Shown in pieces: positions 1 to 64,000 of a DNA stretch of 64,000 nucleotides. The position numbers and the translations under genes were made by a program. The notes below the pieces were generated by a model, which was not told where the DNA came from, made no database searches, and saw only the letters and a list, made by a program, of their open reading frames with translations. Each line of letters opens with the position of its first letter. Within the stretch, counting starts at the first letter, position 1. Location: NCBI GenBank assembly GCA_044225825.1, contig JBGAIB010000002.1:193660-257659 (forward strand), read 5' to 3'. The DNA comes from Chitinophagales bacterium. Lineage in GTDB: Bacteria > Bacteroidota > Bacteroidia > Chitinophagales > LD1.

Positions 1-197
<197 letters not shown>

Positions 198-328
198 TTA
201 CAATTGGATTAAGCATTAATAAATACGGAATAAGCCGGTGTAGTTCGGGTTTTAAATTTGCCTGGTTTCGCGCCTGCCGGCTTGCATACTCCCTGGCGGA
301 GGTAGACCCCTACACTGAAAAAGAGGCG

Positions 329-336
329 CAAAGATA
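329..336 (-). promoter_or_regulatory. Bacteroidota sigma-A -7 element (TATCTTTG) upstream of rpoC
   Basis: Exact TAnnTTTG match on the minus strand about 135 nt upstream of the rpoC ATG. Confidence 0.6.
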
Positions 337-715
337 ATATAGAAGGGGGTTAATTGCAAGGTACACGTAGTACTATTTGTTAAAAATAATTTTCGGGTAT
401 CCGCTCTAGTTTCAGGTTTCAAGTCTAAAGTTTAAGGTTGAAAGTTGGGGACTGTCCTAAAACCAGGGGGGATCAAAATTTTTTGGGGTGGGGTTACACA
501 CGGTGGGGTTACAAAGTTTTTTGCAACCCATGCTAAGTGCCTGATAATCAATATTCATTTTTGCCCATGGGGTTACACTATGGGTTACAAATTAGATTTT
601 AACATATAAGTGGGGTGGGGGGAAAACTATCGGCTGGGCTGGGCTGGCCTCGGCACCCCAACCCTTTCCTAAGTCTCGTAAAGGAGGACCGCTACCCAGC
701 TCACCAATCACCAAT

Positions 716-1831
716 TCACTGATTTACAGGCTTAAAGGAGACCAGAAATGCATTCCATTCCTGCTCGGTTGGTAAGGCATTGTTGCGTTCCAGCAGCAGG
801 GTGTAAAAACGATGGCCCACCTGAATATCGGCACAGCGGGCATAGCGTTTGGGGCCGGTAAGGGTATTTAGTTGAAAGCCGTAGGTAAAGCCGGGGTATT
901 TGCCCTGGTGCAGGTAAGGTTGCAGGTTCAGCAGGTCGCCGGTGTTGTAAAGGTCCTGTTCAAACTGCAGGGCTTCAAAAACGGTTTGGCTAATCTGTAA
1001 AAGCGGATCGGGGTCGGCTATTTCTTCGTCGCTATAGGTTTTGTAACGTACAAAATAGCCTGTTACAGCCAAGGGTAAACTCAGCAATTCGCTGGGGTGG
1101 TGGCCTTTCAGCAATTTATCGCGACTATCATTCAGTGCAGGTTTTAGCGGAAACCCCACCTGGAACGAATCGCCCTGCCAGGTATAATTAAGCGCGGGTA
1201 AAGCACTGGCCGTGTCACTCTTTATGCAGCGCACCTGCAACATGGTGGTTTTAAAAATCTCGCCGGGCACCGAATCGGGTGGCGACATATTGAAGGCTAA
1301 CGCACGTAAGGAGTCGGATTGATCTGCACTCCAGAAAAACGCACCGAGGGCTTTTGTCCAGTCGCCGGGTTGCACTTTCCAATCGCTGAGCTTTTGAGCA
1401 TTCTCCTTCGGTACGTCGCGATTGTAATCGAATACATCGGCCTTTTGATACAAGGCGTGTACCAGTGCCTCCCAATCGGCTTGCAGGGGTACATGGTAAC
1501 TTTCGGGTGCTAAACCACGCGGGTCGGCAACGGCATACCAGTTATACAGCCGTGTTTTGCCATCGGGCGCATAACACCATCCCCCGGTTTTAAGTGCAGC
1601 AAATTGCATGGCGTCCTTTATCTCAGGTATTTCATCGCCATTGCGGTAATGCGTTACACTTAAACTGCTGCCCAGCCAGGTTTGGGTATTGGCCCACAAC
1701 CATGTTTTGTGTTGTGTTTTTACTTCGTTGTAGGTGTTGCCATCCTGGTCCTTTACCTTTTGTGCTTGCAGTTGCAAGGCCAGTAGTGCCAGCAGTGCCG
1801 GCAGTAGGTACTTGTGCCTCCATGTTTTCAT
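716..1831 (-). CDS. Secreted FISUMP-domain protein (Fibrobacter succinogenes major paralogous domain)
   Basis: Signal peptide; motifs VKDQDGNTY, LSVTHYRNGDEIP, LYNWYAVADPRGLAP..HVP. Start moved to MKTW. Confidence 0.8.
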   Translation of the reverse strand: MKTWRHKYLLPALLALLALQLQAQKVKDQDGNTYNEVKTQHKTWLWANTQTWLGSSLSVTHYRNGDEIPEIKDAMQFAALKTGGWCYAPDGKTRLYNWYAVADPRGLAPESYHVPLQADWEALVHALYQKADVFDYNRDVPKENAQKLSDWKVQPGDWTKALGAFFWSADQSDSLRALAFNMSPPDSVPGEIFKTTMLQVRCIKSDTASALPALNYTWQGDSFQVGFPLKPALNDSRDKLLKGHHPSELLSLPLAVTGYFVRYKTYSDEEIADPDPLLQISQTVFEALQFEQDLYNTGDLLNLQPYLHQGKYPGFTYGFQLNTLTGPKRYARCADIQVGHRFYTLLLERNNALPTEQEWNAFLVSFKPVNQ

Positions 1832-2247
1832 ATTGCAAAGTAAGGGAGTTGTTAGCTGCAATGAAAGTGATAGAGGTCAGGTGGTTTAGTTTAAAGCTGT
1901 CCCACTTATGCGCAGCAATTTTAGATCTACCTATCCCTAACGTACTAATTAATATTTAGCCTTTTCAACGAACAGCGCAAACCCAAAGTTGTCCTCCTGA
2001 CAGGAGGACGAGGCATGCGCTGAAGTTGAGCCCTTGCGCGGCGCGCTTTGCCGGAGGTGGTCGAGAATCATTACTAGAAGAGAATATTAAAGCCCAATCA
2101 CCCCCTCCGAAAAAACAAAGCTATTCAAGTGCCGCGCAGTAATGTTTTTTCTCGTCCCCCTCGGCCAAGGCATAAATGGCCAGTGCAAGGGGGACAGCTA
2201 TAGTGCTTTTTGAGCAAGTAGAAGATAGATTTTGCCATTGACTGCCT

Positions 2248-2590
2248 CGCAACCTACTAACTTCCGTCCCGAAGTTTCGGGAGGAAGAACCGCAACGCAG
2301 GGCCTCCTTTTCAAGCGGCATTCTGCATTCTAAAATCTAAAATCCGCCAACGCAACCTACTAACTTCCTACAGGAAGAACCGTTACCCAGGGCCTCGCAA
2401 CCCACTAACTTCCTTTCCGACGCCTCGGAAGGGAGAACCGCCAGGCAATGCTACGCAACCTACTAACTTCCGACCGGAAGAACCGCCACCCAGGGCCTCT
2501 TTTTCAATCAGCATTCTGCATTCTAAAATCTAAAATGCCGGCAACGCAACCTACTAACTTCCGACCGGAAGAACCGCCACCCAGTTTACT
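2248..2590. repeat. Array of five CGCAACCTACTAACTTCC-(variable)-GGAAGAACCG hairpin units
   Basis: 18-nt core at 2248, 2351, 2396 (one mismatch), 2454 and 2545; CTTCC pairs with the following GGAAG (GGGAG in copy 3). Confidence 0.9.
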
Positions 2591-2752
2591 CTCCAATTAT
2601 CATTCCGCGGGCTACGCAACTTCAGCCCTAAAGAGAGGGCTACGCAGTTCACAAATCAGCAAATAATAACCTAAGGCATAAGGCACATGTGATGACTATC
2701 ATGTATAAGGCTGACAAAGAAATTTACCTTCGCCGCCTTAAAACCAGCCAAC

Positions 2753-3331
2753 ATGAGTTTAGAGAATACCCTGCGCGCCCGTGCCAATAACCAGTGCGAA
2801 CTTTGCAAAAGCACCGAAAATCTGACTGTTTATAATATACCTCCTAACTCGGATGAACGTCCGGAAGATAGTTTGCTGGTTTGCGAGAAATGCAGCAAGC
2901 AGCTAAACAAAAAAGAAGAATTAGATGCTGCCCACTGGGCTTGCTTAACCGAAAGCATGTGGAGCGAGGTGCCTGCCGTGCAGGTAGTAAGCTGGCGTAT
3001 GTTAAACCGCCTGCGTAACGAAACCTGGGCTTCGGATGCTATTGATCAACTGTATCTGGATGATGATAACCTGGCCTGGGCCAAGGCCACCGGCGACCAT
3101 GAGAATAGCAGCGAAGTAGAGTTGCACCGCGATAGCAATGGCACGGTGTTGCAGGACGGCGATAATGTGGTATTAATTAAAACCCTGGATGTAAAAGGCA
3201 GCACCTTAAAAGCTACCTTAGGCACAGTGGTAAAAGGCATTCGCTTAGTGCAGGACAATGTGGAACAGATTGAAGGCAAAATTGAAGGGCAAACGATTGT
3301 AATACTTACGAAGTATTTGAGGAAGAATTAG
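2753..3331 (+). CDS. PhnA/YjdM-domain zinc-ribbon protein
   Basis: CELC and CEKC zinc motifs; C-terminal DSNGTVLQDGDNVVLIKTLDVKG PhnA signature. Confidence 0.88.
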   Translation: MSLENTLRARANNQCELCKSTENLTVYNIPPNSDERPEDSLLVCEKCSKQLNKKEELDAAHWACLTESMWSEVPAVQVVSWRMLNRLRNETWASDAIDQLYLDDDNLAWAKATGDHENSSEVELHRDSNGTVLQDGDNVVLIKTLDVKGSTLKATLGTVVKGIRLVQDNVEQIEGKIEGQTIVILTKYLRKN

Positions 3332-3704
3332 GGGTTAGTAAGGTTAACATCGAGGTTAAATGGGGGATAAACAATTGATGGATTTTTATCCTGTTTAAGC
3401 CCATGTATCGTATGTTAATCCTCCATCTGAAACCATATCCCGATTTCATTGATAGGGGGCAAAGCGAGTGCCACCATCCTCGGGGAACGTGCGCTTATGT
3501 GTTCATTTTTTTAGCCTATAGGGGTGATATTTAATTGACTATAAGGTTTTTATAAATTATTCAAATATGAACAACATCATGTAATTCATATTAACATTAC
3601 ACTCCGTACATTATTGTAAAGTTTTATCTTAGCGCTAGCCACTGAAGAATTTGCTTTTGCGTTTTTCAACATGTTTCCACAATTTAAATGATTTTTTTAT
3701 TAGG

Positions 3705-4934
3705 ATGAAGGATACAATACGCCTTGCGGTCATAAGCGACATTCACTGTCACATTAAAAACAGGAAAGCCTTGGACGGGAAAGAGATTGGTGATGTTTCA
3801 TTTTTAACGACATCCACAGCTCGATTTCCACCTAAGCAAAACCCAGTGCAATCTATTCTAGACTTAATTAAAGAAAGAAAGCTAACTGCTGATTTTGTTC
3901 TAGCCCCAGGAGATTTCGCTGATAAAATAGACGAATCTGGGTTTCGTCATGCATGGACCGAAGTTGTTGAAATCGCAGAAGCGCTAGGTGTTTCGAAGGA
4001 TAAAGTAATCTCAACCATCGGAAATCACGATGTAAATTCAAGAGAAGCTGGAAAGGAAGACGTATTCCGATTTGCACGTAATATGCATCCGTTATTCCCT
4101 TTTGCAAGTTCTGCCGAGAAGGCAAAATTTTGGGATAATGGTTATGCAATTTTAAATTTTTCTGAATTAGACTTTTGCGTTCTTGTAATTAATAGTTCAC
4201 ACCACCACTATTCATTACCAGAAGCTCGCCAAGGAAAATTTGATGACCGGAGCCTAGCTTTACTTGAAGAAGACATGAAAAAATATGGGGGCGTTAAATA
4301 CAAATTGGCTATGTCCCATCATCACCCTATACCGCATGAAGAAAAGAACGGTGGAGCAACGGATAAGATGATAGGAGGAGATGTGCTACTAACCTTTTTA
4401 GAAAAAAACTCCTTCAAATATTTTGTGCATGGACATAAACATGATCCAAGAATTGCATATTCAAACCATGGACCTGATGCTCTCATGGTGTTTGCAGCCG
4501 GATCATTTTCTCGACATGCGTATTCAGACCTATCTGGAATGCTAAACACCTTTCATATATTAAATCTCGAAACTACAACCAAAATCAATTGTAATCACCA
4601 AGGCACGATTGAAACATTCACATATGCGCCGAGTTTTGGTTTTGACCACAAAGACAATCTCTACTTTCCCGCGACAGCCGGTTTCGGATGTAGCTTACCT
4701 ATTGAAAAACTCGCAGAAATGCTGTCCTCTTATTTGAAAACTGAATCCCCAGCCTTTGATACAGGTACAGCCAAAGCCTTTGAATGGTATAAAGTGCTTG
4801 CAAAATTTCCTGAAATCAGTTATATGTCACCTCTTACTTTTGAAAACTTTGGCAAATACTGCTATGATAAATATCAAATCAAATTCAAGCATCAATTGCC
4901 TGAAAGACCAGAAATGATTCACTTGCTAAAATAA
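3705..4934 (+). CDS. Calcineurin-like metallophosphoesterase
   Basis: Complete motif set SDIH, GD, GNHD, HH, HGHKH; start taken at MKDTIR. Confidence 0.9.
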   Translation: MKDTIRLAVISDIHCHIKNRKALDGKEIGDVSFLTTSTARFPPKQNPVQSILDLIKERKLTADFVLAPGDFADKIDESGFRHAWTEVVEIAEALGVSKDKVISTIGNHDVNSREAGKEDVFRFARNMHPLFPFASSAEKAKFWDNGYAILNFSELDFCVLVINSSHHHYSLPEARQGKFDDRSLALLEEDMKKYGGVKYKLAMSHHHPIPHEEKNGGATDKMIGGDVLLTFLEKNSFKYFVHGHKHDPRIAYSNHGPDALMVFAAGSFSRHAYSDLSGMLNTFHILNLETTTKINCNHQGTIETFTYAPSFGFDHKDNLYFPATAGFGCSLPIEKLAEMLSSYLKTESPAFDTGTAKAFEWYKVLAKFPEISYMSPLTFENFGKYCYDKYQIKFKHQLPERPEMIHLLK

Positions 4935-4943
4935 GCATACAAC

Positions 4944-6986
4944 ATGGAAAGAAACATTTCGCTATATGACACCAACAATGCTAAATTTATGACCCTTGAG
5001 CAGGTTGGAGAAACCTTTGTTTCGCACAGCACCTTTGCAAAATTGGCGAAAAACAAACACTCCCTCATATTAGGCCCCCGCGGTAGCGGCAAAACCACTT
5101 TTATGAAAATGTTAACTCTGCCAGCATTAAAAAAGTGGGACACGAGGGAGGACAAGTTTTTAGCGATAAAAGAAGGTCTAAACTTTATTTCAATTTATAT
5201 TCCTGCGGACTTAATTTGGGAAAAAGAAACAAAAGAAATTTCACGACTGATTGGTCGTTACCCTGCATTTCTAAGTAAGACTCTTTCAGCAATATTTAAT
5301 ATTTCAATCCTAAGCAATTTTACCAGAACCGTCCAGGATTTTTTCCAAGTAAAGAATGCAACCAACGACTATGCTCGCGCTGCTCCAATAGTTGAACGTA
5401 TGATAAGAGAATGGGGGTTGAGCACTAGCTTGGATAGAGATTTTAAAAGCGTACTAGCAGAACTAGGTTCATGGCTAAATTTGATTCACAAAAGCTGTAG
5501 TGCGCTTGAATATTCAAACCTTAAGGATCATGAGATAGAAAGACCCCACTTTTACCATTTAGACTACCTAAAGTGCCTAGAACCTGTTTGCATTATTTTT
5601 GACAAGACTTGGGAGTTGTCCAATGATAGCAAATGGGCTCTTTGTTTTGATGAGTTAGAAATTGTTCCTGAAGAAATAGTTAAAGACCTATTCACTGAAT
5701 TGCGAAATCCACCTGCCAGATTTCTCTATAAATTGAGCACATGCCCGATACCAAACTTGACACCCACTATAGAGTATGGGGCAAATCAAATGGACGAATA
5801 CGATGTTATAAAGATGTGGCCTAAAGCAATATCTAATAAGGAAACTTACGATACACAGGAGGACTCGGAGGGATACCAGAACTTTTGCTACAAATTGGCC
5901 TTATTCCGCTTTAAAAGTCAATTGTCAAAAAAGTACAACTACCCAAATGAGGAGATAGATTCATTAAGATTAGAAGATTTTTTAGGCAATTTTGATTATT
6001 GGAACGTTTTACAGGGCTATATATCTTCGTTAGATGGTAAAAAATTAGGTGTCCATAAAAATCAGCGCCATCTTGACAATGGTCCCACGAAAGATGATTT
6101 TAAACGAAATGAATTAGGATGGTTGGCCTTTAGAGAGTTGGCGGAATGGGATTCTGACTTCAAAATATATCTTATAGATAATGGTATAAACCCTAACGAT
6201 CCTAAGCCAATTACGATGAAAATCAGAACACAAATTCATCGAAAGCTAAAACAAGTGGTTTTTAATAGATTAATATTTACATACCGTAACAATAAACAGC
6301 CTAGATATAATATCCCTAGAGGCGACATCCAATTTAAAAGAATTAAAAATATTCCTTTCTACCATGGAGTTAAAACACTTATAAATATCGTTGATGGGAA
6401 CCCCAGATATTTACTTGGTGTTGTAGATGAACTGATAGATGAGCTCATGTCGCCAACAAATGGAAACAGCATTGGCCGCAAATTTAAAGCAATAGGGGCA
6501 CTTCGGCAGAATGAGATAATCGCTAAAGTTTCTGATAAGTTTTACAGTAAAATAAGTTCGATACCTGTCAAACTAGCAGTTACACCAGCATTCACTAAAC
6601 ACAAATTATATAACAAACATTTGTCTTTTTTAGTAACCGAAATTGGAAAAACGATAAGTCATCAAATCAATATAGCCCAAATTAAAGGTGAACCTTATGG
6701 GTCGATAACAATTGATAGCACTGCACAAAAAGACCCCAATTTGGTTGACCTCATTAAAATTGGCATTAACTGGGGGGCTTTTATTCTGGTAACTGATGAT
6801 GAAAAAGAAAACTACAGTGAGGTAGCGGGCAAAAGAATTAGATTGGCATATCTTTTAGCCCCAAAGTTCAAATTACCACTAAGGTTGTATAATTCATTTC
6901 CTTTAACAGATTGTCTTCATTTAAATGAAACAATTACCGCACCACAACAATCAGTTTTAAACTTTAACGAGCTCAATGGAAATTAA
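4944..6986 (+). CDS. P-loop ATPase, ORC/CDC6-like or STAND-like
   Basis: Walker A GPRGSGKTT, Walker B LCFDELE, downstream DGNPRYLL (GxP) motif. Confidence 0.8.
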   Translation: MERNISLYDTNNAKFMTLEQVGETFVSHSTFAKLAKNKHSLILGPRGSGKTTFMKMLTLPALKKWDTREDKFLAIKEGLNFISIYIPADLIWEKETKEISRLIGRYPAFLSKTLSAIFNISILSNFTRTVQDFFQVKNATNDYARAAPIVERMIREWGLSTSLDRDFKSVLAELGSWLNLIHKSCSALEYSNLKDHEIERPHFYHLDYLKCLEPVCIIFDKTWELSNDSKWALCFDELEIVPEEIVKDLFTELRNPPARFLYKLSTCPIPNLTPTIEYGANQMDEYDVIKMWPKAISNKETYDTQEDSEGYQNFCYKLALFRFKSQLSKKYNYPNEEIDSLRLEDFLGNFDYWNVLQGYISSLDGKKLGVHKNQRHLDNGPTKDDFKRNELGWLAFRELAEWDSDFKIYLIDNGINPNDPKPITMKIRTQIHRKLKQVVFNRLIFTYRNNKQPRYNIPRGDIQFKRIKNIPFYHGVKTLINIVDGNPRYLLGVVDELIDELMSPTNGNSIGRKFKAIGALRQNEIIAKVSDKFYSKISSIPVKLAVTPAFTKHKLYNKHLSFLVTEIGKTISHQINIAQIKGEPYGSITIDSTAQKDPNLVDLIKIGINWGAFILVTDDEKENYSEVAGKRIRLAYLLAPKFKLPLRLYNSFPLTDCLHLNETITAPQQSVLNFNELNGN

Positions 6987-7941
6987 AAACACACAACAAC
7001 TTTATGTTGATGACCTGTTTGCCATGGATTTTGATTTACTTTTATGCGCTTCAGGTGTAGAAAAGCGAGGGCCTTATTTTGCGGAAAAATATGGGAGTAA
7101 GATTAATGCAAAGAAACGAATAGCCCTAGCCTACACTGATCGAGAGATTTTGATGAATCAAAAGAATAGGAGCGCTTTCATCAGGTACGGCTTTGATCTA
7201 TTGGATAGCAAGGGTGAAACATTAAATGAAGTCCTTTCAATTGCAAAAGACCTCCTTAAGCTTCCTAAGTCGGAAATAAATGTATTAATAGATTACTCAT
7301 CAATGACCAAAATATGGTATGGCGGGTTATTAAATACCCTGCTTTCCACTGAAACAAATAAAAAAATTAATCTCTTCTATACTTATACACCTGCTTTACA
7401 TGAAAAGGTTAGCGAAGAACATCCTAACGCTTACATAGATATTTTACCGGGATATTCACGTTTGACCTTGCCAAACGAAAAAAGAATTCTATTAATAGGT
7501 CTAGGTCAAGAAAAAGTTCGCGCAATTGGGTTAGTAGAATACTTAGAAATAAACAATGGCGATATATTCCTTTTTCACTCTGATAATAAATTTAACTCGG
7601 CAATTGCTAACGAAGTCTATAAAAAGAATTCTGATCTAATAAAAACGGTATCACGCAATAGGGTCTTAAAATATGACATAAACGATATGAAGGCGGTTGA
7701 ATCCACTCTCATGGCTATATGCTATAAAACGAATCTGGACAATCCGCTTAGTGGTATATCCTTGGCTCCTTTAGGTCCCAAGCCATTCGCTTTAATCTGT
7801 ATGGTTGTTGCCAAGAAACTTGATAATGTCAAGGTCTTTCGTATTGGAGCTGGTGAGCAGGGGTCTCCTGCAAAACGTTACCCTGATACTACCAAGCGCC
7901 CGATTGTGTACAAAATTATCATTGCTCCAAACGTAAATTAG
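6976..7941 (+). CDS. Hypothetical protein, probable tandem Rossmann-like (CARF/DUF6293-like) fold
   Basis: 321-aa ORF overlapping the ATPase end; repeated GxE..R strands, IDYSSM and LAPLGPKPF motifs; the fold is inferred. Confidence 0.6.
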   Translation: MEIKNTQQLYVDDLFAMDFDLLLCASGVEKRGPYFAEKYGSKINAKKRIALAYTDREILMNQKNRSAFIRYGFDLLDSKGETLNEVLSIAKDLLKLPKSEINVLIDYSSMTKIWYGGLLNTLLSTETNKKINLFYTYTPALHEKVSEEHPNAYIDILPGYSRLTLPNEKRILLIGLGQEKVRAIGLVEYLEINNGDIFLFHSDNKFNSAIANEVYKKNSDLIKTVSRNRVLKYDINDMKAVESTLMAICYKTNLDNPLSGISLAPLGPKPFALICMVVAKKLDNVKVFRIGAGEQGSPAKRYPDTTKRPIVYKIIIAPNVN

Positions 7942-8767
7942 TAATTAGATATTCTTTGGTCTGCTGTCGACTCGCTCCGGCGCCTCCAATGGTGTTGGCT
8001 TTTGAAAGCACTTTAAATTGTCCGACCTTTCGGTAACACTCTCTAATCCAAGGATTATATGCATTGGTCATTATAAAATAGACATTTTCACCATTCAGCA
8101 CCTCTAATAGATTTGCCAAATCAATCTGGTCTGCCAGCGAAAAAGTCTTCTTATTATATTGAATAAATTTTTTATCCTTTGACGGGATAGCATAAGGGGG
8201 ATCAATGAAAATTAGATCTCCAGCTTTTACTCTCTTTAATGAGTCACGAAAATCACAGGAATCCAAGCCAACGCCTTTAAGTCGCGCAGAGGCATTTAAA
8301 ATTGCTTCTTCGTTAACTAGTTCGATATTTCTAAACCCATATGGGACATTATATAGCCCATCTGAATTTTCTCTATAAATACCATTAAAGGATGTCCTAT
8401 TCAAATAAATGAATTGCGCCGCCTGTTCATATGGATCTTTGTACTTCCTTTGTCTAATTTTATAATAGTAAACTTCCGTGTTCTTGTAATTGCCCAATAT
8501 ATCCAGAATTAATTGTGGATTATCTCTTACACATCTGTAGGTATTTATTAAATTCTGATTTATGTCAGATAGGTACGCAGCGGACTTGCTCAAGCTAAAA
8601 AAAACCGCCCCTGATCCTAAAAAAGGTTCATGATATGTGCCAAATTTTGAAGGAGCAATCCTTTTAAATTCCTTAATGAACCAAGATTTGCCGCCAGCCC
8701 ACCTGAGAAATGGCTTGCCTGGTTCATCTTCAGAAAAAAAACTCATTTGCCCTCTGTTTGCAGTCAT
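7919..8767 (-). CDS. Dam-family (D12 class) N6-adenine DNA methyltransferase
   Basis: KPFLRWAGGKS, EPFLGSGAVF, LSDIN and catalytic DPPY; start uncertain (8746, 8767 or 8857). Confidence 0.92.
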   Translation of the reverse strand: MTANRGQMSFFSEDEPGKPFLRWAGGKSWFIKEFKRIAPSKFGTYHEPFLGSGAVFFSLSKSAAYLSDINQNLINTYRCVRDNPQLILDILGNYKNTEVYYYKIRQRKYKDPYEQAAQFIYLNRTSFNGIYRENSDGLYNVPYGFRNIELVNEEAILNASARLKGVGLDSCDFRDSLKRVKAGDLIFIDPPYAIPSKDKKFIQYNKKTFSLADQIDLANLLEVLNGENVYFIMTNAYNPWIRECYRKVGQFKVLSKANTIGGAGASRQQTKEYLITNLRLEQ

Positions 8768-8916
8768 AACATAAACAAAATTAAGAGAGCTGTTGACAAT
8801 TACTTTGCCAGATATCCACGTCCAAACACGTAAGAAGTCTATCTCATTTGTGCCCATTGTTTGGCTAATCAGCCACCCGTAAAAAGAGACTAAGCCTGTT
8901 CTCGTATCGCGGAATT

Positions 8917-9351
8917 CTATTCTGCCTCCTCTGGTGCAAACTTAAATGTCATGCTTACCTCTACACCATCTTGCTTTTCCTTCCGCTGAACTTCCAGCAG
9001 GTTTTTATTAAGTAAAACCACTTTCCATTTCTCCTTGTCCTCACCTTCCGGCTTCAAGGTCAACACTGTACCATCGTCGTTTATCCGCCACTCTCCCTTT
9101 GCCTTATCCGTATATCTAGGGTGTCCGTAATCTTCCGGAAACATAAATTCGTAGTCTCCGTCCTCATCCAGTTCCAGATACACCTCAAATTTCTTACCAT
9201 CGGAAGTGGGCGGCACTTCGTCCACCTTAATAGTTACTCCGGCTACCACAATTTCCTTAGCCAGCCATTTACGGGTAATTAGCTTTTTCTTGTCGGTGCA
9301 GGAGGCAAGTGCCAACGTGGTGAGGAATAAAAGGAGCAAACGATTTTTCAT
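8917..9351 (-). CDS. Lipocalin-like lipoprotein
   Basis: Lipobox LASC; beta-strand pattern LITRKW..GEWRINDDGTVLTL. Confidence 0.65.
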   Translation of the reverse strand: MKNRLLLLFLTTLALASCTDKKKLITRKWLAKEIVVAGVTIKVDEVPPTSDGKKFEVYLELDEDGDYEFMFPEDYGHPRYTDKAKGEWRINDDGTVLTLKPEGEDKEKWKVVLLNKNLLEVQRKEKQDGVEVSMTFKFAPEEAE

Positions 9352-9637
9352 AGCGGGTTTTGGGGTGGAGTATATTCAAATATATAAAAATGTCGTTTTT
9401 ATACCTTACTTTAATTATTGTCATTACAGGCGCTTTTCAGTCCTACCTAAGACTTTAGAAGGAAGGGGGGCACCTGCTCCGTATTTAAGCTTAGCAGCGA
9501 AAGAGGTCATCCGAGGATATAGTGCCGCAATTTTGTTAATTAAGAAATCTTTTTTGAAACTTACTATCCTTTTGTATACCTTTACCGTACGGTTCTTTGA
9601 CATACTATCCTGCCGCACTCAAATCGGAAGGATCTCA

Positions 9638-9790
9638 TCTGCTTTCTGATCTCTGTTTTGGCCATCTGCTTAAAAATGTGTAAAGTTCCAAAGCGACCTT
9701 TATCCCTGTAAAGTTGCAGCAACGATAAGCAACGCGTTGTCTGCTTTCTGATCTCTGTTTTCTGCGCTCCGCTTAAAAAAGTGTAAAGTT
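9638..9790. repeat. Imperfect ~50-bp direct repeat, two copies
   Basis: TCTGCTTTCTGATCTCTGTTTT..GCTTAAAAA.GTGTAAAGTT at 9638-9687 and 9740-9790. Confidence 0.85.
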
Positions 9791-10061
9791 GTTCCTTAAA
9801 GGCAATCCACAGTTTTTCTATTGTTTAACGGCCTGCACCAAAGCCCATTTGCGTCATATTAAATTTTAAGCGATTTGTGCACTCCAATTTCAACTGCACA
9901 AATCTGCACAAATAGCAATTTGCCTAATGGGTAAACTGGTGGTTTTGCATGGTTTTAACAACAAAATCTCTCATATGAGGTTTTTTATAACTTGTGCATA
10001 AGCAAAAAACCTGCACAAGCATGCACAAGCAGTGTGGATAACCCGCCTCTGGTTGCCCTTC

Positions 10062-10838
10062 TTAAGGCTTTATAAAATAATCTGCCGGGTAGTAACGCAT
10101 ATTTTTAAAACTATCGGTAGGCGTATTGGTAACCAAAGCAACCGCAGGCGCGGCATAACACCAGTAACCCATGTAGTTGTAGTCCTCCAGCATATGTTTG
10201 CCAAACAAAGGATGGCCCTTCATTTTGGTCATAAAGCTTTTGATGTAAGCCGTTATCAATTCTGCGCGTTTATCGGCATCCGTTTCGGTTACTGCGGCAT
10301 ACAAAGGTTCCAGTTTGATAGCGTAGTTAACCGGTCCGCTTACAGGCCAGTCGGGCAGTTTATAGTTTACCAGTTTGTCAATCAGCAAATCGGTACCGGG
10401 CTTAATGGTATCTTTTAAAAACTGCCGGAACAATTCTTCGTCAATGTTCAGCAATATGCTTTTACTTACCAGTAACAGCACATCGTAATAGCTTTCAAAA
10501 AGCCCTTTGTAAGCCTTGCTGAACATAACATACTCCTTATCCTTCGGTGGTTTGCTGAACGATTCGATAGGTGAAGTGTTTGATTTCCGATGCCAGGCCA
10601 TCATGGGCTTTTGCAGTTCCAGCACCCTGGTAAAAACCGGTACAATGTCTTTCATAGCATCACCGCGGCTATACATGATGTCGGCTACCTCGTGATATTT
10701 GTATTGGATGCTATAGTCGAGTTCGCCCCGGCCCGGCAATACATTTGCTTCTTCAAATTTTTTAGCCCAGCCAAGTTTATCTTCCAGGTGTGCGGTGTAA
10801 ACGTCGTAGGTTTTAGTAGTGTCTCTAACAGGGTTCAT
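10062..10838 (-). CDS. PoNi-like (DUF1910/DUF1911) toxin immunity protein
   Basis: C-terminal YMGYWCYAAPAVA...YYPADY matches the DUF1911 GYW..AA..YYP pattern. Confidence 0.75.
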   Translation of the reverse strand: MNPVRDTTKTYDVYTAHLEDKLGWAKKFEEANVLPGRGELDYSIQYKYHEVADIMYSRGDAMKDIVPVFTRVLELQKPMMAWHRKSNTSPIESFSKPPKDKEYVMFSKAYKGLFESYYDVLLLVSKSILLNIDEELFRQFLKDTIKPGTDLLIDKLVNYKLPDWPVSGPVNYAIKLEPLYAAVTETDADKRAELITAYIKSFMTKMKGHPLFGKHMLEDYNYMGYWCYAAPAVALVTNTPTDSFKNMRYYPADYFIKP

Positions 10839-11062
10839 AAATTAGGTTTATACAAATATGAAACTTGCTGCGCACGCCTCCAAACATAGGTGTTAAATGG
10901 CTATAAGTGACCCACGTCAGTTCTTGTTAGTTGATAATCAACGCCTATTATGAGTACCGTCAGGTACAGGAGGTATTAGCCGCCGTTCCTTTGCACTGCC
11001 AAAACACGGCAGTAAACACCTAACACCGCTTTTGACAGCACTAACCCCTAAAATTTTGCATT

Positions 11063-11986
11063 ATGAAAAAGTTGATCTACCTGATAGCCGCCCTGTTGGT
11101 ACTGGGCGGTTGTAAAAAAGAGGCCGGCCTGAATGAACAGGAAGCCGCCACACATGTTTTAAAATGCACCACCCCTACCTACTGCGGTACGCCAACTACG
11201 GTAAATTTAATTACCGGACAGTACACGACCATTGGCAGTGTAACAGTAGCCAATGATGCCACCAACCTATACGTTACCTACAGTACCGAAAGCAGTACCT
11301 GGTTTTTAACGCAGGTACATCTGTATGTTGGCGATGTTAGCGCCCTGCCTAAAAACTGGGGCGGTAACCCGGTGGTAGGTGCCTATCCTTATTCGCATAC
11401 TTTTTGCGCGCCCTATGCTAAAACCTACACCTTTACAATTCCTTTAGCCAACCTGCCGGAATGTTTTGCGGTATCAGCACATGCGGCCGTAGTTAAAAAA
11501 TATGGCAACTCCATCTGCAACAGTTCTACTGCGTGGGGCCAGGGCACCCGCATTGGCTGCAATAATTGGGGCATGTATTTTAATACCTGCAAACAAAGTT
11601 GCCTGCCTACCGGCGAAGGCTGTGCTTATAGCGCCCCTTACTGGTTTAACGGTTACCATACCTGGCCAACAAGTTCCGTATCCGTAGCAGGCTACACCTA
11701 TAATCAGGCAGAGGGTTACGAACTGGGGCGCTTTTACAATGGTGAAGATGGCTACCGCGATGCCTTGTTTGTAATGTTTCAATCGGCCTCCATTAAATTA
11801 AGCGGTAACACAGTTGGCCGCGATGCTTCGATATGGAGTGATGTAACTACCATTGATGCCTGGTTAACAGGTAAAGGCAAAATAAGCGTAAGCAACGCAC
11901 CGGCAGTACCGCAAAATGTTGTTGAAGCCGGCTACCATATAGCCAGCTGGCAGGACATGAACGACTGCGATTTTTCGAGCAACTAA
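11063..11986 (+). CDS. Cys-rich lipoprotein of unknown function (paralog A)
   Basis: Lipobox LGGC-KKE; collinear with 12184..13188. Confidence 0.8.
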   Translation: MKKLIYLIAALLVLGGCKKEAGLNEQEAATHVLKCTTPTYCGTPTTVNLITGQYTTIGSVTVANDATNLYVTYSTESSTWFLTQVHLYVGDVSALPKNWGGNPVVGAYPYSHTFCAPYAKTYTFTIPLANLPECFAVSAHAAVVKKYGNSICNSSTAWGQGTRIGCNNWGMYFNTCKQSCLPTGEGCAYSAPYWFNGYHTWPTSSVSVAGYTYNQAEGYELGRFYNGEDGYRDALFVMFQSASIKLSGNTVGRDASIWSDVTTIDAWLTGKGKISVSNAPAVPQNVVEAGYHIASWQDMNDCDFSSN

Positions 11987-12004
11987 TTACGCGCTTCGTT
12001 TTTT

Positions 12005-12037
12005 AAAAGTCCCGCACTGCCTTGCGGGGCTTTTTTA
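12005..12037 (+). terminator. Rho-independent terminator
   Basis: AAAAGTCCCGCA-ctgcct-TGCGGGGCTTTTTTT. Confidence 0.75.
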
Positions 12038-12183
12038 TTACGTAAACTCTTTTGCCACTAAGAAACAAAGACGCGAAGGAACGCAAAGAGAAGGATAGGG
12101 TGTTGCCCATACAACCCTTTTTACTTTGCGCCTTTGTGTGTGGAATGTTTTTTTAACGGAGCTGCTGCACCAAAAATGTTTTT

Positions 12184-13188
12184 ATGAAGAAGTTAGTACT
12201 AGCCGGTTTAACAAGCTTGTTGCTGTTAGGGGCTTGCAAAAAAGATGCGGAGTTAACACAGCAAACAACTACAACAGACAAAACCAGGTTTGATAACGCT
12301 ATACCCATAGCGAACGAAGAGCAAATAAAATTAAGCGAGGAACAGAGCTATAAGTGCTTTCATCAACAAACCAATTACTGCGGAACACCTACTACAGTTG
12401 ATTTACTAAATGCGCAACACGTTAAAATAGGAACGGTTACAGTTATCAATAGTGCCCAAAACCTGTATGTAACGTATAATGTGCAGGGCAGCGGTTGGCT
12501 TTTAAGCAAATTGCAATTGTACGCCGGCGACTGCAGCGGTGTGCCATTAACCTATCAGGGTTGCCCCAATATTAACCAGTTTACACGCAAGCTTAGTTTC
12601 TGTGGATATTATTACCCTGCTAAGTATACTATCACTATTCCTCTTAGCAACCTGCCGCAATGCTTTTGTATAGCCGCACGTGCCGAGGTGGTAAAACGCA
12701 GTGGCTGGAGCTATTGCAATAACACCATTGCATGGGCGCAGGGAACAACGATTGGTCAGGGTAGTACGGCAGGCGCCAGTTTCAGCTATTGCAAACAAAG
12801 TTGTGGCGGACCTTCTACCGATCCCGGATGTGGCTATCGTGCGCCTTATTGGTTTAATGGTTACAATAACTGGCCTGGCGCCATGGTTACTGTGGCAGGT
12901 ATACCTTACACCCAGGCTGAAGGTTTTGCATTGGGCTATTATCAAAACAATGTGGCCTATTCGGAGGCGTTGTATGCTTTCTTTCAACTGGCCAGTGTAC
13001 GGTTAAGCGGCAACAGTATTGGTACGGAAGCTCCGATTTGGGGTGATGTAGCAGTTATAGAAGCCTGGTTAAGTGGTAAGGGAAAAATTACCACTGCTAA
13101 CCTGCCGGCTGTTACCCCTGAAGTAATGACCGCAGCCAATAACATTGAGCAGTGGTTAGACGCGAACGATTGTGATTTCAGTAGCTAA
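12184..13188 (+). CDS. Cys-rich lipoprotein of unknown function (paralog B)
   Basis: Lipobox LGAC-KKD; shares YCGTPTTV, NLYVTY, TIPL.NLP.CF, GC.Y.APYWFNGY..WP and NDCDFSS with paralog A. Confidence 0.8.
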   Translation: MKKLVLAGLTSLLLLGACKKDAELTQQTTTTDKTRFDNAIPIANEEQIKLSEEQSYKCFHQQTNYCGTPTTVDLLNAQHVKIGTVTVINSAQNLYVTYNVQGSGWLLSKLQLYAGDCSGVPLTYQGCPNINQFTRKLSFCGYYYPAKYTITIPLSNLPQCFCIAARAEVVKRSGWSYCNNTIAWAQGTTIGQGSTAGASFSYCKQSCGGPSTDPGCGYRAPYWFNGYNNWPGAMVTVAGIPYTQAEGFALGYYQNNVAYSEALYAFFQLASVRLSGNSIGTEAPIWGDVAVIEAWLSGKGKITTANLPAVTPEVMTAANNIEQWLDANDCDFSS

Positions 13189-13298
13189 TAAAGTAATCAT
13201 GCGTGTTCCTAAAAGTCCCTTCCGGTAAAACGGAGGGGACCCTTTGTTTGGGGAGGAATGCTGCGGAATATTTTCCTTGTATCTTCGTTTATATAAAA

Positions 13299-13679
13299 AT
13301 GAACGATATGAAATGGTATGTGAGTTTAGTATTGATGGGTTTGTTTTTAACCCTTGGTAGTTTACAGGCAACTGCGCAAAGCAGCACCACTAATAAAGGT
13401 GCCACGGTTAAAGGCAATAATGGCGGCAGCGCTACAGCGAATAAACAAAAGGCTGAAATAAAAGGCACTAACGGCGGCAACACCGAAATGACCAAAAAAC
13501 ATGCAGAGATAAAAACTGCTGATGGCGGCAGTGCCGAAGCCAATAAGCAAAAGGCCGAAATAAAAGGCACCAACGGTGGCATGGCGAAAGCCGATAAAAA
13601 CGGGTTAGTAATAAAGGGACCTAACGGCGGAGGTTTTACCATACCCGGGGCTAAAAAGAAGAAGAAAAACGGCAATTAA
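13299..13679 (+). CDS. Small secreted basic protein with KGxNGG repeats
   Basis: Signal peptide; ANKQKAEIKGTNGG occurs twice; TATCTTCG -7-like element just upstream. Confidence 0.65.
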   Translation: MNDMKWYVSLVLMGLFLTLGSLQATAQSSTTNKGATVKGNNGGSATANKQKAEIKGTNGGNTEMTKKHAEIKTADGGSAEANKQKAEIKGTNGGMAKADKNGLVIKGPNGGGFTIPGAKKKKKNGN

Positions 13680-13819
13680 GCCGTATTGTCCCTAAATATA
13701 GGGACACCATACATATAATAACTTGTAATTTATTGTTCTTACGATTTGCACCGAGGTAAAATAACCTTCATATTTGTTTAAAGCGGGACTGGACACCCTG
13801 CTTTATTAAAAACCGAGAT

Positions 13820-14017
13820 GTGATGAGGAACCCTGCTTTTACCCTGGAGCAGTGGAGGGATATTTTTAAATCGATTGAAACCCTCCCTGAGTACGAGGCC
13901 TTCGAAGAAATGTTTCGCAGCGACTGCATCATTGCAGGCTGGGATGTGTTGGAGTGGAGTACGGTTACACGTATTGCCCGGCAAAAAATGCAAGAGCTGG
14001 TAAAGAGCATTCAATAG
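13820..14017 (+). CDS. Small hypothetical protein
   Basis: 65-aa ORF filling the gap before the convergent radical SAM gene; no motif recognised. Confidence 0.35.
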   Translation: MMRNPAFTLEQWRDIFKSIETLPEYEAFEEMFRSDCIIAGWDVLEWSTVTRIARQKMQELVKSIQ

Positions 14018-14030
14018 TTCCGTTCCTGGT

Positions 14031-16229
14031 TTATAAAACCAATAAGCCGTTTTCTTTTAGTACTTGCCAAATGCGTGTTTGGGTAAATTGTGTAAAGTTC
14101 CCTAAGCCCGCCTGTTCGTAGCTTTCCTGTAGTTGTTGCAGTAACACCGGTGGGTGATTTCCGATTTTAAGTTTGGGTAACCAGTGTGCCAGCCAGGCAC
14201 CGATGGCCTCGGTAGTTTGTAGCTGCCAATCGTGCTTTTTATCGGCTACCTCCACCTCGGCAGCAGCGATGGTTTGTTTGCCCTTTTGAGCGGTAAAGGA
14301 ATGAGCTTCGGCACTGTTCCCCAGCCATACTACTATGGTGTTGGGTTTAATCACCGTTTCCATAGGCTGCTCCAGGGCCCGTTCGATATACGTTGGAGGT
14401 ATGCTGGTAGGTGGTACTTTAAAATTAAACCACTCCTGTAATTCGAAATCGAAACAAAGCCCATGCATGTAATTGAACAAGGCTTTGCGCAGCCCTTCGC
14501 TGAACAGTTCGTGATCGGCACCGGTAGGATCGTCGTGAAACAAATCGTTGTCGGCAAAGCCGCCGAACTGTGGACCTGTGCGCACTACCCCGTATTTACC
14601 GGGATTTAAGCCCACGGGACTGTGGGCTGTCATAGCAAAGCGGTGCCAGAAGCCTGACTGCAATACTTCATTCAGGAACAACTGCCGTACCATTTCGAGC
14701 GAGTCAATTGTTTCCTGTGCTGTTTGTGTTGGGAACCCATACATTAAATACGCATGCACCATAATACCTGCCTGCGTAAAGCCTTCGGTAACGCGGGCAA
14801 CCTGTGCTACCGTTACGCCTTTCTCCATCAACTTCAAAAGACGATCGCCGGCAACTTCTAAACCACCGGCAACAGCTATACAGCCGGAGGCCTTCAACAA
14901 TTTGGCGAGGTCGTGCGTAAAGGTTTTTTCGAAACGGATGTTGATCCACCACACCACCGTTAGCTTGCGGCGGATGATTTCAAGGGCCAGCTCGCGCAAC
15001 AAGGCAGGGGGAGCTGCTTCATCAACAAAATGAAAGCCGTGCTCGCCTGTTTGGGCAATTATCTCTTCGATACGGTCGCACAAAAGCGAAGCCGTCATAG
15101 GTTCATAATTCTTGATGTAATCCAGGGAGATATCGCAGAAGGAACATTTGCCCCAGTAACAGCCATGGGCCAGTGTAAGCTTATTCCACCGGCCGTTGCT
15201 CCACAGGCTGTGCATGGGGTTGGCTATTTCGATAACCGAGAGATAGTCCTTTAAAGGCAGGTCGCTATAGTCGGGCGTGCCGGTCTCCCGCTGTGCTACA
15301 TCCTTTTCGGCAGCACCGTTGTAATAAACGACCTTACCATCTGTACGCGCATAAGTACGTTTAAGCATCGGAACTGCCCGCTTGCCCTGCAGGTGTTCTA
15401 ATAAAAACAGGAGCGGTGCTTCGCCGTCATCCAGGCAGATAAAATCGAAGTAATCAAACACGGCAGGGTCGCTCAATCGCCGCAGTTCGGTGTTGGCGTA
15501 ACCACCGCCCATCACGGTTTTTATGTGGGGGTGCCTTGCTTTTATATACTGTGCGCCTTTAAACGCGCCGAACAGATTGCCCGGAAAGGGAACCGAAAAG
15601 CATATCACATTCGGTTGATGTGCAGCAATGCGTTCTTCGAGCAGTTCGCATAGTATTTCTGTAAGCAGGGTTTCAGGCGCTTCTAACTCTGCTTGTATAG
15701 GGGCAAAGTGGGTAGCTGTTCGGCCCAGCCGCTCCGCATAGCGACTAAAACCAAAATGTGGATCAATTGCTTCGCTGATGAGATCGCCAAGGTCCTCGAG
15801 ATAGAGGGTGGCCAAATGGCGGGCTTTGTCGTGCGTGCCCATACTGCCAAAGGCCCAGTCCAGTTCTTCCAACTGAGCAAAGCGGCTTGCCTCGGGCAGA
15901 TAACTGCGTCCGCAAATAGCATGGGCCAGTGTAGGATTTTTGTGCTGCAGAAATTGGATGACGGGGTTGATGGTAGCGAGGTAGTCTTCGCGCAGGTTAT
16001 ACACGCGATAGGCGTTGGGGCTAAGTTCAAGGTCCAGGTTTTCGAAGCGGTTGAAGAGGCGTTGTAAACCGCTATTGGAAAACAGGCGAAGTATCACCTC
16101 GATGCCGAAATCAGTTTGATGGCTTTGTATGCCTTTGGTGTTCAGAAAGCCTTTGAGGTATGCCGTTGCCGGATACGGTGTGTTGAGTTGCGTAAAGGGC
16201 GGGGTTATCAATAATAAATTCGGCTCCAA
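14031..16229 (-). CDS. B12-binding-domain radical SAM protein
   Basis: CYWGKCSFC (CxxxCxxC) motif; N-terminal PPFTQLNTPYPA and a cobalamin-binding-like region. Confidence 0.9.
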   Translation of the reverse strand: MEPNLLLITPPFTQLNTPYPATAYLKGFLNTKGIQSHQTDFGIEVILRLFSNSGLQRLFNRFENLDLELSPNAYRVYNLREDYLATINPVIQFLQHKNPTLAHAICGRSYLPEASRFAQLEELDWAFGSMGTHDKARHLATLYLEDLGDLISEAIDPHFGFSRYAERLGRTATHFAPIQAELEAPETLLTEILCELLEERIAAHQPNVICFSVPFPGNLFGAFKGAQYIKARHPHIKTVMGGGYANTELRRLSDPAVFDYFDFICLDDGEAPLLFLLEHLQGKRAVPMLKRTYARTDGKVVYYNGAAEKDVAQRETGTPDYSDLPLKDYLSVIEIANPMHSLWSNGRWNKLTLAHGCYWGKCSFCDISLDYIKNYEPMTASLLCDRIEEIIAQTGEHGFHFVDEAAPPALLRELALEIIRRKLTVVWWINIRFEKTFTHDLAKLLKASGCIAVAGGLEVAGDRLLKLMEKGVTVAQVARVTEGFTQAGIMVHAYLMYGFPTQTAQETIDSLEMVRQLFLNEVLQSGFWHRFAMTAHSPVGLNPGKYGVVRTGPQFGGFADNDLFHDDPTGADHELFSEGLRKALFNYMHGLCFDFELQEWFNFKVPPTSIPPTYIERALEQPMETVIKPNTIVVWLGNSAEAHSFTAQKGKQTIAAAEVEVADKKHDWQLQTTEAIGAWLAHWLPKLKIGNHPPVLLQQLQESYEQAGLGNFTQFTQTRIWQVLKENGLLVL

Positions 16230-16649
16230 AAGGTTTTACTGTTTGGTGGCAAAGTAAAGAATAAGGCAGAATAGTGGCGGTCAGGAACAGCGTGGGTCAT
16301 CTGAACAAAGCGAAAAAGAAACAGGTGCAGTCCCCGAAACCTTAACCGACAGGGTATTGGAATATTGCCGTTAAAGCCGATCGGGGCTTGCACCTGTGTG
16401 CGATTTATCACCGCCCGGAGTTGTAGTGCAGCCACGGTGTGGGTTTAGTACCCGCAGCGCACCACGTACTCCTTGTTGGGCAGCATGGGTGATTGGTTAG
16501 TGCCGATTGCTGCTGTGAAAATACAGGCAGGACCGCGAAGTACTACTTCAACAGCTCCACAATTGGTATAGTTGCACCTCGTATTCCTAACAATCTACTG
16601 AGCATTAATCGCAACAAAAGACTTACAATGTTAATTTTGTGAACTCACT

Positions 16650-18122
16650 ATGAATGTCCAGTTATTAAACAGCTATCGCCAGTTACCGGCCGAAGAACGC
16701 ACTGCCCTAAAGAACCGTGTGCTGCACTCGCCTGTAATGAACAGGTTGTTGGAATTTCTGGACGCGCAACAGGGCAAGGGTTTTAGCAGTGCCGAAGCCG
16801 TGCAGCATTTGTATAAGATTAAAACGGCGCATAAGGACTATGCCATTTACAAAAACCGGTATTACAAGTTGCGCAGAAAGTTGTATGACAGCCTGGATGA
16901 ACCCGAGAACCCTACAAGGGTGCCGGAGGAGCAACAATGGCTGCAAAAGGCCGGCACCATGCTATCGACCGGCAAGTTCAATGAGGCAGAAGCGCTGCTG
17001 AATAAAACCGAACGGCAGTGCAGGCGCAATAATATTTTTGAATTGCTGCCCGAGGTAACAGACATGCTGATACAAACCTATCAAGCGCTGAACACTATCG
17101 AAAAAAACAAGGCTTTACATCCCAAATTCCGTGAAGCGTTACGGTTGTATAACGACCTGATGGAGGCAAAGAACCTGGCCCGGCAAGTATACGAGGCAAA
17201 CCTGCGCAGCGGATTAAAAGAAACTTTACCCTTGTATAAACGCCTGGCAAAGCTGGTGGTTAAAAACCGGAGGTTTCCACGCTTTAAATTGATTTACAAT
17301 TTTGTAGCGGGATATTACAAGACAGGTGCAGGAGGACCGGAGTATCTGCACCTTACGCATGTGCCTAACCGCCATATTGCCGCAGCAAAAAAAATACTGC
17401 AGCAATGCCCGGATATGCCCGCACTACATTATCTGCCCGGTTACCGCGCCAACCAAATTTACCGACTGAGTGAATTGCTGGGTATGAGCTTTTATAACGC
17501 CCTGCGTTTTAAGGAGGCCGCTGCCGAGATTAAACCCCTGTACGACCAGGTAATGCAGGAAAACTCGGCTTACGGCAGAATGAAGAATGAGGTGCTCTTC
17601 AGCAATACGATACATGTGCTGGCCGCCGCTGAATATTTTGAGGAGGCTCTTAAAGTTGCAGAAGACTTTATTGTGTTTGTGAAAGAGAATAAGCAGTATG
17701 AACGTATGCGGGTGGTGTATTACGAAATTGGCAGTCTGCATGCCGCGATGTATCCCCGTAAATCGAAATACAGTACTGCTTTTTTACTGGAACGGGCAGA
17801 GGAACTGCTGCGTTACCGCACGCTGGCCAATGAGCCAAACGATGGGTATGCAGCGCTATTGCTAAAAATAAAACTGCTTTGCGTTCAACAAGAATGGGAA
17901 GCAGCCCTGAAACTGTTGCAGCAGCACCGGCAAAAGAAGGTATTCAGTTCGCCTGCCGTTCAAAAAATGGCACATCAAACACTGCAATGCCTGAAGCAAA
18001 ATGCACCGGAGGAGTTATCGGCGTTACGCACCAACCTGAAGCGGGCCCGTATTAATGCTACAACCACCAGTGCGTATAGCCAGTTACGCTTTCTGGAACG
18101 CCTGCTGACAGCCGCGCTTTAA
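16650..18122 (+). CDS. Hypothetical helical (TPR-like) protein
   Basis: 490-aa ORF with helical-repeat character. Confidence 0.7.
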   Translation: MNVQLLNSYRQLPAEERTALKNRVLHSPVMNRLLEFLDAQQGKGFSSAEAVQHLYKIKTAHKDYAIYKNRYYKLRRKLYDSLDEPENPTRVPEEQQWLQKAGTMLSTGKFNEAEALLNKTERQCRRNNIFELLPEVTDMLIQTYQALNTIEKNKALHPKFREALRLYNDLMEAKNLARQVYEANLRSGLKETLPLYKRLAKLVVKNRRFPRFKLIYNFVAGYYKTGAGGPEYLHLTHVPNRHIAAAKKILQQCPDMPALHYLPGYRANQIYRLSELLGMSFYNALRFKEAAAEIKPLYDQVMQENSAYGRMKNEVLFSNTIHVLAAAEYFEEALKVAEDFIVFVKENKQYERMRVVYYEIGSLHAAMYPRKSKYSTAFLLERAEELLRYRTLANEPNDGYAALLLKIKLLCVQQEWEAALKLLQQHRQKKVFSSPAVQKMAHQTLQCLKQNAPEELSALRTNLKRARINATTTSAYSQLRFLERLLTAAL

Positions 18123-18236
18123 CCTCGCTGATTTTATGCTATTCATTATCAACCAGCAGTACGGATTACTGCCAAGGCTGACCAAAATCATCTTTTGGGG
18201 TAAACAGGTTTCTAGCTTTGTAACAAAAGGAAGTAA

Positions 18237-19061
18237 GTGGTTAGTCAAAAATCGCGCAACCTATTTTTTATAAGCACCCTGGTGCTGAGTTTATTGGTGC
18301 TGGTGGTAAGCTGCTACGGCTTGTTCAATCCTTCGAGCTATGAAAGCGAAACGCCCAACTGGCAGGCCCAATCGCGCGGGCAGGACGCTGTGGATTTAAT
18401 CTTGCTTGTACCGGTATTAATGATTTCGTCGGTACTTATGTTACAGGGCCGTCGCTCGGGAATTTTGATTTTAAGCGGTGCCCTGTTTTACCTTACCTAC
18501 ACTTTTGCCATTTACAGTTTTGCCCTGCATTTCAATCCGCTGTTTCCTTTGTATTGCACCACGCTAGGTGTTGCCTTTTACCTATTGGTTTATTTGCTGC
18601 TAAAAAACAACAATGGCCCACAGCCGGGCTGGTTGGTGGGTGCAGGTTTGCGCAAAACCAGCGCATATTACCTGATGATAGTAAGCACCTTGTTTTACCT
18701 GCTTTGGATGAGCGACATTATGCCACATGCGGTGCAGCACACGGTTCCCCCGTTAAACCAGGTGGTAGGTTTGCCGGTAAATCCTGTACATGTATTGGAC
18801 CTCTCGGTTTGTTTGCCCGCTTTATTCATTGCAGGATTTTTGTTTTTAAAACAACATCCGCTGGGCAATTTGCTGGCTCCGGCCATGCTGGTGTTTTGCA
18901 CGCTAATGGATATTACCCTCGCCAGTTTGATGGGCATTATGTATCTGCATCACTTTGAAGTAAACTGGGTTGTGGCAGGCGGCCTGCTTGTACTTGCGTG
19001 CTTTAGCCTGGCACTGGTTGTGCTGAACCTGCGGCGTTTGAAGAACCGCCTGCCGCTATAG
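18237..19061 (+). CDS. Multi-pass membrane protein
   Basis: About 8 hydrophobic segments; GQD..DL and NPVHVLDL motifs. Confidence 0.8.
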   Translation: MVSQKSRNLFFISTLVLSLLVLVVSCYGLFNPSSYESETPNWQAQSRGQDAVDLILLVPVLMISSVLMLQGRRSGILILSGALFYLTYTFAIYSFALHFNPLFPLYCTTLGVAFYLLVYLLLKNNNGPQPGWLVGAGLRKTSAYYLMIVSTLFYLLWMSDIMPHAVQHTVPPLNQVVGLPVNPVHVLDLSVCLPALFIAGFLFLKQHPLGNLLAPAMLVFCTLMDITLASLMGIMYLHHFEVNWVVAGGLLVLACFSLALVVLNLRRLKNRLPL

Positions 19062-19161
19062 TAAGTGGTTATGGCTGAACGCCATTCCCTAATTTTAACC
19101 AAAACATTACACGGTTTGGCATAATTTTGCGTCTTTCCGTTGTAAATGCATTTTTAGCAGT

Positions 19162-20364
19162 ATGAAGAAGTTGTTTGCTCCTCTCGCCCTGATCGTATTT
19201 CTGCTTTGCGGCCCTGCCGCCAATGCCCAGGGCATTGAGTTTATACACGATAAGAAGTTTGCCGAAATACTGAATATGGCCAAACAGCAGAACAAACTGG
19301 TGTTTATGGATTGCTATACCAGTTGGTGCGGTCCCTGCAAAAGACTGAGCAGCATGGTATTCCCCGACTCGGCTGTGGGTGCTTATTTCAACGAGAATTT
19401 TATCAATGCCAAATTTGATATGGAGAAAGATGAAGGCCCCACCATTGCCGGCACTTACGGTGTGCGTGCCTATCCTACCCTGTTGTGGTTAGACGGTGAT
19501 GGAAATGTGCGGCATAAAATTGTGGGTGGTTTGGATGTGACCGGTTTAATTGGCCAGGGTAAAAAAGCCCTTGATCCCACACCCGGCATTTTAACCGGTA
19601 TGCGTAAACGCTATGCTGATGGTGACAGGGATGTAAATTTCCTGAGCGACTTTGTAAACACCCTGCAGGCCAGCGGTGAGAAATACGAGGACTACTTTAA
19701 GGAATACATGGACAAGCTGACGCAAAAGGACCTGGCTGACGCGAAACATGCAAAAACCATATTCAACCTTACGAATGATATTAAGTCGCCCGGATTGGCT
19801 TACCTGGTTAAGAACAAGGAGTATTATAAAGGAATGCTGGGTGACGATGCTTACAACAATAAAATTGACAAGATAGCCACCAAGGCTGCCGGTGAAGCAC
19901 CCAAAGCCAATGACCCTGCCCTGTTTAAAGGAGCCATTGATTTGATAAAGAGCAACAAGGCGCCTAATGCAGCAGAAAAAACCGCACAGCTTTCGCTGGA
20001 GTACTACGAACATATGGCCGATTGGAGTAACTACGACAAAACAGCCAGTGCCTATATAAAAAAGTATGCTTCCAAAAAAGCCTCCGCACTTAATGATATT
20101 GCCTGGGTATATTACCTGAACATGAACGATGATGCGCGTTTAAATAAAGCCGCCAAATGGGCTTATACAGCCATTAACACCGATAATAAATACACCTACA
20201 ACCTTACCTATGCTTACCTGCTTTATAAATTGAATAACTATAAGGAAGCAGAAAAGGCCTGCGATTATGCTATCATCCGCGCCAAGGAAGAAGGCGCTAA
20301 CCCCGGCTCCGCAACTTTTTTAAAAGATGCCATTCAGAAGTCGGTAGAGAAAGCGAAGCAATAA
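19162..20364 (+). CDS. Exported thioredoxin-family protein with helical C-terminus
   Basis: Signal peptide, WCGPC active site, AYPT cis-Pro loop. Confidence 0.88.
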   Translation: MKKLFAPLALIVFLLCGPAANAQGIEFIHDKKFAEILNMAKQQNKLVFMDCYTSWCGPCKRLSSMVFPDSAVGAYFNENFINAKFDMEKDEGPTIAGTYGVRAYPTLLWLDGDGNVRHKIVGGLDVTGLIGQGKKALDPTPGILTGMRKRYADGDRDVNFLSDFVNTLQASGEKYEDYFKEYMDKLTQKDLADAKHAKTIFNLTNDIKSPGLAYLVKNKEYYKGMLGDDAYNNKIDKIATKAAGEAPKANDPALFKGAIDLIKSNKAPNAAEKTAQLSLEYYEHMADWSNYDKTASAYIKKYASKKASALNDIAWVYYLNMNDDARLNKAAKWAYTAINTDNKYTYNLTYAYLLYKLNNYKEAEKACDYAIIRAKEEGANPGSATFLKDAIQKSVEKAKQ

Positions 20365-20390
20365 GAAACGCAACGATTACCGCTTATATA

Positions 20391-20425
20391 AACGGGGGAG
20401 GTTATTGCATAGCCTCCCCCGTTTT
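20391..20425. terminator. Probable bidirectional terminator
   Basis: AACGGGGGAGG..CCTCCCCCGTTTT between convergent genes. Confidence 0.75.
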
Positions 20426-20427
20426 AA

Positions 20428-21963
20428 TTATAAAGGCATCCGTGGTGGTGTAAGTTTTACGCTTGCGGGTATTTTGCCCTGTTGAATAAGTTGCTGAATG
20501 ATCTGTAGGTTGTGCTGTTTGCTGTAGCAATACGAGCGCCAGTCGCTGTATTGCACTTCCTGCTTTAGGTTAGTATACTGTTGATACATGCTTTGCACCA
20601 CCGTTTCGTTAAACACCATATGGTCGGTAGGAGGGCCGTTTACCTCCTGCGCATAAAATTGAAAGAGCGTGCCCAGCGAGGTGTAGCTTAATTCGCTTTG
20701 ATAGCCGCGGTCGATATAATTTAAATGCAGCAATTTAAAGTGCGTGAGATTAAAACGCACAATCCATTCATCCCAGTTAACCGGCAGCGAAAACAAAAAC
20801 ACCGCATAAAATGCCCAGGCATTTTTGCGAAACAAAAACCAGTTGCTGCGGCGCTGGCCTACTTTAAAAAGCGTGGTGGCTAAACCAATTACACACAATA
20901 ACAAGTACACGTAAACACCTATACGGCGCCTGGTTAAACCGCTGCTTTCAATAATCCACCAATTGCGTTGGGCATTGGTTAACACCATCAGCAGGTTTTG
21001 TGCGATCCAGATATAACATAGGCTGCGCAGCCATTTAGTGCCCGGCGCAAAATGGAGATACCCGCGAAACACCACGAGGATTATCAGAATGGCAAGAACA
21101 ATGGAGAGGATCAGTGTTTCTGTGCCGTCGTGTAAATAATCAGCCACCGAAATACCCGCAGGTAATTTACGGGCAATCCACAGGTAAAAAACATCTACAC
21201 CATTTACACTTAGCAACAGCAGGTTCAGCAAGGCAAAGAGCAGGGTGCCGCCAAAGATTTCGGTGGAAGCGGGGAGCGTAAAAAAGCGGTGCGCACGGTT
21301 ATGCTCTTCTTCGGAAATAGGCGGAAGGTCGTCCGATGCCCTGCTATCCAAGCGCAGCAGTTTTTCAGAACTGCGGTGCACGAAAAAACCATACATCCAA
21401 ATAAACCCGAGCAGTGTAAACAACAACCAGGGCACGCTGATAAAATCAAGATCTATTTCATCGGTCAGCTTTTCGAAAAGCGGGTTAGACTCGCGATAAA
21501 GAAAGAAGAAGACCGTAGTTATAGCCAGCGCAAGAATTACCAACGGAAAGCGGTTGCCATGCGCTTTACCGGAAGCATCGCCGGTTTCGGTGACAGGCCT
21601 TAGTATCCGCTGAGGTATCGCTCCACGAACTGCGGATAACCACATGGACATCCAGCCGCTGAAACCTGCAATCAGTAAAGAGGCGTCGGGGGCAAAACTT
21701 AACCCGGCCAATACCAGCAGCGAACACCAGTTTGCCAGCAAGGGCAACCAGGTGCCAAACCAAAACACATAGAAAGAAGAGAACAAGGAGGCGGCTGCGA
21801 CAAGCAGCCAGGAGGGCCGGCTAAGCAGGTTGCGATTAGCCGCTGCCGTTAATCCAACCAGTAACAGATTAAACAAAAGGTAATTGAGGCCCGCTGATTG
21901 GAAATAAAACAAGCCGGTGAAGGCCACGGTGCCCGCCAGAATACAGAAATGGATAAACTTCAT
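20428..21963 (-). CDS. DUF4153/DUF4173-family membrane protein
   Basis: Polytopic; YRESNPLF and GLTRRRIGVY motifs; operon context. Confidence 0.75.
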   Translation of the reverse strand: MKFIHFCILAGTVAFTGLFYFQSAGLNYLLFNLLLVGLTAAANRNLLSRPSWLLVAAASLFSSFYVFWFGTWLPLLANWCSLLVLAGLSFAPDASLLIAGFSGWMSMWLSAVRGAIPQRILRPVTETGDASGKAHGNRFPLVILALAITTVFFFLYRESNPLFEKLTDEIDLDFISVPWLLFTLLGFIWMYGFFVHRSSEKLLRLDSRASDDLPPISEEEHNRAHRFFTLPASTEIFGGTLLFALLNLLLLSVNGVDVFYLWIARKLPAGISVADYLHDGTETLILSIVLAILIILVVFRGYLHFAPGTKWLRSLCYIWIAQNLLMVLTNAQRNWWIIESSGLTRRRIGVYVYLLLCVIGLATTLFKVGQRRSNWFLFRKNAWAFYAVFLFSLPVNWDEWIVRFNLTHFKLLHLNYIDRGYQSELSYTSLGTLFQFYAQEVNGPPTDHMVFNETVVQSMYQQYTNLKQEVQYSDWRSYCYSKQHNLQIIQQLIQQGKIPASVKLTPPRMPL

Positions 21964-21973
21964 AGGACAGAAT

Positions 21974-22660
21974 TTATTGGTTAGCAGAATTGGGTTCGGC
22001 AGGGAGCAGTGACTCGATGACTTTAAATACCAGCCAGATTAAAATGGCGCTGAGCGCCGTAACCCCATAAGCACGCGGATACATGGTTGGATGCAGCAAA
22101 CGCTGAGCAGTATCACCGATAATCTGAAGCGGATTTAAAAAGGCATCCCAACTGTTCCAGCGCAGGTAGCGGCCCATATAAATACCATAGCCGGAAAGCA
22201 CCATAGCAACCAGTAATACCAGGCGGGCTTGCAGGTGACTGAAGGTTTGGCGCCAGCGTTTATAGATAATCAGCAACGAAAAAATACCCAGCATAAAACC
22301 GCAGAGGGCAAAGGCATAAAGCATTAAGGTATCATACCAGAAGGGGAAATCGTAGCGGGGCTTGAGGTGCAGCAGATCGGTGGTTATGTAGGGTGCATTA
22401 GGAAAGAACAATAGCCATGCACCGCTAAGCAGCAGCATTTTTATAGTAGCCGGTTGTTTGGCAGTTAGTAAGGCAAGGCCGAGGGGTATCCAGGCCAGCA
22501 GCAGGTTAAAAGGCAGAAAAATAAAATTGAGCGTGCCGGCGCTTATCAAACGAAAAGTTTCGAGCGCCAGGCAAAAGGCGGTTAAAAACAGCAATGCACG
22601 AACAGTGCTGCGATAGGATGAAAACATGTGGTGTTGTTTGGTGAGGTAGTACTGTTGCAT
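21974..22660 (-). CDS. DUF1361-family membrane protein
   Basis: NLLLAWIP, FFPNAPYITTDLLHL, GIYMGRYLRWNSWD. Confidence 0.88.
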   Translation of the reverse strand: MQQYYLTKQHHMFSSYRSTVRALLFLTAFCLALETFRLISAGTLNFIFLPFNLLLAWIPLGLALLTAKQPATIKMLLLSGAWLLFFPNAPYITTDLLHLKPRYDFPFWYDTLMLYAFALCGFMLGIFSLLIIYKRWRQTFSHLQARLVLLVAMVLSGYGIYMGRYLRWNSWDAFLNPLQIIGDTAQRLLHPTMYPRAYGVTALSAILIWLVFKVIESLLPAEPNSANQ

Positions 22661-22667
22661 GCACGTG

Positions 22668-22865
22668 TTATTCGTTATAAATTATTCCCATCAGATGATA
22701 AACTACGGTCAGGGCGGTCATCCTTTTCTGAAACTGTTCCTCAGTTAAAGCTCCCTGCTGTTTGCGTTGCTTTAATTTGGCTATGCCCTTTTCCGCCAGC
22801 AAATACGTACCGATCAGCGCTGCATCGCGGCAGCACCCGAGGATTGTTTTCTGTTTCTTCTTCAT
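22668..22865 (-). CDS. Small hypothetical protein
   Basis: Fits tightly between two co-oriented operon genes. Confidence 0.5.
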   Translation of the reverse strand: MKKKQKTILGCCRDAALIGTYLLAEKGIAKLKQRKQQGALTEEQFQKRMTALTVVYHLMGIIYNE

Positions 22866-22876
22866 GGTGGTGGGTT

Positions 22877-23383
22877 TTAGAAGATGGTATTCAGCCGGTC
22901 CTCTTGCTGCAACTTTTCCAACTTAAGCACATAGTGCCGCGCCAGGCCAAGCGGTAGCAGGCCCACTACACCGAAACTGCAATCGATAAGGCACCACCAC
23001 CAGGGCAAGCCGCGCAAGGGGCCGAAAAAACAGGCAAAGGGGATCACCATCAAACAAGCTATCAGGCCAAAGTCTAACACCCATTTGTTGCGTACCGGAT
23101 TTCGGATTACACCGATAAAAGCTACAGCAATTACCAGGTGTGCAAAGGCCAGCCAATCGAAACCATATTGCAGGAAAGGATATTGCTGATGCACCTGCAC
23201 CAGCGTGTTGCGCACCTGTTCCAAAAAGGCGGTGAGGGCAGGTGGTCCTGCAATCAAATCCAGCACCAACGATAGTTCCTGTACCAAGGGAATAGCCGTT
23301 AAGCCACTGACGATTAAAGCGGCCATAAAAAACCACACCAATAAGCGGATGCGGCGGTGGAGAGATGGGATTTTAGGATTCAT
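22877..23383 (-). CDS. Membrane protein
   Basis: SGLTAIPL, YGFDWLAFAHLVIA, IDCSFG; start taken at MNPKIP. Confidence 0.78.
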   Translation of the reverse strand: MNPKIPSLHRRIRLLVWFFMAALIVSGLTAIPLVQELSLVLDLIAGPPALTAFLEQVRNTLVQVHQQYPFLQYGFDWLAFAHLVIAVAFIGVIRNPVRNKWVLDFGLIACLMVIPFACFFGPLRGLPWWWCLIDCSFGVVGLLPLGLARHYVLKLEKLQQEDRLNTIF

Positions 23384-23390
23384 AAAAAGC

Positions 23391-23407
23391 ACTTTGTGTT
23401 TCAAAGT
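23391..23407. promoter_or_regulatory. Palindromic operator ACTTTG-N5-CAAAGT (copy 1)
   Basis: Perfect inverted repeat overlapping a TTACTTTG -7-like element; a near-identical copy lies at 24426. Confidence 0.65.
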
Positions 23408-23423
23408 AAAAGGACAAAAAAAT

Positions 23424-23726
23424 TTATTTGCGGTTCTGTTTCACTAATTTTTCGAGGGCGTTCAGGTGTTGTACAAACTCCTTGCGACCCAGGTTGGTAA
23501 CCATATAGCTGGTGCGGGTTTTCTTACCTACAAATTCCTTTTTAACGGCTATGTAATCCAGTTTTTCGAGTGCGGTGATGTGGCTGGCCAGGTTACCATC
23601 GGTTACCTCCAGCAATTCCTTCAGGGCCAGGAAGTCGATCGCCTCATTCACCATCAGAGCACTCATGATACCCAGGCGAATGCGGTTTTCGAAAGCCTTA
23701 TTTAAATTTTCAATTACGTTCTTCAT
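23424..23726 (-). CDS. Winged-helix (ArsR/HTH_34) transcriptional regulator
   Basis: FENRIRLGIMSAL..TDGNLASH..KEFVGKKTRT. Confidence 0.9.
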   Translation of the reverse strand: MKNVIENLNKAFENRIRLGIMSALMVNEAIDFLALKELLEVTDGNLASHITALEKLDYIAVKKEFVGKKTRTSYMVTNLGRKEFVQHLNALEKLVKQNRK

Positions 23727-23753
23727 GCTGCTGCATTCAACACCCCTGCAATA

Positions 23754-24416
23754 CTACCAGTACTTTTTCTCTTTTGCCTTTGCTTCGTACTTTACATACA
23801 TCACCAGGCCATAAATGATGTGCAACACGCCAAAGCCTATTGCCCACAATGTAATGCCGCAGCCAATATAATTAAGGCCGATAATGCCCAGTATAATTTC
23901 AGATATACCCAGCCAACGAATTTCATCGAGCGTGTATTTACCGGCATTTAACAAGGCCAGCCCATAAAATATAAGCGTAGTTGGTGCAATAATGCCAAAC
24001 CAATGATAGCTAAGCATGTAAAGGCAGAATATACCACCGGTAATAAGCGGCACAAACAGGCTAAGCAACATGTTGCGGGCACTGCTATCCCATATTTTAA
24101 GTCCCATATGACGCGCACGGCGGGTTGTAAAAAAGACTGCAAAGGCTAAGGACAATACAATTACGGTTGTGGCATCAGCAAGGCAAAAGGCTACGATCTC
24201 CAGGTGATTAGTCAAATCGATAGGAATGGCTTTGGCAAAGTCGCGGTAACCGGCGCTAAAACGATTATTGATAAAGAGGTTAAAGGCCAGGGCACCGGCC
24301 AAGGCAAAAAAGCCGGCAAATACCCCGCTTAAACCGCTGAGTGAAATAAAACGGCTGCTGCGCTCCATAATGTTGCGTATCTCCTGTATCTGCTTTAACT
24401 GGTCTTGTTCGCTCAT
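23754..24416 (-). CDS. Conserved membrane protein co-encoded with HTH_34 regulators
   Basis: IRNIMERSSRFISLSGLSG and GFGVLHIIYG motifs. Confidence 0.82.
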   Translation of the reverse strand: MSEQDQLKQIQEIRNIMERSSRFISLSGLSGVFAGFFALAGALAFNLFINNRFSAGYRDFAKAIPIDLTNHLEIVAFCLADATTVIVLSLAFAVFFTTRRARHMGLKIWDSSARNMLLSLFVPLITGGIFCLYMLSYHWFGIIAPTTLIFYGLALLNAGKYTLDEIRWLGISEIILGIIGLNYIGCGITLWAIGFGVLHIIYGLVMYVKYEAKAKEKKYW

Positions 24417-24425
24417 AACAAAAGT

Positions 24426-24442
24426 GCTTTGTGTTGCAAAGT
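24426..24442. promoter_or_regulatory. Palindromic operator (G)CTTTG-N5-CAAAGT (copy 2)
   Basis: Sits just upstream of the operon's first gene, same geometry as copy 1. Confidence 0.65.
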
Positions 24443-24528
24443 AAATAGCTTTTAAGGCATACTTCCAAACTTTGTTTCCTATTATTTTAGCTTTACTAAC
24501 GTTTATTTACAATTAAACAGCGATAACT

Positions 24529-24888
24529 ATGGCCGGCGAAAAAATTTACAAAAGCTTCTGGAGCTTTTACCCCTATTACCTTACTGAACATGCTCGCCCT
24601 ATTAACCGCGCCTTTCATTTTGTAGGCACCGGATTGGTAATTGCCTGTTTTATAGGAGCTTTTGTAACCCAAAAATGGTGGTTAATTGCCCTGATGCCCG
24701 TATGCGGTTATGGCTTTGCCTGGTTCGGGCACTTTTTGCTGGAGAAGAATCGTCCTGCCACCTTTACCTACCCTTTGTGGAGTTTAGGTTCGGACTTTGT
24801 AATGTTCTGGCATATACTTACCGGCCAAATAGGCCGCAAAGTAGAAGAAGCCCACCAAACCATTGGTGTGGTAAATAAGTGGAAATAA
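24529..24888 (+). CDS. DUF962 (Mpo1-like) membrane protein
   Basis: FYPYYLTEH, HFVGT, GYGFAWFGHF..EKNRPATF. Confidence 0.9.
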   Translation: MAGEKIYKSFWSFYPYYLTEHARPINRAFHFVGTGLVIACFIGAFVTQKWWLIALMPVCGYGFAWFGHFLLEKNRPATFTYPLWSLGSDFVMFWHILTGQIGRKVEEAHQTIGVVNKWK

Positions 24889-24895
24889 ACGGTTG

Positions 24896-25618
24896 TTAGA
24901 ACAGCACCCCGATTTTTAAGTTAACCGAACGCATAACGGTAGGTTCCTTTTTAAGATCTACACTGTTATCGCGCAGGTAATTCAGAAATCCGTTATGGTA
25001 ATACAAGCCGGCAGTAAGTGCCACCTTATCGTTGAAGTGGTATTCGAAACCGCCGCCCACGGCAAAGCGCACATCGTAGATATTGGCTCTGAAGTCGGGT
25101 AGGCTTTTCGACACGTCATTGCCCTTGCGTAAAATATTCTCCTTTTCAATCAGCAGTTTACTTGTGGTGCCATAGATGTTGATGGAATCGCTGTAGCTGG
25201 CACGGGCCGAAAGGGTGAAGAAGTTTTCGAGCAACACTTCGCCATAGATCCTAAAGTTTTTAATGTCGTTTGTGCGCAACTTGATGCCTATGGGAAGTAC
25301 CAGGGAGTGGAAGGTGTACTTTTCAGTTATCATCGTACCGGTAGCCGTATCCTGAAAGAAGGTGCGGTTCTTAAGATTACCACCCTCCATAGCACCAAAC
25401 AGGCCGGTGCTTAGGCCAAAGTTTTCGGCAAACCAATACTCCAGCGAAAGGCCATACTGCATGCCAAAACGAACGCCTCCGTTTTTCAATTCCTTACCGA
25501 ACGGCTTGGCCCAGCTGATGCCCGGCGAAACTGTAAAGCCCAGTTTAATTTTATCGGTTATAGCAAAAGTGCTGTGCGCCAAAACCAAAAACAGCAGCAG
25601 GGTAAAATATCTTTTCAT
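24896..25618 (-). CDS. Outer-membrane beta-barrel (porin-family) protein
   Basis: Signal peptide, alternating strands, C-terminal Phe. Confidence 0.8.
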   Translation of the reverse strand: MKRYFTLLLFLVLAHSTFAITDKIKLGFTVSPGISWAKPFGKELKNGGVRFGMQYGLSLEYWFAENFGLSTGLFGAMEGGNLKNRTFFQDTATGTMITEKYTFHSLVLPIGIKLRTNDIKNFRIYGEVLLENFFTLSARASYSDSINIYGTTSKLLIEKENILRKGNDVSKSLPDFRANIYDVRFAVGGGFEYHFNDKVALTAGLYYHNGFLNYLRDNSVDLKKEPTVMRSVNLKIGVLF

Positions 25619-25642
25619 TTCTTTTCGTTTTTTTGATGCGCT

Positions 25643-26683
25643 ATGCAAAAAGGGTCGTTTTATTTAGGGTTACTGGTTGTTCTGTTTTTAACGGGTTGTA
25701 ACGGTTGTTCCAAAAACAACGGCCGTCCAAAACCCGATGTATCGAATATACAGGTTGATGTGCACTTTCTGCGTTTCGACCGCGATTTTACGGAATTCCG
25801 CCAAAAGGATTTCGCATCGCATCAAAACGAAATGCGTGCCAAATATGGCGACTTCTATGATTTTTATGTGAGCCAGTTTGTGATTGGCCCTCGTTTAGCA
25901 GGTGACACCGCCGACATAAGCGCTAAGGCCATTACCGATTTTGTGAACGATGCTTATGTGCACCGCCTGCAGGATTCGATGGACTATTATTTTAAAGACA
26001 GCAAAACTGTTGAGGGCGAGCTTAACCAAAGCCTGAAGTATTTTAAATACTACTTCCCTAAAATTACCATACCGCAAGTGGTAACCGTTTTTTCGAAATT
26101 TAATACCGGTGCCTTTACCTATGGTGCTGAAACACTTGGGATAGGGCTGGACTGCTACTTTGGACAAAACAATCCGGATTACGACAGCGCTGAAATTTAC
26201 CAGTATGTGCGCCGCCGTATGAGCAAGGAGTATTTGCCACGCAATGCTATGGAGGTACTTTATAACCTGTATTTTGGTAAAGACCCTGACCAGAAACAAA
26301 ACTTTATAAATGCCATGGTGGAGAAAGGCAAGAAAATGTATGTGCTGAGCATGCTGCTACCCGATGCGCCTGATTCGCTGCTGTTTGTGTACACCCAGCC
26401 GCAACTGGAATGGTGCCAAAAAAGCGAAAAGCAGATATGGCAGTTTTTTAATGACAAGGACCTGCTTTACAAAGAGGACTACATGGACCAAAAACGCTAC
26501 CTGGATGAAGGCCCGATGAGCCAAGGTATGCCTGCAGAAGCACCCGGTAATGTTGGCAGCTGGGTTGGCTTACAGATAGTTCGGAAGTTTATGGAACAGG
26601 GCGGCGACAAGATTTCGCTGGAGGACCTGGTTACCAAATACGATGCTGAAACGATTTTCAAAAAATCGAAGTACCGGCCTTAG
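25643..26683 (+). CDS. gldB: Gliding motility lipoprotein GldB
   Basis: Lipobox; RFDRD, IGLDCYFG, W....EKQIW, PGNVGSWVGLQIVRKFM and terminal SKYRP. Confidence 0.85.
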   Translation: MQKGSFYLGLLVVLFLTGCNGCSKNNGRPKPDVSNIQVDVHFLRFDRDFTEFRQKDFASHQNEMRAKYGDFYDFYVSQFVIGPRLAGDTADISAKAITDFVNDAYVHRLQDSMDYYFKDSKTVEGELNQSLKYFKYYFPKITIPQVVTVFSKFNTGAFTYGAETLGIGLDCYFGQNNPDYDSAEIYQYVRRRMSKEYLPRNAMEVLYNLYFGKDPDQKQNFINAMVEKGKKMYVLSMLLPDAPDSLLFVYTQPQLEWCQKSEKQIWQFFNDKDLLYKEDYMDQKRYLDEGPMSQGMPAEAPGNVGSWVGLQIVRKFMEQGGDKISLEDLVTKYDAETIFKKSKYRP

Positions 26684-26752
26684 GCTCTTCGGCATAAGTA
26701 ATCTCTTCTATTAGAAATTGTTAAATCCGTTTTGCGGTATATCTTTGGGTAT

Positions 26753-27649
26753 ATGAGCAGTTATTCGGATTTAAAGCGCGGTGGAGAAACCCTTATCAGT
26801 AAGATATTCAGGATCCTGAATTCCACTATCTGCTTCATTCTTGCCTTTATCAGCGTTAACTACCTTTCGTGGTTTGCTATGGCCCTGGTGGGTAAGTTCT
26901 TTAAATGCGATGCCATCGTTTATTCGTATGGTATAAAATTTATAACCCCGGTTGACCCTGAGCAATTCTGGAACAAGCTAAAGATCCTGCTGATCTTCTC
27001 CACGCCTGCGTTGTTCCCGCTGGTTTTCGGCTTGTTATGCCTGTATGTTTACGACCGCCTTAAAAACGTAAAAACGCTTTTGAACCTGTATCTGGTGTGG
27101 TGCTTTTTAATTGGCACCATTACGTTTTCAACGCAGGGTGTAATTGCCTCGCTGGGATATGGCGAGATAAACTCGGAATACTACCGGAACTTTGCCGTGG
27201 TGTTTTCGTGGCTGCGCATACCCCTTCCATTGGTGTATGTGTTCAATATCCCATTTGCTATCGTTTTCCTGTATTTCAGCCGGCATAGTATTCGCCCGTT
27301 TTTATTGTTTGCCTACTCGTTTACCAAGGTGAATAAACTAAGCCGCCGCCGCAAATATTATCTGGAAACCATGGCAGCGCCCTTTATACTTGGAGCTATC
27401 ACCATTCTTGCACTTAAGTTTTATGTAGGGCTTATACACGATATGTTTATGGTGCTGTTATACTTTATTGCCCTGGGCATTTGTATGCTGTATGGTATTT
27501 ATAGCCTTGACGAAACAGAGGTAATGAAAGACGAAGTGATTAAATACAAAACCCTGCAGGAAGCAAACTATCTGCTGCCTGTTGTGCTGATCGTGGTTTG
27601 CGGGTTGGTATATCTTGCCCGCCAGGGTGTTTACCTTTCCTTTAACTAA
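26753..27649 (+). CDS. Multi-pass membrane protein
   Basis: About 7 hydrophobic segments. Confidence 0.72.
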   Translation: MSSYSDLKRGGETLISKIFRILNSTICFILAFISVNYLSWFAMALVGKFFKCDAIVYSYGIKFITPVDPEQFWNKLKILLIFSTPALFPLVFGLLCLYVYDRLKNVKTLLNLYLVWCFLIGTITFSTQGVIASLGYGEINSEYYRNFAVVFSWLRIPLPLVYVFNIPFAIVFLYFSRHSIRPFLLFAYSFTKVNKLSRRRKYYLETMAAPFILGAITILALKFYVGLIHDMFMVLLYFIALGICMLYGIYSLDETEVMKDEVIKYKTLQEANYLLPVVLIVVCGLVYLARQGVYLSFN

Positions 27650-27684
27650 TTGCGGGTAGTACAGGCATTCCTTATCTTGCATCT

Positions 27685-28245
27685 ATGTCTATAGCCGGAC
27701 TGCTGGACCGATATCTTACGAACAAGCGCCTGATACGGCCTGCCGAGTTTTTAATTAAAATGGCGTTGGTTTATATAGGTTGGCGCACGTTTAAATACTT
27801 TGGCGAACACTACGATAATTTTTTGTGGGGCGGTTGGCAATGGTTTAAAGATGCCATGGGCCGTTTACTAACGCTGTGTGCCGCCCTGCTTTTAAAAGTT
27901 GCCGGCTATCAGCTAAACTTTTACGAACGATTGATAATTGTAGACGGCACGCGCGGGATATATGTGGCCGACCTTTGTTTGGGTATTGCGCCTATGGTAA
28001 TTTTTACCGGTTTTATAAGCGCCTTTGGCGATCATACCCGAAACAAACTGTGGTTTATACCGCTGGGGCTGTTTCTTATATTTCTTACCAATGTAGCACG
28101 CGTGCTGGCGCTGGTATTGGTGCAGGTGCACAGCAACCATTATTTTGGTTTAGCACACGACTATGTGTACGTGTTGATTACCTACGGACTAATCTTTTTT
28201 ATGGTTATGTGGTGGATGAATAAACTGGCCTTTAAGGAGGATTAG
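27685..28245 (+). CDS. Exosortase/archaeosortase family protein (XrtF-like)
   Basis: Catalytic Cys (VADLCLG), Arg (NVAR) and His (AHDY) in a membrane protein. Confidence 0.82.
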   Translation: MSIAGLLDRYLTNKRLIRPAEFLIKMALVYIGWRTFKYFGEHYDNFLWGGWQWFKDAMGRLLTLCAALLLKVAGYQLNFYERLIIVDGTRGIYVADLCLGIAPMVIFTGFISAFGDHTRNKLWFIPLGLFLIFLTNVARVLALVLVQVHSNHYFGLAHDYVYVLITYGLIFFMVMWWMNKLAFKED

Positions 28246-28745
28246 TTATCCGTGGTAATTTGATCCATCCGTTTAATCATTTCTCCGCTCATCCAGTTTT
28301 CGCCGTTAGTGGTTTTATAAAGAATTTCGAGTTGGCTGTTTAAGATATAGGTGGTAGGTACGGTATATATCTGCAGTTCCTTTAAAGGGACCGTACTGCG
28401 GGCAAATAGCAGGTTTTCGTTAGCATATACCTTAGCCAATTGTTGAAGCCGCTCAACGGATTCGTCGGAGACACAAACAAATTTCCAATTTTGTTTGCTG
28501 TAATAATGCGCCACATATGCCAGGGAAGGCAGTTCGCGTATACAGGGGCCGCACCAGGTGGCAAAGAAATTGACCACATATACTTTATGGGTATTGTCAC
28601 GCAACTCAAACCCGGCACCTTGTAAATCGGTTAACTGTAAAGGTGCAAAAGCAATTGCGGGTGCTACCCTGTATTTTTTATACAGAAAACCGCCTACCGC
28701 AGCTACCACCAGCAGCAGGGCAAGTATTGCCAGTTTATTGCGCAT
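28242..28745 (-). CDS. TlpA-family disulfide reductase
   Basis: NFFATWCGPCIRELP, VPTT. Confidence 0.88.
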   Translation of the reverse strand: MRNKLAILALLLVVAAVGGFLYKKYRVAPAIAFAPLQLTDLQGAGFELRDNTHKVYVVNFFATWCGPCIRELPSLAYVAHYYSKQNWKFVCVSDESVERLQQLAKVYANENLLFARSTVPLKELQIYTVPTTYILNSQLEILYKTTNGENWMSGEMIKRMDQITTDN

Positions 28746-29370
28746 CGTTACCGCCAAACCGGTTATTATAATCGATGATACTGGCCTTAATAACTACCAG
28801 CGCTTCCTGGCGACCATACACCGCGCTGATTTCTACTTTGCGCTGTTCGCCGGAGCCGGGAAGGTCCTTATAGGTAAGGAAATAGTGCCGAAGGCGGTTC
28901 AGGATTTTTTCATCCAGTTGTTCCAAATCCGTATATGCGCCATAAACGGCATCATCTTTCAGCACGGCAATTATTTTATCGTCGGCTTCGTTTTTATCTA
29001 TCATGCGCAGTCCGCCAATGGGAATAGCCTGGGTAATGAATCCGCTGTTGGGGAACGTTTTTTCGCTGAGTACCAGAATATCCATTGGATCCTGATCGCC
29101 GCCGATGCCGGGCCGTCCGGTTTTTTCAGAGCAAAAGCGGCCTACTTCTTTATCGCAAAGTGTTTGAGGAATGAAGCCATATAGGGCCGGTACAATATTC
29201 GAAAACAATTGAGGGCGGTCAACCTTCAACCAACCGCTCTCTTTGTCAATTTCGTATTTAACCGTATCGGTAGGTACAATTTCAATAAATGCCGTAAGCA
29301 CTTCCGGGGCCTTGTCGCCCACCCTGATACCGTGCCAGGGGTGTGCTGTATATTTCACGAACTGTTGCAT
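28735..29370 (-). CDS. ppa: Inorganic pyrophosphatase (family I)
   Basis: HPWH, KYEIDK, YGFIPQT, GDQDPMDILV, DDKIIAV. Confidence 0.95.
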   Translation of the reverse strand: MQQFVKYTAHPWHGIRVGDKAPEVLTAFIEIVPTDTVKYEIDKESGWLKVDRPQLFSNIVPALYGFIPQTLCDKEVGRFCSEKTGRPGIGGDQDPMDILVLSEKTFPNSGFITQAIPIGGLRMIDKNEADDKIIAVLKDDAVYGAYTDLEQLDEKILNRLRHYFLTYKDLPGSGEQRKVEISAVYGRQEALVVIKASIIDYNNRFGGNDAQ

Positions 29371-29379
29371 GCTGTAATA

Positions 29380-30177
29380 TTACCAACTTCCGCTGGCACC
29401 GCCACCGCTAAAGCCTCCGCCGCCAAAACCGCCAAAGCCACCGCTGCTGCTGCTGCTTCCTCCTCCGCCGAAACCACCAAAGCCTCCGCCCCAATAAGTG
29501 GGCCCCCGGTAACCGCCACGGCTATAGGTGCCGCCACCTCCGCCGCCATTGCGGAAAATAAGCGGAAGAATAAAAAATATAACAAAAATAATAAGTATGA
29601 TGGCCCACATCGGCAGGCCCTTTTTGGCGTGCGGCTCGTCGTTTACATACATGCCGCTAAGGCGCGCTATAATTTCATCGGTCGCCTCTTCGAAGCCCTG
29701 GTAGTAATCGCCGTTCTTGAAGTTTGGGGTAAGCCGGTCGTCGATGAGGTGTTGAACGGTAACGGAGCCCAGTTTCTCTTCCACACCATAGCCTGTGCGG
29801 ATAGTCATTTTGTGTTCCTTTTTTGCTACCAGAATAACAATGCCGTTATGGTTCTGCTTGGTTCCTACGCCCCACTTCTCACCCAGTTCGGCACCGTAAC
29901 TGCCTACTTCGGCACCATCCAGTGTTTCAATGGTAACAATTACAATTTGGGTGGAGGTAGAATCATCGTACGCCACCAGTTTATTTTCCAACTGGTTTAC
30001 TTCGGTTGCACTCATCATGTGCGCAAAGTCGTTCACCAGGCGGGGTGGATTGGGTGGCTCAGGGATATACTGTGCATGTAAGCCGGCGGGCAGCAGCAAC
30101 AACAATGCACTGATAACAAACAGCAAACTGATCCGGTATAAACTGCCGCCAGTTCTATTCTTCCTCACTAATTTCAT
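29380..30177 (-). CDS. TPM-domain protein with Gly-rich tail (YgcG family)
   Basis: LVNDFA, IRTGYGVE, terminal GGGFSGGGASGSW. Confidence 0.9.
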   Translation of the reverse strand: MKLVRKNRTGGSLYRISLLFVISALLLLLPAGLHAQYIPEPPNPPRLVNDFAHMMSATEVNQLENKLVAYDDSTSTQIVIVTIETLDGAEVGSYGAELGEKWGVGTKQNHNGIVILVAKKEHKMTIRTGYGVEEKLGSVTVQHLIDDRLTPNFKNGDYYQGFEEATDEIIARLSGMYVNDEPHAKKGLPMWAIILIIFVIFFILPLIFRNGGGGGGTYSRGGYRGPTYWGGGFGGFGGGGSSSSSGGFGGFGGGGFSGGGASGSW

Positions 30178-30595
30178 TTGGCAGTTCGTTTTTATCGTCG
30201 TTACCCAGTGGGAAATATTGTTTCAGCAATTCGCCGGTTTCGCGAATCGCAAAGGCTACACCTTCAAAAAATTCACTTTTCTGAAAGTGGCCGCGCATCA
30301 CTTCTTTCGTTCCATCCCAAAAATTAGCCGGCACCACTGCATTAATACCTTCGTCGCCTATGATGGCAAATTTTTTATCGCTGTAGGCAATGTATATAAG
30401 CACGCCATTTTTGCGGGCGGTGTTATTCATGCCCAGTTTATGGAATACTTCCACAGCACGTGCTATCACCTCGGGTGTTTTACAGTGTGGTTCGATGTGC
30501 ACGCGTATTTCGCCGCTGGTTTGCGTTTCGGCATGGGCAATTTCCTGCACGATGGCAGCGCCCTGTTCGGCCGAAAACAATTTATTGGAAGCCAT
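30155..30595 (-). CDS. TPM-domain protein
   Basis: AETQTSGEIRVHIE, NGVLIY, DKNELPNEIS. Confidence 0.9.
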   Translation of the reverse strand: MASNKLFSAEQGAAIVQEIAHAETQTSGEIRVHIEPHCKTPEVIARAVEVFHKLGMNNTARKNGVLIYIAYSDKKFAIIGDEGINAVVPANFWDGTKEVMRGHFQKSEFFEGVAFAIRETGELLKQYFPLGNDDKNELPNEISEEE

Positions 30596-30627
30596 AAAGC
30601 CTGTAGTTATACAGCGTTAGGCGGCAA

Positions 30628-31215
30628 CTATTTGCCGTCGTTAAACATTTTACCTACCGAAGGTGCCTTATCGCTGCCTTCATCAGCTTTGAAGTAACCT
30701 TTTGCACTAAAGCCAAACAGTTTGGCAGTAATAACCGCAGGGAAAGTGGAGATGCTGGCATTGTAGTCCTGCACGATGTCGTTGAACTTTTTGCGTTCAA
30801 AGGCAATTTTATCCTCGGTGCTGGTTAGCTCCGTGCGCAGGTCGGCATAACCCTGTGTTGCTTTTAAATCGGGGTAAGCTTCCATTACCAATAACAAGCG
30901 CGACAGATTGGTTTGTGCAGCCTGGAATTTGTCGATTTCTTCCTGCGACAGGTTGTTTACATCTACTTTGGTTTGAGTAGCGCTGGCGCGGGCCTGAACA
31001 ATTTTGTCCAGTGTTTCCTGTTCGTATTTACCACCTGCCTTAACGGTTTCCACCAGGTTAGGAATCAGGTCGGACCGGCGCTGATAGGCTGCCTCTACAT
31101 TGGCCCATTGACCGGTTACAGCTTCACGCTTTTTAACCAGTCCGTTGTAATTACAACCGGCCAGTAAAACGGTAATTAATACTACAGCTAATAATATGAT
31201 ACCTACATTTCTCAT
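30628..31215 (-). CDS. lemA: LemA family protein
   Basis: YQRRSDLIPNLVETVK, EAYPDLKA. Confidence 0.93.
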   Translation of the reverse strand: MRNVGIILLAVVLITVLLAGCNYNGLVKKREAVTGQWANVEAAYQRRSDLIPNLVETVKAGGKYEQETLDKIVQARASATQTKVDVNNLSQEEIDKFQAAQTNLSRLLLVMEAYPDLKATQGYADLRTELTSTEDKIAFERKKFNDIVQDYNASISTFPAVITAKLFGFSAKGYFKADEGSDKAPSVGKMFNDGK

Positions 31216-31325
31216 TTGGGTGATTTTTGGTTTGCGATTTAAAATTAGAAATTTAAACGGTTACGCAGCAGCTTTACTGCGGTGTAACTTTCCTACTTTT
31301 GACGCAGCACCCAATTAAAAATTGT

Positions 31326-31670
31326 ATGAGTAACATGATTAAAGAGTTCAACGATTACCGCAGCCGGATGAATGAAGTGATTTTAGCCAAGGATAATCTG
31401 GTATTAAAGCGTTTCTGGAGCCTTGACAACCAGGCTTATGCCGAAGGTGCCCTGCCTTCCAAAACCAAGGAATTGTTGGGTTTGGTGGCCAGTATGGTGT
31501 TGCGCTGCGATGATTGCATTAAATATCATTTGGAACAATGCCATAAAATGGGATGCAATACTGCCGAGATTTATGAAGTGTTTTCGGTGGCTAACCTTGT
31601 AGGCGGCTCCATAGTAATACCTCATACCCGCCGCGCTGCTGAGTTTTGGGAAGAATTACTGAAGAGTTAA
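31326..31670 (+). CDS. Carboxymuconolactone decarboxylase/AhpD family protein
   Basis: KTKELLGLVASMVLRCDDCIKYH. Confidence 0.9.
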   Translation: MSNMIKEFNDYRSRMNEVILAKDNLVLKRFWSLDNQAYAEGALPSKTKELLGLVASMVLRCDDCIKYHLEQCHKMGCNTAEIYEVFSVANLVGGSIVIPHTRRAAEFWEELLKS

Positions 31671-31720
31671 CCCAAGGTTAAGCAGGCTTTTTGTATTCTT
31701 GAGTTACTAATAGACCTGCT

Positions 31721-32833
31721 TTGTTCCGGCGCTTTTTTCAATTTTTAAATGTTTTATCGCTACTGGTGTTGCTGGCCGGCTGTTTGGCGGTATATGTAAA
31801 TCCCAACACCTTCTGGCAGCTTTCCTTTTTAGGTTTTGCTTTCCCCGTAATGCTGTTGCTGAATGCCTTTTTGTTCATTGGTTGGGCCGTGTTGTGGAGC
31901 CGCTTTGCCTTTGTATCGCTGGCGGCTATCCTGCTGTGTGTTCCTTTTGTGCGCACCACCTTTGGATTTCATTTTGGCGAGGACAGAGAGCAGGGTATTA
32001 AACTAATTACCTGGAACGCTAAAAACTTTGACCTGTATAACTGGAGCGGCAACCGTGAAAACCGTGCAGCTATGATGGAGCTGCTGAAAAAAGAAAATGC
32101 CGACGTGCTTTGCCTGCAGGAATTCTACACCAACAATCAATTCTTCCATAACCTGGAATATTTACGCGATACACTCGGCTACTCGTATGTGTATTTCCCT
32201 CCTGCGGTAGAGGTAAGCAAACTGCCTAAAACCAAACTACAACAAACCTTATGGCGCAGCGGCGTGCTGAAACAGCAGTGGGGCGTTGCCGTTTTTTCAA
32301 AGTTTCCCATTGTAGATACGGGTAGTATCCGCTTTGATAATTCGCTGGCGAATAACTGCATTTACACCGATATAGATTTTAAAGGTAAAGTGGTGCGGGT
32401 GTTTAATGTGCACTTTCAGAGCATACACCTGGGCTATGAAGATTATGCCACGCTTGATTCGCTGGCCGAAAAGCAGCAAACCAAATGGCATGCGCTGAAG
32501 AATATTTTACGGAAGATGAAAACAGCGAATGCGGGCCGTTCTATCCAGGCCCAGGCGGTGGCTGCGCAAGTAGCAGATTACAAGGGAGCCAAGATGCTTT
32601 GCGGCGATTTTAATGATGTTCCGGTTTCTTACACCTACCATACCGCTGGCGCTGGATTGCTGGATGCTTTTGTAGAAAAAGGCAAGGGGTTTTCGCCCAC
32701 GTTTGTAAATCCATTGTCTATTTTCAGGATAGACTACGTGCTGCACCAGGCCGGTATAGAACTACACAGCTACCGGGTAGTACGGGTACCGTTAAGCGAC
32801 CATTATCCTGTGGCAGTAACCTTTTCGCCCTGA
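31721..32833 (+). CDS. Endonuclease/exonuclease/phosphatase family membrane protein
   Basis: TWNA, LCLQE, CGDFND, RIDY, SDHYP; N-terminal membrane segments. Confidence 0.9.
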   Translation: MFRRFFQFLNVLSLLVLLAGCLAVYVNPNTFWQLSFLGFAFPVMLLLNAFLFIGWAVLWSRFAFVSLAAILLCVPFVRTTFGFHFGEDREQGIKLITWNAKNFDLYNWSGNRENRAAMMELLKKENADVLCLQEFYTNNQFFHNLEYLRDTLGYSYVYFPPAVEVSKLPKTKLQQTLWRSGVLKQQWGVAVFSKFPIVDTGSIRFDNSLANNCIYTDIDFKGKVVRVFNVHFQSIHLGYEDYATLDSLAEKQQTKWHALKNILRKMKTANAGRSIQAQAVAAQVADYKGAKMLCGDFNDVPVSYTYHTAGAGLLDAFVEKGKGFSPTFVNPLSIFRIDYVLHQAGIELHSYRVVRVPLSDHYPVAVTFSP

Positions 32834-32884
32834 AAATTTGTGAGAAGGCATCCAATACGCCTGTAGGGTACTTATATTAGCGCC

Positions 32885-34345
32885 ATGCAGGATTTGAAGA
32901 TTTATAATACCCTTACACGCGAGAAAGAAGTTTTTAAACCGCTGAACGGTCCATTTGTGGGCATGTATGTATGCGGTCCTACTTTATATAGCCATGCCCA
33001 CCTGGGCAATTGCCGCACCTTTATGAGCTTTGACGTAGTGTTCCGTTATCTACGCCACCTGGGTTATAAGGTGCGTTACATCCGCAACATTACCGACGTG
33101 GGCCACCTGGAAAGCGATGGCGACGAAGGGGAAGATAAAATTGCCAAACGTGCTCGCCTGGAAAAGCTGGAGCCCATGGAGATTGTGCAGTTGTACACCG
33201 TTGACTTTCATAAGGTGCTGGAACAGTTTAACCTGTTACCACCCAGCATTGAGCCAACCGCCACAGGCCATATTATTGAACAGATTGAAATGACCCGGCA
33301 GATTATTGCCAACGGTTATGGCTATGAAGTAGATGGTACCGTTTATTTTGATGTAGAGAAATTTGCAAAGACCTACCCTTACACAGCACTTTCGGGCCGT
33401 AATCTCGACGACCTGTTCGAAAACACGCGTGACCTGGAAGGACAAACGGAAAAGAAGGGCCGCCTTGATTTTGCACTTTGGAAGAAAGCAAAGCCGGAGC
33501 ATATTATGCGTTGGCCAAGCCCCTGGGGGGAAGGTTTCCCCGGCTGGCATATTGAGTGCTCGGCCATGAGCACCAAGTACCTGGGCGATGAATTTGATAT
33601 ACATGGTGGTGGTATGGATTTAATACCAACGCACCATACCAACGAAATAGCGCAGCATGCGGCTTGCCATCATAAGAGCCCTGCCAAAGTTTGGATGCAT
33701 ACCAATATGCTGACGGTGAACGGACAGAAGATGTCGAAGAGTTTAGGTAACTCGTTTTTACCGCAGGAACTTTTTGAAGGTCGCCATAAATTGCTGGAGC
33801 GCGGATATGCGCCGATGGTAGTTCGCTTTTTTATGTTGCAGGCACATTACCGCAGCACACTTGATTTCTCAAATATAGCGTTGCAAGCAGCAGAGAAGGG
33901 CTACCAGCGTTTGATGAATGCATTGAAGTTAATACCGGGTTTAAAAACATCCGATAAATCATCGTTTAAACTGGAAGACATAAAGGCCGCTGTGTACGAT
34001 GCTATGAACGACGACTTTAATACACCACTGGCACTGGCCGGTTTATTTGAGGGTGCACGGGTTATTAATTCGGTAAACGACGGCAAGGATAGTGTAACAC
34101 AAGGCGATAAAGAAGGTCTTCAAAAACTGTTTAATGAGATCATATTTGATGTTTTGGGATTGAAAGAAGAAAGCGCCGCCAACGATGGTAAGGTTGATGG
34201 CCTGATGGGATTGATACTGGAGTTGCGTAAGGATGTGCGTGCTAAAAAAGATTTTGCAGCATCGGATAAAATACGCGATGAACTGGCAAAGATTGGCATA
34301 CAGGTAAAGGACGGTAAGGAGGGTGTGAGCTGGACGCTGGGGTAA
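32885..34345 (+). CDS. cysS: Cysteine--tRNA ligase
   Basis: MYVCGPT, HLGN, PGWHIECSAM, KMSKS. Confidence 0.98.
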   Translation: MQDLKIYNTLTREKEVFKPLNGPFVGMYVCGPTLYSHAHLGNCRTFMSFDVVFRYLRHLGYKVRYIRNITDVGHLESDGDEGEDKIAKRARLEKLEPMEIVQLYTVDFHKVLEQFNLLPPSIEPTATGHIIEQIEMTRQIIANGYGYEVDGTVYFDVEKFAKTYPYTALSGRNLDDLFENTRDLEGQTEKKGRLDFALWKKAKPEHIMRWPSPWGEGFPGWHIECSAMSTKYLGDEFDIHGGGMDLIPTHHTNEIAQHAACHHKSPAKVWMHTNMLTVNGQKMSKSLGNSFLPQELFEGRHKLLERGYAPMVVRFFMLQAHYRSTLDFSNIALQAAEKGYQRLMNALKLIPGLKTSDKSSFKLEDIKAAVYDAMNDDFNTPLALAGLFEGARVINSVNDGKDSVTQGDKEGLQKLFNEIIFDVLGLKEESAANDGKVDGLMGLILELRKDVRAKKDFAASDKIRDELAKIGIQVKDGKEGVSWTLG

Positions 34346-34439
34346 TGGCGTGAACGTAAAACTATTCACCACAGATTACGCAGATTAACACAGATTAAAT
34401 ACAGAGGGTATCGGGTCTGTATAGATTTATACAAGTTCT

Positions 34440-35474
34440 ATGAACAAAAGAAACATACTTACCACCGGCGGAGTGGTGTTGCTTATTACTGTGTTATTGG
34501 CCTCGCAGGTTGGTGGTTGCCAGAAATGCAATAGTGGCACCTACAACGGGAATGATACGACCGTAACTACCACCCCTGAAGTAAAGGTGAGCGCCCCTAA
34601 GTTTGATGCGGACACCGCGTTTTACCTGGTACGTCAACAGGTGGCCATGGGCCCTCGTGCTATGAACTTTAAAGTGCATGATGATTGTGGCCGCTGGATT
34701 ATTGCTGAAGCAAAGAAATATGCCGATACGGTATATGTGCAACAATTTGAAGTAAAAGCGTGGGATGGAAAATTACTGAAGGGCACCAACATCATTGCCT
34801 CTTTTAACCCCTCCGCTACAAAACGAATTTTAATCAGCACACACTGGGATAGCCGCCCCTGGGCCGATCAGGATAGTAAAGATCAGGACCAACCAATACT
34901 TGCAGCCAATGATGCCGCCAGCGGCGTGGGTGTTATGCTGGAGCTGGCACGTGCCATTCGCAGTCAGCCTAACTATGTGGGCGTTGATCTTTTTTTTAAC
35001 GATGCTGAAGACTACGGCAAAAGCGAAGGTGGCGAAGACAGCTATTGCTTAGGTGTGCAGTACTGGGGCAAGCATTTGCATGTGCCCGGTTACCATGCCG
35101 ACTTCGGCATTCTGCTGGATATGGTTGGCGCCCGTAATTCCGTTTTTGCGCGCGAAGTATATTCATCCTCCACTGCCGGTTGGGTGCAGGATATGGTATG
35201 GGAAAATGCTAAGCGGGCGGGCTACTCCGGTTTCTTTACCGATCAGCAGATGGGCCCCATTACCGACGACCACGTTTATATCAATCGCCTAACCGGTATT
35301 CCTACTATCGATATCATTCATTATGATCCTAGTTCGCGCTCCGGAACCTTCGGCGATTACTGGCATACCCATGCCGACAATATGGATATCATTGATAAGG
35401 GCACGCTGCGCGCGGTTGGCGAAACGCTGCTGTATACCATCTACCGTTTTGATGCGGAGCAAAAGCCGCAATAA
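34440..35474 (+). CDS. M28 family peptidase / glutaminyl cyclase-like protein
   Basis: HWDSRP, ANDAASGV, DAED, LDMVG, DDH, WHT. Confidence 0.88.
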   Translation: MNKRNILTTGGVVLLITVLLASQVGGCQKCNSGTYNGNDTTVTTTPEVKVSAPKFDADTAFYLVRQQVAMGPRAMNFKVHDDCGRWIIAEAKKYADTVYVQQFEVKAWDGKLLKGTNIIASFNPSATKRILISTHWDSRPWADQDSKDQDQPILAANDAASGVGVMLELARAIRSQPNYVGVDLFFNDAEDYGKSEGGEDSYCLGVQYWGKHLHVPGYHADFGILLDMVGARNSVFAREVYSSSTAGWVQDMVWENAKRAGYSGFFTDQQMGPITDDHVYINRLTGIPTIDIIHYDPSSRSGTFGDYWHTHADNMDIIDKGTLRAVGETLLYTIYRFDAEQKPQ

Positions 35475-37658
35475 TTATTTTACACTGAACGCTATGCTTT
35501 GCAAAGCCGCAGCATCGCAGCTGTTTCCGATGTAAGCTGTGTAGGCCGTTTTTTCGACAATCCACTTATCGGCAGTTGCATCATAATATGCTAAAGATTG
35601 CACCGGTACGGTTAGTGTGATCTCCCGCTGTTCGTTAAACAACAAGGGCACTTTTGCAAAAGCACGTAACAACTTAACCGGGCGATCCACTTGTGAGTTA
35701 TTGCAGCCTACATATAACTGTATCACTTCGCTACCCGCCCGTTTGCCGGTGTTTTTTACCAGCACTTTAATTTCTAAGGAGTCGTCTTCGTGTAATTCGC
35801 TTTGCTGCATTTTAGGTGCTCCTATTTCGAAGGTGGTATAGCTTAAGCCATAGCCGAACGGGAAGGCCGGTTCGATATGCTTCTTATCCAACAAGGTATA
35901 ACCGTGGTAATAGCCATAGGTAATACTATCAGGCGCAAAAGGTTTTTCCGGCAAGTCGCTTTCTTTAACAGGAATAGTAAATGGCAATTTGCCCGAAGGG
36001 TTAGCATCGCCAAACAACAGCTTAGGCATAGCGTAAGCGCCTTCCATGCCATGATACCAGGTGATTAAAATAGCAGGCACTTTATGCTTCCACTCTTCCA
36101 TTGTTATAGCGCTGCCGCCACTAAGCATTACCGTGGTTTTGGGGTTGGCCGCTACAGCTATTTCTATTGTTTGCATGTCGCGCTGCGAGAGCGAAAGAGT
36201 TTCGCGGTCGCCACCGCCCTGCACACGCAAGCCCGCCAGGTATTTGCTTTTTAATCCCGGCTTTTTGGTTTCGCTGCGCATCGTCATAAACTCGCCTTCG
36301 TCTTCATACGATATGCCGGCCACCACTACTACAGCGTCGGCCTTAGCACAAACCGCTTTCAGCTCTTCCACATTTTTTCCTGAAGCATGCAGCAATTTGA
36401 TGTTTGCGGCACCGCAATATTCTGTAAATGCCTGTAAAGGCGTAAGCACATAATTGGAGCGCACAAAACTGCTTCCGCGGTCACCGTCGTTTGGTTTATC
36501 GCTTAAATAACCAACCAGCGCAATTGTTTTAATGCTGCCCGCAGCAAGCGGTAGAAGTTTGTTTTCGTTCTTCAAAAGCACAGCGCTTTCTTCTGCGGCC
36601 TGATAAGCTAAATCTTCATTCGGTTTATAGTTTACCGGAACAGGATCACCAACTTGCTTGCGGATGTATTGAAAAAGGTATTTGGTAAATAGCGTGGGCC
36701 GCACCAGGTTGTCGATATCAGCTTCGGTTATCTCGCCGTTCGCAATGGCTTTTTTTATTTTTCCATAGGTATAAAATACCGGGTTAGGCATCTCCACATT
36801 CATACCTGCTTTAATGGCTGCAGCGGTACTGCGCGTTCCTAAAATCCAATCGCTGTGTACAAAGCCTTTAAAGTGCCATTGTTTACGCAGAATGTTATTC
36901 AGCAGTTCGGCATTATCGCTGCAATACAAACCGTTTACCTTGTTGTAAGCGCTCATAATACTGCCAATACCTTCGTCTACCACCATTTTAAAATGCGGTA
37001 AATAAACTTCGTGCAGGGTGCGTTTATCTACTTTAATGTCTACCGTAAAGCGGGCGTTCTCGATACTATTAAGTGCGTAGTGCTTGGCTGTTGCCATTAC
37101 GCCATAGCGCTGTATACCGTGCACCAAAGCCGCTGCCATTTTACCTGTTAGCCAGGGGTCTTCTCCATAAGCTTCCTGCGCGCGGCCATTTAACGGGCTA
37201 TATAGAATATTCATGCAGGGTGCTCCTACCAGATCGGCGCCGGTGTGCCGCGCGTCAATCGCCATGGTTTCACCAATGCGCTGCTCCAGTGCTGTATTCC
37301 AGGTGGCGGCACGCGCCATAGCGCAGGGGAAATTCGTATGCCCCTTGCGCACCACACCCCGCGGACCATCCGTAAACGTAGCACCGGGAATATTGTACTT
37401 TTTGTGTTCGCCGATACTCATTAAAGGCAAGCCCTTGCCCGAGAGTAGCGCAGCTGCAGCCTTGGCAAAAAAGTGGCCGGCGGTATTCATCTGCCCCACC
37501 TTTTCTTTCAGCGATAGCTTTTTTAGAACAGTGTCGGTCTGTTGAGTAGCATAGGCTACTGCGGCGGTATCCTTAAACGGATTGCCGTTTTGTACAGGTT
37601 GGGCCATAACCAGATGGTATGTAGTGAGCAGAAAAAGCACGCAAAATAAACTACGCAT
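35475..37658 (-). CDS. Glycoside hydrolase family 3 (beta-glucosidase) with Fn3-like C-terminus
   Basis: TDGPRG, GRAQEAYGEDP, KHY, SDW nucleophile, FPFGYGLSYTTF. Confidence 0.93.
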   Translation of the reverse strand: MRSLFCVLFLLTTYHLVMAQPVQNGNPFKDTAAVAYATQQTDTVLKKLSLKEKVGQMNTAGHFFAKAAAALLSGKGLPLMSIGEHKKYNIPGATFTDGPRGVVRKGHTNFPCAMARAATWNTALEQRIGETMAIDARHTGADLVGAPCMNILYSPLNGRAQEAYGEDPWLTGKMAAALVHGIQRYGVMATAKHYALNSIENARFTVDIKVDKRTLHEVYLPHFKMVVDEGIGSIMSAYNKVNGLYCSDNAELLNNILRKQWHFKGFVHSDWILGTRSTAAAIKAGMNVEMPNPVFYTYGKIKKAIANGEITEADIDNLVRPTLFTKYLFQYIRKQVGDPVPVNYKPNEDLAYQAAEESAVLLKNENKLLPLAAGSIKTIALVGYLSDKPNDGDRGSSFVRSNYVLTPLQAFTEYCGAANIKLLHASGKNVEELKAVCAKADAVVVVAGISYEDEGEFMTMRSETKKPGLKSKYLAGLRVQGGGDRETLSLSQRDMQTIEIAVAANPKTTVMLSGGSAITMEEWKHKVPAILITWYHGMEGAYAMPKLLFGDANPSGKLPFTIPVKESDLPEKPFAPDSITYGYYHGYTLLDKKHIEPAFPFGYGLSYTTFEIGAPKMQQSELHEDDSLEIKVLVKNTGKRAGSEVIQLYVGCNNSQVDRPVKLLRAFAKVPLLFNEQREITLTVPVQSLAYYDATADKWIVEKTAYTAYIGNSCDAAALQSIAFSVK

Positions 37659-37684
37659 GCTGCAATATAATAAACGGTAATAGC

Positions 37685-38620
37685 TTAGGCTTTTGCCTGG
37701 GCTGTTTCGGTTTCGCGCTGATAATAACCCGTACCATCGTATGCGCGTTTGCCCGGTGCCTGCATACAAGCCTCACTGCAACAGCCTTCCATTTTCCAAC
37801 CGCAGCTTTCGCACAGTACAAAATGCTCGTTACACTCGGCATTAGCACAGTTAACCATATGGGCGCTTGGGGTGCCGCATATTTTGCAGGTAGATACCAC
37901 TGTTGGGGTAACCTTGTTTACATCCACTACCACGCGGTTATCGAACACATACAGTTTGCCTTCGAAGTTTTTACCGCCTGTTTCTTTGGCATACTTCACA
38001 ACGCCGCCATCAACCTGGTATACGTTCTTAAAACCGTTCTGTAACAGATAGCCGCTGGCCTTTTCGCACTTAATGCCGCCTGTGCAATAGGTTACCACTT
38101 TCTTATCCTTCAGGTGTTCCAGTTGCTTTAACTGTTCAGGAAAATCGCGGAAGTTGTCGATATCCAGCTTAAGCGCGTTTTTAAAATGGCCCACATTGCT
38201 TTCGTAGTTCGAGCGCACATCAACAAACACCACATCGTCCTGTTCAATCATTTCATCCACCTCATGTGGCTTCAAATGAATACCGGTGGTTTGGTTGGGG
38301 TCTACATTTTTGATGCCCCTCAAACTACTGTGCACGATCTCGGGTTTCAAGCGCACATACAAGCGCTCAAAAGAAGGGGCATCCACCTCATCAATCTTAA
38401 ACTCAATGCCCTCAAACAACGGGTTACTGCGCACCTGATCCATGTACTTTTTGCATTGCACTACCGTGCCGGAGATGGTGCCGTTCAGGCCTTCTTCGGC
38501 TACAATAATGCGCCCCACTATTCCCAAGCGCTCGCAAAACTCCAGGTGTTGTTGCGCAAATTCAGCGGCATTGGGTATAGTTGTATACTTATAATACAGT
38601 AAGGTTTGGTATGGTTTCAT
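37685..38620 (-). CDS. trhO: Rhodanese-related tRNA uridine(34) hydroxylase (UPF0176)
   Basis: LLYYKY, EGLNGT, DVRSNYE..GHF, YCTGGIKCEK, LYVFDNR. Confidence 0.88.
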   Translation of the reverse strand: MKPYQTLLYYKYTTIPNAAEFAQQHLEFCERLGIVGRIIVAEEGLNGTISGTVVQCKKYMDQVRSNPLFEGIEFKIDEVDAPSFERLYVRLKPEIVHSSLRGIKNVDPNQTTGIHLKPHEVDEMIEQDDVVFVDVRSNYESNVGHFKNALKLDIDNFRDFPEQLKQLEHLKDKKVVTYCTGGIKCEKASGYLLQNGFKNVYQVDGGVVKYAKETGGKNFEGKLYVFDNRVVVDVNKVTPTVVSTCKICGTPSAHMVNCANAECNEHFVLCESCGWKMEGCCSEACMQAPGKRAYDGTGYYQRETETAQAKA

Positions 38621-38737
38621 AATTCTGCGCTTCGCTTTATCCGAAGGGCAAAAATAAAGGTTTTGCCGCATTACCCCATAGTCGGCGCTGCGGCAAAGAG
38701 AGTATCGCGGGCGGTTAAAAAACCTTAGGTTTGTAGT

Positions 38738-39925
38738 ATGTACACCATTCAGCAGCGATTACAGAAAGATCTACAGGAAATCCGCGAAGCGGGATTGTAT
38801 AAAAACGAGCGCGTTATTACTACCCCGCAGGGCGCTGATATACATACCACAGCCGGTAAGGACGTGATTAACTTTTGCGCCAACAATTACCTGGGGCTTA
38901 GCTCGCACCCCAAAGTTATTATGGCTGCCAAACACGCTATTGATACCCATGGCTATGGCATGAGCAGCGTGCGTTTTATCTGCGGCACCCAGGATATTCA
39001 TAAAGAACTGGAGAAGAAAATATCGGAGTTTTTGGGCACGGAGGATACCATCCTGTATGCTGCGGCATTTGACGCTAACGGTGGGGTATTCGAGCCTTTG
39101 TTTAACGAAGAGGATGCGATTATAAGTGATGAATTGAATCATGCCTCTATTATAGACGGTATCCGTTTGTGTAAGGCTTTCCGCTACCGTTATAAGAATA
39201 ACGATATGGCCGACCTGGAGGCGAAGCTGCAGGAATCGCAAAAATGCCGTTCGCGGATTATTGTAACGGATGGTGTGTTTAGTATGGATGGCACTATTGC
39301 GCAATTAGATGCCATTGTTGCCTTAGCGGAAAAATACAACGCCCTGATTATGGTGGATGAATGCCATGCAACAGGCTTTATGGGTAAAACCGGCAGGGGC
39401 ACACACGAGTATCGCGGTGTGGTAGGTAAAATCGACATCATAACCGGCACGCTTGGCAAAGCGCTTGGTGGTGCCAGCGGCGGCTTTACCAGCGGCCGAA
39501 AAGAGATCATAGAGTTATTGCGCCAGCGTTCGCGCCCGTACCTCTTCAGCAATACCGTGATGCCCGCTATTGTGGGTGCCAGCATTGCTGTAATGGATAT
39601 GCTGAGCGAAACCACTGAATTGCGTGATAAGCTGGAGCGCAATACAAAATACTTCCGTGAGAAAATGACTGCAGCAGGTTTTGATATCAAGCCAGGCGAA
39701 CACCCCATCGTACCAGTTATGTTATACGATGCCGTACTGGCGCAGAATTTTGCTGCCCGCCTGCTGGAAGAAGGTATCTATGTTATCGGTTTCTTTTATC
39801 CGGTTGTAGCAAAAGGTTTGGCACGCATACGCGTGCAGGTTAGTGCCGGTCATGAGATTCACCATTTGGATAAGGCCGTAGAAGCCTTTACCAAAGTTGG
39901 AAAGGAACTGTGCGTTATAAAGTAG
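38738..39925 (+). CDS. kbl: Glycine C-acetyltransferase (2-amino-3-ketobutyrate CoA ligase)
   Basis: [43 protein letters not shown]. Confidence 0.96.
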
Positions 39926-40047
39926 GCAGCCTCTTAACCTTTGCTATACCTTTGGTGGCATACAAATAGGACAATAATTTCATGCGTTATTGTCTTTTTT
40001 TAAGCAACTTAATCAATCTTGTTGCGTTCTAGGTAACAAAACAGCTT

Positions 40048-40509
40048 ATGCAGCGCGTAATTGTGAGCCTATTGGTATTGGGTGTTCTGTCGGGGATGAT
40101 TTTTTCCTGCAACAAGGAGGGTGAGAATGAAACGAAAGTGAGCAGAAATGGCGGAACGGAAAGCCACAACACAGGACAAAACTGTATGAGCTGCCATAAA
40201 ACGGGTGGCAGCGGCGAGGGCCGATTTACCGTGGCGGGCACCCTTTATACTACCGATTTAAGTACGCCCAGCCCCAATGGTGTAATAAAGCTCTATACTG
40301 ATGTAAACGGAGCTGGACAGCTAAAAGCCACCATTTATGTTGATGCCAAAGGCAACTTCTATACTACGGAAGCAATCGACTTTTCGCAAGGGCTTTATCC
40401 TGTGGTAACAGGCAGCAGCGGTAATTCGCAATACATGCCACCGATGATAAGCACCGGCGCGTGTAACAGTTGTCATGGCACTAACACCACGAAGTTATGG
40501 GTTGATTGA
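40048..40509 (+). CDS. Di-heme cytochrome c lipoprotein
   Basis: Lipobox IFSC; two CxxCH motifs (CMSCH, CNSCH). Confidence 0.75.
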   Translation: MQRVIVSLLVLGVLSGMIFSCNKEGENETKVSRNGGTESHNTGQNCMSCHKTGGSGEGRFTVAGTLYTTDLSTPSPNGVIKLYTDVNGAGQLKATIYVDAKGNFYTTEAIDFSQGLYPVVTGSSGNSQYMPPMISTGACNSCHGTNTTKLWVD

Positions 40510-40513
40510 GCCT

Positions 40514-41068
40514 TTACTTCCACTGCCAATCCAAATCTTCCTTATAGGTAACCTGCAACGCGAGCGCTAACTGCCTCAAGCTTTGCTGCAGTGCGGCAAG
40601 GTCCGCTACCTTTTGCTTCGGGAAAATGATGGTGACCCCTGTTTTTAGGCGCACAAATAGTTCATCGCTTATTTCAACCACACCTGAAATTTCCGTGAGG
40701 CGGATTTTTGATTCCGTTTGACCGTCGGATACGTAAATAAACTGCTCATCGGTGCGAATGGCCGTTTGACGCAACTGTGCAGCGCCCAGGGACTCGTGGA
40801 TATGCTGGCGATAATGCCGCCTGAAACGCCAACGATGCCAGACGGGATATAACAGCAACCACGCTATAGCAATAACACCAAGCATCAAACCCAACACCTT
40901 ACTACCATTATACCATATGTAAAGCGCCAGCAAGAGGTAACCGACAGTTATGATCCAGGTAGCGCGGGCTTTTGATTTCCGCACACGCTCTGATTGCGAT
41001 GCCTGATACAGATAGTGCTGCAGGTAGTCGTGTTCACTTACCATAAAACTTAAATCAATGCTTGGCAT
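40514..41068 (-). CDS. YcxB-family membrane protein
   Basis: Two membrane helices then a beta-rich C-terminus ending in IIFPK. Confidence 0.72.
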   Translation of the reverse strand: MPSIDLSFMVSEHDYLQHYLYQASQSERVRKSKARATWIITVGYLLLALYIWYNGSKVLGLMLGVIAIAWLLLYPVWHRWRFRRHYRQHIHESLGAAQLRQTAIRTDEQFIYVSDGQTESKIRLTEISGVVEISDELFVRLKTGVTIIFPKQKVADLAALQQSLRQLALALQVTYKEDLDWQWK

Positions 41069-41143
41069 ACACCAATAATACAAAAAAGTAAGCCGCACGT
41101 TTTACAACAGGCATAAAATGTTTTTGTTTACATATATTGTTGC

Positions 41144-41959
41144 ATGGTTGTAAAAACAAACACGCACCTGTTCGACGACAAGGCCAAGCTGTGGCGATAT
41201 GTCAGTTTTTCTAAATTTGTATCATTGCTACACACGCAAAAACTACATTTTACCCGTGCCGATAAGTTTGTAGATACGTTTGAGTCGTCCATTCCATTGC
41301 TCGATATTGAAGCCTCACGCAATTATTACGCCTCCTTTCTACAGGCTGATATCGTAAACATTGCAGGCGTATCGCAGTTCCCGCGGTCGGACATCCGAAA
41401 AAACTTACAGCATTTTCTTAACCTAAGCGATGCTGAAGTAAACGCCATTGCCGAAGAAGACCTGCCACGCTATCTGCTTAAAACCAGTAATCGTTACCAG
41501 TATGTAAACTGCTGGCATACCAACGAAAACGAATCAGCCGGCATGTGGCAGATTTACATGAATGTAAACGAGGGTGTGGCCATACAAACCACACCGGCAG
41601 CACTGTCGCAATGTCTGGAACCCAACCCCAATACGGTTTACCTTGGCCCGGTAAAATACCTGGATTATGCTACCGAAAGCTGGGGCGAACCTCATCCGCT
41701 GCATCCCATTTTTCATAAACGCACCAGCTTTGCGCACGAACGCGAAGTGCGGGCTGTTGTTATCAATCCGATTGGCGTTGACCCGCGTTATACAACGGGA
41801 GTATTGGTGCCTGTAGATTTACAAGAACTCATACAACAGGTGTACGTATCACCCAAAGCAGAAGCCTGGTATCGCGATACGGTGCAATCGGTTTGCAGGC
41901 AGTATGGATTGCCCCTTACACCGGTACAATCCACGCTATACGACGAGCCATTGTTTTAG
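41144..41959 (+). CDS. DUF2971-like protein
   Basis: LWRY..FSKFVSLL, NCWH.NENESAGMW..Y, KR..FAHEREVR, VYVSP. Confidence 0.72.
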   Translation: MVVKTNTHLFDDKAKLWRYVSFSKFVSLLHTQKLHFTRADKFVDTFESSIPLLDIEASRNYYASFLQADIVNIAGVSQFPRSDIRKNLQHFLNLSDAEVNAIAEEDLPRYLLKTSNRYQYVNCWHTNENESAGMWQIYMNVNEGVAIQTTPAALSQCLEPNPNTVYLGPVKYLDYATESWGEPHPLHPIFHKRTSFAHEREVRAVVINPIGVDPRYTTGVLVPVDLQELIQQVYVSPKAEAWYRDTVQSVCRQYGLPLTPVQSTLYDEPLF

Positions 41960-42039
41960 CCACCGAAACATGCCTAACAGGTATACATAACCTGCGGATA
42001 ACATACAAATATCTACCTTTGGCCAAAACCCATTTCAGC

Positions 42040-43119
42040 ATGAATCGCCTGTTTATTTTATTGTTTGCTTTCCTTTCGGTTACCACCCGCGCACAGGATA
42101 CTGCACGCACCCAAAATATTATACTGGTTACCTGGGATGGTTACCGTTGGCAGGAGCTTTTTAAAGGCGCCGAGAAAAAGCTGATTAAGAGTAAAAAGCT
42201 GAGCAAGGACCCCGAAGCACTTCAAAAACAATTTTGGGCGGATGATGCCGAAACGCGCCGGCAAAAACTTACTCCCTTTATCTGGAATACAATGGGCACG
42301 CAAGGCACCATCATAGGTAACAAAAGCGCTGGTTGCAGTATGCAGGTTACCAACCCGTACCGCTTTTCGTATCCCGGTTATAACGAAATATTTTCGGGCT
42401 ATGGCGATAAACGGGTGAACAGCAACGATTATCCTGATAATCCCAATACCACCATTTTTGATTACCTGCAAGGCACGGAAAAGTATAAAAACAAGATGGC
42501 GGCATTTGCCACCTGGGATGCCTTTCCGCGCATCATCAACAGCAAACGAAATGGAGTGCCCGTATTTGTAAACTACCAAACAAAAAACGGTATTACTGCC
42601 TGTAACGGAACCGAGTTTAATGTGTGGCAAACCACCGTGCCGGTATGCAGTCCGTTTTGTCAAACCGATACTATGACGTATCACTTTGCCAAGGAGTATA
42701 TGCAGAAGAATCATCCGCGCTTTACGTTCATCGGTTTTGACGAGACAGATCATTTTGGTCACGAAGGTGAATACGATGCCTATCTGAACACCGCACATAC
42801 ACTGGATAGCTACATGCAGGATCTCTGGAATTTTGTACAAAACGATCCGCAATACAAGGATAACACCACCCTGATTATTACCTGCGACCACGGCAGGGGC
42901 CATACCGGTACAACCTTTTGGCGCCACCATGGCAAAATAATTTTACCCGCTAAACAAGTATGGCTGGCAGCTATGGGCCCCGGTGTTCAGGCAAAGGGCA
43001 TGCTAAAAAAAGGCAAGTTCTACCAAAAGCAAATTGCAGCCACCATCGCAAGCCTGTTAGGTTATAAGTTTAGTGCCGATAAAAAGATCGGTGCGCCTAT
43101 CAAAGAATTGCTGAAATAA
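42040..43119 (+). CDS. Exported alkaline-phosphatase-superfamily protein
   Basis: VTWDG.RWQE, FSYPGYNE, ETDHFGH, TCDHGRG. Confidence 0.85.
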   Translation: MNRLFILLFAFLSVTTRAQDTARTQNIILVTWDGYRWQELFKGAEKKLIKSKKLSKDPEALQKQFWADDAETRRQKLTPFIWNTMGTQGTIIGNKSAGCSMQVTNPYRFSYPGYNEIFSGYGDKRVNSNDYPDNPNTTIFDYLQGTEKYKNKMAAFATWDAFPRIINSKRNGVPVFVNYQTKNGITACNGTEFNVWQTTVPVCSPFCQTDTMTYHFAKEYMQKNHPRFTFIGFDETDHFGHEGEYDAYLNTAHTLDSYMQDLWNFVQNDPQYKDNTTLIITCDHGRGHTGTTFWRHHGKIILPAKQVWLAAMGPGVQAKGMLKKGKFYQKQIAATIASLLGYKFSADKKIGAPIKELLK

Positions 43120-43177
43120 AATCTGCCGCGGTGTTGCGGTTTCTTTCCTTTTCGGAATTAAGGGGTACTTTCGCGCT

Positions 43178-43813
43178 ATGATGTGGTTAAGGCGTACGTT
43201 TTATTTTTTAGCAGCAGTTTGTATTCTGTTAGTAGTGTATTACCGGGTGTGGTTTCTACGTCAACCCGACCGAAATGTGCCGCATAACGAACATTTGTTT
43301 GTTAGCCCGGCTAATGGCCTTATTGTAGCCGTTAAACCATGGAGCTCGACCTCGCTGGTTGAAACCAAGGGTAATGATGGCGCTATAAAGGTATGGACCA
43401 AAGATGTAGATACGGCCGGTTATATTGTAAGCATACAGATGGATGTAACCAACGTGCACTACCAGCGTGCTCCTGCAACAGCTACCCTGCTTGCAGAAGT
43501 GCACACAGCAGGCGACTACCACAATGCTGTAGTGATGAGCAATGATTACGGCATCCGGTTCGAGAATGAGCACAACGAAATGCTTTTTGCAACGGGCTCA
43601 GGTAAAAAATTTAAGATTATTCAGATAGCAGGTTTTGTAGCACGCCGAATAGAGGATTACGTGGAAACAAAACAGGAAGTAAAGCAGGGCGATATTATCG
43701 GCCTTATCAAACTGGGCAGCCAGGTTACGGTTATCCTGCCTTCGGGTGTTGACTTAAAAGCAAAGGTTGGCGATAAAGTGGTGGACGGCGAAAGCGTGTT
43801 AGCCGAGTGGTAA
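43178..43813 (+). CDS. psd: Phosphatidylserine decarboxylase proenzyme
   Basis: SPANG, VHYQRAP, QIAGFVARRI and the LGS autocleavage site. Confidence 0.85.
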   Translation: MMWLRRTFYFLAAVCILLVVYYRVWFLRQPDRNVPHNEHLFVSPANGLIVAVKPWSSTSLVETKGNDGAIKVWTKDVDTAGYIVSIQMDVTNVHYQRAPATATLLAEVHTAGDYHNAVVMSNDYGIRFENEHNEMLFATGSGKKFKIIQIAGFVARRIEDYVETKQEVKQGDIIGLIKLGSQVTVILPSGVDLKAKVGDKVVDGESVLAEW

Positions 43814-43816
43814 GCC

Positions 43817-44884
43817 CTATGCGCCTTTGTTTACCCGTGCAATCCATTTAGGTAAAACTACCGCTCCCACCACCAGATACAAGTAATAACTATAAAGACG
43901 CCACACCAGCGTTAGTGCGGCCGAAAGGCCCATACCGCCAGGTATAAATTCGCAGTTAAACACCTGGAAGAACCACTCTGCCAAACCACTGGCACCCGGA
44001 GTAGATGGTATAATGATAAATACCCAAATAACATACTGGCGTGCCAGCACCAATAGCTGATCGGCAGGCACTGTTGCCACGGCATATATAAGTGCGTTGG
44101 CCAGTAAATAGCGCGCCATCCAACTTACAACGGTGGCGCTAAATACCCGCAGGTAAAAAGCAATGGAAAGACTTTTAAACTCTTGTGATGTAATTTCAAT
44201 TTCATCGCCCAGGTGTTGCAATTTAGCTGCAAAGCGATTAAAGAAGGCACGATGTGAAAGAGCATGAAAAAAAGCGCGGGCCTTATGCGGAATTATAAAA
44301 AGTGCAAGGGCCAAAAACGCCGAAGCACCAAATAAAACGGCATAACCTATCCATGCTTTATTGGCAATATAGCTAATGCTTTGAAGCATTTCGTGGCCCT
44401 GCAGATCGGCACAATTTGCCGGTACGGCAAACATGTTTTGACCAACCGTAGCATATAACACCGTATATACTACAACATAAGCCAGGTTATCCAAAAAGGT
44501 AGTGAGCATTATAGTGGCCGTGCTGCGGCCATAGCTGATGCCTTCCTTTTTGAGAATAAAAAGCGCCAATGCAATACCACCCACGGCGCCCGGCGTAATA
44601 GCGGAGCCAAACTCCCATAACATAATTACCTGGAAGGCTGTAAACCAACTGAGCTTGCGGCCCGTTAATTCGCGGATGCGGAAAATGTAAGCGCCATCGC
44701 GGATGAATACCGTAAGTGCGGCCAGTACCAAACCCATTATAAACTGCCTGTTAATGGATAAGGTAAGCAGCTTAGCAGGTTGCAGGCTGCTTACAATAAG
44801 GTAGAGCGAAAGCCCGATACCAACCACCAGGGGCACTACTATATTGCGCCACTTAATCCCCGGTATTTGTTCGTTGCTTTGCAT
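43817..44884 (-). CDS. Lysylphosphatidylglycerol synthase TM-domain (flippase-like) protein
   Basis: WEFGSAITPGAVGG, PSTPGASGLAE, WRLYSYY. Confidence 0.88.
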   Translation of the reverse strand: MQSNEQIPGIKWRNIVVPLVVGIGLSLYLIVSSLQPAKLLTLSINRQFIMGLVLAALTVFIRDGAYIFRIRELTGRKLSWFTAFQVIMLWEFGSAITPGAVGGIALALFILKKEGISYGRSTATIMLTTFLDNLAYVVVYTVLYATVGQNMFAVPANCADLQGHEMLQSISYIANKAWIGYAVLFGASAFLALALFIIPHKARAFFHALSHRAFFNRFAAKLQHLGDEIEITSQEFKSLSIAFYLRVFSATVVSWMARYLLANALIYAVATVPADQLLVLARQYVIWVFIIIPSTPGASGLAEWFFQVFNCEFIPGGMGLSAALTLVWRLYSYYLYLVVGAVVLPKWIARVNKGA

Positions 44885-44954
44885 AATGCCTGCAGGCCGA
44901 CAAAGAAGAGAAATACTTTTGGAAAAAGACTTAGTTTATGTTGAACTTTGCTGT

Positions 44955-45347
44955 ATGAGGAAAACACTACTGCTCTGCTTTGTACTTATTGCTGCTTTGT
45001 CGGGATGTAAAAAAGAAGAGACAACGGTAGCGCCTATCAGCCGATGCTATACAGGCACCCGCACCTACTACACAATCCAAAATTTTGGAAACGGACAAAA
45101 GGACAGTACCATTACTTATGATGTATCGCCCTGCCTGCTGCAATATGGACATGACAGCGTGCTTTACGACGGACACGTTTTTGCCCGTGATTACGATAGC
45201 CTGCAAAACGAACATTACACCCGGATGGATCATTATCCGATAGGCACCCAGTGGATGGTGTTATATGGCACCGATAGTTTACACTACGAATTATGGAGTG
45301 TGGGCTCGATTGTAACAGCCGAAAAATTCAGCGGTAGAAAGCTTTAG
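44955..45347 (+). CDS. Hypothetical lipoprotein
   Basis: Lipobox LSGC-KKEE. Confidence 0.65.
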   Translation: MRKTLLLCFVLIAALSGCKKEETTVAPISRCYTGTRTYYTIQNFGNGQKDSTITYDVSPCLLQYGHDSVLYDGHVFARDYDSLQNEHYTRMDHYPIGTQWMVLYGTDSLHYELWSVGSIVTAEKFSGRKL

Positions 45348-46132
45348 TTTTCCTGACCGTCCAGTACTATTTCATCGGCTTCCGCATCCGGATCGGCTTT
45401 CTCGAGCCAGAAGTTGTTATAACCCTCTCCGAATACGATCTTAATTTTCTTTTCCTGTACCAGCTCTAACACCGAAAGGAAAACGAATATGGCGTGCAGG
45501 CGGTTTTCTACCCCTTCGAACACCTCTTCGAAACCGGTTTGTTTTCCAATAGCCAGTTTTTCCATCAGCAACATCCGTTCGCCGCCGATGGTATAAGGAG
45601 GTGTTTCTACTGTATGAACTACTTTGTTCTTCTGCCTGTCAAACCGATCGAGCACATTTTGGAATGCTTTTAAAAGGCGGAACATGGTGAGGTTCTGCAT
45701 TTCGAACTCGCGCTCGAACATGGCTGCAATCTCCTGGTTCTCGTGCAGGGCATTACCGCGTTTAGCAATATTCTGACGGTCCTCCTCCATTTTACGGAGG
45801 GCATCTGTCGCTTCTTTGTATTTCTTGTATTCTATCAGGCGGTTAACAAGTTCTTCACGCGGGTCAATAACAGCACCTGTTTCAGGATCCACTTCGCGGC
45901 GGGGCAGCAACATTTTAGCCTTTATGCGCATCAGCGTTGCGGCCACCAATATAAATTCGCTGGCCACTTCCACGTTCAAACGTTCCATCTGATGGATGTA
46001 GGTTAAGAAGTCGTTGGTAATTTTGCTGATAGGAATATCGTAAATGTCCAGCTCGTCGCGTTCGATGAAGAACAGCAACAGGTCGAAGGGGCCTTCGAAC
46101 TGGGGGAGTTTTATTTCGTAAGTATCCTGCAT
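45344..46132 (-). CDS. scpA: Segregation and condensation protein A
   Basis: FEGPFDLLLFFI, IDPREELVNRLIEYKKYK, FLSVLEL. Confidence 0.93.
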   Translation of the reverse strand: MQDTYEIKLPQFEGPFDLLLFFIERDELDIYDIPISKITNDFLTYIHQMERLNVEVASEFILVAATLMRIKAKMLLPRREVDPETGAVIDPREELVNRLIEYKKYKEATDALRKMEEDRQNIAKRGNALHENQEIAAMFEREFEMQNLTMFRLLKAFQNVLDRFDRQKNKVVHTVETPPYTIGGERMLLMEKLAIGKQTGFEEVFEGVENRLHAIFVFLSVLELVQEKKIKIVFGEGYNNFWLEKADPDAEADEIVLDGQEN

Positions 46133-46235
46133 AATAATGAGCACATGCCGGCTACCTTGCCGGGCTGCGAAGATAAGCTTTGCAGGGGCGTTTCAAAGCG
46201 CAATTTGCGCCAATAAAAAGGGCTATTTTAGGGCT

Positions 46236-46897
46236 ATGAATCCGCTGCATAAAAAGCTACGCCTGAAGGAAAACCAAAGCCTGTAGTAATCAACAAACCC
46301 GTTGATTTTGAGGAAGCTATAATGCCTTTGCCCAAAGGTGTTACCGTAAGCACTGCTGTAAAAACCAGGGCAGATCACCTGTTTTGGTTTGTTAAAAACG
46401 TAGCGGAATTAAAGGCCGGGCAAAGCAGGGTTTTGAAGTTGCTGAAAGAGGGTATGTTACTCTGGATTCTACATCCCAAGGGCAGCAGTGGTCTGCAAAC
46501 GGACTTAACCCGCGATAAAGGCTGGGAGAGTTTACAATCGGTAGACAGCCTTGCCTGGGTAAGTTATATTGCCTTTAACGATACCTGGACGGCAGTGGCT
46601 GTTCGCCTGAAAACGGAAGCAGATAAAAAGCGCCTGGAGAAACCACAAGAAGATCGACTGATCTATCAATATGCGGATAGTAAAACGAAAACCATTCGAC
46701 TACCGGAAGACCTGGATAAAGTTTTGAAGAAGGATAAACAAGTTAAAGCCATTTGGGACAAGTTAGCCTTCAGCCACCGACGCGAGTATGTGGAATGGAT
46801 AATAACTGCCAAACGCGAGGAGACCCGGCAAGCCCGATTACAGGGCACGGTAGAACGTTTGTTGAAAGGCTATAAGAACCCTTCTAACAGACCCTAA
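46236..46897 (+). pseudogene. YdeI/OmpD-associated family gene with a frameshift near 46283
   Basis: ATG 46236 gives MNPLHKKLRLKENQSL then TAG at 46284; the -1 frame continues VVINKPVDFEEAIMPLPKG..TDLTRDKGW..SHRREYVEWI..AKREETR. Confidence 0.7.
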
Positions 46898-46955
46898 AAG
46901 CAAAGGCCCAACCTAAGTTGAGCCTTCTTGAAATCAATCTTTCGATTGCGTTTCT
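46898..46955 (-). ncRNA. Putative small RNA, copy 1
   Basis: AGAAACGCAATC-GAAA-GATTG followed by a terminator-like hairpin; near-identical to 49461..49519 including upstream boxes. Confidence 0.5.
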
Positions 46956-47014
46956 ATTACTAATACGCTGTTGCCTGAACTTTGGTATTTGGTGTTTTGT
47001 TAAAAATACAGGCG

Positions 47015-49384
47015 TTAATGCTGCAAGCAAAATTTTGCCAGGAGGGTGCCAGTCAGGCTATCCGTAAGCAGGTAGGTGCCATTCGGCAAATTTGTTACCG
47101 TGTACGCCTCGGTCCTGCCGGATTGATTCCACTCCGCAACAATCTGGCCACACATGTCTACCACGCGCAGTTGGCGGTTAAGGGAGTTTGTAAAACTTAC
47201 CTGCAAAAATTGATTTGCCGGCACAGGGTACACCACACAGGCTGTGCTCGTGGTGATTGAAGCCAAATCAAGACCAAGAACTGTAAAACCAGCCGACAGG
47301 GTGTTGCACCCATTGGAATCTGTAATTTGTACCTGATAGTTGCCATCCTGTGTAAGTAGATGACTTTGCGTTGTTTCGCCATTTAACTGATTGCCCTGCA
47401 AATACCATTGGTAGCTATACCCTGCTGCCGTTAACAGTGTGTCGTTTTGACGCGTAATTACCGGCATGGCAGGTAGCGGGTTAACAGCTACCTGTATGCT
47501 GTCAACCGTAGAACAGTTGTTAAATCCGGTAGCTGTTATGAGGTAGGTTACCGTATTAGTGGGCAGCACAGTAATAGCTGAGGTTGTTTCGCCGGTGTTC
47601 CATTGGTACTGTGCGCCACCGTTTGCAGTTAGGGTTATGCTATCTCCCATACAGATGGATATGGACGCTGGAATAAGTGTAAGGACGGGAGCGGCTTCAC
47701 TAATAACTTCCAGTATCACCACACTGTCGCAGCCGGCCACACTTTGCAGCGAATCGTAATACATGCCGGGGTTAGTAATGGTCTGCCCTTTAAATACCAG
47801 GCTTTGTCCGGGACACAAGTGAGCCGTTTGCGGCGTGGTTATAGTATTAGCAACCTGCAGATAAAGCGGCGCTGAAATAACCGTGCAGGCATCATTCGCC
47901 ACGCAACGGTAAGCACGCCCATTAATTGAATTATTTACGGAATTTAGCTGAAGAGTGCTGCCAGTAGCGCCGGTAATGTCCTGCCAGCCCAAAGCCGTAC
48001 TATCCTGCCATTGGAGATTAACGGTTGTACTGGTTACGCTAAACAGCACATCCGTACCCGGACAAACAGACTGGTTAGTAGAAGTGTTTGCGACAGTGGT
48101 CGAGCAACCCATTACTAAACCGGTGTTATAGCGGGCAATAGCAATATCACCTACTGTGCCGTTCCTATCCTCACCTGCCACCAGTAAACGGCCATCGGAT
48201 TGCAAGACCAAACTATAGGCAAAGGGGTTATACGTAAATGTTGTAAACGTACGTCCAGTGCCGTTCCATGTACTATCAGCTGTGGTGTTTTCCTTTATAC
48301 GTGTTACATAAAAATAATAGGTCAGATTTTGCCGGGCTATACCACAGAGTAACAGGTTGCCATCAGGTTGACGGACCATATCGTAGAAGGTAGCAGCCTG
48401 ATAGCCTGCTATAGGCAACAGGGCTTTCCCACTTGTCCCAAACGTGCTATCCGGCACGCCATCAAACGAGTAGCGCGCCATAGCTGGTTGCCCATCGCCA
48501 TAATTGGGGTAATGGGTACCTGCAACAACCAATCTGTTGGCCGAGTCAATAACAAGCACCGCAGGGCTATCATCGTCGTAAGGGCCCCAATCGGTAATAC
48601 GGATGCCATTTACACCAAACGAACTATCGATCACTCCATTCGCGGTAAAACGCATCAGCAAAAAGTCTACTGATTCATTATTGGTTTGCGAACCACCTAG
48701 CACCAGTAATCGGCCATCGGGCAATACGTTTACCTGATTGGCGGTGGTATGCGGTTGAGGTTTGGTCCATATAAAGGTGCCTCCCTGTCCGAAGGTACTA
48801 TCCAGTGAGCCGTTACTATTCAATCGGGCCAGGGCTACCTGGTACTGCGCATAACGCCGGTAGCCGCATACTATAATTTGACCGTTCGGCAAAAAATCGA
48901 GATTGTTGGCAGCATCTCCCTGCGAACCAAAATCAAGGGTAGTAAAACCATTCGTGCCAAAGGCACTGTCAATAGCGCCATCGGGCCAGTACCGGCCAAT
49001 CAGCCACTTACCATCACTCCCCGTAATTGTGCTGCCTACCACCACCAGTTTATGATCCGGCTGTTCCTTTAAACGGGCAATGTATTCATTACCACCCAGA
49101 TCGGTAACAGCAAAACCGTTTATGCCGAAGGCACTATCCAACTGTCCGCCGGAGAGATAGCGGCAGATAAACAGATTTTGATTTGTACCGGTTTTTGTGC
49201 CTCCGGCAACTATCATCTTTCCGTTAGTCAATGCCAACACGTCTGCTGCTGCTTCGCTTGACGCGTTGATATCAGTAGTTACTTTGCCATCCGTATCAAA
49301 GGTTAAATCGAGTGTACCGGGTTGTTGCGCATGCAGCGATAGAGCAATAGCTATCGCTACGAAAGAGAGTAGAGTCCTTTTCAT
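47015..49384 (-). CDS. T9SS type A cargo protein with delta-60 repeats
   Basis: Signal peptide; repeated LDxxFGxxG and DGKxxxxG units; Ig-like segments; C-terminal VYPVPA..LPNGTYLL..KF sorting domain. Confidence 0.88.
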   Translation of the reverse strand: MKRTLLSFVAIAIALSLHAQQPGTLDLTFDTDGKVTTDINASSEAAADVLALTNGKMIVAGGTKTGTNQNLFICRYLSGGQLDSAFGINGFAVTDLGGNEYIARLKEQPDHKLVVVGSTITGSDGKWLIGRYWPDGAIDSAFGTNGFTTLDFGSQGDAANNLDFLPNGQIIVCGYRRYAQYQVALARLNSNGSLDSTFGQGGTFIWTKPQPHTTANQVNVLPDGRLLVLGGSQTNNESVDFLLMRFTANGVIDSSFGVNGIRITDWGPYDDDSPAVLVIDSANRLVVAGTHYPNYGDGQPAMARYSFDGVPDSTFGTSGKALLPIAGYQAATFYDMVRQPDGNLLLCGIARQNLTYYFYVTRIKENTTADSTWNGTGRTFTTFTYNPFAYSLVLQSDGRLLVAGEDRNGTVGDIAIARYNTGLVMGCSTTVANTSTNQSVCPGTDVLFSVTSTTVNLQWQDSTALGWQDITGATGSTLQLNSVNNSINGRAYRCVANDACTVISAPLYLQVANTITTPQTAHLCPGQSLVFKGQTITNPGMYYDSLQSVAGCDSVVILEVISEAAPVLTLIPASISICMGDSITLTANGGAQYQWNTGETTSAITVLPTNTVTYLITATGFNNCSTVDSIQVAVNPLPAMPVITRQNDTLLTAAGYSYQWYLQGNQLNGETTQSHLLTQDGNYQVQITDSNGCNTLSAGFTVLGLDLASITTSTACVVYPVPANQFLQVSFTNSLNRQLRVVDMCGQIVAEWNQSGRTEAYTVTNLPNGTYLLTDSLTGTLLAKFCLQH

Positions 49385-49460
49385 CCAAATCGCTGTTTTA
49401 CAGCTTTAAACTACAACAATTTACATCTGCAACAAAAAAAGAATACGGCAGGGCATAATA

Positions 49461-49519
49461 AGCAAAAGGCCCAACCGAAGTTGAGCCTTTCTGAAATTCA
49501 ATCTTTCGATTGCGTTTCT
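49461..49519 (-). ncRNA. Putative small RNA, copy 2
   Basis: AGAAACGCAATCGAAAGATTGAATTTCAGAAAGGCTCAACTTCGGTTGGGCCTTTTGCT: GAAA and UUCG tetraloop hairpins. Confidence 0.5.
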
Positions 49520-49630
49520 GTAATTAATACGCTCCATCTGCCGTGTAGGTATGTATTGCTTTGTTAAATTTTCGGTAAGGGTGGCTGTAAGCGCTTCGGG
49601 CACCATCAGCTGCCAAGAGGTTAAAAGCAC

Positions 49631-50632
49631 TTAGAAAAGGTTGCGGGTAAAAAACAATACTGCCAATGTAAGCAGGTAAACAACTGCAATAGCAAAGGTG
49701 TCGGCCGCCAGCTTCCAACGTTTCTTTTCCTGCTGATAAACAAAGCCAATGATGGCGATACCTGTCATCAGCAAAGCAGCGGCTAATACAATGAGATTGC
49801 TCTTTGAAGCACTTTTAAGCAAGGGACCCCGGGTATAAAAAATATCATCAATAGCCAGTATCAAAAAGTTGAACAGGTTACTGCCAAAAATATTCCCAAC
49901 CGCAATATCAACGGCACCAATGCGTACCGCAGCTATGCTTACTACCAGTTCGGGCAGTGATGTTGAAAGGGCCAGCAACAGCGTGCCTACAAAGGTTTGT
50001 CCAAGGCCGGTTGAAGAAGCAATTTTATCTCCTGCCTGCGGTAAAAACAGGGCAGCGATAACCACTAGTAAAGCATTCAACACATAATACAGCATTGCCT
50101 TTTTCAAAGGCACCTCGTTGGCATGCACCGGCGGTTGGCCGGCAGCTACCGGCTTTTTCTGTTCGAACGTATAAATAGTGCGAATAGCAAGGAGATACAC
50201 CAGTATAATTACAAAAGAGGAGACCCCCACCCAACCAACCGAGGGCAGGTAAGGCGCAGCAACTAATGCTGCAGCTACCGTTGTAATCATAATTACACCA
50301 AAACCTGCGCCGATGATCTGACTCTGCTGTACCCGCGATGAAATGGGAGTGCCGCTGATCAGGAAGTCAAGTATTGATAAAATTAGGATGTTGAACATGC
50401 AGCTGCCGGCAATATCCGCAATGGCAAGGTCGGGCGCATGTACGATTGCCACGGAACTGATGCCTGAAATAAGTTCAGGTAAACTGGTGACCGAGGCCAT
50501 CATAATTAATCCAAACCAGGCGCGGCCCATGCCCGATTTTTCGGCGATGATGTCGCCATAGCGGCTAAGCCGTATGCCGGAGAAAATGATCCCCAGCGCG
50601 CAGATTAAAAAGGTGATGCTGGCGGCTAACAT
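49631..50632 (-). CDS. Sodium:calcium antiporter (CaCA/YrbG family)
   Basis: Two TSLPEL alpha-repeats, GNIFGSNLFN. Confidence 0.9.
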   Translation of the reverse strand: MLAASITFLICALGIIFSGIRLSRYGDIIAEKSGMGRAWFGLIMMASVTSLPELISGISSVAIVHAPDLAIADIAGSCMFNILILSILDFLISGTPISSRVQQSQIIGAGFGVIMITTVAAALVAAPYLPSVGWVGVSSFVIILVYLLAIRTIYTFEQKKPVAAGQPPVHANEVPLKKAMLYYVLNALLVVIAALFLPQAGDKIASSTGLGQTFVGTLLLALSTSLPELVVSIAAVRIGAVDIAVGNIFGSNLFNFLILAIDDIFYTRGPLLKSASKSNLIVLAAALLMTGIAIIGFVYQQEKKRWKLAADTFAIAVVYLLTLAVLFFTRNLF

Positions 50633-50668
50633 GCAGGCAAGATATAAAGAGGAAAAGAAATTACGGGC

Positions 50669-51931
50669 CTATTCCTCTTCTTTCAACTTAAGGTTCACCA
50701 GTTCGATACGTGTATCGGTAGCCCGCAAAATGCGGATGGTGAAATTATCCAGCTCAATAATTTTACCGGCTTCAGGTATATCCTCAAAACCGCTGATCAC
50801 ATAACCGGAGAGTGTGGTATAATCACCTTCAGGGATATTGAGTTTGTATTCGCGGTTCAGGTAGTCAATGTCCAACCTGCCGCTTAGTACAAATTCCACT
50901 TCCGACACTTGCTTCTCGGCCAACTCCTCATCATCATGTTCATCGCGTATTTCGCCGAAGATTTGCTCCATTAAATCTTCGAGTGTAATCAGGCCGGCAG
51001 TGCCTCCGTATTCATCTACCACACGCGCCATATTCTTGCGCTCGCGGATAAACTGTAAGAGCAGATCACGGGCAGTCATGGAAGTAGGAATAACTGGCAG
51101 CGGACGCACCACGCTTTGCAAACTGGCTGGATTTTTCAGCATATCGAAGTGGTGCACATAACCGATGATATTGTCTATTTCCTCTTCGTACACTACCAGT
51201 CGCGAAAGTTTAGATTCGATAAATCGCCGGCGTAGTTCTTCCATGCTCTCGGTAACTTCTACACCCTGTATCTCAGGACGGGGAATCATACAGTTGCGCA
51301 CCTTTACATCTTTCAGATAAAGTGCTTTTTCGAAAATATCGGTGTTCAGCGGGTCAGTCTCTCCATCGGTATCCTTATCGCTTACCGATGTTTCCTTTAC
51401 AAGGTATTCCAGATCTTCTTTGGTGAACTGCAATTTGTTTTCGTTCAACTCTGTACCTGCTACGCTACGGATAATCCAGCGCGAAAGGCGATAGAATATA
51501 TTAGTAAGCGGAGATAGGAGAATGTAAAACAGCTTGATGGGATAGGAGAACAACAACAACGACTGATCGGAATTTACCCGGAACAAAATTTTAGGCAACA
51601 GCTCCCCGAAAATCAAAATCACAAAGGTGGTAAATACGGTTTGTACCAGTAGCAGACGAATTTCGCCCTGCGGCAAAAACGAAAACCGATCGTGTGTAAA
51701 GTAGTTGGCTGTAACGGAGCCAAAGAGCACCAGGGCAATGTTAAGCCCAATAAGCATGGTGCTTATAAACTTGGAAGGGTTGGTATTGAAGTCGGCAATA
51801 ATACGGGCGCGCAGCGAGCCTTTTTCCTTTAATAACTCCACACGCAGTTTATTGGCCGATACAAAGGCGATTTCGATACCGGAGAAAAATGCGATGAGGG
51901 CCAGCGAAAGAAGGATGAGGACAATTTCCAT
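50669..51931 (-). CDS. Hemolysin-family CNNM/CBS/CorC protein
   Basis: FFSGIEIAF, FGELLPK, MIPR, VDEYGGTAGLITLED..GEIRDEHD. Confidence 0.92.
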   Translation of the reverse strand: MEIVLILLSLALIAFFSGIEIAFVSANKLRVELLKEKGSLRARIIADFNTNPSKFISTMLIGLNIALVLFGSVTANYFTHDRFSFLPQGEIRLLLVQTVFTTFVILIFGELLPKILFRVNSDQSLLLFSYPIKLFYILLSPLTNIFYRLSRWIIRSVAGTELNENKLQFTKEDLEYLVKETSVSDKDTDGETDPLNTDIFEKALYLKDVKVRNCMIPRPEIQGVEVTESMEELRRRFIESKLSRLVVYEEEIDNIIGYVHHFDMLKNPASLQSVVRPLPVIPTSMTARDLLLQFIRERKNMARVVDEYGGTAGLITLEDLMEQIFGEIRDEHDDEELAEKQVSEVEFVLSGRLDIDYLNREYKLNIPEGDYTTLSGYVISGFEDIPEAGKIIELDNFTIRILRATDTRIELVNLKLKEEE

Positions 51932-51978
51932 TGAGAGGCGAAAAATACGAAATACCGGCCAATTGCACCGGCGGGTTT

Positions 51979-52010
51979 AAAAAAGGACCGGCAGCATAAG
52001 CTACCGGTCC
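51979..52010 (-). terminator. Rho-independent terminator after the OmpA/MotB gene
   Basis: GGACCGGTAGC-tta-TGCTGCCGGTCC-TTTTTT on the minus strand. Confidence 0.7.
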
Positions 52011-52032
52011 GCCATTAAAACCACTGCGTTCG

Positions 52033-52851
52033 CTATTGCGAAAGAAGTTTGTAGAGTTCGGTAAGGTTAGGTGACAGGATAATTTCAGTACGGCGGTTGC
52101 TGGTTTTGCCGCCTTCGGTAGAGTTGCTTTGTACCGGATGAAACTCGCCCCGGCCTGAGGCAGTAACACGGTGAGGATCTACGTCGTAGTCTTTGGTTAA
52201 GATGCGCACAATCGATACGGCACGGCTGGTGCTTAACTCCCAGTTGTCTTCAAACCTCGAGGTACGGATAGGCACTGTATCGGTATGGCCTTCAATCATT
52301 ACGGTTACATCAGCCGTATTGTTTAACACCATGGCCAATTTGCCAATGGCCTCCTTGCCTTTCGGGTCAATTACTGCGCTGCCCGATTTAAACAGTAGCT
52401 TTTCCTCTAAGGACACATATACATTGCCATCCTTTATATACACGCTTAACTCGTCCGGTTTAAAGTTAACGAGTGCATCGGCAATGGATTTTTTTAACCG
52501 GTTCATTACATCGCGCTGGCTTTGTATCAAATCCTGCAGGGCCTTCAAGCGTTTTTGCTGTTCCTCGATGGTCATTTTTGAACTGGTCGAAACATCCTCC
52601 AGGTTGCTTTGGATAGTGGCATTCTGCGACTGCAGCATGGCCTTATCTTTTTCCAACGATCGAACGCGTGCACCGGCTTCATCCAGTTTACCATTGCATT
52701 CGTTTAAACTTTGATGGAAGGCGGCGCTGTCCTTTTGTAAACGGCCTGCACGGCCTTCTGCCTCCAGGTATTTGCGCTTGGTAACACATGCTGTTAACAG
52801 CATGCAAATGCACAGACAAACGCCTGCGTAACATAGTACTTGTTTTTTCAT
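52033..52851 (-). CDS. OmpA/MotB-family lipoprotein with coiled coil
   Basis: Lipobox LTAC; LLFKSGS, EGHTD, NWELSTSRA, NRRTEI. Confidence 0.9.
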   Translation of the reverse strand: MKKQVLCYAGVCLCICMLLTACVTKRKYLEAEGRAGRLQKDSAAFHQSLNECNGKLDEAGARVRSLEKDKAMLQSQNATIQSNLEDVSTSSKMTIEEQQKRLKALQDLIQSQRDVMNRLKKSIADALVNFKPDELSVYIKDGNVYVSLEEKLLFKSGSAVIDPKGKEAIGKLAMVLNNTADVTVMIEGHTDTVPIRTSRFEDNWELSTSRAVSIVRILTKDYDVDPHRVTASGRGEFHPVQSNSTEGGKTSNRRTEIILSPNLTELYKLLSQ

Positions 52852-52945
52852 TTTGCGGGTTTTAATTTTTGCGTATACTGATACTACGCCCCGCAACCTG
52901 TTTCAGTATGAGTTAACCCCGCTTAAATGCCCTATGCTCCTAAAA

Positions 52946-54121
52946 TCAGCGCTTATCTATCCAGCGATCATGTGGAACAAGCAAATTGTGCGTTATATAG
53001 TAATTGAGCATATCGTTCACAGCTTGCCGGAAGGTGTGTTTAGGTTGATATCCGAGTTCATGCATAGCCCTGGCACTGGAGTAAAATTGGGCATAAAGGC
53101 CAGGCAGGGCAGCAGCACGGCTCAATAACATCGGTTTATTAAACAGTAATGCAAAACGCTCGCTGCACCAGGCTGCTGCCAGCGCCAATGCGGCGGGCAC
53201 TACCACTTTTGGTGCACGGAATGTTTTATCCGGAAAACGCTCCCGCAACACCTCTACTATTATTGCGCACATATCTTTCAGGTATCTGTTATCCTGTTCG
53301 TGCCCCGAAAGTATGTAACGACTACCCGAAGCTGCCTTTTCCATAGCCAGCACTTGCCCCGCGGCTACATCCATTACATGGGCCAGGGGTAGCCCACCGG
53401 CAGTTACTACCGGCATTTGATTGTGATATAACGATAGCAAGTAGAGCCCTGTGCCTAACAGATGATCGTATGGACCGAACATGGTGCCGGGCAAAATGCT
53501 AACCACAGGCAACTGATATTGTTGCACATAGTAGTTTACCAATTCCTGTGCGGCCAATTTCGAATCGTAATAGCCCAAGTCAATTCGGTTTACCCAATTA
53601 CCGGCGTTCGCACGTGCCTGTTCAATAAATTGCAGTGTATCAGCAGAACTTGTAAAGGCGTGCAGTTTAACGCGCGCCTCATAAGGATTGCAGGTTGCTT
53701 CGCTGCCCTGGCTGCCCGGTGGCTCGGCTAAAGCCAGTACATTTACTGTACTGGTATAAACAATTTTTTGGAGTGCCGGAGATTGCCGGGCGGCCTCCAG
53801 CAGGTTACGCGTACCTTCCACATTTACCTGCCATTGCATTTTCTTCTGCCGGCTATCGAAGCTGGTGGAGCCTGCCGTATGAAAAATAAACTCCATATCT
53901 TTTACCGCCTGCTGAACTTCTGACGGATTCAACATGTTGCCCGGCTGCAAATCCAAACCCTGTAGGTCTGCCAGGGCATCGGCAGGGCTCCCATTCAAGT
54001 AGAAAACGCGGACATTGGCAGGGTTAGCGTTTTTTTCGCTGATAAGATAATGGACGATAGCGGCTCCCAGATGGCCCGTGCCGCCTGTTACCAGTATGCG
54101 TTTGTTACTCCAATTTATCAT
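52946..54121 (-). CDS. NAD-dependent epimerase/dehydratase (extended SDR)
   Basis: TGGTGHLG, HTAG, YTST, YxxSK. Confidence 0.9.
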   Translation of the reverse strand: MINWSNKRILVTGGTGHLGAAIVHYLISEKNANPANVRVFYLNGSPADALADLQGLDLQPGNMLNPSEVQQAVKDMEFIFHTAGSTSFDSRQKKMQWQVNVEGTRNLLEAARQSPALQKIVYTSTVNVLALAEPPGSQGSEATCNPYEARVKLHAFTSSADTLQFIEQARANAGNWVNRIDLGYYDSKLAAQELVNYYVQQYQLPVVSILPGTMFGPYDHLLGTGLYLLSLYHNQMPVVTAGGLPLAHVMDVAAGQVLAMEKAASGSRYILSGHEQDNRYLKDMCAIIVEVLRERFPDKTFRAPKVVVPAALALAAAWCSERFALLFNKPMLLSRAAALPGLYAQFYSSARAMHELGYQPKHTFRQAVNDMLNYYITHNLLVPHDRWIDKR

Positions 54122-54216
54122 AATTGCAGGAGGTAAACCTACCGAATTGCGAGGTTAAATGGGTTTTGCACTAAAGTAAAAATTCTACCTTCGCCCCCGC
54201 TTTATAATAATTACTA

Positions 54217-55578
54217 GTGGCCAAGCCTAAGAACATAATAGTGATTGTAGCGGATAGCCTTCGTTACGATTCAGCTTATCACGAGGGCACACCCGGTGTT
54301 CCGTATCTGGAGAAACATGGTATTCAGTTCACCAATGCACGTTCATCGGGTTGCTGGACCCTACCTGCAACATCTTCCCTGTTTACAGGGTTGTTACCGC
54401 ACGAACACGGAGCTACATCACAAAGCCGCTGGCTGGATGCTAAAGTGCCTACCCTTTCTGAAAAACTTCGCCCTGCCGGATATGTACCCATGCAGGTTTC
54501 GGCCAACATCGTAACCACTGATGTGTTTAACGTAAGCAAAGGCTTTGATGAAGTGTATAAAACATGGCAGTTTGTAGAGAGCCGGCACCAATGGCTGTTG
54601 CGCATGGTATTATCGCTTAACCGCCCGCGCATACGCCGCATGTTTATGAAACCCAAGGATCTTGTGTTTGACAAGATAAGCGAGGATCTGCGGCAGGGTA
54701 TTATCTGGGCACAGAAGACGGCTAATGATTCGTTTGTCCGGGCCAAACAGCTAATCGACGAGCGCAACGCTAAAGGCGAAGGTGTGTTTATGTTCATCAA
54801 CCTGATGGAAACGCACTACCCTTACCATATTGCCGATACCTTTTCGCTTTTAAGCAGTGGTATACTGGATAAGATTCATGAGTGGAAGGTGTTGTATCAT
54901 TACCTGTCGCAAAGCTTTTTGAAAAATGATAAGGGCACTATAACCCAGGCCGATCTCGATTTACTGCGCCGGAAGCAGCAATTGTCATGGAAGTTGATAC
55001 GTGATGACGTAGACAACTTCTGTAAGGAAATGCACAGCGGCCAGGATAACCTGGTGGTGTTTTTAAGCGATCACGGCGATAATTTCGGCGATCAGGGCTG
55101 GCAATATCACTTCAGCAACGTTACCGATGGCGGTAACAAAGTACCTGTATTCTGGCTGGACCATGAGAGCAACCAGGGGGAGGTGCGCAGCCATAATGTT
55201 ACTTCGCGTTATGTGCATTACGATATTTTACGTGCTGCAGGGATTGAAGAGAATGGTCGGACCATGATGCAGGAAACCGACAACAACCTGCCAATGCTAC
55301 AAAGTTATTGGTACGACAATGAAGGTCACACGCTGGATAAGTACAAGTATAACCAGGCGGCATTTATTGATGGCGACAAGCGTTTTGTGCTGCGCGCCGG
55401 TAAATGGATGTACGCGCCGGTTGGTGTACAAGGGGCGGAACCAACTTTTGAGAATGTAGAGCCTAATTTTAACCCAATAGAGGCATTACAACTTAGCCAA
55501 GAACGCAAGGCTTACCTTGAAAGCAGTATTAAACACTTCTCCGCCTTCAGCGAAAAGATCATGAACAAGGGCAAATAA
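54217..55578 (+). CDS. Sulfatase-like hydrolase/transferase
   Basis: VADSLRYD, WTLPA.SSLFTG, INLMETHYPY, LSDHGD. Confidence 0.85.
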   Translation: MAKPKNIIVIVADSLRYDSAYHEGTPGVPYLEKHGIQFTNARSSGCWTLPATSSLFTGLLPHEHGATSQSRWLDAKVPTLSEKLRPAGYVPMQVSANIVTTDVFNVSKGFDEVYKTWQFVESRHQWLLRMVLSLNRPRIRRMFMKPKDLVFDKISEDLRQGIIWAQKTANDSFVRAKQLIDERNAKGEGVFMFINLMETHYPYHIADTFSLLSSGILDKIHEWKVLYHYLSQSFLKNDKGTITQADLDLLRRKQQLSWKLIRDDVDNFCKEMHSGQDNLVVFLSDHGDNFGDQGWQYHFSNVTDGGNKVPVFWLDHESNQGEVRSHNVTSRYVHYDILRAAGIEENGRTMMQETDNNLPMLQSYWYDNEGHTLDKYKYNQAAFIDGDKRFVLRAGKWMYAPVGVQGAEPTFENVEPNFNPIEALQLSQERKAYLESSIKHFSAFSEKIMNKGK

Positions 55579-55656
55579 ATTGCCAATTCTGCCAATAAAC
55601 GGCATGGCTGTGCCTTTATGTCTGAATGCATTTGCTTTGCGTAAATATTTTTAACC

Positions 55657-56019
55657 GTGAATATTGAAGAGGTACGCGATTACTGCATGGCCAAAAAAGG
55701 CGTTACCGAAGCCTTTCCTTTTGACAGCGATACGCTTGTGTTTAAGGTAATGGGCAAGATATTTTTGCTCACCAGCTTGACTTTCAGGCCATTTAGGTGT
55801 AATTTGAAGATGAATTCGGAGTTAGTGGAAGAATACCGTGAAAAGTATCACGATGTTATTCCCGGTTATCACATGAGCAAAAAGATGTGGAATTCTGTTT
55901 ATTTTGATACCGGATCCATTCCAAGGGCTACGTTAAAATGGATGATTGACCATTCCTATGAAGAAGTGGTACGGGGTTTGAGCAAGAAAGATAAGCAGGT
56001 ATTGGAGGAGATTGACTAA
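55657..56019 (+). CDS. MmcQ/YjbR family protein
   Basis: FPFD..TLVFKVMGKIF, PGYHMSKK.WN, IDHSY. Confidence 0.92.
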   Translation: MNIEEVRDYCMAKKGVTEAFPFDSDTLVFKVMGKIFLLTSLTFRPFRCNLKMNSELVEEYREKYHDVIPGYHMSKKMWNSVYFDTGSIPRATLKWMIDHSYEEVVRGLSKKDKQVLEEID

Positions 56020-56079
56020 CCGGTATTTAGACAGCAATAAGAAGCGGCCCGCGCACGTTGCATAAAAGGAGAAGTAACA

Positions 56080-56436
56080 ATGGGAATTCAGGATCTAATA
56101 TTGACAATTGCGTTTTGTGTGGTTTTTTACCGCATGGCGCACAGCAAAGGCCTTTCGCCGTGGCCTTATATTATTAATTACAGTGGTGCCGTATTGCTGG
56201 GTTGCTTTTTAGTAGCCTACACCTTCATTTCGATGTTTGGCCCGGAGGCTTTGCAAACCGAAGAAGGTATGAAAACCGCCCTCTACTTTGCGCCCGTTAC
56301 CATCGCTTACGAGATACTGTTGTATTTGTATTTCCGCAAAAGGCTGGAAAAAGCTATTGCGGTGCGCGAACACGAAGAAGACGATTTTACTCCTCCACCA
56401 CCGCCACCTAAAAAGGATCTTTCCTATTTCCGCTAA
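56080..56436 (+). CDS. Small membrane protein
   Basis: Three hydrophobic segments and a Pro-rich tail ending DLSYFR. Confidence 0.65.
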   Translation: MGIQDLILTIAFCVVFYRMAHSKGLSPWPYIINYSGAVLLGCFLVAYTFISMFGPEALQTEEGMKTALYFAPVTIAYEILLYLYFRKRLEKAIAVREHEEDDFTPPPPPPKKDLSYFR

Positions 56437-56486
56437 TAGCGTGGTTCGCACTGTTTATTACCGTTTAAAAGCAATTAATTTGCCCT

Positions 56487-57539
56487 GTGCTTGATTATAT
56501 CATAGTAGGGCAGGGTATTGCTGGTTCGATGCTGGGCTGGTTTTTAGAAAAAGCCGGGAAACAGTTTGTGCTGCTGGAACAAGATAAGCCCAACAGCAGT
56601 TCGCTGGTAGCTGCCGGCCTATTAAACCCTATTACCGGTCGTAAGTTTAGCAAAACGTGGCTGGCCGAGGAGATCTTCCCCTTTGCCGAAAGCACCTATC
56701 ATGAAATAGAAAACAAACTCCAGCAAACACTCTATCAATCCTTTCCATTGCTCCATTTGTTCGATTCGGTTAAAGCACAGAACGACTGGAGCCTGCGTTG
56801 CGCCTCGCCCGGCTATACGCGTTTTTTAAAAAGCGAGGAGATCATTTACCTGGACAACAAGAAAGTTAAAAACGATTTCGGCGCTTTTGAGGTGGGTGGC
56901 GCAGGCCGCATGTACACTGAAAAACTGGTGCCCGCCCTACGCACCTACTTTCAGCAACAGGGCAAGTTAAGGCTGCAACGCTTTGAGCAACGTGCGCTTA
57001 AACTAATAGATGATGGCGTGCAGTATGAGGACCTTACAGCACACCGTATTATCTTTTGCGAAGGTGCTGCACCTAATTCGTTTTTTACCGAAATACCCTA
57101 TCAGTATGCAAAGGGCGAATGCCTGTTAGTGCGCATAAAGGATTTTTATCCGGAGTATATTATCAAAGGTGATGCTGGCATAATACCGTGGACCGAGAAG
57201 GATATTTATTATATTGGAGCAACCCACCACTGGCATTTTACCGATGAGCAGCCAAGCCCCATAGGCCGTCAGGAGTTAGAGCAAAACCTGCAACAGGTGC
57301 TTCGCCTGCCGTACGAGGTAATAGACCACCGGGCCGCTATACGGCCGGCAACCCATGGGCGGAGACCTTTTATTGGCCTGCACCCCGAACACAAACAGAT
57401 AGGCATCTTAAACGGCCTGGGCACCAAAGGCTTTTCGCTGGCGCCGTATTTTGCACAACATCTGGTGGAGCATCTGGAAAAGGGCACAGCGCTATTGCCC
57501 GAGGTAGATGTACAACGGATTTATAAGGCGAAAGCTTAA
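56487..57539 (+). CDS. FAD-dependent oxidoreductase (DAO family)
   Basis: IVGQGIAG, AAGLLNP, IRPAT..RRP, NGLGTKG. Confidence 0.9.
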   Translation: MLDYIIVGQGIAGSMLGWFLEKAGKQFVLLEQDKPNSSSLVAAGLLNPITGRKFSKTWLAEEIFPFAESTYHEIENKLQQTLYQSFPLLHLFDSVKAQNDWSLRCASPGYTRFLKSEEIIYLDNKKVKNDFGAFEVGGAGRMYTEKLVPALRTYFQQQGKLRLQRFEQRALKLIDDGVQYEDLTAHRIIFCEGAAPNSFFTEIPYQYAKGECLLVRIKDFYPEYIIKGDAGIIPWTEKDIYYIGATHHWHFTDEQPSPIGRQELEQNLQQVLRLPYEVIDHRAAIRPATHGRRPFIGLHPEHKQIGILNGLGTKGFSLAPYFAQHLVEHLEKGTALLPEVDVQRIYKAKA

Positions 57540-57575
57540 ATTGATATTTACAGGGCGTTTTAATAAACTTGCTGA

Positions 57576-58064
57576 ATGATAAAGGCTACCGTAAACGGCA
57601 AAAAGGAATTTACCATTGACAATAATTCGCTGGACGGCACTGCTGTAGAGTGGGATATTTTGGAAGTGCGCGACAACACTTTTCACATTCTGCTAAACAA
57701 CAAAAGTTACAATGCCACCCTTATCAGTTTCAACCGCGAAGAAAAAACCATGGTGGTAAATGTAAACGGCAACGATTACGAAATCAGTGTTCGCGATAAA
57801 TACGATTTGCTTTTGCAGCAACTGGGCATTTCGGCCAGTGCTTCAGCAGCCGCCCAAAACATCAAGGCTCCTATGCCGGGTTTGATTATTCAACTGCTGG
57901 CCGAAGAAGGACAGGAAGTAAAAAAAGGCGACGCCGTGATGATACTGGAAGCCATGAAAATGGAAAACGTATTGAAAAGTCCGCGCGACGGCAAGGTGAA
58001 AAAAATAAAAGCTGCTTTGCGGCAGGCCGTTGAAAAGGGTCAGGTGCTAATTGAGTTTGAATAG
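57576..58064 (+). CDS. Biotin carboxyl carrier protein
   Basis: APMPG, EAMKMEN. Confidence 0.93.
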   Translation: MIKATVNGKKEFTIDNNSLDGTAVEWDILEVRDNTFHILLNNKSYNATLISFNREEKTMVVNVNGNDYEISVRDKYDLLLQQLGISASASAAAQNIKAPMPGLIIQLLAEEGQEVKKGDAVMILEAMKMENVLKSPRDGKVKKIKAALRQAVEKGQVLIEFE

Positions 58065-58192
58065 CTACTGTACTACTGCACACTACCTGCTACACTTTAG
58101 GGTTTTTCCGCATGGCTATGCTATAAAAAAGTATCCCCGCAGTTGCAGGCCATAACATACAATTTCTTTCTTCGCAACAAACACAAAGCAAT

Positions 58193-58732
58193 ATGGCAGC
58201 ACAAAATTTAGGCGTTGGTTCGCGTATTGAACATCCGAAATTCGGTCGCGGTGTAGTAGTAGATATGGATGCCGAATTTTACACCGTATGGTTTCGCGAC
58301 GGCGGCGGCACCCGTGGTATTGCGCGCGACTTTGAAGGCATGAACGTACTGGAAGCCGCTGCGGCTGACTACACCCCGCTTTCGCTGGATGATATTAAAC
58401 GCGCTGTGGCTGCCGTGCTGGAAGAAAAAAGTGATATACAGGAAGTGGTTTCGCTGGCACAACGCTGGAACCGCGGCATCCTGATATTAAAGCCCGAGGA
58501 CAGCAGTTTACAGCCTAAGGAAATTCCTATTGAATCCTTCTTCCACAAAATTGTAATGCTGCGCGACCGTCTGCGCGTAATGGAGCAAAAAATTAATGCG
58601 CACAAGCAACTTACGGATGAGGACAAAATAGAGATGCAGCAATACATCACCCGTATATACGGTTCGCTCACAACCTTTAATGTGCTGTTTAAGTATACCG
58701 AAGACCAGTTTAAAGGCACTGGAGAAAAGTAG
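58193..58732 (+). CDS. Conserved hypothetical protein
   Basis: HPKFGRG N-terminus; FFHKIVMLRDRLRVMEQ..YGSLTTFNVLF. Confidence 0.8.
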   Translation: MAAQNLGVGSRIEHPKFGRGVVVDMDAEFYTVWFRDGGGTRGIARDFEGMNVLEAAAADYTPLSLDDIKRAVAAVLEEKSDIQEVVSLAQRWNRGILILKPEDSSLQPKEIPIESFFHKIVMLRDRLRVMEQKINAHKQLTDEDKIEMQQYITRIYGSLTTFNVLFKYTEDQFKGTGEK

Positions 58733-59054
58733 CTAATGGCAATACGTGCTTTAAAAAGTGGCCAAATCTGTCCTCCAAAAGTTTTTGGAAAGTTTTTACT
58801 TAGCATTTGTTTGTGAAGCGGCCTTGCCGTAGGGCGGACCATCTTCCTTTTATCTCTGTTTAACTGATATACCGAAGTTTAGCGGTACGTGTAGATTTTG
58901 GAAAAACTAAGGAGGCTACGTTTCTTGCCTGTAATAGAACCAACCTCCGGTTTATTTTTTAAGGCGCCCTCTTGTAACTAAGCTACCCATGTTTACATGG
59001 GTTCCTCAATGCTTAAAAAGATCAGTTAACCAAAATAATACTAACCCATTTCCA

Positions 59055-60317
59055 ATGAAAAGGACACATTTAATTGTCTTAATGATAGTTGTTGCTATAA
59101 GTGGCTGTTCGACCTACAAAGTAGCACCGGTTAAAAATGGTCAAACACTGCCCGGCAACGTAATAACCTATTACTTGCCACAAAAGCAATACGATGTACA
59201 GTTGGCGATAAAGGTAACTACCAAAACACCCAGCGATTATGTGGCATCTGACCCTAATGCAGATAAGAAAGTGTTTGCGGCACTGGGTTATAACGATGTT
59301 ATTTTAGCAAAGTCGGTTAAAGTAGTACTTAACAGCGCATCACTGATAAATCGTGCTGTGCCGGATAGTAATCAATGTTATGCCATTACTTTGCCGGCAC
59401 GCGGCCGGGCGTTCAGCAACGATCAGTTTGCTTTTAATCTTACTGAGAACGGCTTTTTAACCGGCGCGTCTATTACTCAAAATAATTATTTGTTTGAGGC
59501 TTTAGGCAATATAGCCGCTACGGCTGCCGAAATAGGTGTATCTGCTATGCGCAACGACGATGCCGGTAATGCAGGCAAAACGCCGCTCGATGTTTTACTG
59601 GACAAGATTGTTGGTGTTCGCAAAATGCGCGAGGCCATTCTTAACGACAAATACAGTGAATATTCGGCCGAACGGTTAAAAGACTTAACCGAAGAAGAAG
59701 GGCGATTAATGGCACTCTTAAGTGGCGACATAACGATTAAGGAATACACTCCTACCCTGCCATACGACATAAGCATTAAGCCCCAGTCAGGGGTAAAAAC
59801 CCCTTTTTGTAAACTGATTAAGGCCTTCCCCTACTTTACTACAACTGACATTTCTACAAACGAAGACAATGTTATTTATATAACGATGGACCAAACCAAT
59901 AAAACACCTGCCACAGCCTATAGCATCCAAACCGCTAGCAACGGTCTTTACTACAGAATTCCTGCAACTTGTTTGTTTACAATTTGGCAGGATAAATTGA
60001 TTGTTAAACGGCAGGTAGAAACGGTGCCGCAATTTGGTTCAGTTGCGCAATTGCCTAATGGAATTATCTCTCTTAAAAAATCGCTAGATATAAGTATAGA
60101 TCCTGCTACAGGAGCCTTATTAAAGGTGGACATGAAAATACAAGGTATCAGTCCTGCATTGGTTGCAGATGCCGGTGCAGCTGCAGTTGATCTTACCGGC
60201 AAGATAAAAGATCGCGATTTAGACAAGCTCACCCGTCAGGTAGACTTGCTGACCAAACAAAAGGAGTTGTTAGATGCACAGAAAGCACTGAGGGAAGCCC
60301 AAGAAATCCAAAAATAG
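59055..60317 (+). CDS. Lipoprotein, DUF4831-like, with C-terminal coiled coil
   Basis: Lipobox ISGC; ITYYLP, F.LTENGFL, GLYYRIPA, VPQFG, DPATGAL. Confidence 0.62.
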   Translation: MKRTHLIVLMIVVAISGCSTYKVAPVKNGQTLPGNVITYYLPQKQYDVQLAIKVTTKTPSDYVASDPNADKKVFAALGYNDVILAKSVKVVLNSASLINRAVPDSNQCYAITLPARGRAFSNDQFAFNLTENGFLTGASITQNNYLFEALGNIAATAAEIGVSAMRNDDAGNAGKTPLDVLLDKIVGVRKMREAILNDKYSEYSAERLKDLTEEEGRLMALLSGDITIKEYTPTLPYDISIKPQSGVKTPFCKLIKAFPYFTTTDISTNEDNVIYITMDQTNKTPATAYSIQTASNGLYYRIPATCLFTIWQDKLIVKRQVETVPQFGSVAQLPNGIISLKKSLDISIDPATGALLKVDMKIQGISPALVADAGAAAVDLTGKIKDRDLDKLTRQVDLLTKQKELLDAQKALREAQEIQK

Positions 60318-60321
60318 TTGA

Positions 60322-62322
60322 ATGAAAAAACATGTTTTAGCTGTTGTGCTATTCCTGGTAGCCTTAAGTATGAGCAGCCAAAAGAAATCAGCGCTCATTA
60401 TTGCTAATTCCGATTATAACCGGTCAAAAACCGGTTGGCGGGAATTACACTGTGCGAAGGATACCGAGCTAATTAAGACTGCCCTAATAAAATCGGGATT
60501 TGCAGCGCAGGATATTCATGTAGCGTACAATGTAACTAAGGAGCAGATGCTGGTTGCGCTGCGCCAGTATAGTCAGCAACTTCAGCCGGGTGACTTCGCT
60601 TTTTTGCATTACTCAGGGCACGGACAATTGGTACAAGATCTAAACGGTGACGAAGTAAATGGATTCGATCAGGCACTTGTGCCTTTAGACGCGCCAAGCT
60701 GCGATCTGGATTTATACGACTATAAGGGCAGTGCTTATAAAAATGTATATCGCGGAGAAAAACATTTAATAGATGATGAACTGGATACGCTGCTTACTGA
60801 CATGCGGCATCGTTTGGGCAGTGCCGGTTTCCTTTTTGTAAGTATCGATGCCTGCCACTCTAATACCGCAACGAAATCAGTAGAGGCAAAAGCCGGTCCC
60901 GAAAGAGGTAGTTCTTTTAAATGGATGATTAATGATGCCATGACGGCCTATGCGGGTAAGTCTTTTGACAGTGAACATGGTATGGGGCTTACCCGTGCTC
61001 CAGAGGAAAATAAAGGAGCAGATATGTTTTGCATCTATGCAAGTTCGCAAAACGATGCCAACAACGAATATTACGACGGAGAGTTACAATGCGGATCGCT
61101 TTCTTTGGCCTTATCTAAAGCGCTGGCAAATACAAATGCGTTAACCAGCTACCGGAGTATATATTACCGGGTAAAGAGTAACATGTCTAATATGCCGGGA
61201 GTATACAACACACCAGACTGTGAGGGAGCGCTTGATAAAATAGTTTTTGGGGGCAAGAGTGTGCAGGAGCCCTTTCATTTTCGCGTAAGCAAAGTGGTTT
61301 ATAATCCCGCCAGCGTAGTGATTGATGGCGGTACTCTTTTTAATTTGTTTTCAGGCGACTCCATCAATCTGTATGTTTCGGAAACCCTGGACACTTCTAA
61401 AACGCAACCGCTGGCAATTGGTGTTATTGATGCCGTGAACAGTACAAACGCTTCAGTAAGGCTGATCAGCTTTAGTCCTGAACTTATAGGTAAACTGGAG
61501 AATGGTTGGGCTTATGTTCGTACACCACATTATTTATTGGTACGCCTGGAGAACTTTGATCCTGTCGAAAAACAGGTATTCGAGTCTCTTTGCCAAAAAA
61601 GCAACACGATACGCATTGCTCCGAACAAGCAAGAACTAAACATAAAACGCACCCCCACAGGATATGAACTTTCGGAAAATGGAAATCCTGTGTTTTTTAC
61701 CACCAGCGCACTTGATACCGTATTTTATAAACTGGAAGACTACAGACGTTACCAGGCCCTGCTCTCCTTAACGAACGATCTTCCATTGAATGCAGAACTA
61801 AAGATGTTTAGAGATACGGGGGCAGGTAAAACAGTACCTCTACCACCCGGGGGTCAAATAAAAATTGGTGAACGGATCGGTTTCCGGATAGTTAATCACT
61901 CCATTTACAGTTTGTATTTTATGCTTGTTGAACTTTCCCCGGAAAGGAGTGCGGCGGTGGCGCTACCCAAAACCGACAAACAAACCGGGTTGTTAAATTT
62001 TAGCCTATGTAATATGGATGCCCAGGACTCTCTAACCTTGTTTAAGGCAGATGGCAAAGGTTACTGGTGGCGTGTTACAAGGCCGGCAGGAAAATACAAG
62101 TTCCGGTTGTTGGTTTCAACGGTGCCCTTCGACCAGAGCTTTATAACAGGTTTTTATTCTAATGATGCTCAACTCCTTGCCCACCAGACCTATGGCACCG
62201 ATAAAGCAATAGCGATGAAAGACAAAGGGGGTACGCTTAAAAACACCTCTTTTTCCGAACTGATAATTTCATCCAAATTACACCTGTTTGATCTGGAATA
62301 TGAAGCGGTTTCGGCTCGCTAA
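60322..62322 (+). CDS. Exported caspase-family (peptidase C14) protein
   Basis: Signal peptide; catalytic dyad HYSGHG and IDACHS; DLNGDE..GFDQALVPLD; long C-terminal extension. Confidence 0.9.
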   Translation: MKKHVLAVVLFLVALSMSSQKKSALIIANSDYNRSKTGWRELHCAKDTELIKTALIKSGFAAQDIHVAYNVTKEQMLVALRQYSQQLQPGDFAFLHYSGHGQLVQDLNGDEVNGFDQALVPLDAPSCDLDLYDYKGSAYKNVYRGEKHLIDDELDTLLTDMRHRLGSAGFLFVSIDACHSNTATKSVEAKAGPERGSSFKWMINDAMTAYAGKSFDSEHGMGLTRAPEENKGADMFCIYASSQNDANNEYYDGELQCGSLSLALSKALANTNALTSYRSIYYRVKSNMSNMPGVYNTPDCEGALDKIVFGGKSVQEPFHFRVSKVVYNPASVVIDGGTLFNLFSGDSINLYVSETLDTSKTQPLAIGVIDAVNSTNASVRLISFSPELIGKLENGWAYVRTPHYLLVRLENFDPVEKQVFESLCQKSNTIRIAPNKQELNIKRTPTGYELSENGNPVFFTTSALDTVFYKLEDYRRYQALLSLTNDLPLNAELKMFRDTGAGKTVPLPPGGQIKIGERIGFRIVNHSIYSLYFMLVELSPERSAAVALPKTDKQTGLLNFSLCNMDAQDSLTLFKADGKGYWWRVTRPAGKYKFRLLVSTVPFDQSFITGFYSNDAQLLAHQTYGTDKAIAMKDKGGTLKNTSFSELIISSKLHLFDLEYEAVSAR

Positions 62323-62376
62323 AGACGTTTTATATTTAATTTACTGCCATAATTGAACAATAGCACCGACAAAACT

Positions 62377-63651
62377 ATGCAGGGCAAGAAAAAGCATCAG
62401 GAGGGAGGTTCCATATTTAATGTAATGCTTCTATTCCGGGAAGCCTTTCTCACTACCATATTTACCTTTGCTATTGCCGTTGTTATCTATCTGTTATCTG
62501 CTTACCTATTGCATTTTAATTCGCATGCCTATAACAGTTTTCATCAGGCGCTGGCTCAATTTCAATATACCGATTTAGTGTTTTCAGCACGCGATAGCAC
62601 GTTGACGGATACCCGCATCGTTATCGTTAACTCCGGCGATGCCGCTTGCCGTGGTGCTTATCGCGAACAGCTCGCCCACAAGCTCGAGCTTATTCAACAA
62701 CAGGAACCTGCTATTGTTGGTTTGGATGTAATTTTTGACGATAAACCAGCGGGCGACTCTTGTACATCTGCCGACGATTACCTTCAAAGTGTACTGGCAA
62801 AAATGCCGACCCTTGTCAGCGCATCTATTATAAGATATAAGAACCCCGAAAGCCAGAATCCTGAAATAGATAAAATTGTTGGGTCAGATCTCCGATTTGG
62901 CTTAAAAGACAGGGAAGGGTTTTCAAACATTCCGGGCAAACCATCAGAAATAGTCCGTTACTTTAAGCCGCGGATCGAATTCAATGGCAAAGTTTACGAG
63001 TCATTTGCAGTCAAAATTGCAAGTGCTGTTAATCGTGACATAGTAGAAAAGCAGTTGCCCAAAGAGTGTATTGAAAACGAGGTTATCAATTACCGTATAA
63101 AGAAGTTTGACATAATAGATGCCTCCGAAGTATATCAAGGAAGCCCAGCCCTTGGTCGTTTGAAGGGTAAAATTGTATTGGTGGGCTATCTTGGTGCAAA
63201 CGTGAATCAGTTTTCTTTAAGAGATAATTACGTAACACCAATGAACCGGAGTTTTGGTGGGCATACCATACCGGACACTTATGGCGTACAGATACATGCT
63301 CAAATAATCTCCATGCTGCTTAACAACCGAGGTATAATAGAGTTGCCTTTCGTTGTTAAGTGGTTTCTTTCCTTCATCATTTGCTATCTGCATCTGCTAC
63401 TTTTTTTATACCTCTACCGAAACCATCATGGCTGGTTTCATTTAGTGTCTAAAACAGTACAATTAATTTCCTTTATCGTTATACTTGTTCTGGCAATAGC
63501 GTTGATTGCCGGTTCTGCACGTATTAAACTCGAGCCGGCCTCCCTCTTATTGCCGGTTGTGCTTTCGGTTGATTGTATCTACTTCTTTGAGCCATTAGTT
63601 GCCATAGCAGGAAAAAGGCTGGGCATAAAAACTTATTTTGATCATCACTAA
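62377..63651 (+). CDS. CHASE2-domain membrane protein without a cytoplasmic output domain
   Basis: N-terminal TM; IVIVN, R..LA, IVGLDVIF, LKGKIVLVG, TP, YGVQIHAQIISMLL; then three TM and stop. Confidence 0.88.
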   Translation: MQGKKKHQEGGSIFNVMLLFREAFLTTIFTFAIAVVIYLLSAYLLHFNSHAYNSFHQALAQFQYTDLVFSARDSTLTDTRIVIVNSGDAACRGAYREQLAHKLELIQQQEPAIVGLDVIFDDKPAGDSCTSADDYLQSVLAKMPTLVSASIIRYKNPESQNPEIDKIVGSDLRFGLKDREGFSNIPGKPSEIVRYFKPRIEFNGKVYESFAVKIASAVNRDIVEKQLPKECIENEVINYRIKKFDIIDASEVYQGSPALGRLKGKIVLVGYLGANVNQFSLRDNYVTPMNRSFGGHTIPDTYGVQIHAQIISMLLNNRGIIELPFVVKWFLSFIICYLHLLLFLYLYRNHHGWFHLVSKTVQLISFIVILVLAIALIAGSARIKLEPASLLLPVVLSVDCIYFFEPLVAIAGKRLGIKTYFDHH

Positions 63652-63653
63652 CC

Positions 63654-64000
63654 ATGAAAGCCGCTTTTACCATTCTACTAACGCTGGGAGTCCTTTGGGC
63701 CAGTTCAGCCGTGCATGTACAAAGCTATGTGGGAGGCGTGAGCATTTGGAGGGTAAATGAGAGCGGCTCCATGGTAAATCAAATTTCAACCACCACTAAC
63801 ATTACCACCATTTCCATTGGTTCCCCAGAGCGACTACTAATGGACCGACATGCGCAAGTACTAGTTTCCATTAATGATACAGCTGGTGTTTGGCTAAAAA
63901 CCGAAAATAAACGTGACACCTTTTCGTACCAGCAATTGCTTGCCATTTACGAACACAGCATCGGTTGGAATGCGCAGCTAGGCGATATCATCGCGAAAGT
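63654..64000 (+). CDS. Secreted protein (partial, runs off the window)
   Basis: ATG 2 nt after the CHASE2 stop; MKAAFTILLTLGVLWASSA signal peptide; frame open to the end of the window. Confidence 0.7.
   Translation, partial: MKAAFTILLTLGVLWASSAVHVQSYVGGVSIWRVNESGSMVNQISTTTNITTISIGSPERLLMDRHAQVLVSINDTAGVWLKTENKRDTFSYQQLLAIYEHSIGWNAQLGDIIAK

Follow-up and report, generated by a model that had tools for sequence, protein, structure and literature searches.

The window, by which we mean the whole 64,000-nucleotide stretch of Chitinophagales DNA that was analysed, carries three plus-strand genes and a convergent DNA methylase gene within a low-GC block, the edges of which are tentatively marked by the two arms of an inverted repeat:

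3328..3358, no strand: inverted repeat, left arm; tentatively marks where the ~7.7 kb low-GC block has its left edge
3705..4934, plus strand: gene A, calcineurin-like metallophosphoesterase with a C-terminal wHTH; predicted effector
4944..6986, plus strand: gene B, ORC-CDC6-like AAA+ ATPase, 680 aa; predicted switch or scaffold
6976..7941, plus strand: gene C, 321-aa CARF6-clade protein, a stand-alone tandem CARF; predicted ligand sensor
7919..8857, minus strand: methylase gene, Dam-family D12 N6-adenine DNA methyltransferase; conserved fourth component
11021..11051, no strand: inverted repeat, right arm, at the right edge of the same low-GC block; tentative boundary mark

ORF calling reproduced the tight coupling of three plus-strand genes that had been described in a first-pass annotation of this DNA, with a 9-nt gap between genes A and B (4935-4943) and an 11-nt overlap between genes B and C (6976-6986). 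Gene A begins with an ATG at 3705, though translation could instead start from an in-frame TTG at 3651. The methylase gene is convergent with gene C, and the 3′ ends of the two overlap by 23 nt. The AT-rich block noted in the same annotation is also real: GC content is 0.34-0.40 over positions 3501-8500, compared with 0.44-0.53 at 1-3500 and past about 10500. The inverted repeat that flanks the block is imperfect: its 31-nt arms are 74% complementary and share a perfect core of 12 nt. This core has just two occurrences in the 64 kb, and at least two were found in 3 of 100 shuffles. The ~7.7 kb block is missing at the corresponding place in a relative (G412), and there is no integrase, transposase or tRNA in positions 1-16 kb of the window. 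The neighbouring genes in the window encode an NlpE-like lipoprotein and a PoNi immunity protein, and are not classical phage-defence genes.

The motifs that had been read from the sequence of genes A and B were all found in the translations. Residues 5-248 of gene A match the calcineurin-like phosphoesterase family PF00149 (E 3.2e-14) and contain the motifs SDIHCH, PGDFAD, GNHD, SHHHP and GHKHD, the motif residues being invariant in all four aligned calcineurin-type homologues. Residues 325-382 match the effector-associated winged helix PF24408 (29.7 bits, cut-off 27). Because no separate Pfam Calcineurin-CE model was among the matches, the placement of gene A in Calcineurin-CE rests on this wHTH and on genomic context. 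Its best NCBIfam match, the anti-phage phosphoesterase NF053862, reached only 51 bits where the cut-off is 420.

Gene B matches PF24389 over nearly the entire profile (positions 3-568 of 571; E 1.9e-81, 275 bits, cut-off 27). The residues of its Walker A (GPRGSGKT), Walker B (CFDELE) and GNPR motifs do not vary among the 25 ATPases aligned, and it shares 26-47% identity with the 24 relatives in that alignment. When a structure model of gene B (pLDDT 80.9) was compared with known folds, the best matches were the archaeal AAA+ ATPases 2qen (Z 12.3) and 2fna (Z 12.2), followed at Z of about 10 by MuB, MalT, Avs3, BrxC and ORC/Cdc6. The match to nSTAND3 (23.7 bits) fell under its cut-off of 27.2. 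Both Pfam and the fold comparison bear out the earlier assignment of this protein as an ORC/CDC6/STAND-like ATPase.

The CARF-like character proposed for the third protein likewise held up. Gene C matches the PADLOC CARF6 model PDLC01915 over its full length (E 4.4e-55), and its AlphaFold model (pLDDT 91.8, pTM 0.92) shows two Rossmann-like domains, at about residues 16-141 and 167-298. No sequence similarity to solved chains was detectable (best E 0.28), but the 12 top-ranked entries in the fold comparison were CARF proteins without exception. The closest was Can1 (6sce; Z 12.5, rmsd 3.7, 231 residues aligned across both domains), and Can2 scored Z 12.2 (rmsd 2.6, 113 aligned). The C-domain matched Can2, Csm6, Csa3 and Card1 at Z 10-12, and the SAVED folds of Cap5, Cap4 and CalpL matched over both domains at Z 7-8.7. 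As in Can1 and the SAVED receptors, then, a single chain with a tandem CARF-like fold forms a pseudo-dimer, although gene C lacks a fused effector domain. The conserved CARF6 positions R31, D106, G177 and K269 (four of five invariant or near-invariant) map to, or to the edge of, the beta1-alpha1 and beta4-alpha4 loops of the two halves, the loops by which CARF domains bind ligand. On the evidence of profile and model, the gene C product is a CARF-fold protein of the nucleotide-sensor type and a predicted ligand sensor; its ligand may be a cyclic or linear oligonucleotide, as the position of the conserved residues in these loops would allow.

Because the closest folds to gene C are all receptors of cOA or other cyclic oligonucleotides (Can1, Can2, Csm6, Csa3, Card1, SAVED), and because PADLOC groups the gene C family with CARF models, one might suppose that CARF6 is an ancillary receiver of cyclic oligoadenylate or CBASS-type signals from elsewhere (type III CRISPR or a CD-NTase), with the ATPase and phosphoesterase as its downstream effector. 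We consider this very improbable. Neither SMODS (PF18144), Csm1 (TIGR02578) nor Cmr2 (TIGR02577) was found in the host genome, the locus included, which is 98.8% complete, in a search whose controls were matched in known genomes, and no cyclase family appeared among 143 neighbouring ORFs scanned. The distribution of CARF6, described below, also argues against a receiver that serves other systems.

The methylase belongs to the D12 family, with a PF02086 match at E 2.1e-44 and a TIGR00571 score of 220.7 bits (cut-off 114.85), and its translation contains the motifs DPPY and FLGSGAV. Among solved structures, the DpnII methylase (2dpm, E 2e-45) and E. coli Dam come nearest to it. Because the Pfam match opens at residue 53, the true start of the protein may be internal. 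No other D12 methylase was found in the host genome.

We examined the linkage of these genes in 401 genomes of the host's phylum, representing 180 genera. PF24389 is spread patchily, being present in 15 of the 401 genomes and 12 of the 180 genera, and CARF6 is present in 14. The two families co-occur almost perfectly: 14 genomes encode both, one encodes only the ATPase, none encodes only CARF6, and 386 encode neither. In each genome the strongest CARF6 match is beside or inside the ATPase gene, and the one match found elsewhere was an additional, weak one (G365:C175). In these 401 genomes CARF6 thus occurs only adjoining or fused to the ATPase, bar that weak match, which is the distributional evidence against an ancillary receiver.

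The gene order was then compared over 22 canonical loci, comprising the window, L022-L031, L002, L003, L075-L081 and the plasmid loci L064 and L065. Two of these, L027 and L081, are truncated where a contig stops, leaving 20 assessable for effector and methylase. The CARF6 gene lies directly 3′ of the ATPase gene in 22 of 22 loci, and a CE-type effector lies directly upstream of the ATPase gene in 20 of 20, so that the co-conservation check suggested earlier shows the three genes to be a conserved conflict-type unit. The effector slot is filled by a calcineurin protein in seven loci, by PRTase-CE in seven and by HD-CE in six. Gene A occupies this same slot, as expected from its earlier designation as the effector. 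The unit had been described as three-component; however, a DNA methylase gene adjoins the unit in 19 of the 20 assessable loci and lies 3 kb away in the remaining one (L025), making the methylase a fourth part. The type of methylase also follows the type of effector, with a D12 methylase accompanying the calcineurin effector in 7 of 7 loci and a C5 methylase accompanying HD-CE in 6 of 6. This strict pairing is a concrete lead. Phylogenetic trees of the ATPase and CARF6 (13 rows) did not resolve whether the sensor tracks methylase or effector type, and in both trees a calcineurin-type clade mixing Bacteroidota and Gemmatimonadota received support of 100/100.

Two further kinds of arrangement were found. 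L033 and L034 encode fusion chains consisting of a kinase, the ORC-CDC6-like ATPase and a C-terminal CARF6, an arrangement that mirrors the gene order effector-ATPase-sensor; the L033 fusion matches PDLC01925 at full length with 1603 bits. In addition, the same four-gene operon is carried on two Pseudomonadota plasmids (L064 and L065). The four parts thus stay linked in distantly related bacteria, and the plasmid copies, the mixed clade and the patchy spread point to a mobile module.

The plasmid copies, the location of the module in a ~7.7 kb low-GC block that one relative lacks at the corresponding site, and the status of the methylase as sole D12 enzyme of its genome could all suggest a non-immune role, either in the addiction or maintenance of a mobile island (through a methylase with a toxic nucleotide-depleting enzyme) or as an epigenetic regulatory unit. 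We give this reading only a very slim chance. Effectors and methylases are swapped around a fixed ATPase-sensor pair, and sister loci have McrBC (L002), a KAP NTPase (L025), a caspase (L028) or GmrSD (L080) as neighbours; such swapping, and the proximity of McrBC, GmrSD and KAP genes, are usual signatures of defence. The lack of an integrase, transposase or tRNA gene in positions 1-16 kb also speaks against a mobile island, and addiction and defence are in any case compatible with each other.

The first-pass annotation had left room for a novel kind of system. The module is instead of a predicted kind that had already been catalogued, its parts being known from comparative genomics. Pfam has dedicated models for the ATPase (PF24389), for the effector-associated wHTH (PF24408) and for the alternative effectors (PF24390 and PF24391), and the PADLOC CARF6 models include one for a kinase-AAA-CARF fusion. 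These Pfam families reportedly derive from work by Nicastro, Burroughs, Iyer and Aravind (Nucleic Acids Res 2023). In the literature searched, we found no experimental test of function for any member of the module. All four parts of the catalogued class (methylase, CE effector, ORC-CDC6-like ATPase and CARF) are present in the window and match the dedicated models, and effector, ATPase and CARF6 follow each other in the same order as in 21 other loci. The window differs in that its methylase gene is convergent at the 3′ end and not co-transcribed, whereas it is the first, co-directional gene in L003, L077, L064 and L065, and is co-directional and adjacent in 5 of the 6 other calcineurin-type loci. 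The ATPase is also longer, at 680 aa compared with about 570-690.

Systems of other named kinds resemble the module only in part. PADLOC models of named systems match A, B and C solely as weak P-loop or partial hits; Rst_3HP, Septu, Gabija, PARIS and Avs were not listed for these proteins at E up to 0.1, in a release (v2.0.0) that may not model all of them. None of the three proteins reached the cut-off of a validated anti-phage family in NCBIfam. The STAND/NLR-like NTPases (Avs, bNACHT) share the effector-NTPase-sensor logic, and the Avs3, MalT and plant NLR folds match gene B at Z 9-10. The window's module, however, is split over three genes, has an ATPase that falls under the nSTAND3 cut-off, has CARF rather than repeats or a protein-recognition domain as its sensor, and has an obligatory methylase. 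BREX and MADS combine a methylase with ORC/Cdc6-STAND-type ATPases, and BrxC folds match gene B at Z 9-10. MADS tells self from phage by m6A (PMC13662399). To mad8 there is a weak and incomplete match of P-loop type (E 5.7e-7, residues 33-180), and no other mad model was matched; the window has neither PglZ, PglX and BrxA/B/L nor an eight-gene mad1-mad8 operon, and its effector is an enzyme of the nucleotide type rather than a nuclease module.

A functional parallel may be PUA-Cal-HAD from E. coli ECOR28. Its Calcineurin-CE domain turns dADP into dAMP and cleaves NAD+, and the defence is triggered by Dam-derived m6-dAMP (preprint 10.64898/2026.01.15.699771). In both modules a calcineurin-type conflict effector is tied to Dam-type m6A methylation, and PUA-Cal-HAD offers an experimental example of nucleotide depletion and of a trigger that derives from the methylome. 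In contrast to PUA-Cal-HAD, Pfam finds no PUA-like domain and no HAD partner in gene A or its neighbours, a tandem CARF with an AAA+ ATPase takes the sensor slot, and the module brings its own methylase.

Taken as a whole, the locus is probably a four-gene, methylation-linked immune-type module with a split STAND/NLR-like architecture that acts by depleting nucleotides. In such a module, the tandem CARF would be the sensor, binding a nucleotide-derived ligand on infection; alternatively, the ATPase-CARF pair could read the methylation state of DNA. The ORC-CDC6-like AAA+ ATPase would serve as a nucleotide-driven switch and oligomerisation scaffold, and once switched would activate the effector, the calcineurin-like phosphoesterase with its wHTH. 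This enzyme would then hydrolyse free nucleotides ((d)NDP/(d)NTP or NAD+), stalling phage replication and leading to abortive infection or dormancy. We infer free nucleotides as the target, this being the substrate class common to the calcineurin, PRTase-CE and HD-CE superfamilies. The Dam-family methylase would supply the chemical mark that separates normal from abnormal. Weighing against this reading are the absence of above-cut-off matches to validated anti-phage families and of matches to named PADLOC systems, the non-defence neighbours in the window, the convergent placement of its methylase gene and the lack of an enzyme that could supply a cyclic oligonucleotide.

A different reading of the same genes is unconventional ATP-dependent restriction, in which the methylase guards self, the ATPase and wHTH bind unmethylated DNA, the phosphoesterase is a calcineurin-fold nuclease (Mre11/SbcD-like) and CARF6 is an adaptor or regulator. 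All 20 assessable loci have a linked methylase, the effector bears a wHTH, and the fold of gene B is of a DNA-binding AAA+ type (MuB, ORC/Cdc6, TnsC, BrxC). The calcineurin superfamily, moreover, includes nucleases. Because of this, and because the wHTH is of a DNA-binding type, a nucleic-acid target for gene A is possible. Nevertheless, we judge the restriction reading improbable. PRTase-CE occupies the same slot in 7 of the 20 assessable loci, and we know of no nuclease in the PRTase superfamily. None of A, B and C matches a recognised nuclease family among the Pfam and PADLOC profiles, even if DNA cleavage by a calcineurin fold is conceivable. Nucleotides and NAD+ are the substrates of the one Calcineurin-CE domain studied, that of PUA-Cal-HAD.

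Within the nucleotide-depletion reading, the methylase could act in more than one way. It may mark self, leaving unmethylated invader DNA as the sole trigger of the response, as in restriction-modification, to which we assign not far short of an even chance. The module had been said to look unlike restriction-modification, but the methylase that is adjacent in 19 of 20 loci, and 3 kb away in the other, gives it a resemblance in this one respect. Somewhat unlikely, in our view, is that the methylase makes methylated bases which, once set free from degraded host DNA, are sensed by the CARF pocket as a danger signal. More doubtful is a specific form in which the methylase does not protect self at all but is the maker of an alarm signal: CARF would sense methylated mono- or oligonucleotides set free as a phage breaks down the host chromosome (m6A here; m5C or m4C in sister modules), the ATPase would assemble and depletion would start. 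This would explain why a methylase is carried inside the module of a host that has no other Dam enzyme, and, if true, CARF6 would be the first receptor of CARF type to respond to a methylome-derived damage signal instead of a cyclase product. Loss of the methylase would be expected to cause autoimmunity if it marks self, and loss of defence if it makes the signal.

These comparisons raise the questions of what a stand-alone tandem CARF senses in cyclase-free cells and why a methylase of matching type travels along with it. If the module works as proposed, a widespread class would be added to nucleotide-depletion immunity; with E limited to 1e-10, the CARF6 profile matches 3878 representative clusters.

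The first-pass annotation had proposed a three-component module, and the three plus-strand genes it claimed, which we call A, B and C, were all found in place by ORF calls and translation, with the spacing that it had described: A is separated from B by 9 nt, and B and C overlap by 11 nt. The phosphoesterase, Walker A/B and GNPR motifs it named were likewise present in the translations. What it overlooked was a fourth gene, a methylase that is convergent with C and overlaps it by 23 nt, so the count of three components did not hold. The four genes are:

3705-4934, plus strand: gene A, calcineurin-like phosphoesterase (alternative start, an in-frame TTG at 3651)
4944-6986, plus strand: gene B, ORC-CDC6-like AAA+ ATPase
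6976-7941, plus strand: gene C, CARF6-clade protein
7919-8857, minus strand: Dam-family D12 N6-adenine methylase (PF02086, E 2.1e-44; DPPY motif)

Pfam scans placed A in the Metallophos family (PF00149, E 3.2e-14) and identified residues 325-382 as a wHTH-Calcineurin_assc domain (PF24408, 29.7 bits against a cut-off of 27). Its phosphoesterase motif residues showed no variation in an alignment of four out of four calcineurin-type homologues, and a sequence search of the PDB returned no solved relative. B covers the entire ORC-CDC6-like profile (PF24389, E 1.9e-81), and all 25 aligned ATPases share the residues of its Walker A, Walker B and GNPR motifs. We take the GNPR motif to occupy the place of the sensor-2 arginine in Orc1/Cdc6 proteins. 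The folds nearest to an AlphaFold model of B (pLDDT 80.9) were archaeal AAA+ ATPases (2qen, Z 12.3; 2fna, Z 12.2; about 320 residues aligned), followed by MuB, MalT, Avs3, BrxC and ORC/Cdc6 at Z of about 10. The methylase scored 220.7 bits against TIGR00571 (cut-off 114.85), its nearest solved proteins are the GATC enzymes DpnII methylase and E. coli Dam, and the host genome yielded no other methylase of the D12 family.

C matched no Pfam family, and aligned over its full length to the PADLOC CARF6 model PDLC01915 (E 4.4e-55), one of 16 such models (PDLC01910-01925) that all turned up among the matches in the scanned proteins. A structural model of C built from an alignment of 18 sequences (A2) folds into two Rossmann-like halves (pLDDT 91.8, pTM 0.92). 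A PDB sequence search with CARF6 found nothing (best E 0.28) and Foldseek against the same database gave poor global matches (TM <=0.37); the fold was settled by a wide search with VIA-align. The top match was Can1 (6sce; Z 12.5, rmsd 3.7, 231 residues across both halves), the C-terminal half matched Can2, Csm6, Csa3, Card1 and VC1899 at Z 10-12, and SAVED domains covered both halves at Z 7-8.7. On this evidence C is a tandem CARF, a pseudo-dimer within a single chain. CARF ligands are bound in two loops, beta1-alpha1 and beta4-alpha4. Five positions in C are invariant or nearly so: R31, D106, G177 and K269, which lie in or at these loops of the two halves, and Y137. A protein of this fold might simply receive cyclase signals made elsewhere; SMODS, Csm1 and Cmr2 gave no match in the host genome, which is 98.8% complete, and we scored this explanation lower.

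We then asked how consistently these genes occur together. In a sample of 401 genomes from the host's phylum, PF24389 was carried by 15 genomes (12 of 180 genera). The reverse search with a CARF6 profile was positive in 14 genomes, every one of them within those 15, giving 14 genomes with both, one with the ATPase only, none with CARF6 only and 386 with neither. The strongest CARF6 hit in each genome lay beside or within the ATPase gene, with one additional weak hit elsewhere. The profile was made partly from these loci, which eases their recovery; its origin is not an explanation for the absence of CARF6 hits away from the ATPase. A class-level sample gave 11 positive genomes out of 401 at E <=1e-30, a tally that includes one genome (G500) whose loci are outside our locus set. 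The ATPase had zero matches in 50,697 phage records.

The related loci came from the phylum sample (L022-L035), the class-level sample (L075-L081), two plasmids (L064, L065) and genome contigs, in which at least two loci (L002, L003) were recovered with an alignment (A1) as query; a single-sequence B query returned no relative. Their ORFs were called by a simple script, 143 and then 15 more were scanned against Pfam, and selected ones were also scanned against PADLOC or our own CARF6 profile. This yielded 22 canonical loci including the window, 20 of them uncut and two (L027, L081) cut by a contig end. The co-conservation check on the triad bore out the earlier proposal: the ATPase gene was directly followed by CARF6 in all 22, and each of the 20 uncut loci had a nucleotide-type (CE) effector directly before the ATPase, namely calcineurin in seven, PRTase-CE in seven and HD-CE in six (the assignment for L065 being taken from the record's annotation). 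An adjoining DNA methylase was present in 19 of the 20; in the exception, L025, the nearest one is of the D12 type, 3 kb upstream and next to a possible partner gene of its own. Effector and methylase types are paired, calcineurin with D12 (7/7) and HD-CE with a C5 methylase (6/6), while PRTase-CE is paired with N6_N4 in four loci, N6_Mtase in two and C5 in one.

In trees of the ATPases and of the CARF6 proteins (13 proteins each), the calcineurin/D12 group formed a clade with 100/100 support that mixes Bacteroidota and Gemmatimonadota records. Since this clade joins the two phyla in both trees, the module moves as a unit. A pure addiction module is a rival reading, and we scored it lower. The PRTase-CE locus with a C5 methylase (L031) sat on long branches with 76/82 support in these trees, which do not separate grouping by effector from grouping by methylase.

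Two loci of one genus, L022 (genome G192; PRTase-CE with N6_N4 methylase) and L029 (G108; HD-CE with C5 methylase), share SpoIIE-phosphatase and adenosine-deaminase genes as neighbours, in opposite orientations, a site that looks like a hotspot with exchange of variants. Three loci of different types have a thymidylate synthase gene immediately beside the module: ThyA lies upstream of it in L077 and in L079, and ThyX lies downstream in L003. Such sites could be hotspots for insertion, or the association could point to nucleotide metabolism. The PRTase-CE effector of L022 (6282-7226) matched PADLOC retron type III-A PRTase models at E 4e-39, so one effector family serves both retrons and the module.

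Four divergent loci in the phylum sample (L032-L035) fall outside the canonical set. In L033 and L034, kinase, ATPase and CARF6 form one chain (1603 bits against PDLC01925, 'CARF6--CARF_STK_AAA', for L033), and a methylase adjoins the fusion gene in both. The effector position of L033 (G240) holds a match to Glycos_transf_3, a nucleoside phosphorylase/phosphoribosyltransferase family (E 6e-8); this gene is flanked by a C5 methylase, together with Vsr, and by a PDC-S36/NOV_C protein. In L032 (G215), a Druantia DruA gene immediately precedes that of an ORC-CDC6-like protein of 846 aa whose N-terminus is kinase-like, accompanied by a longer CARF6-like protein (383 aa) with an HFX_2341_N match, a possible link between the ATPase-CARF pair and Druantia-type loci. 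L035 encodes a 523-aa ATPase without CARF6.

The gene order, together with these single-chain fusions, leads us to propose C as the sensor, B as the switch and A as the output. The module would then be a STAND/NLR layout split into separate genes in the order effector-ATPase-sensor. Three unrelated enzyme superfamilies alternate in this proposed output slot, and the substrate class common to them would be free nucleotides.

Two logics compete for the obligatory methylase. It could serve self-marking, as in R-M, BREX and MADS. A nuclease-type restriction system is a rival reading; it was scored lower. A preprint on the E. coli ECOR28 defence system PUA-Cal-HAD describes links between calcineurin effectors and N6-adenine methylases where no restriction enzyme is present, and shows for that system both conversion of dADP to dAMP with NAD+ cleavage by the Calcineurin-CE domain and m6-dAMP from the degraded chromosome as a danger signal (10.64898/2026.01.15.699771). 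By analogy, the methylated bases made by the module's own enzyme might become a danger signal once the chromosome is degraded, a tentative idea that we consider rather unlikely but score above the three rivals (nuclease-type restriction, receipt of cyclase signals, addiction). Such a signal would give the tandem CARF a natural job in a cell without a cyclase, and would provide a reason for a module-borne Dam in a host without any other.

Full-text searches of the literature turned up no experiment that tests the module, the term 'CARF6' did not occur in the relevant literature searched, and A, B and C did not reach the cut-off of any validated anti-phage family in PADLOC and NCBIfam scans. The component families themselves are already modelled, in Pfam (PF24389, PF24390, PF24391, PF24408) and in PADLOC. 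The CE effector families reportedly originate with Nicastro et al. 2023; a study of CARF classification, Makarova et al. 2020, is the reported source of CARF6. NCBI names relatives of B 'ORC-CDC6 family AAA ATPase', the plasmid copies are hypothetical proteins in the RefSeq annotation, and a protein atlas search returned only unnamed 'hypothetical protein' clusters. The locus is thus a real, intact member of a predicted kind of system, with a putative function, to which the present analysis adds a quantified methylase link, the effector-methylase type pairing, the tandem-CARF fold, the split-STAND reading and the two competing logics for the methylase.

The surroundings of the module include the following features:

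3328-3358 and 11021-11051: imperfect inverted repeat of 31 nt, at the edges of a low-GC block of ~7.7 kb
10062-10838, minus strand: PoNi_C-domain protein (PoNe polymorphic toxin immunity; E 1.2e-14)
11063-11986 and 12184-13188, plus strand: a pair of neighbouring genes lacking any Pfam family

The AT-rich block reported earlier is evident, with a GC content of 0.34-0.40 across 3501-8500 versus 0.44-0.53 on the flanks. One of three relatives examined was informative: in G412, the gene immediately after the phnA homologue is homologous to the genes at 11063-13188, and window positions 3332-11062 have no counterpart. Both of these genes match the same two phnA-flanking genes of G412 and are therefore tandem paralogues of a lineage-specific family. 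The edge repeat has a perfect 12-nt core with just two copies in 64 kb (at least two copies arose in 3 of 100 shuffles), and may mark an old insertion or be due to chance. Scans of 1-16 kb revealed no integrase, transposase or tRNA, and the block itself holds neither a transposase nor an integrase. The other block genes, encoding an NlpE-like lipoprotein and the PoNi immunity protein, were not found again in sister loci, and no toxin gene was seen adjoining the latter. A scan for sigma-70 promoters and terminators showed no excess over shuffles, and positions 1-14000 contained no Rfam family. Among the public runs listed as containing this DNA there was no RNA run, and contigs from four DNA runs covered the block as short, low-depth pieces, none joining across all of it. 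Short direct repeats occur at 9638-9790, and contig depth in three metagenome runs was 30-165 over 9722-10072 versus ~1-6 elsewhere, which suggests that the intergenic DNA upstream of the PoNi gene contains a repeat element of high copy number.

Follow-up and report, generated by a model that had tools for sequence, protein, structure and literature searches.

A candidate family of paralogous small RNA genes with a non-canonical promoter in part of one Chitinophagales genus

A gene for a T9SS cargo protein in a Chitinophagales genome is flanked by two short minus-strand segments of similar build, and the question raised by this locus is whether these are genes for small RNAs (sRNAs), leaders of the genes beside them, or DNA sites with no functional RNA product. 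Within the window, i.e., the whole 64,000-nt stretch that was analysed, copy A extends from 47004 to 46898 and copy B from 49568 to 49461. Both read TTTAACAAA-N7-ATACC-N15-GCGTATTA-N5-AGAAACGCAATCGAAAGATTGA on the minus strand and continue into a GC-rich hairpin and a run of T; individual features are listed in Table 1. The window contains exactly two occurrences of the 22-mer AGAAACGCAATCGAAAGATTGA; none is to be expected by chance, and none of 100 shuffles yielded two matches. The original prediction, that the boxes stand at identical spacing in the two copies, is confirmed: the N7, N15 and N5 spacers have diverged in sequence and kept their lengths.

Table 1. Coordinates of the two sRNA copies, their neighbour and related sites (positions without a contig prefix are those of the window)
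Feature	Position	Strand	Evidence or remark
sRNA copy A, predicted transcript from +1 A (46955)	46893..46955	-	covariance-model match and fold
Copy A terminator hairpin, 11 pairs, UUAG loop	46902..46927	-	sequence reading and fold
Copy A -10 box CGTATTA	46961..46967	-	sequence reading, family alignment
Copy A -35 box ATACC (AATACC)	46984..46988	-	sequence reading, family alignment
Copy A upstream box TTTAACAAA, starting 10 nt past the cargo-gene stop codon	46996..47004	-	sequence reading
T9SS cargo gene, 789 aa, between the copies	47015..49384	-	Pfam scan: DUF5122 propeller, Ig_7, Por_Secre_tail
sRNA copy B, predicted transcript, +1 A (49519) to end of terminator tail	49456..49519	-	covariance-model match and fold
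Copy B 5' hairpin, outer stem GAAA/UUUC around CAAUC-GAAA-GAUUG, GNRA loop	49493..49518	-	minimum-free-energy structure
Copy B intrinsic terminator hairpin, 12 pairs, UUCG loop, then U-rich tail	49464..49491	-	terminator scan and covariation
Copy B -10 box CGTATTA (-12 to -6)	49525..49531	-	sequence reading, family alignment
Copy B -35 box CATACC	49548..49553	-	sequence reading; box identity 0.70 vs spacer 0.32
Copy B upstream A/T box TTTAACAAA (-49 to -41), not family-wide	49560..49568	-	sequence reading
Other two sRNA copies of this genome	C5:209716-209779 and C5:210535-210592		covariance models
Additional PWM site, about 20 bits	C1:74839	+	precedes gene without Pfam family
Additional PWM site, about 20 bits	C5:828302	-	precedes gene without Pfam family

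Comparison of ten family members (45 pairs) reveals a mean pairwise identity of 0.70 in the -35 box, 0.82 in the -10 box and 0.89 over nucleotides 1-22 of the RNA, as against 0.32 in the spacer and 0.26-0.27 in the flanks. The likeness of spacers and flanks between copies is that of random sequence. This identity footprint, in concert with the covariation described below, upholds the view that selection has acted on a promoter-plus-RNA unit and that the copies do not represent a neutral duplication.

The predicted RNAs are strongly structured. Fold energies amount to -22.2 kcal/mol for copy A (z -4.25) and -25.4 kcal/mol for copy B (z -5.44), each below all 200 shuffles, and the covariance-model scores are 79.9 bits (R1) and 96.8 bits (R2) for copy A and 80.4 bits (R1) and 96.9 bits (promoter included) for copy B. 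Across the 17 distinct members of the family 96.1% of cells are paired and 15 of 20 pairs have changed on both sides; no shuffle out of 500 was equally good, and slid controls were 26-58% paired. An earlier set of 13 members gave 97.7% pairing and compensatory changes in 9 of 20 pairs. The two helices of the 5' hairpin are 86.6% and 98.8% paired in the larger set, with two compensatory pairs apiece, and their covariation includes G-U pairs, as is typical of RNA; in the terminator hairpin, compensatory changes are found across the family in 11 of the 11 modelled pairs. Both structures proposed from the sequence, a GNRA-capped 5' hairpin and an intrinsic terminator, are thus supported by covariation. 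The terminator of copy B was picked up independently by a terminator scan, while that of copy A was left unflagged by the simple scan because its T run is interrupted. A further proposal, that the 5' end AGAAACG is single-stranded, finds no support: the minimum-free-energy fold has GAAA paired to UUUC, a helix in which compensatory changes occur. Since the RNA is nearly all base-paired, it presents no obvious single-stranded seed. Copies A and B differ in length by 1 nt inside the RNA, which argues against a conserved or shared reading frame and for a non-coding product.

The family comprises 17 distinct members, which are distributed over six genomes of one Chitinophagales genus (five copies in G013, four in the present genome, three in G012, two in G043 and one each in G010 and G055) and one metagenome contig, with a single copy. 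The term "twin" genes was correct for the window but an undercount for the genome, where the covariance models find four copies in 4.8 Mb and BLAST alone two. A high-copy repeat or mobile element was considered and rejected on these counts and on the lack of matches among viral contigs. Elsewhere in the family and the order, covariance-model searches found no convincing members in any other genus; the order-level matches of 37-41 bits are plain terminators, and one match in G082 (40.6 bits) is known by its score alone. A pattern scan of genome contigs returned 11 stretches, six from Chitinophagales-type records and five others that lack a terminator and were therefore taken as chance; the corresponding scan of metagenomes returned six stretches, one of which is a real member. 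When positions 44000-52000 were searched on both strands against Rfam release 15 (E<=10), nothing was found on either copy. The only match, to the L2-Alphaproteobacteria leader (21.7 bits vs a gathering score of 37.8; 46557-46625, plus strand), lies inside the YdeI ORF and is unrelated. With members in related genomes and no known Rfam family matched, the sibling sRNAs of the original prediction qualify, on comparative grounds, as a new lineage-restricted family with predicted transcripts. Its carriers are a few related soil and water bacteria, and the family is previously undescribed.

The gene 3' of the RNA varies by locus and is often convergent, which indicates that no single downstream gene goes with the unit. 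The terminator of copy A lies 5 nt past the stop of a convergent YdeI/OmdA gene, copy C (contig C5) follows a DEAD-box helicase gene and the G010 copy follows a flavodoxin gene; across loci the neighbours include T9SS cargos, lipoproteins, a GldL_N protein, a glyoxalase, YdeI and an outer-membrane barrel. In light of these differences, no specific association with the T9SS cargo gene is borne out. A Por_Secre_tail gene adjoins three of about seven independent loci, and the genome contains at least 150 Por_Secre_tail matches (150 scored out of 328 candidates), which renders the T9SS association marginal. The cargo gene between copies A and B is accordingly treated as a neighbour of the sRNA genes.

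A closely following co-directional gene is nonetheless present at several loci. Copy B is situated 75 nt ahead of the T9SS cargo gene start, the G010 copy about 50 nt ahead of the glyoxalase gene, the G012 tandem pair ahead of another T9SS cargo gene and copy D (contig C5) 33 nt before a small gene with a GldL_N domain. In copy D and a similar G013 counterpart, the next start codon comes only about 30-33 nt after the terminator; this short gap looks like a leader, and copy D leaves no room for a separate promoter. The unit might accordingly be read as a cis-acting 5' leader or attenuator, in which the promoter belongs to the downstream gene and the hairpin, as a sensor or a protein-binding site, governs the choice between termination and read-through, with the ~60-nt RNA as a by-product. 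We consider this unlikely. For at least six members (copy A, copy C, G012_98k, the G043 copy and two G013 copies) the gene ahead is convergent and presents its 3' end, so that these members have nothing to lead into; the downstream genes belong to unrelated families; and G012 carries a tandem of two units with 22 nt between them. The 5' hairpin and the terminator occupy separate stretches; a single minimum-free-energy structure dominates the ensemble (frequencies of 0.46 and 0.74) and no antiterminator is apparent. The units are thus not invariably upstream of a co-directional gene, and a non-exhaustive fold search yielded no mutually exclusive antiterminator fold. Several features of a stand-alone sRNA gene are present, namely an intrinsic terminator of its own, a conserved and covarying secondary structure, and independence from any particular flanking gene. 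Where a co-directional gene is close, the same promoter may also feed it by read-through, for example from copy D into the GldL_N gene.

Several copies directly follow a gene on the same strand and would terminate it (copy A, 10 nt past the cargo stop; copy C; the G010 copy). The -35 and -10 boxes are, furthermore, partly reverse-complementary (ATAC...GTAT), a relation that is kept by the variants AAAC...GTTT; box-to-box pairing amounts to 72.1% of cells vs 66.6% in shuffles, and three cells have changed on both sides. Such properties would suit a DNA-level module made up of duplicated gene-end regulator sites and a terminator, which insulates or terminates surface-protein genes and whose short RNA is functionless. 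Against this, the best-conserved part of the unit is the 5' hairpin (0.89), which neither a terminator nor an operator needs and which covaries in the manner of RNA; the convergent lipoprotein gene possesses a separate terminator of its own; and the weak box-to-box signal stems from related copies. We hold this possibility to be quite improbable. Pairing of the promoter boxes as part of a longer RNA was rejected on the same weak signal.

Another question is which sigma factor recognizes the promoter. The family alignment predicts an A-rich -35 box (mostly CATACY), N16, CGTATTA, N5 and a +1 A. The core of the -35 box is A[AC][CT], followed by N16 and CGT; the CGT, whose distance from +1 is constant among the aligned members, is kept in 16 of the 17 distinct members, the exception being one orthologous member with CACATTA in place of CGTATTA. 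The upstream TTTAACAAA box, by comparison, was found in 5 of 13 members compared and cannot be counted as a family feature. The Bacteroidota sigma-A consensus is given as -33 TTTG / -7 TAnnTTTG (PMC7366714). The region from -12 to -1 of the members consists of CGTATTA and five variable nucleotides, without TTTG, and the predicted promoter does not fit that consensus; a simple sigma-70 scan found no site at either copy. The usual ECF promoter has a -35 element built on an AAC-like core and a -10 element with a CGT core, separated by about 16-17 nt. Judged against this consensus, A[AC][CT]-N16-CGT has the layout of an ECF promoter.

Autoregulation, with the same motif upstream of the sigma gene itself, is usual for ECF sigmas (PMC7826278). 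The genome encodes 12 ECF-sized sigma genes, and inspection by eye revealed the family motif upstream of none of the 12. The best PWM score there was 12.3 bits, a value that is exceeded at 497 genome positions; the sRNA promoters top the genome-wide scan with 20-22 bits. Some ECF groups are not autoregulated, and the missing motif therefore does not exclude an ECF. The designation "ECF-like" consequently remains plausible from the sequence: it is supported by a layout resembling ECF promoters and not sigma-A, but not by the regions upstream of the 12 ECF genes nor by the member with CACATTA. An alternative sigma factor of ECF-like architecture probably reads the promoter, or a dedicated activator may be needed. 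One candidate for the cognate sigma, a core ECF gene in this genus, was rejected. Its own promoter (GTAAAAT-N16-CGTC in the seven upstream regions read, out of 12 loci) is related but different, and the gene occurs in 37 of 40 genus genomes, so that its distribution does not follow that of the sRNA. The search for a regulon by PWM added two intergenic sites of about 20 bits (Table 1), which gave no lead.

The position of the TTTAACAAA box, at -49 to -41 in five copies, recalls the dCas12f-sigmaE system present in Bacteroidetes, which sets the transcription start 45-48 bp downstream of the TAM (PMC13472631). The notion that the upstream boxes are a target site of such RNA-guided transcription is so improbable that it was rejected. 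There is no match to the Cas12f-like TNB domain (PF07282) in this 98.8%-complete genome, the candidate target stretch of 14-16 nt (the N7 spacer region) is not conserved, and the majority of members do not possess the box. Moreover, the best-conserved element is located at -12 to -6, where the dCas12f-sigmaE system shows no conservation (PMC13472631).

The explanation that we favor, and hold to be reasonably probable, is that copies A and B are two of four paralogous stand-alone sRNA genes, self-contained units of a family that is confined to part of one Chitinophagales genus. The conservation pattern, the covarying structure, the copy number and distribution and the variable neighbours make up the observed part of this explanation. 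The predicted transcript of about 58-62 nt would consist of a near-invariant 5' hairpin and a strong intrinsic terminator. From these features we infer that transcription begins at the predicted +1 and that the RNAs, regulated together, exert post-transcriptional control in trans. Function would then reside in the conserved 5' hairpin, which could open to expose a seed for mRNAs or serve as the binding site of a protein. No Hfq was found in the genome, which does encode two RRM_1 proteins. A duplex-energy scan over 3648 start regions, crude in that it relied on home-made gene calls and had no accessibility term, reached a minimum of -22.6 kcal/mol, which is no better than the -22.4 to -27.6 kcal/mol of five shuffled seeds. 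No consistent complementarity of the RNA to neighbouring genes emerged either, so that target prediction, genome-wide and among the neighbours, did not surpass shuffles. An accessible conserved seed and targets beating the controls, the marks of a base-pairing sRNA, were not found with this crude target scan.

To our knowledge, very little is known about sRNA regulation in Bacteroidota outside the gut Bacteroides, and a literature search for sRNA studies in Chitinophagales found none. The closest parallel is FopS/GibS of Bacteroides thetaiotaomicron. FopS is described as a multicopy sRNA family with a single-stranded 5' seed and canonical sigma-A promoters, present in 12-15 copies across Bacteroidaceae and targeting susC start regions, in a phylum without Hfq and with RRM-1 proteins; the family is said to be deposited in Rfam (PMC11697453, PMC7366714). 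The two families are alike in being multicopy and paralogous, in the Rho-independent terminators, in the size of the RNA (about 65-70 nt for FopS/GibS), in their scattered copies, some of which lie beside or antisense to other genes, and in the Hfq-less setting with RRM-1 proteins. They differ in that the present RNAs have a closed 5' hairpin in place of a single-stranded seed, a non-canonical in place of a sigma-A promoter, 1-5 copies in part of one Chitinophagales genus in place of 12-15 in Bacteroidaceae, and a target scan no better than shuffles where FopS has known susC targets. With no Rfam match, no sequence similarity to that family and a hairpin at the 5' end, the present RNAs do not appear to belong to FopS/GibS; the gibS-like loci examined carry a sigma-A-like TATATTTA box.

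MicA, RybB and MicL are the sigma-E-dependent envelope-stress sRNAs of enterobacteria. With these and with FoxJ of Fusobacterium the family shares short terminator-ended sRNAs and an ECF-type promoter layout; some envelope-stress sRNAs are located at gene 3' ends with an internal promoter of their own, as here. In contrast, the present system revealed no cognate sigma, no sequence relation, no Hfq and no outer-membrane-protein target. It is doubtful that the family is a Bacteroidota counterpart of the Proteobacteria envelope-stress sRNAs, in which a dedicated ECF-type sigma or activator induces the siblings all at once and these tune surface-protein or secretion load through the GNRA hairpin. 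The RNAs are embedded among genes for T9SS cargo, lipoproteins, a GldL-like membrane protein and an outer-membrane barrel, and under such a scheme the GNRA hairpin, not a linear seed, would titrate an RNA-binding protein or make a loop-loop contact.

Comparative evidence, comprising promoter motif, structure and copy coordinates, makes the family a clean candidate, although its narrow distribution limits its general impact. If transcribed, it would provide a test case for a nearly fully paired ~60-nt RNA as a regulator in a phylum without Hfq, as well as a handle on a non-canonical promoter class in Chitinophagales. A possible relative of that class is PM2 of B. thetaiotaomicron, a non-canonical, near-palindromic -10/-30 motif used by 13% of intergenic sRNA candidates (PMC7366714). 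The likeness is by description, the PM2 sequence being displayed in that source only in a figure: in both cases non-sigma-A boxes stand near -10 and -30, and to the near-palindromic PM2 correspond, in the present family, the mutually inverted ATAC at about -33 and GTAT at about -11.

Direct reading of copies A and B, the two predicted sRNA genes in the window, bears out the arrangement put forward in the original prediction, namely TTTAACAAA-N7-ATACC-N15-GCGTATTA-N5-AGAAACGCAATCGAAAGATTGA on the minus strand in each case, and downstream of AGAAACGCAATCGAAAGATTGA both carry a short U-rich linker, a GC-rich hairpin, and a T-rich tail. Pairwise alignment confirms that the three spacers are equal in length and diverged in sequence. 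Within the 64-kb window, the 22-mer that opens the RNA is present at these two places and nowhere else, whereas shuffled sequence would be expected to contain none. The intervening gene is indeed a T9SS cargo gene, specifying a DUF5122 propeller and a Por_Secre_tail domain; copy B lies 75 nt ahead of it and copy A follows it, facing YdeI. With Rfam searched permissively (E ≤ 10) over positions 44000-52000, no family fell on either copy, in keeping with the claim of novelty. The lone match was to the L2-Alphaproteobacteria ribosomal-protein leader; it lies within the YdeI/OmdA ORF, scores 21.7 bits where the gathering threshold is 37.8, and was taken as chance. Nor is this a high-copy repeat, as a BLAST search of the complete 4.8-Mb assembly with copy B returned the two window copies only; a search of viral contigs for the element gave zero matches.

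Coordinates of the predicted sRNA genes and associated features (own genome unless stated)
Feature	Coordinates	Strand	Remarks
Copy A	window 46898-47004	minus	
Copy B	window 49461-49568	minus	
T9SS cargo gene	window 47015-49384	minus	
YdeI/OmdA gene			convergent to copy A; ends 5 nt before its terminator
Na/Ca-exchanger gene			upstream of copy B
Rfam leader match	window 46557-46625	plus	
Copies C and D	C5:209716-210631	minus	L058 1501-2416; outside the window
C5 match	C5:209716-209779		76 bits, first model
C5 match	C5:210535-210592		34 bits, first model
G013 array	G013:C12:254342-256100		L093, L095
G012 tandem members	G012:C5:149838-150068		L092 1375-1605
Core ECF sigma gene	C5:297581-298162		L101 782-1366; orthologues L104, L105, L108, L111-L113
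Intergenic PWM site	C1:74839	plus	~20 bits
Intergenic PWM site	C5:828302	minus	~20 bits
G009 element	G009:C20:157924-158037	minus	L080

BLAST against 40 relatives revealed similar elements in four genomes. A first covariance model, built from 10 sequences and searched against all 40 genomes of the genus, added two copies on contig C5 of the own genome, approximately 0.8 kb apart; elsewhere in the genus, members turned up in G013 (four copies), G012 (two), G010 and G055 (one apiece), and G043 (one, diverged). The model's matches below approximately 42 bits are ordinary terminators downstream of coding regions. A second model that took in the promoter region brought three more copies to light: one in G012, in tandem with and 22 nt behind a copy already found; the third of the G013 array; and another in G043. 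Across 27 genomes in five other genera of the same taxonomic family there was a single candidate match (40.6 bits), and a set of 151 genomes from 82 genera of the order yielded no member outside the own genome; matches of 37-41 bits in four of these genomes were rejected as plain terminators lacking the 5′ hairpin. A metagenome pattern scan provided one further true member, giving 17 distinct sequences in total. Judged from these searches, the distribution of the family is narrow.

Both window copies are predicted to fold into a 5′ hairpin, a terminator hairpin of 11-12 pairs, and a U-rich tail, with energies better than those of 200/200 shuffles. The 5′ hairpin has an outer GAAA/UUUC stem around CAAUC-GAAA-GAUUG, and the loop in most members is GAAA, GCAA, or GUAA. 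In the 17-member alignment, which was fitted to the covariance model and is thereby biased towards the modeled structure, 96.1% of cells show standard pairing and 15 of 20 pairs show two-sided changes (all 11 terminator pairs and two in each 5′ helix). No shuffle matched these values, and sliding the partners reduced pairing to 26-58%. The first alignment, made with MAFFT, gives an identical consensus by RNAalifold. Apart from the first base and a small internal loop, the 5′ end is paired; therefore, the single-stranded form proposed for it, AGAAACG, finds no support.

The trinucleotide CGT is found at −12 to −10 from the predicted +1 A in all of the first 12 members, one of them shifted by 1 nt through the model boundary, and is retained in 16/17 distinct members, the exception being the metagenome orthologue of the G010 copy (CACATTA). 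Nine members have CATACY or AATACC as their −35 box, and the remainder have CACAAT, TGCAAT, CGAAAT, GACAAC, TAAACT, or CAAACT; overall, the box is A-rich, and its A[AC][CT] core stands exactly 16 nt from CGT. The TTTAACAAA box occurs in only five of 13 members of one member list and is therefore a subgroup feature. Mean pairwise identity among 10 members reaches 0.89 in RNA nucleotides 1-22, 0.82 in the −10 box, and 0.70 in the −35 box, but 0.32 in the spacer and 0.26-0.27 in the flanks. The same pattern is seen between positional orthologues in the own genome and G013. This agrees with the selection on promoter plus RNA that had been proposed, and the sequences carry its clear footprint, two boxes at fixed spacing together with the RNA. 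That the elements act purely at the DNA level is less likely, because their best-conserved part is the transcribed hairpin.

ECF promoters possess an AAC-like −35 element, a spacer of 16-17 nt, and CGT, which the layout of the sRNA promoter resembles. The ECF assignment is plausible as regards layout, but the motif is found upstream of 0/12 ECF-sized sigma genes in the genome. An E. coli-type promoter scan detected nothing at the boxes, and these do not match the Bacteroidota sigma-A consensus (−33 TTTG, −7 TAnnTTTG) as outlined in PMC7366714. A genome-wide PWM scan ranked three of the four sRNA promoters at the top (20-22 bits); two further intergenic sites, whose scores of about 20 bits match those of the sRNA promoters, each lie just ahead of a gene without a Pfam family (78 and 352 aa). 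One ECF sigma gene belongs to the core of the genus (37/40 genomes, 76-97% identity), and the two genes behind it have no Pfam family. GTAAAAT-N16-CGTC precedes this sigma gene in 7/7 orthologues with a readable upstream side and is probably its autoregulated promoter. In alignment A5 of the family (columns 9 and 32), AAAC/AAAT −35 boxes accompany CGTT and ATAC accompanies CGTA, and the two boxes are still mutually reverse-complementary in three diverged copies; possible reasons for this co-change are a dimeric binding site, common descent, or the existence of two promoter specificities. G009 contains CTACACACT, N16, CGTAATTG, N5, AAGAA..., and a strong terminator. The promoter layout is that of the family, but the GNRA hairpin gives way to another RNA body; the element could be distantly related or a separate sRNA of the same promoter class.

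The sRNA unit is not tied to any one neighbor. Copy C is preceded by a DEAD-box helicase gene and faces a lipoprotein gene (176 aa) that has its own terminator; the terminator of copy C itself is a different one, and compensatory changes give its hairpin the form CAACC/GGUUG. Copy D is divergent from the lipoprotein gene and lies 33 nt ahead of a small GldL_N-domain gene. G013 keeps both own-genome loci plus an extra sRNA and convergent lipoprotein unit, which appears to have been duplicated en bloc: three sRNA genes alternate with two convergent lipoprotein genes between the helicase and GldL_N genes. The G012 tandem precedes a T9SS cargo gene whose product carries an esterase-like domain; the second member of the tandem is strongly diverged (hairpin CAAAC-GUAA-GUUUG) and keeps CGTATATA at the −10 position. 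The third G012 copy points towards the 3′-end of a DUF7619/Por_Secre_tail gene, one G043 copy faces an outer-membrane barrel gene, and a flavodoxin gene and a glyoxalase gene flank the RNA in G010, in G055, and on the metagenome contig. Genes for surface and secreted proteins are common beside the units. The T9SS link is marginal, because Por_Secre_tail matches number at least 150 in the genome (150 scored among 328 candidates), a secreted-protein repertoire unusually large for 4.8 Mb.

The simplest reading is a set of co-regulated stand-alone sRNA genes, and on comparative grounds we lean towards transcribed small RNAs acting in trans. The short gap to the next start codon at copy D and its G013 orthologue suggests that their promoter also feeds the GldL_N gene via read-through, and therefore these two may serve as a leader or attenuator, a role that offers no explanation for copies facing convergent genes. 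For stand-alone sRNAs, the 5′ hairpin, more conserved in sequence than pairing requires yet covarying in diverged members, would act as a seed, for which it has to open, or as a site of protein recognition; the RNA is almost wholly base-paired. The suggested target prediction proved unproductive: when the first 33 nt were paired with 3648 start regions from crude gene calls, the duplex energies did not surpass those of five shuffled controls, and pairing with the start regions of neighboring genes was unremarkable. The genome encodes two RRM_1 proteins and Hfq was not found in it, a situation like that in Bacteroides, where, as outlined in PMC11697453, the RRM protein RbpB binds FopS sRNAs. 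RNA-guided transcription in the form described in PMC13472631 was rejected, with no Cas12f-like gene in the genome and no contiguous conserved target.

In the paper collection searched, sRNA studies on Chitinophagales were absent. Among described systems, FopS/GibS of Bacteroides comes closest, likewise multicopy, terminator-ended sRNAs of approximately 65-70 nt in the same phylum, from which the present family differs in sequence, structured 5′ end, promoter type, and distribution. The predicted genes would be sibling sRNAs, a known kind, and the candidate family itself is new. PMC7366714 describes the PM2 motif of B. thetaiotaomicron, used by some sRNAs, as near-palindromic, its boxes lying close to −10 and −30; compared by that description only, it is a possible relative of the sRNA promoter, since the boxes of the latter are also mutually inverted.
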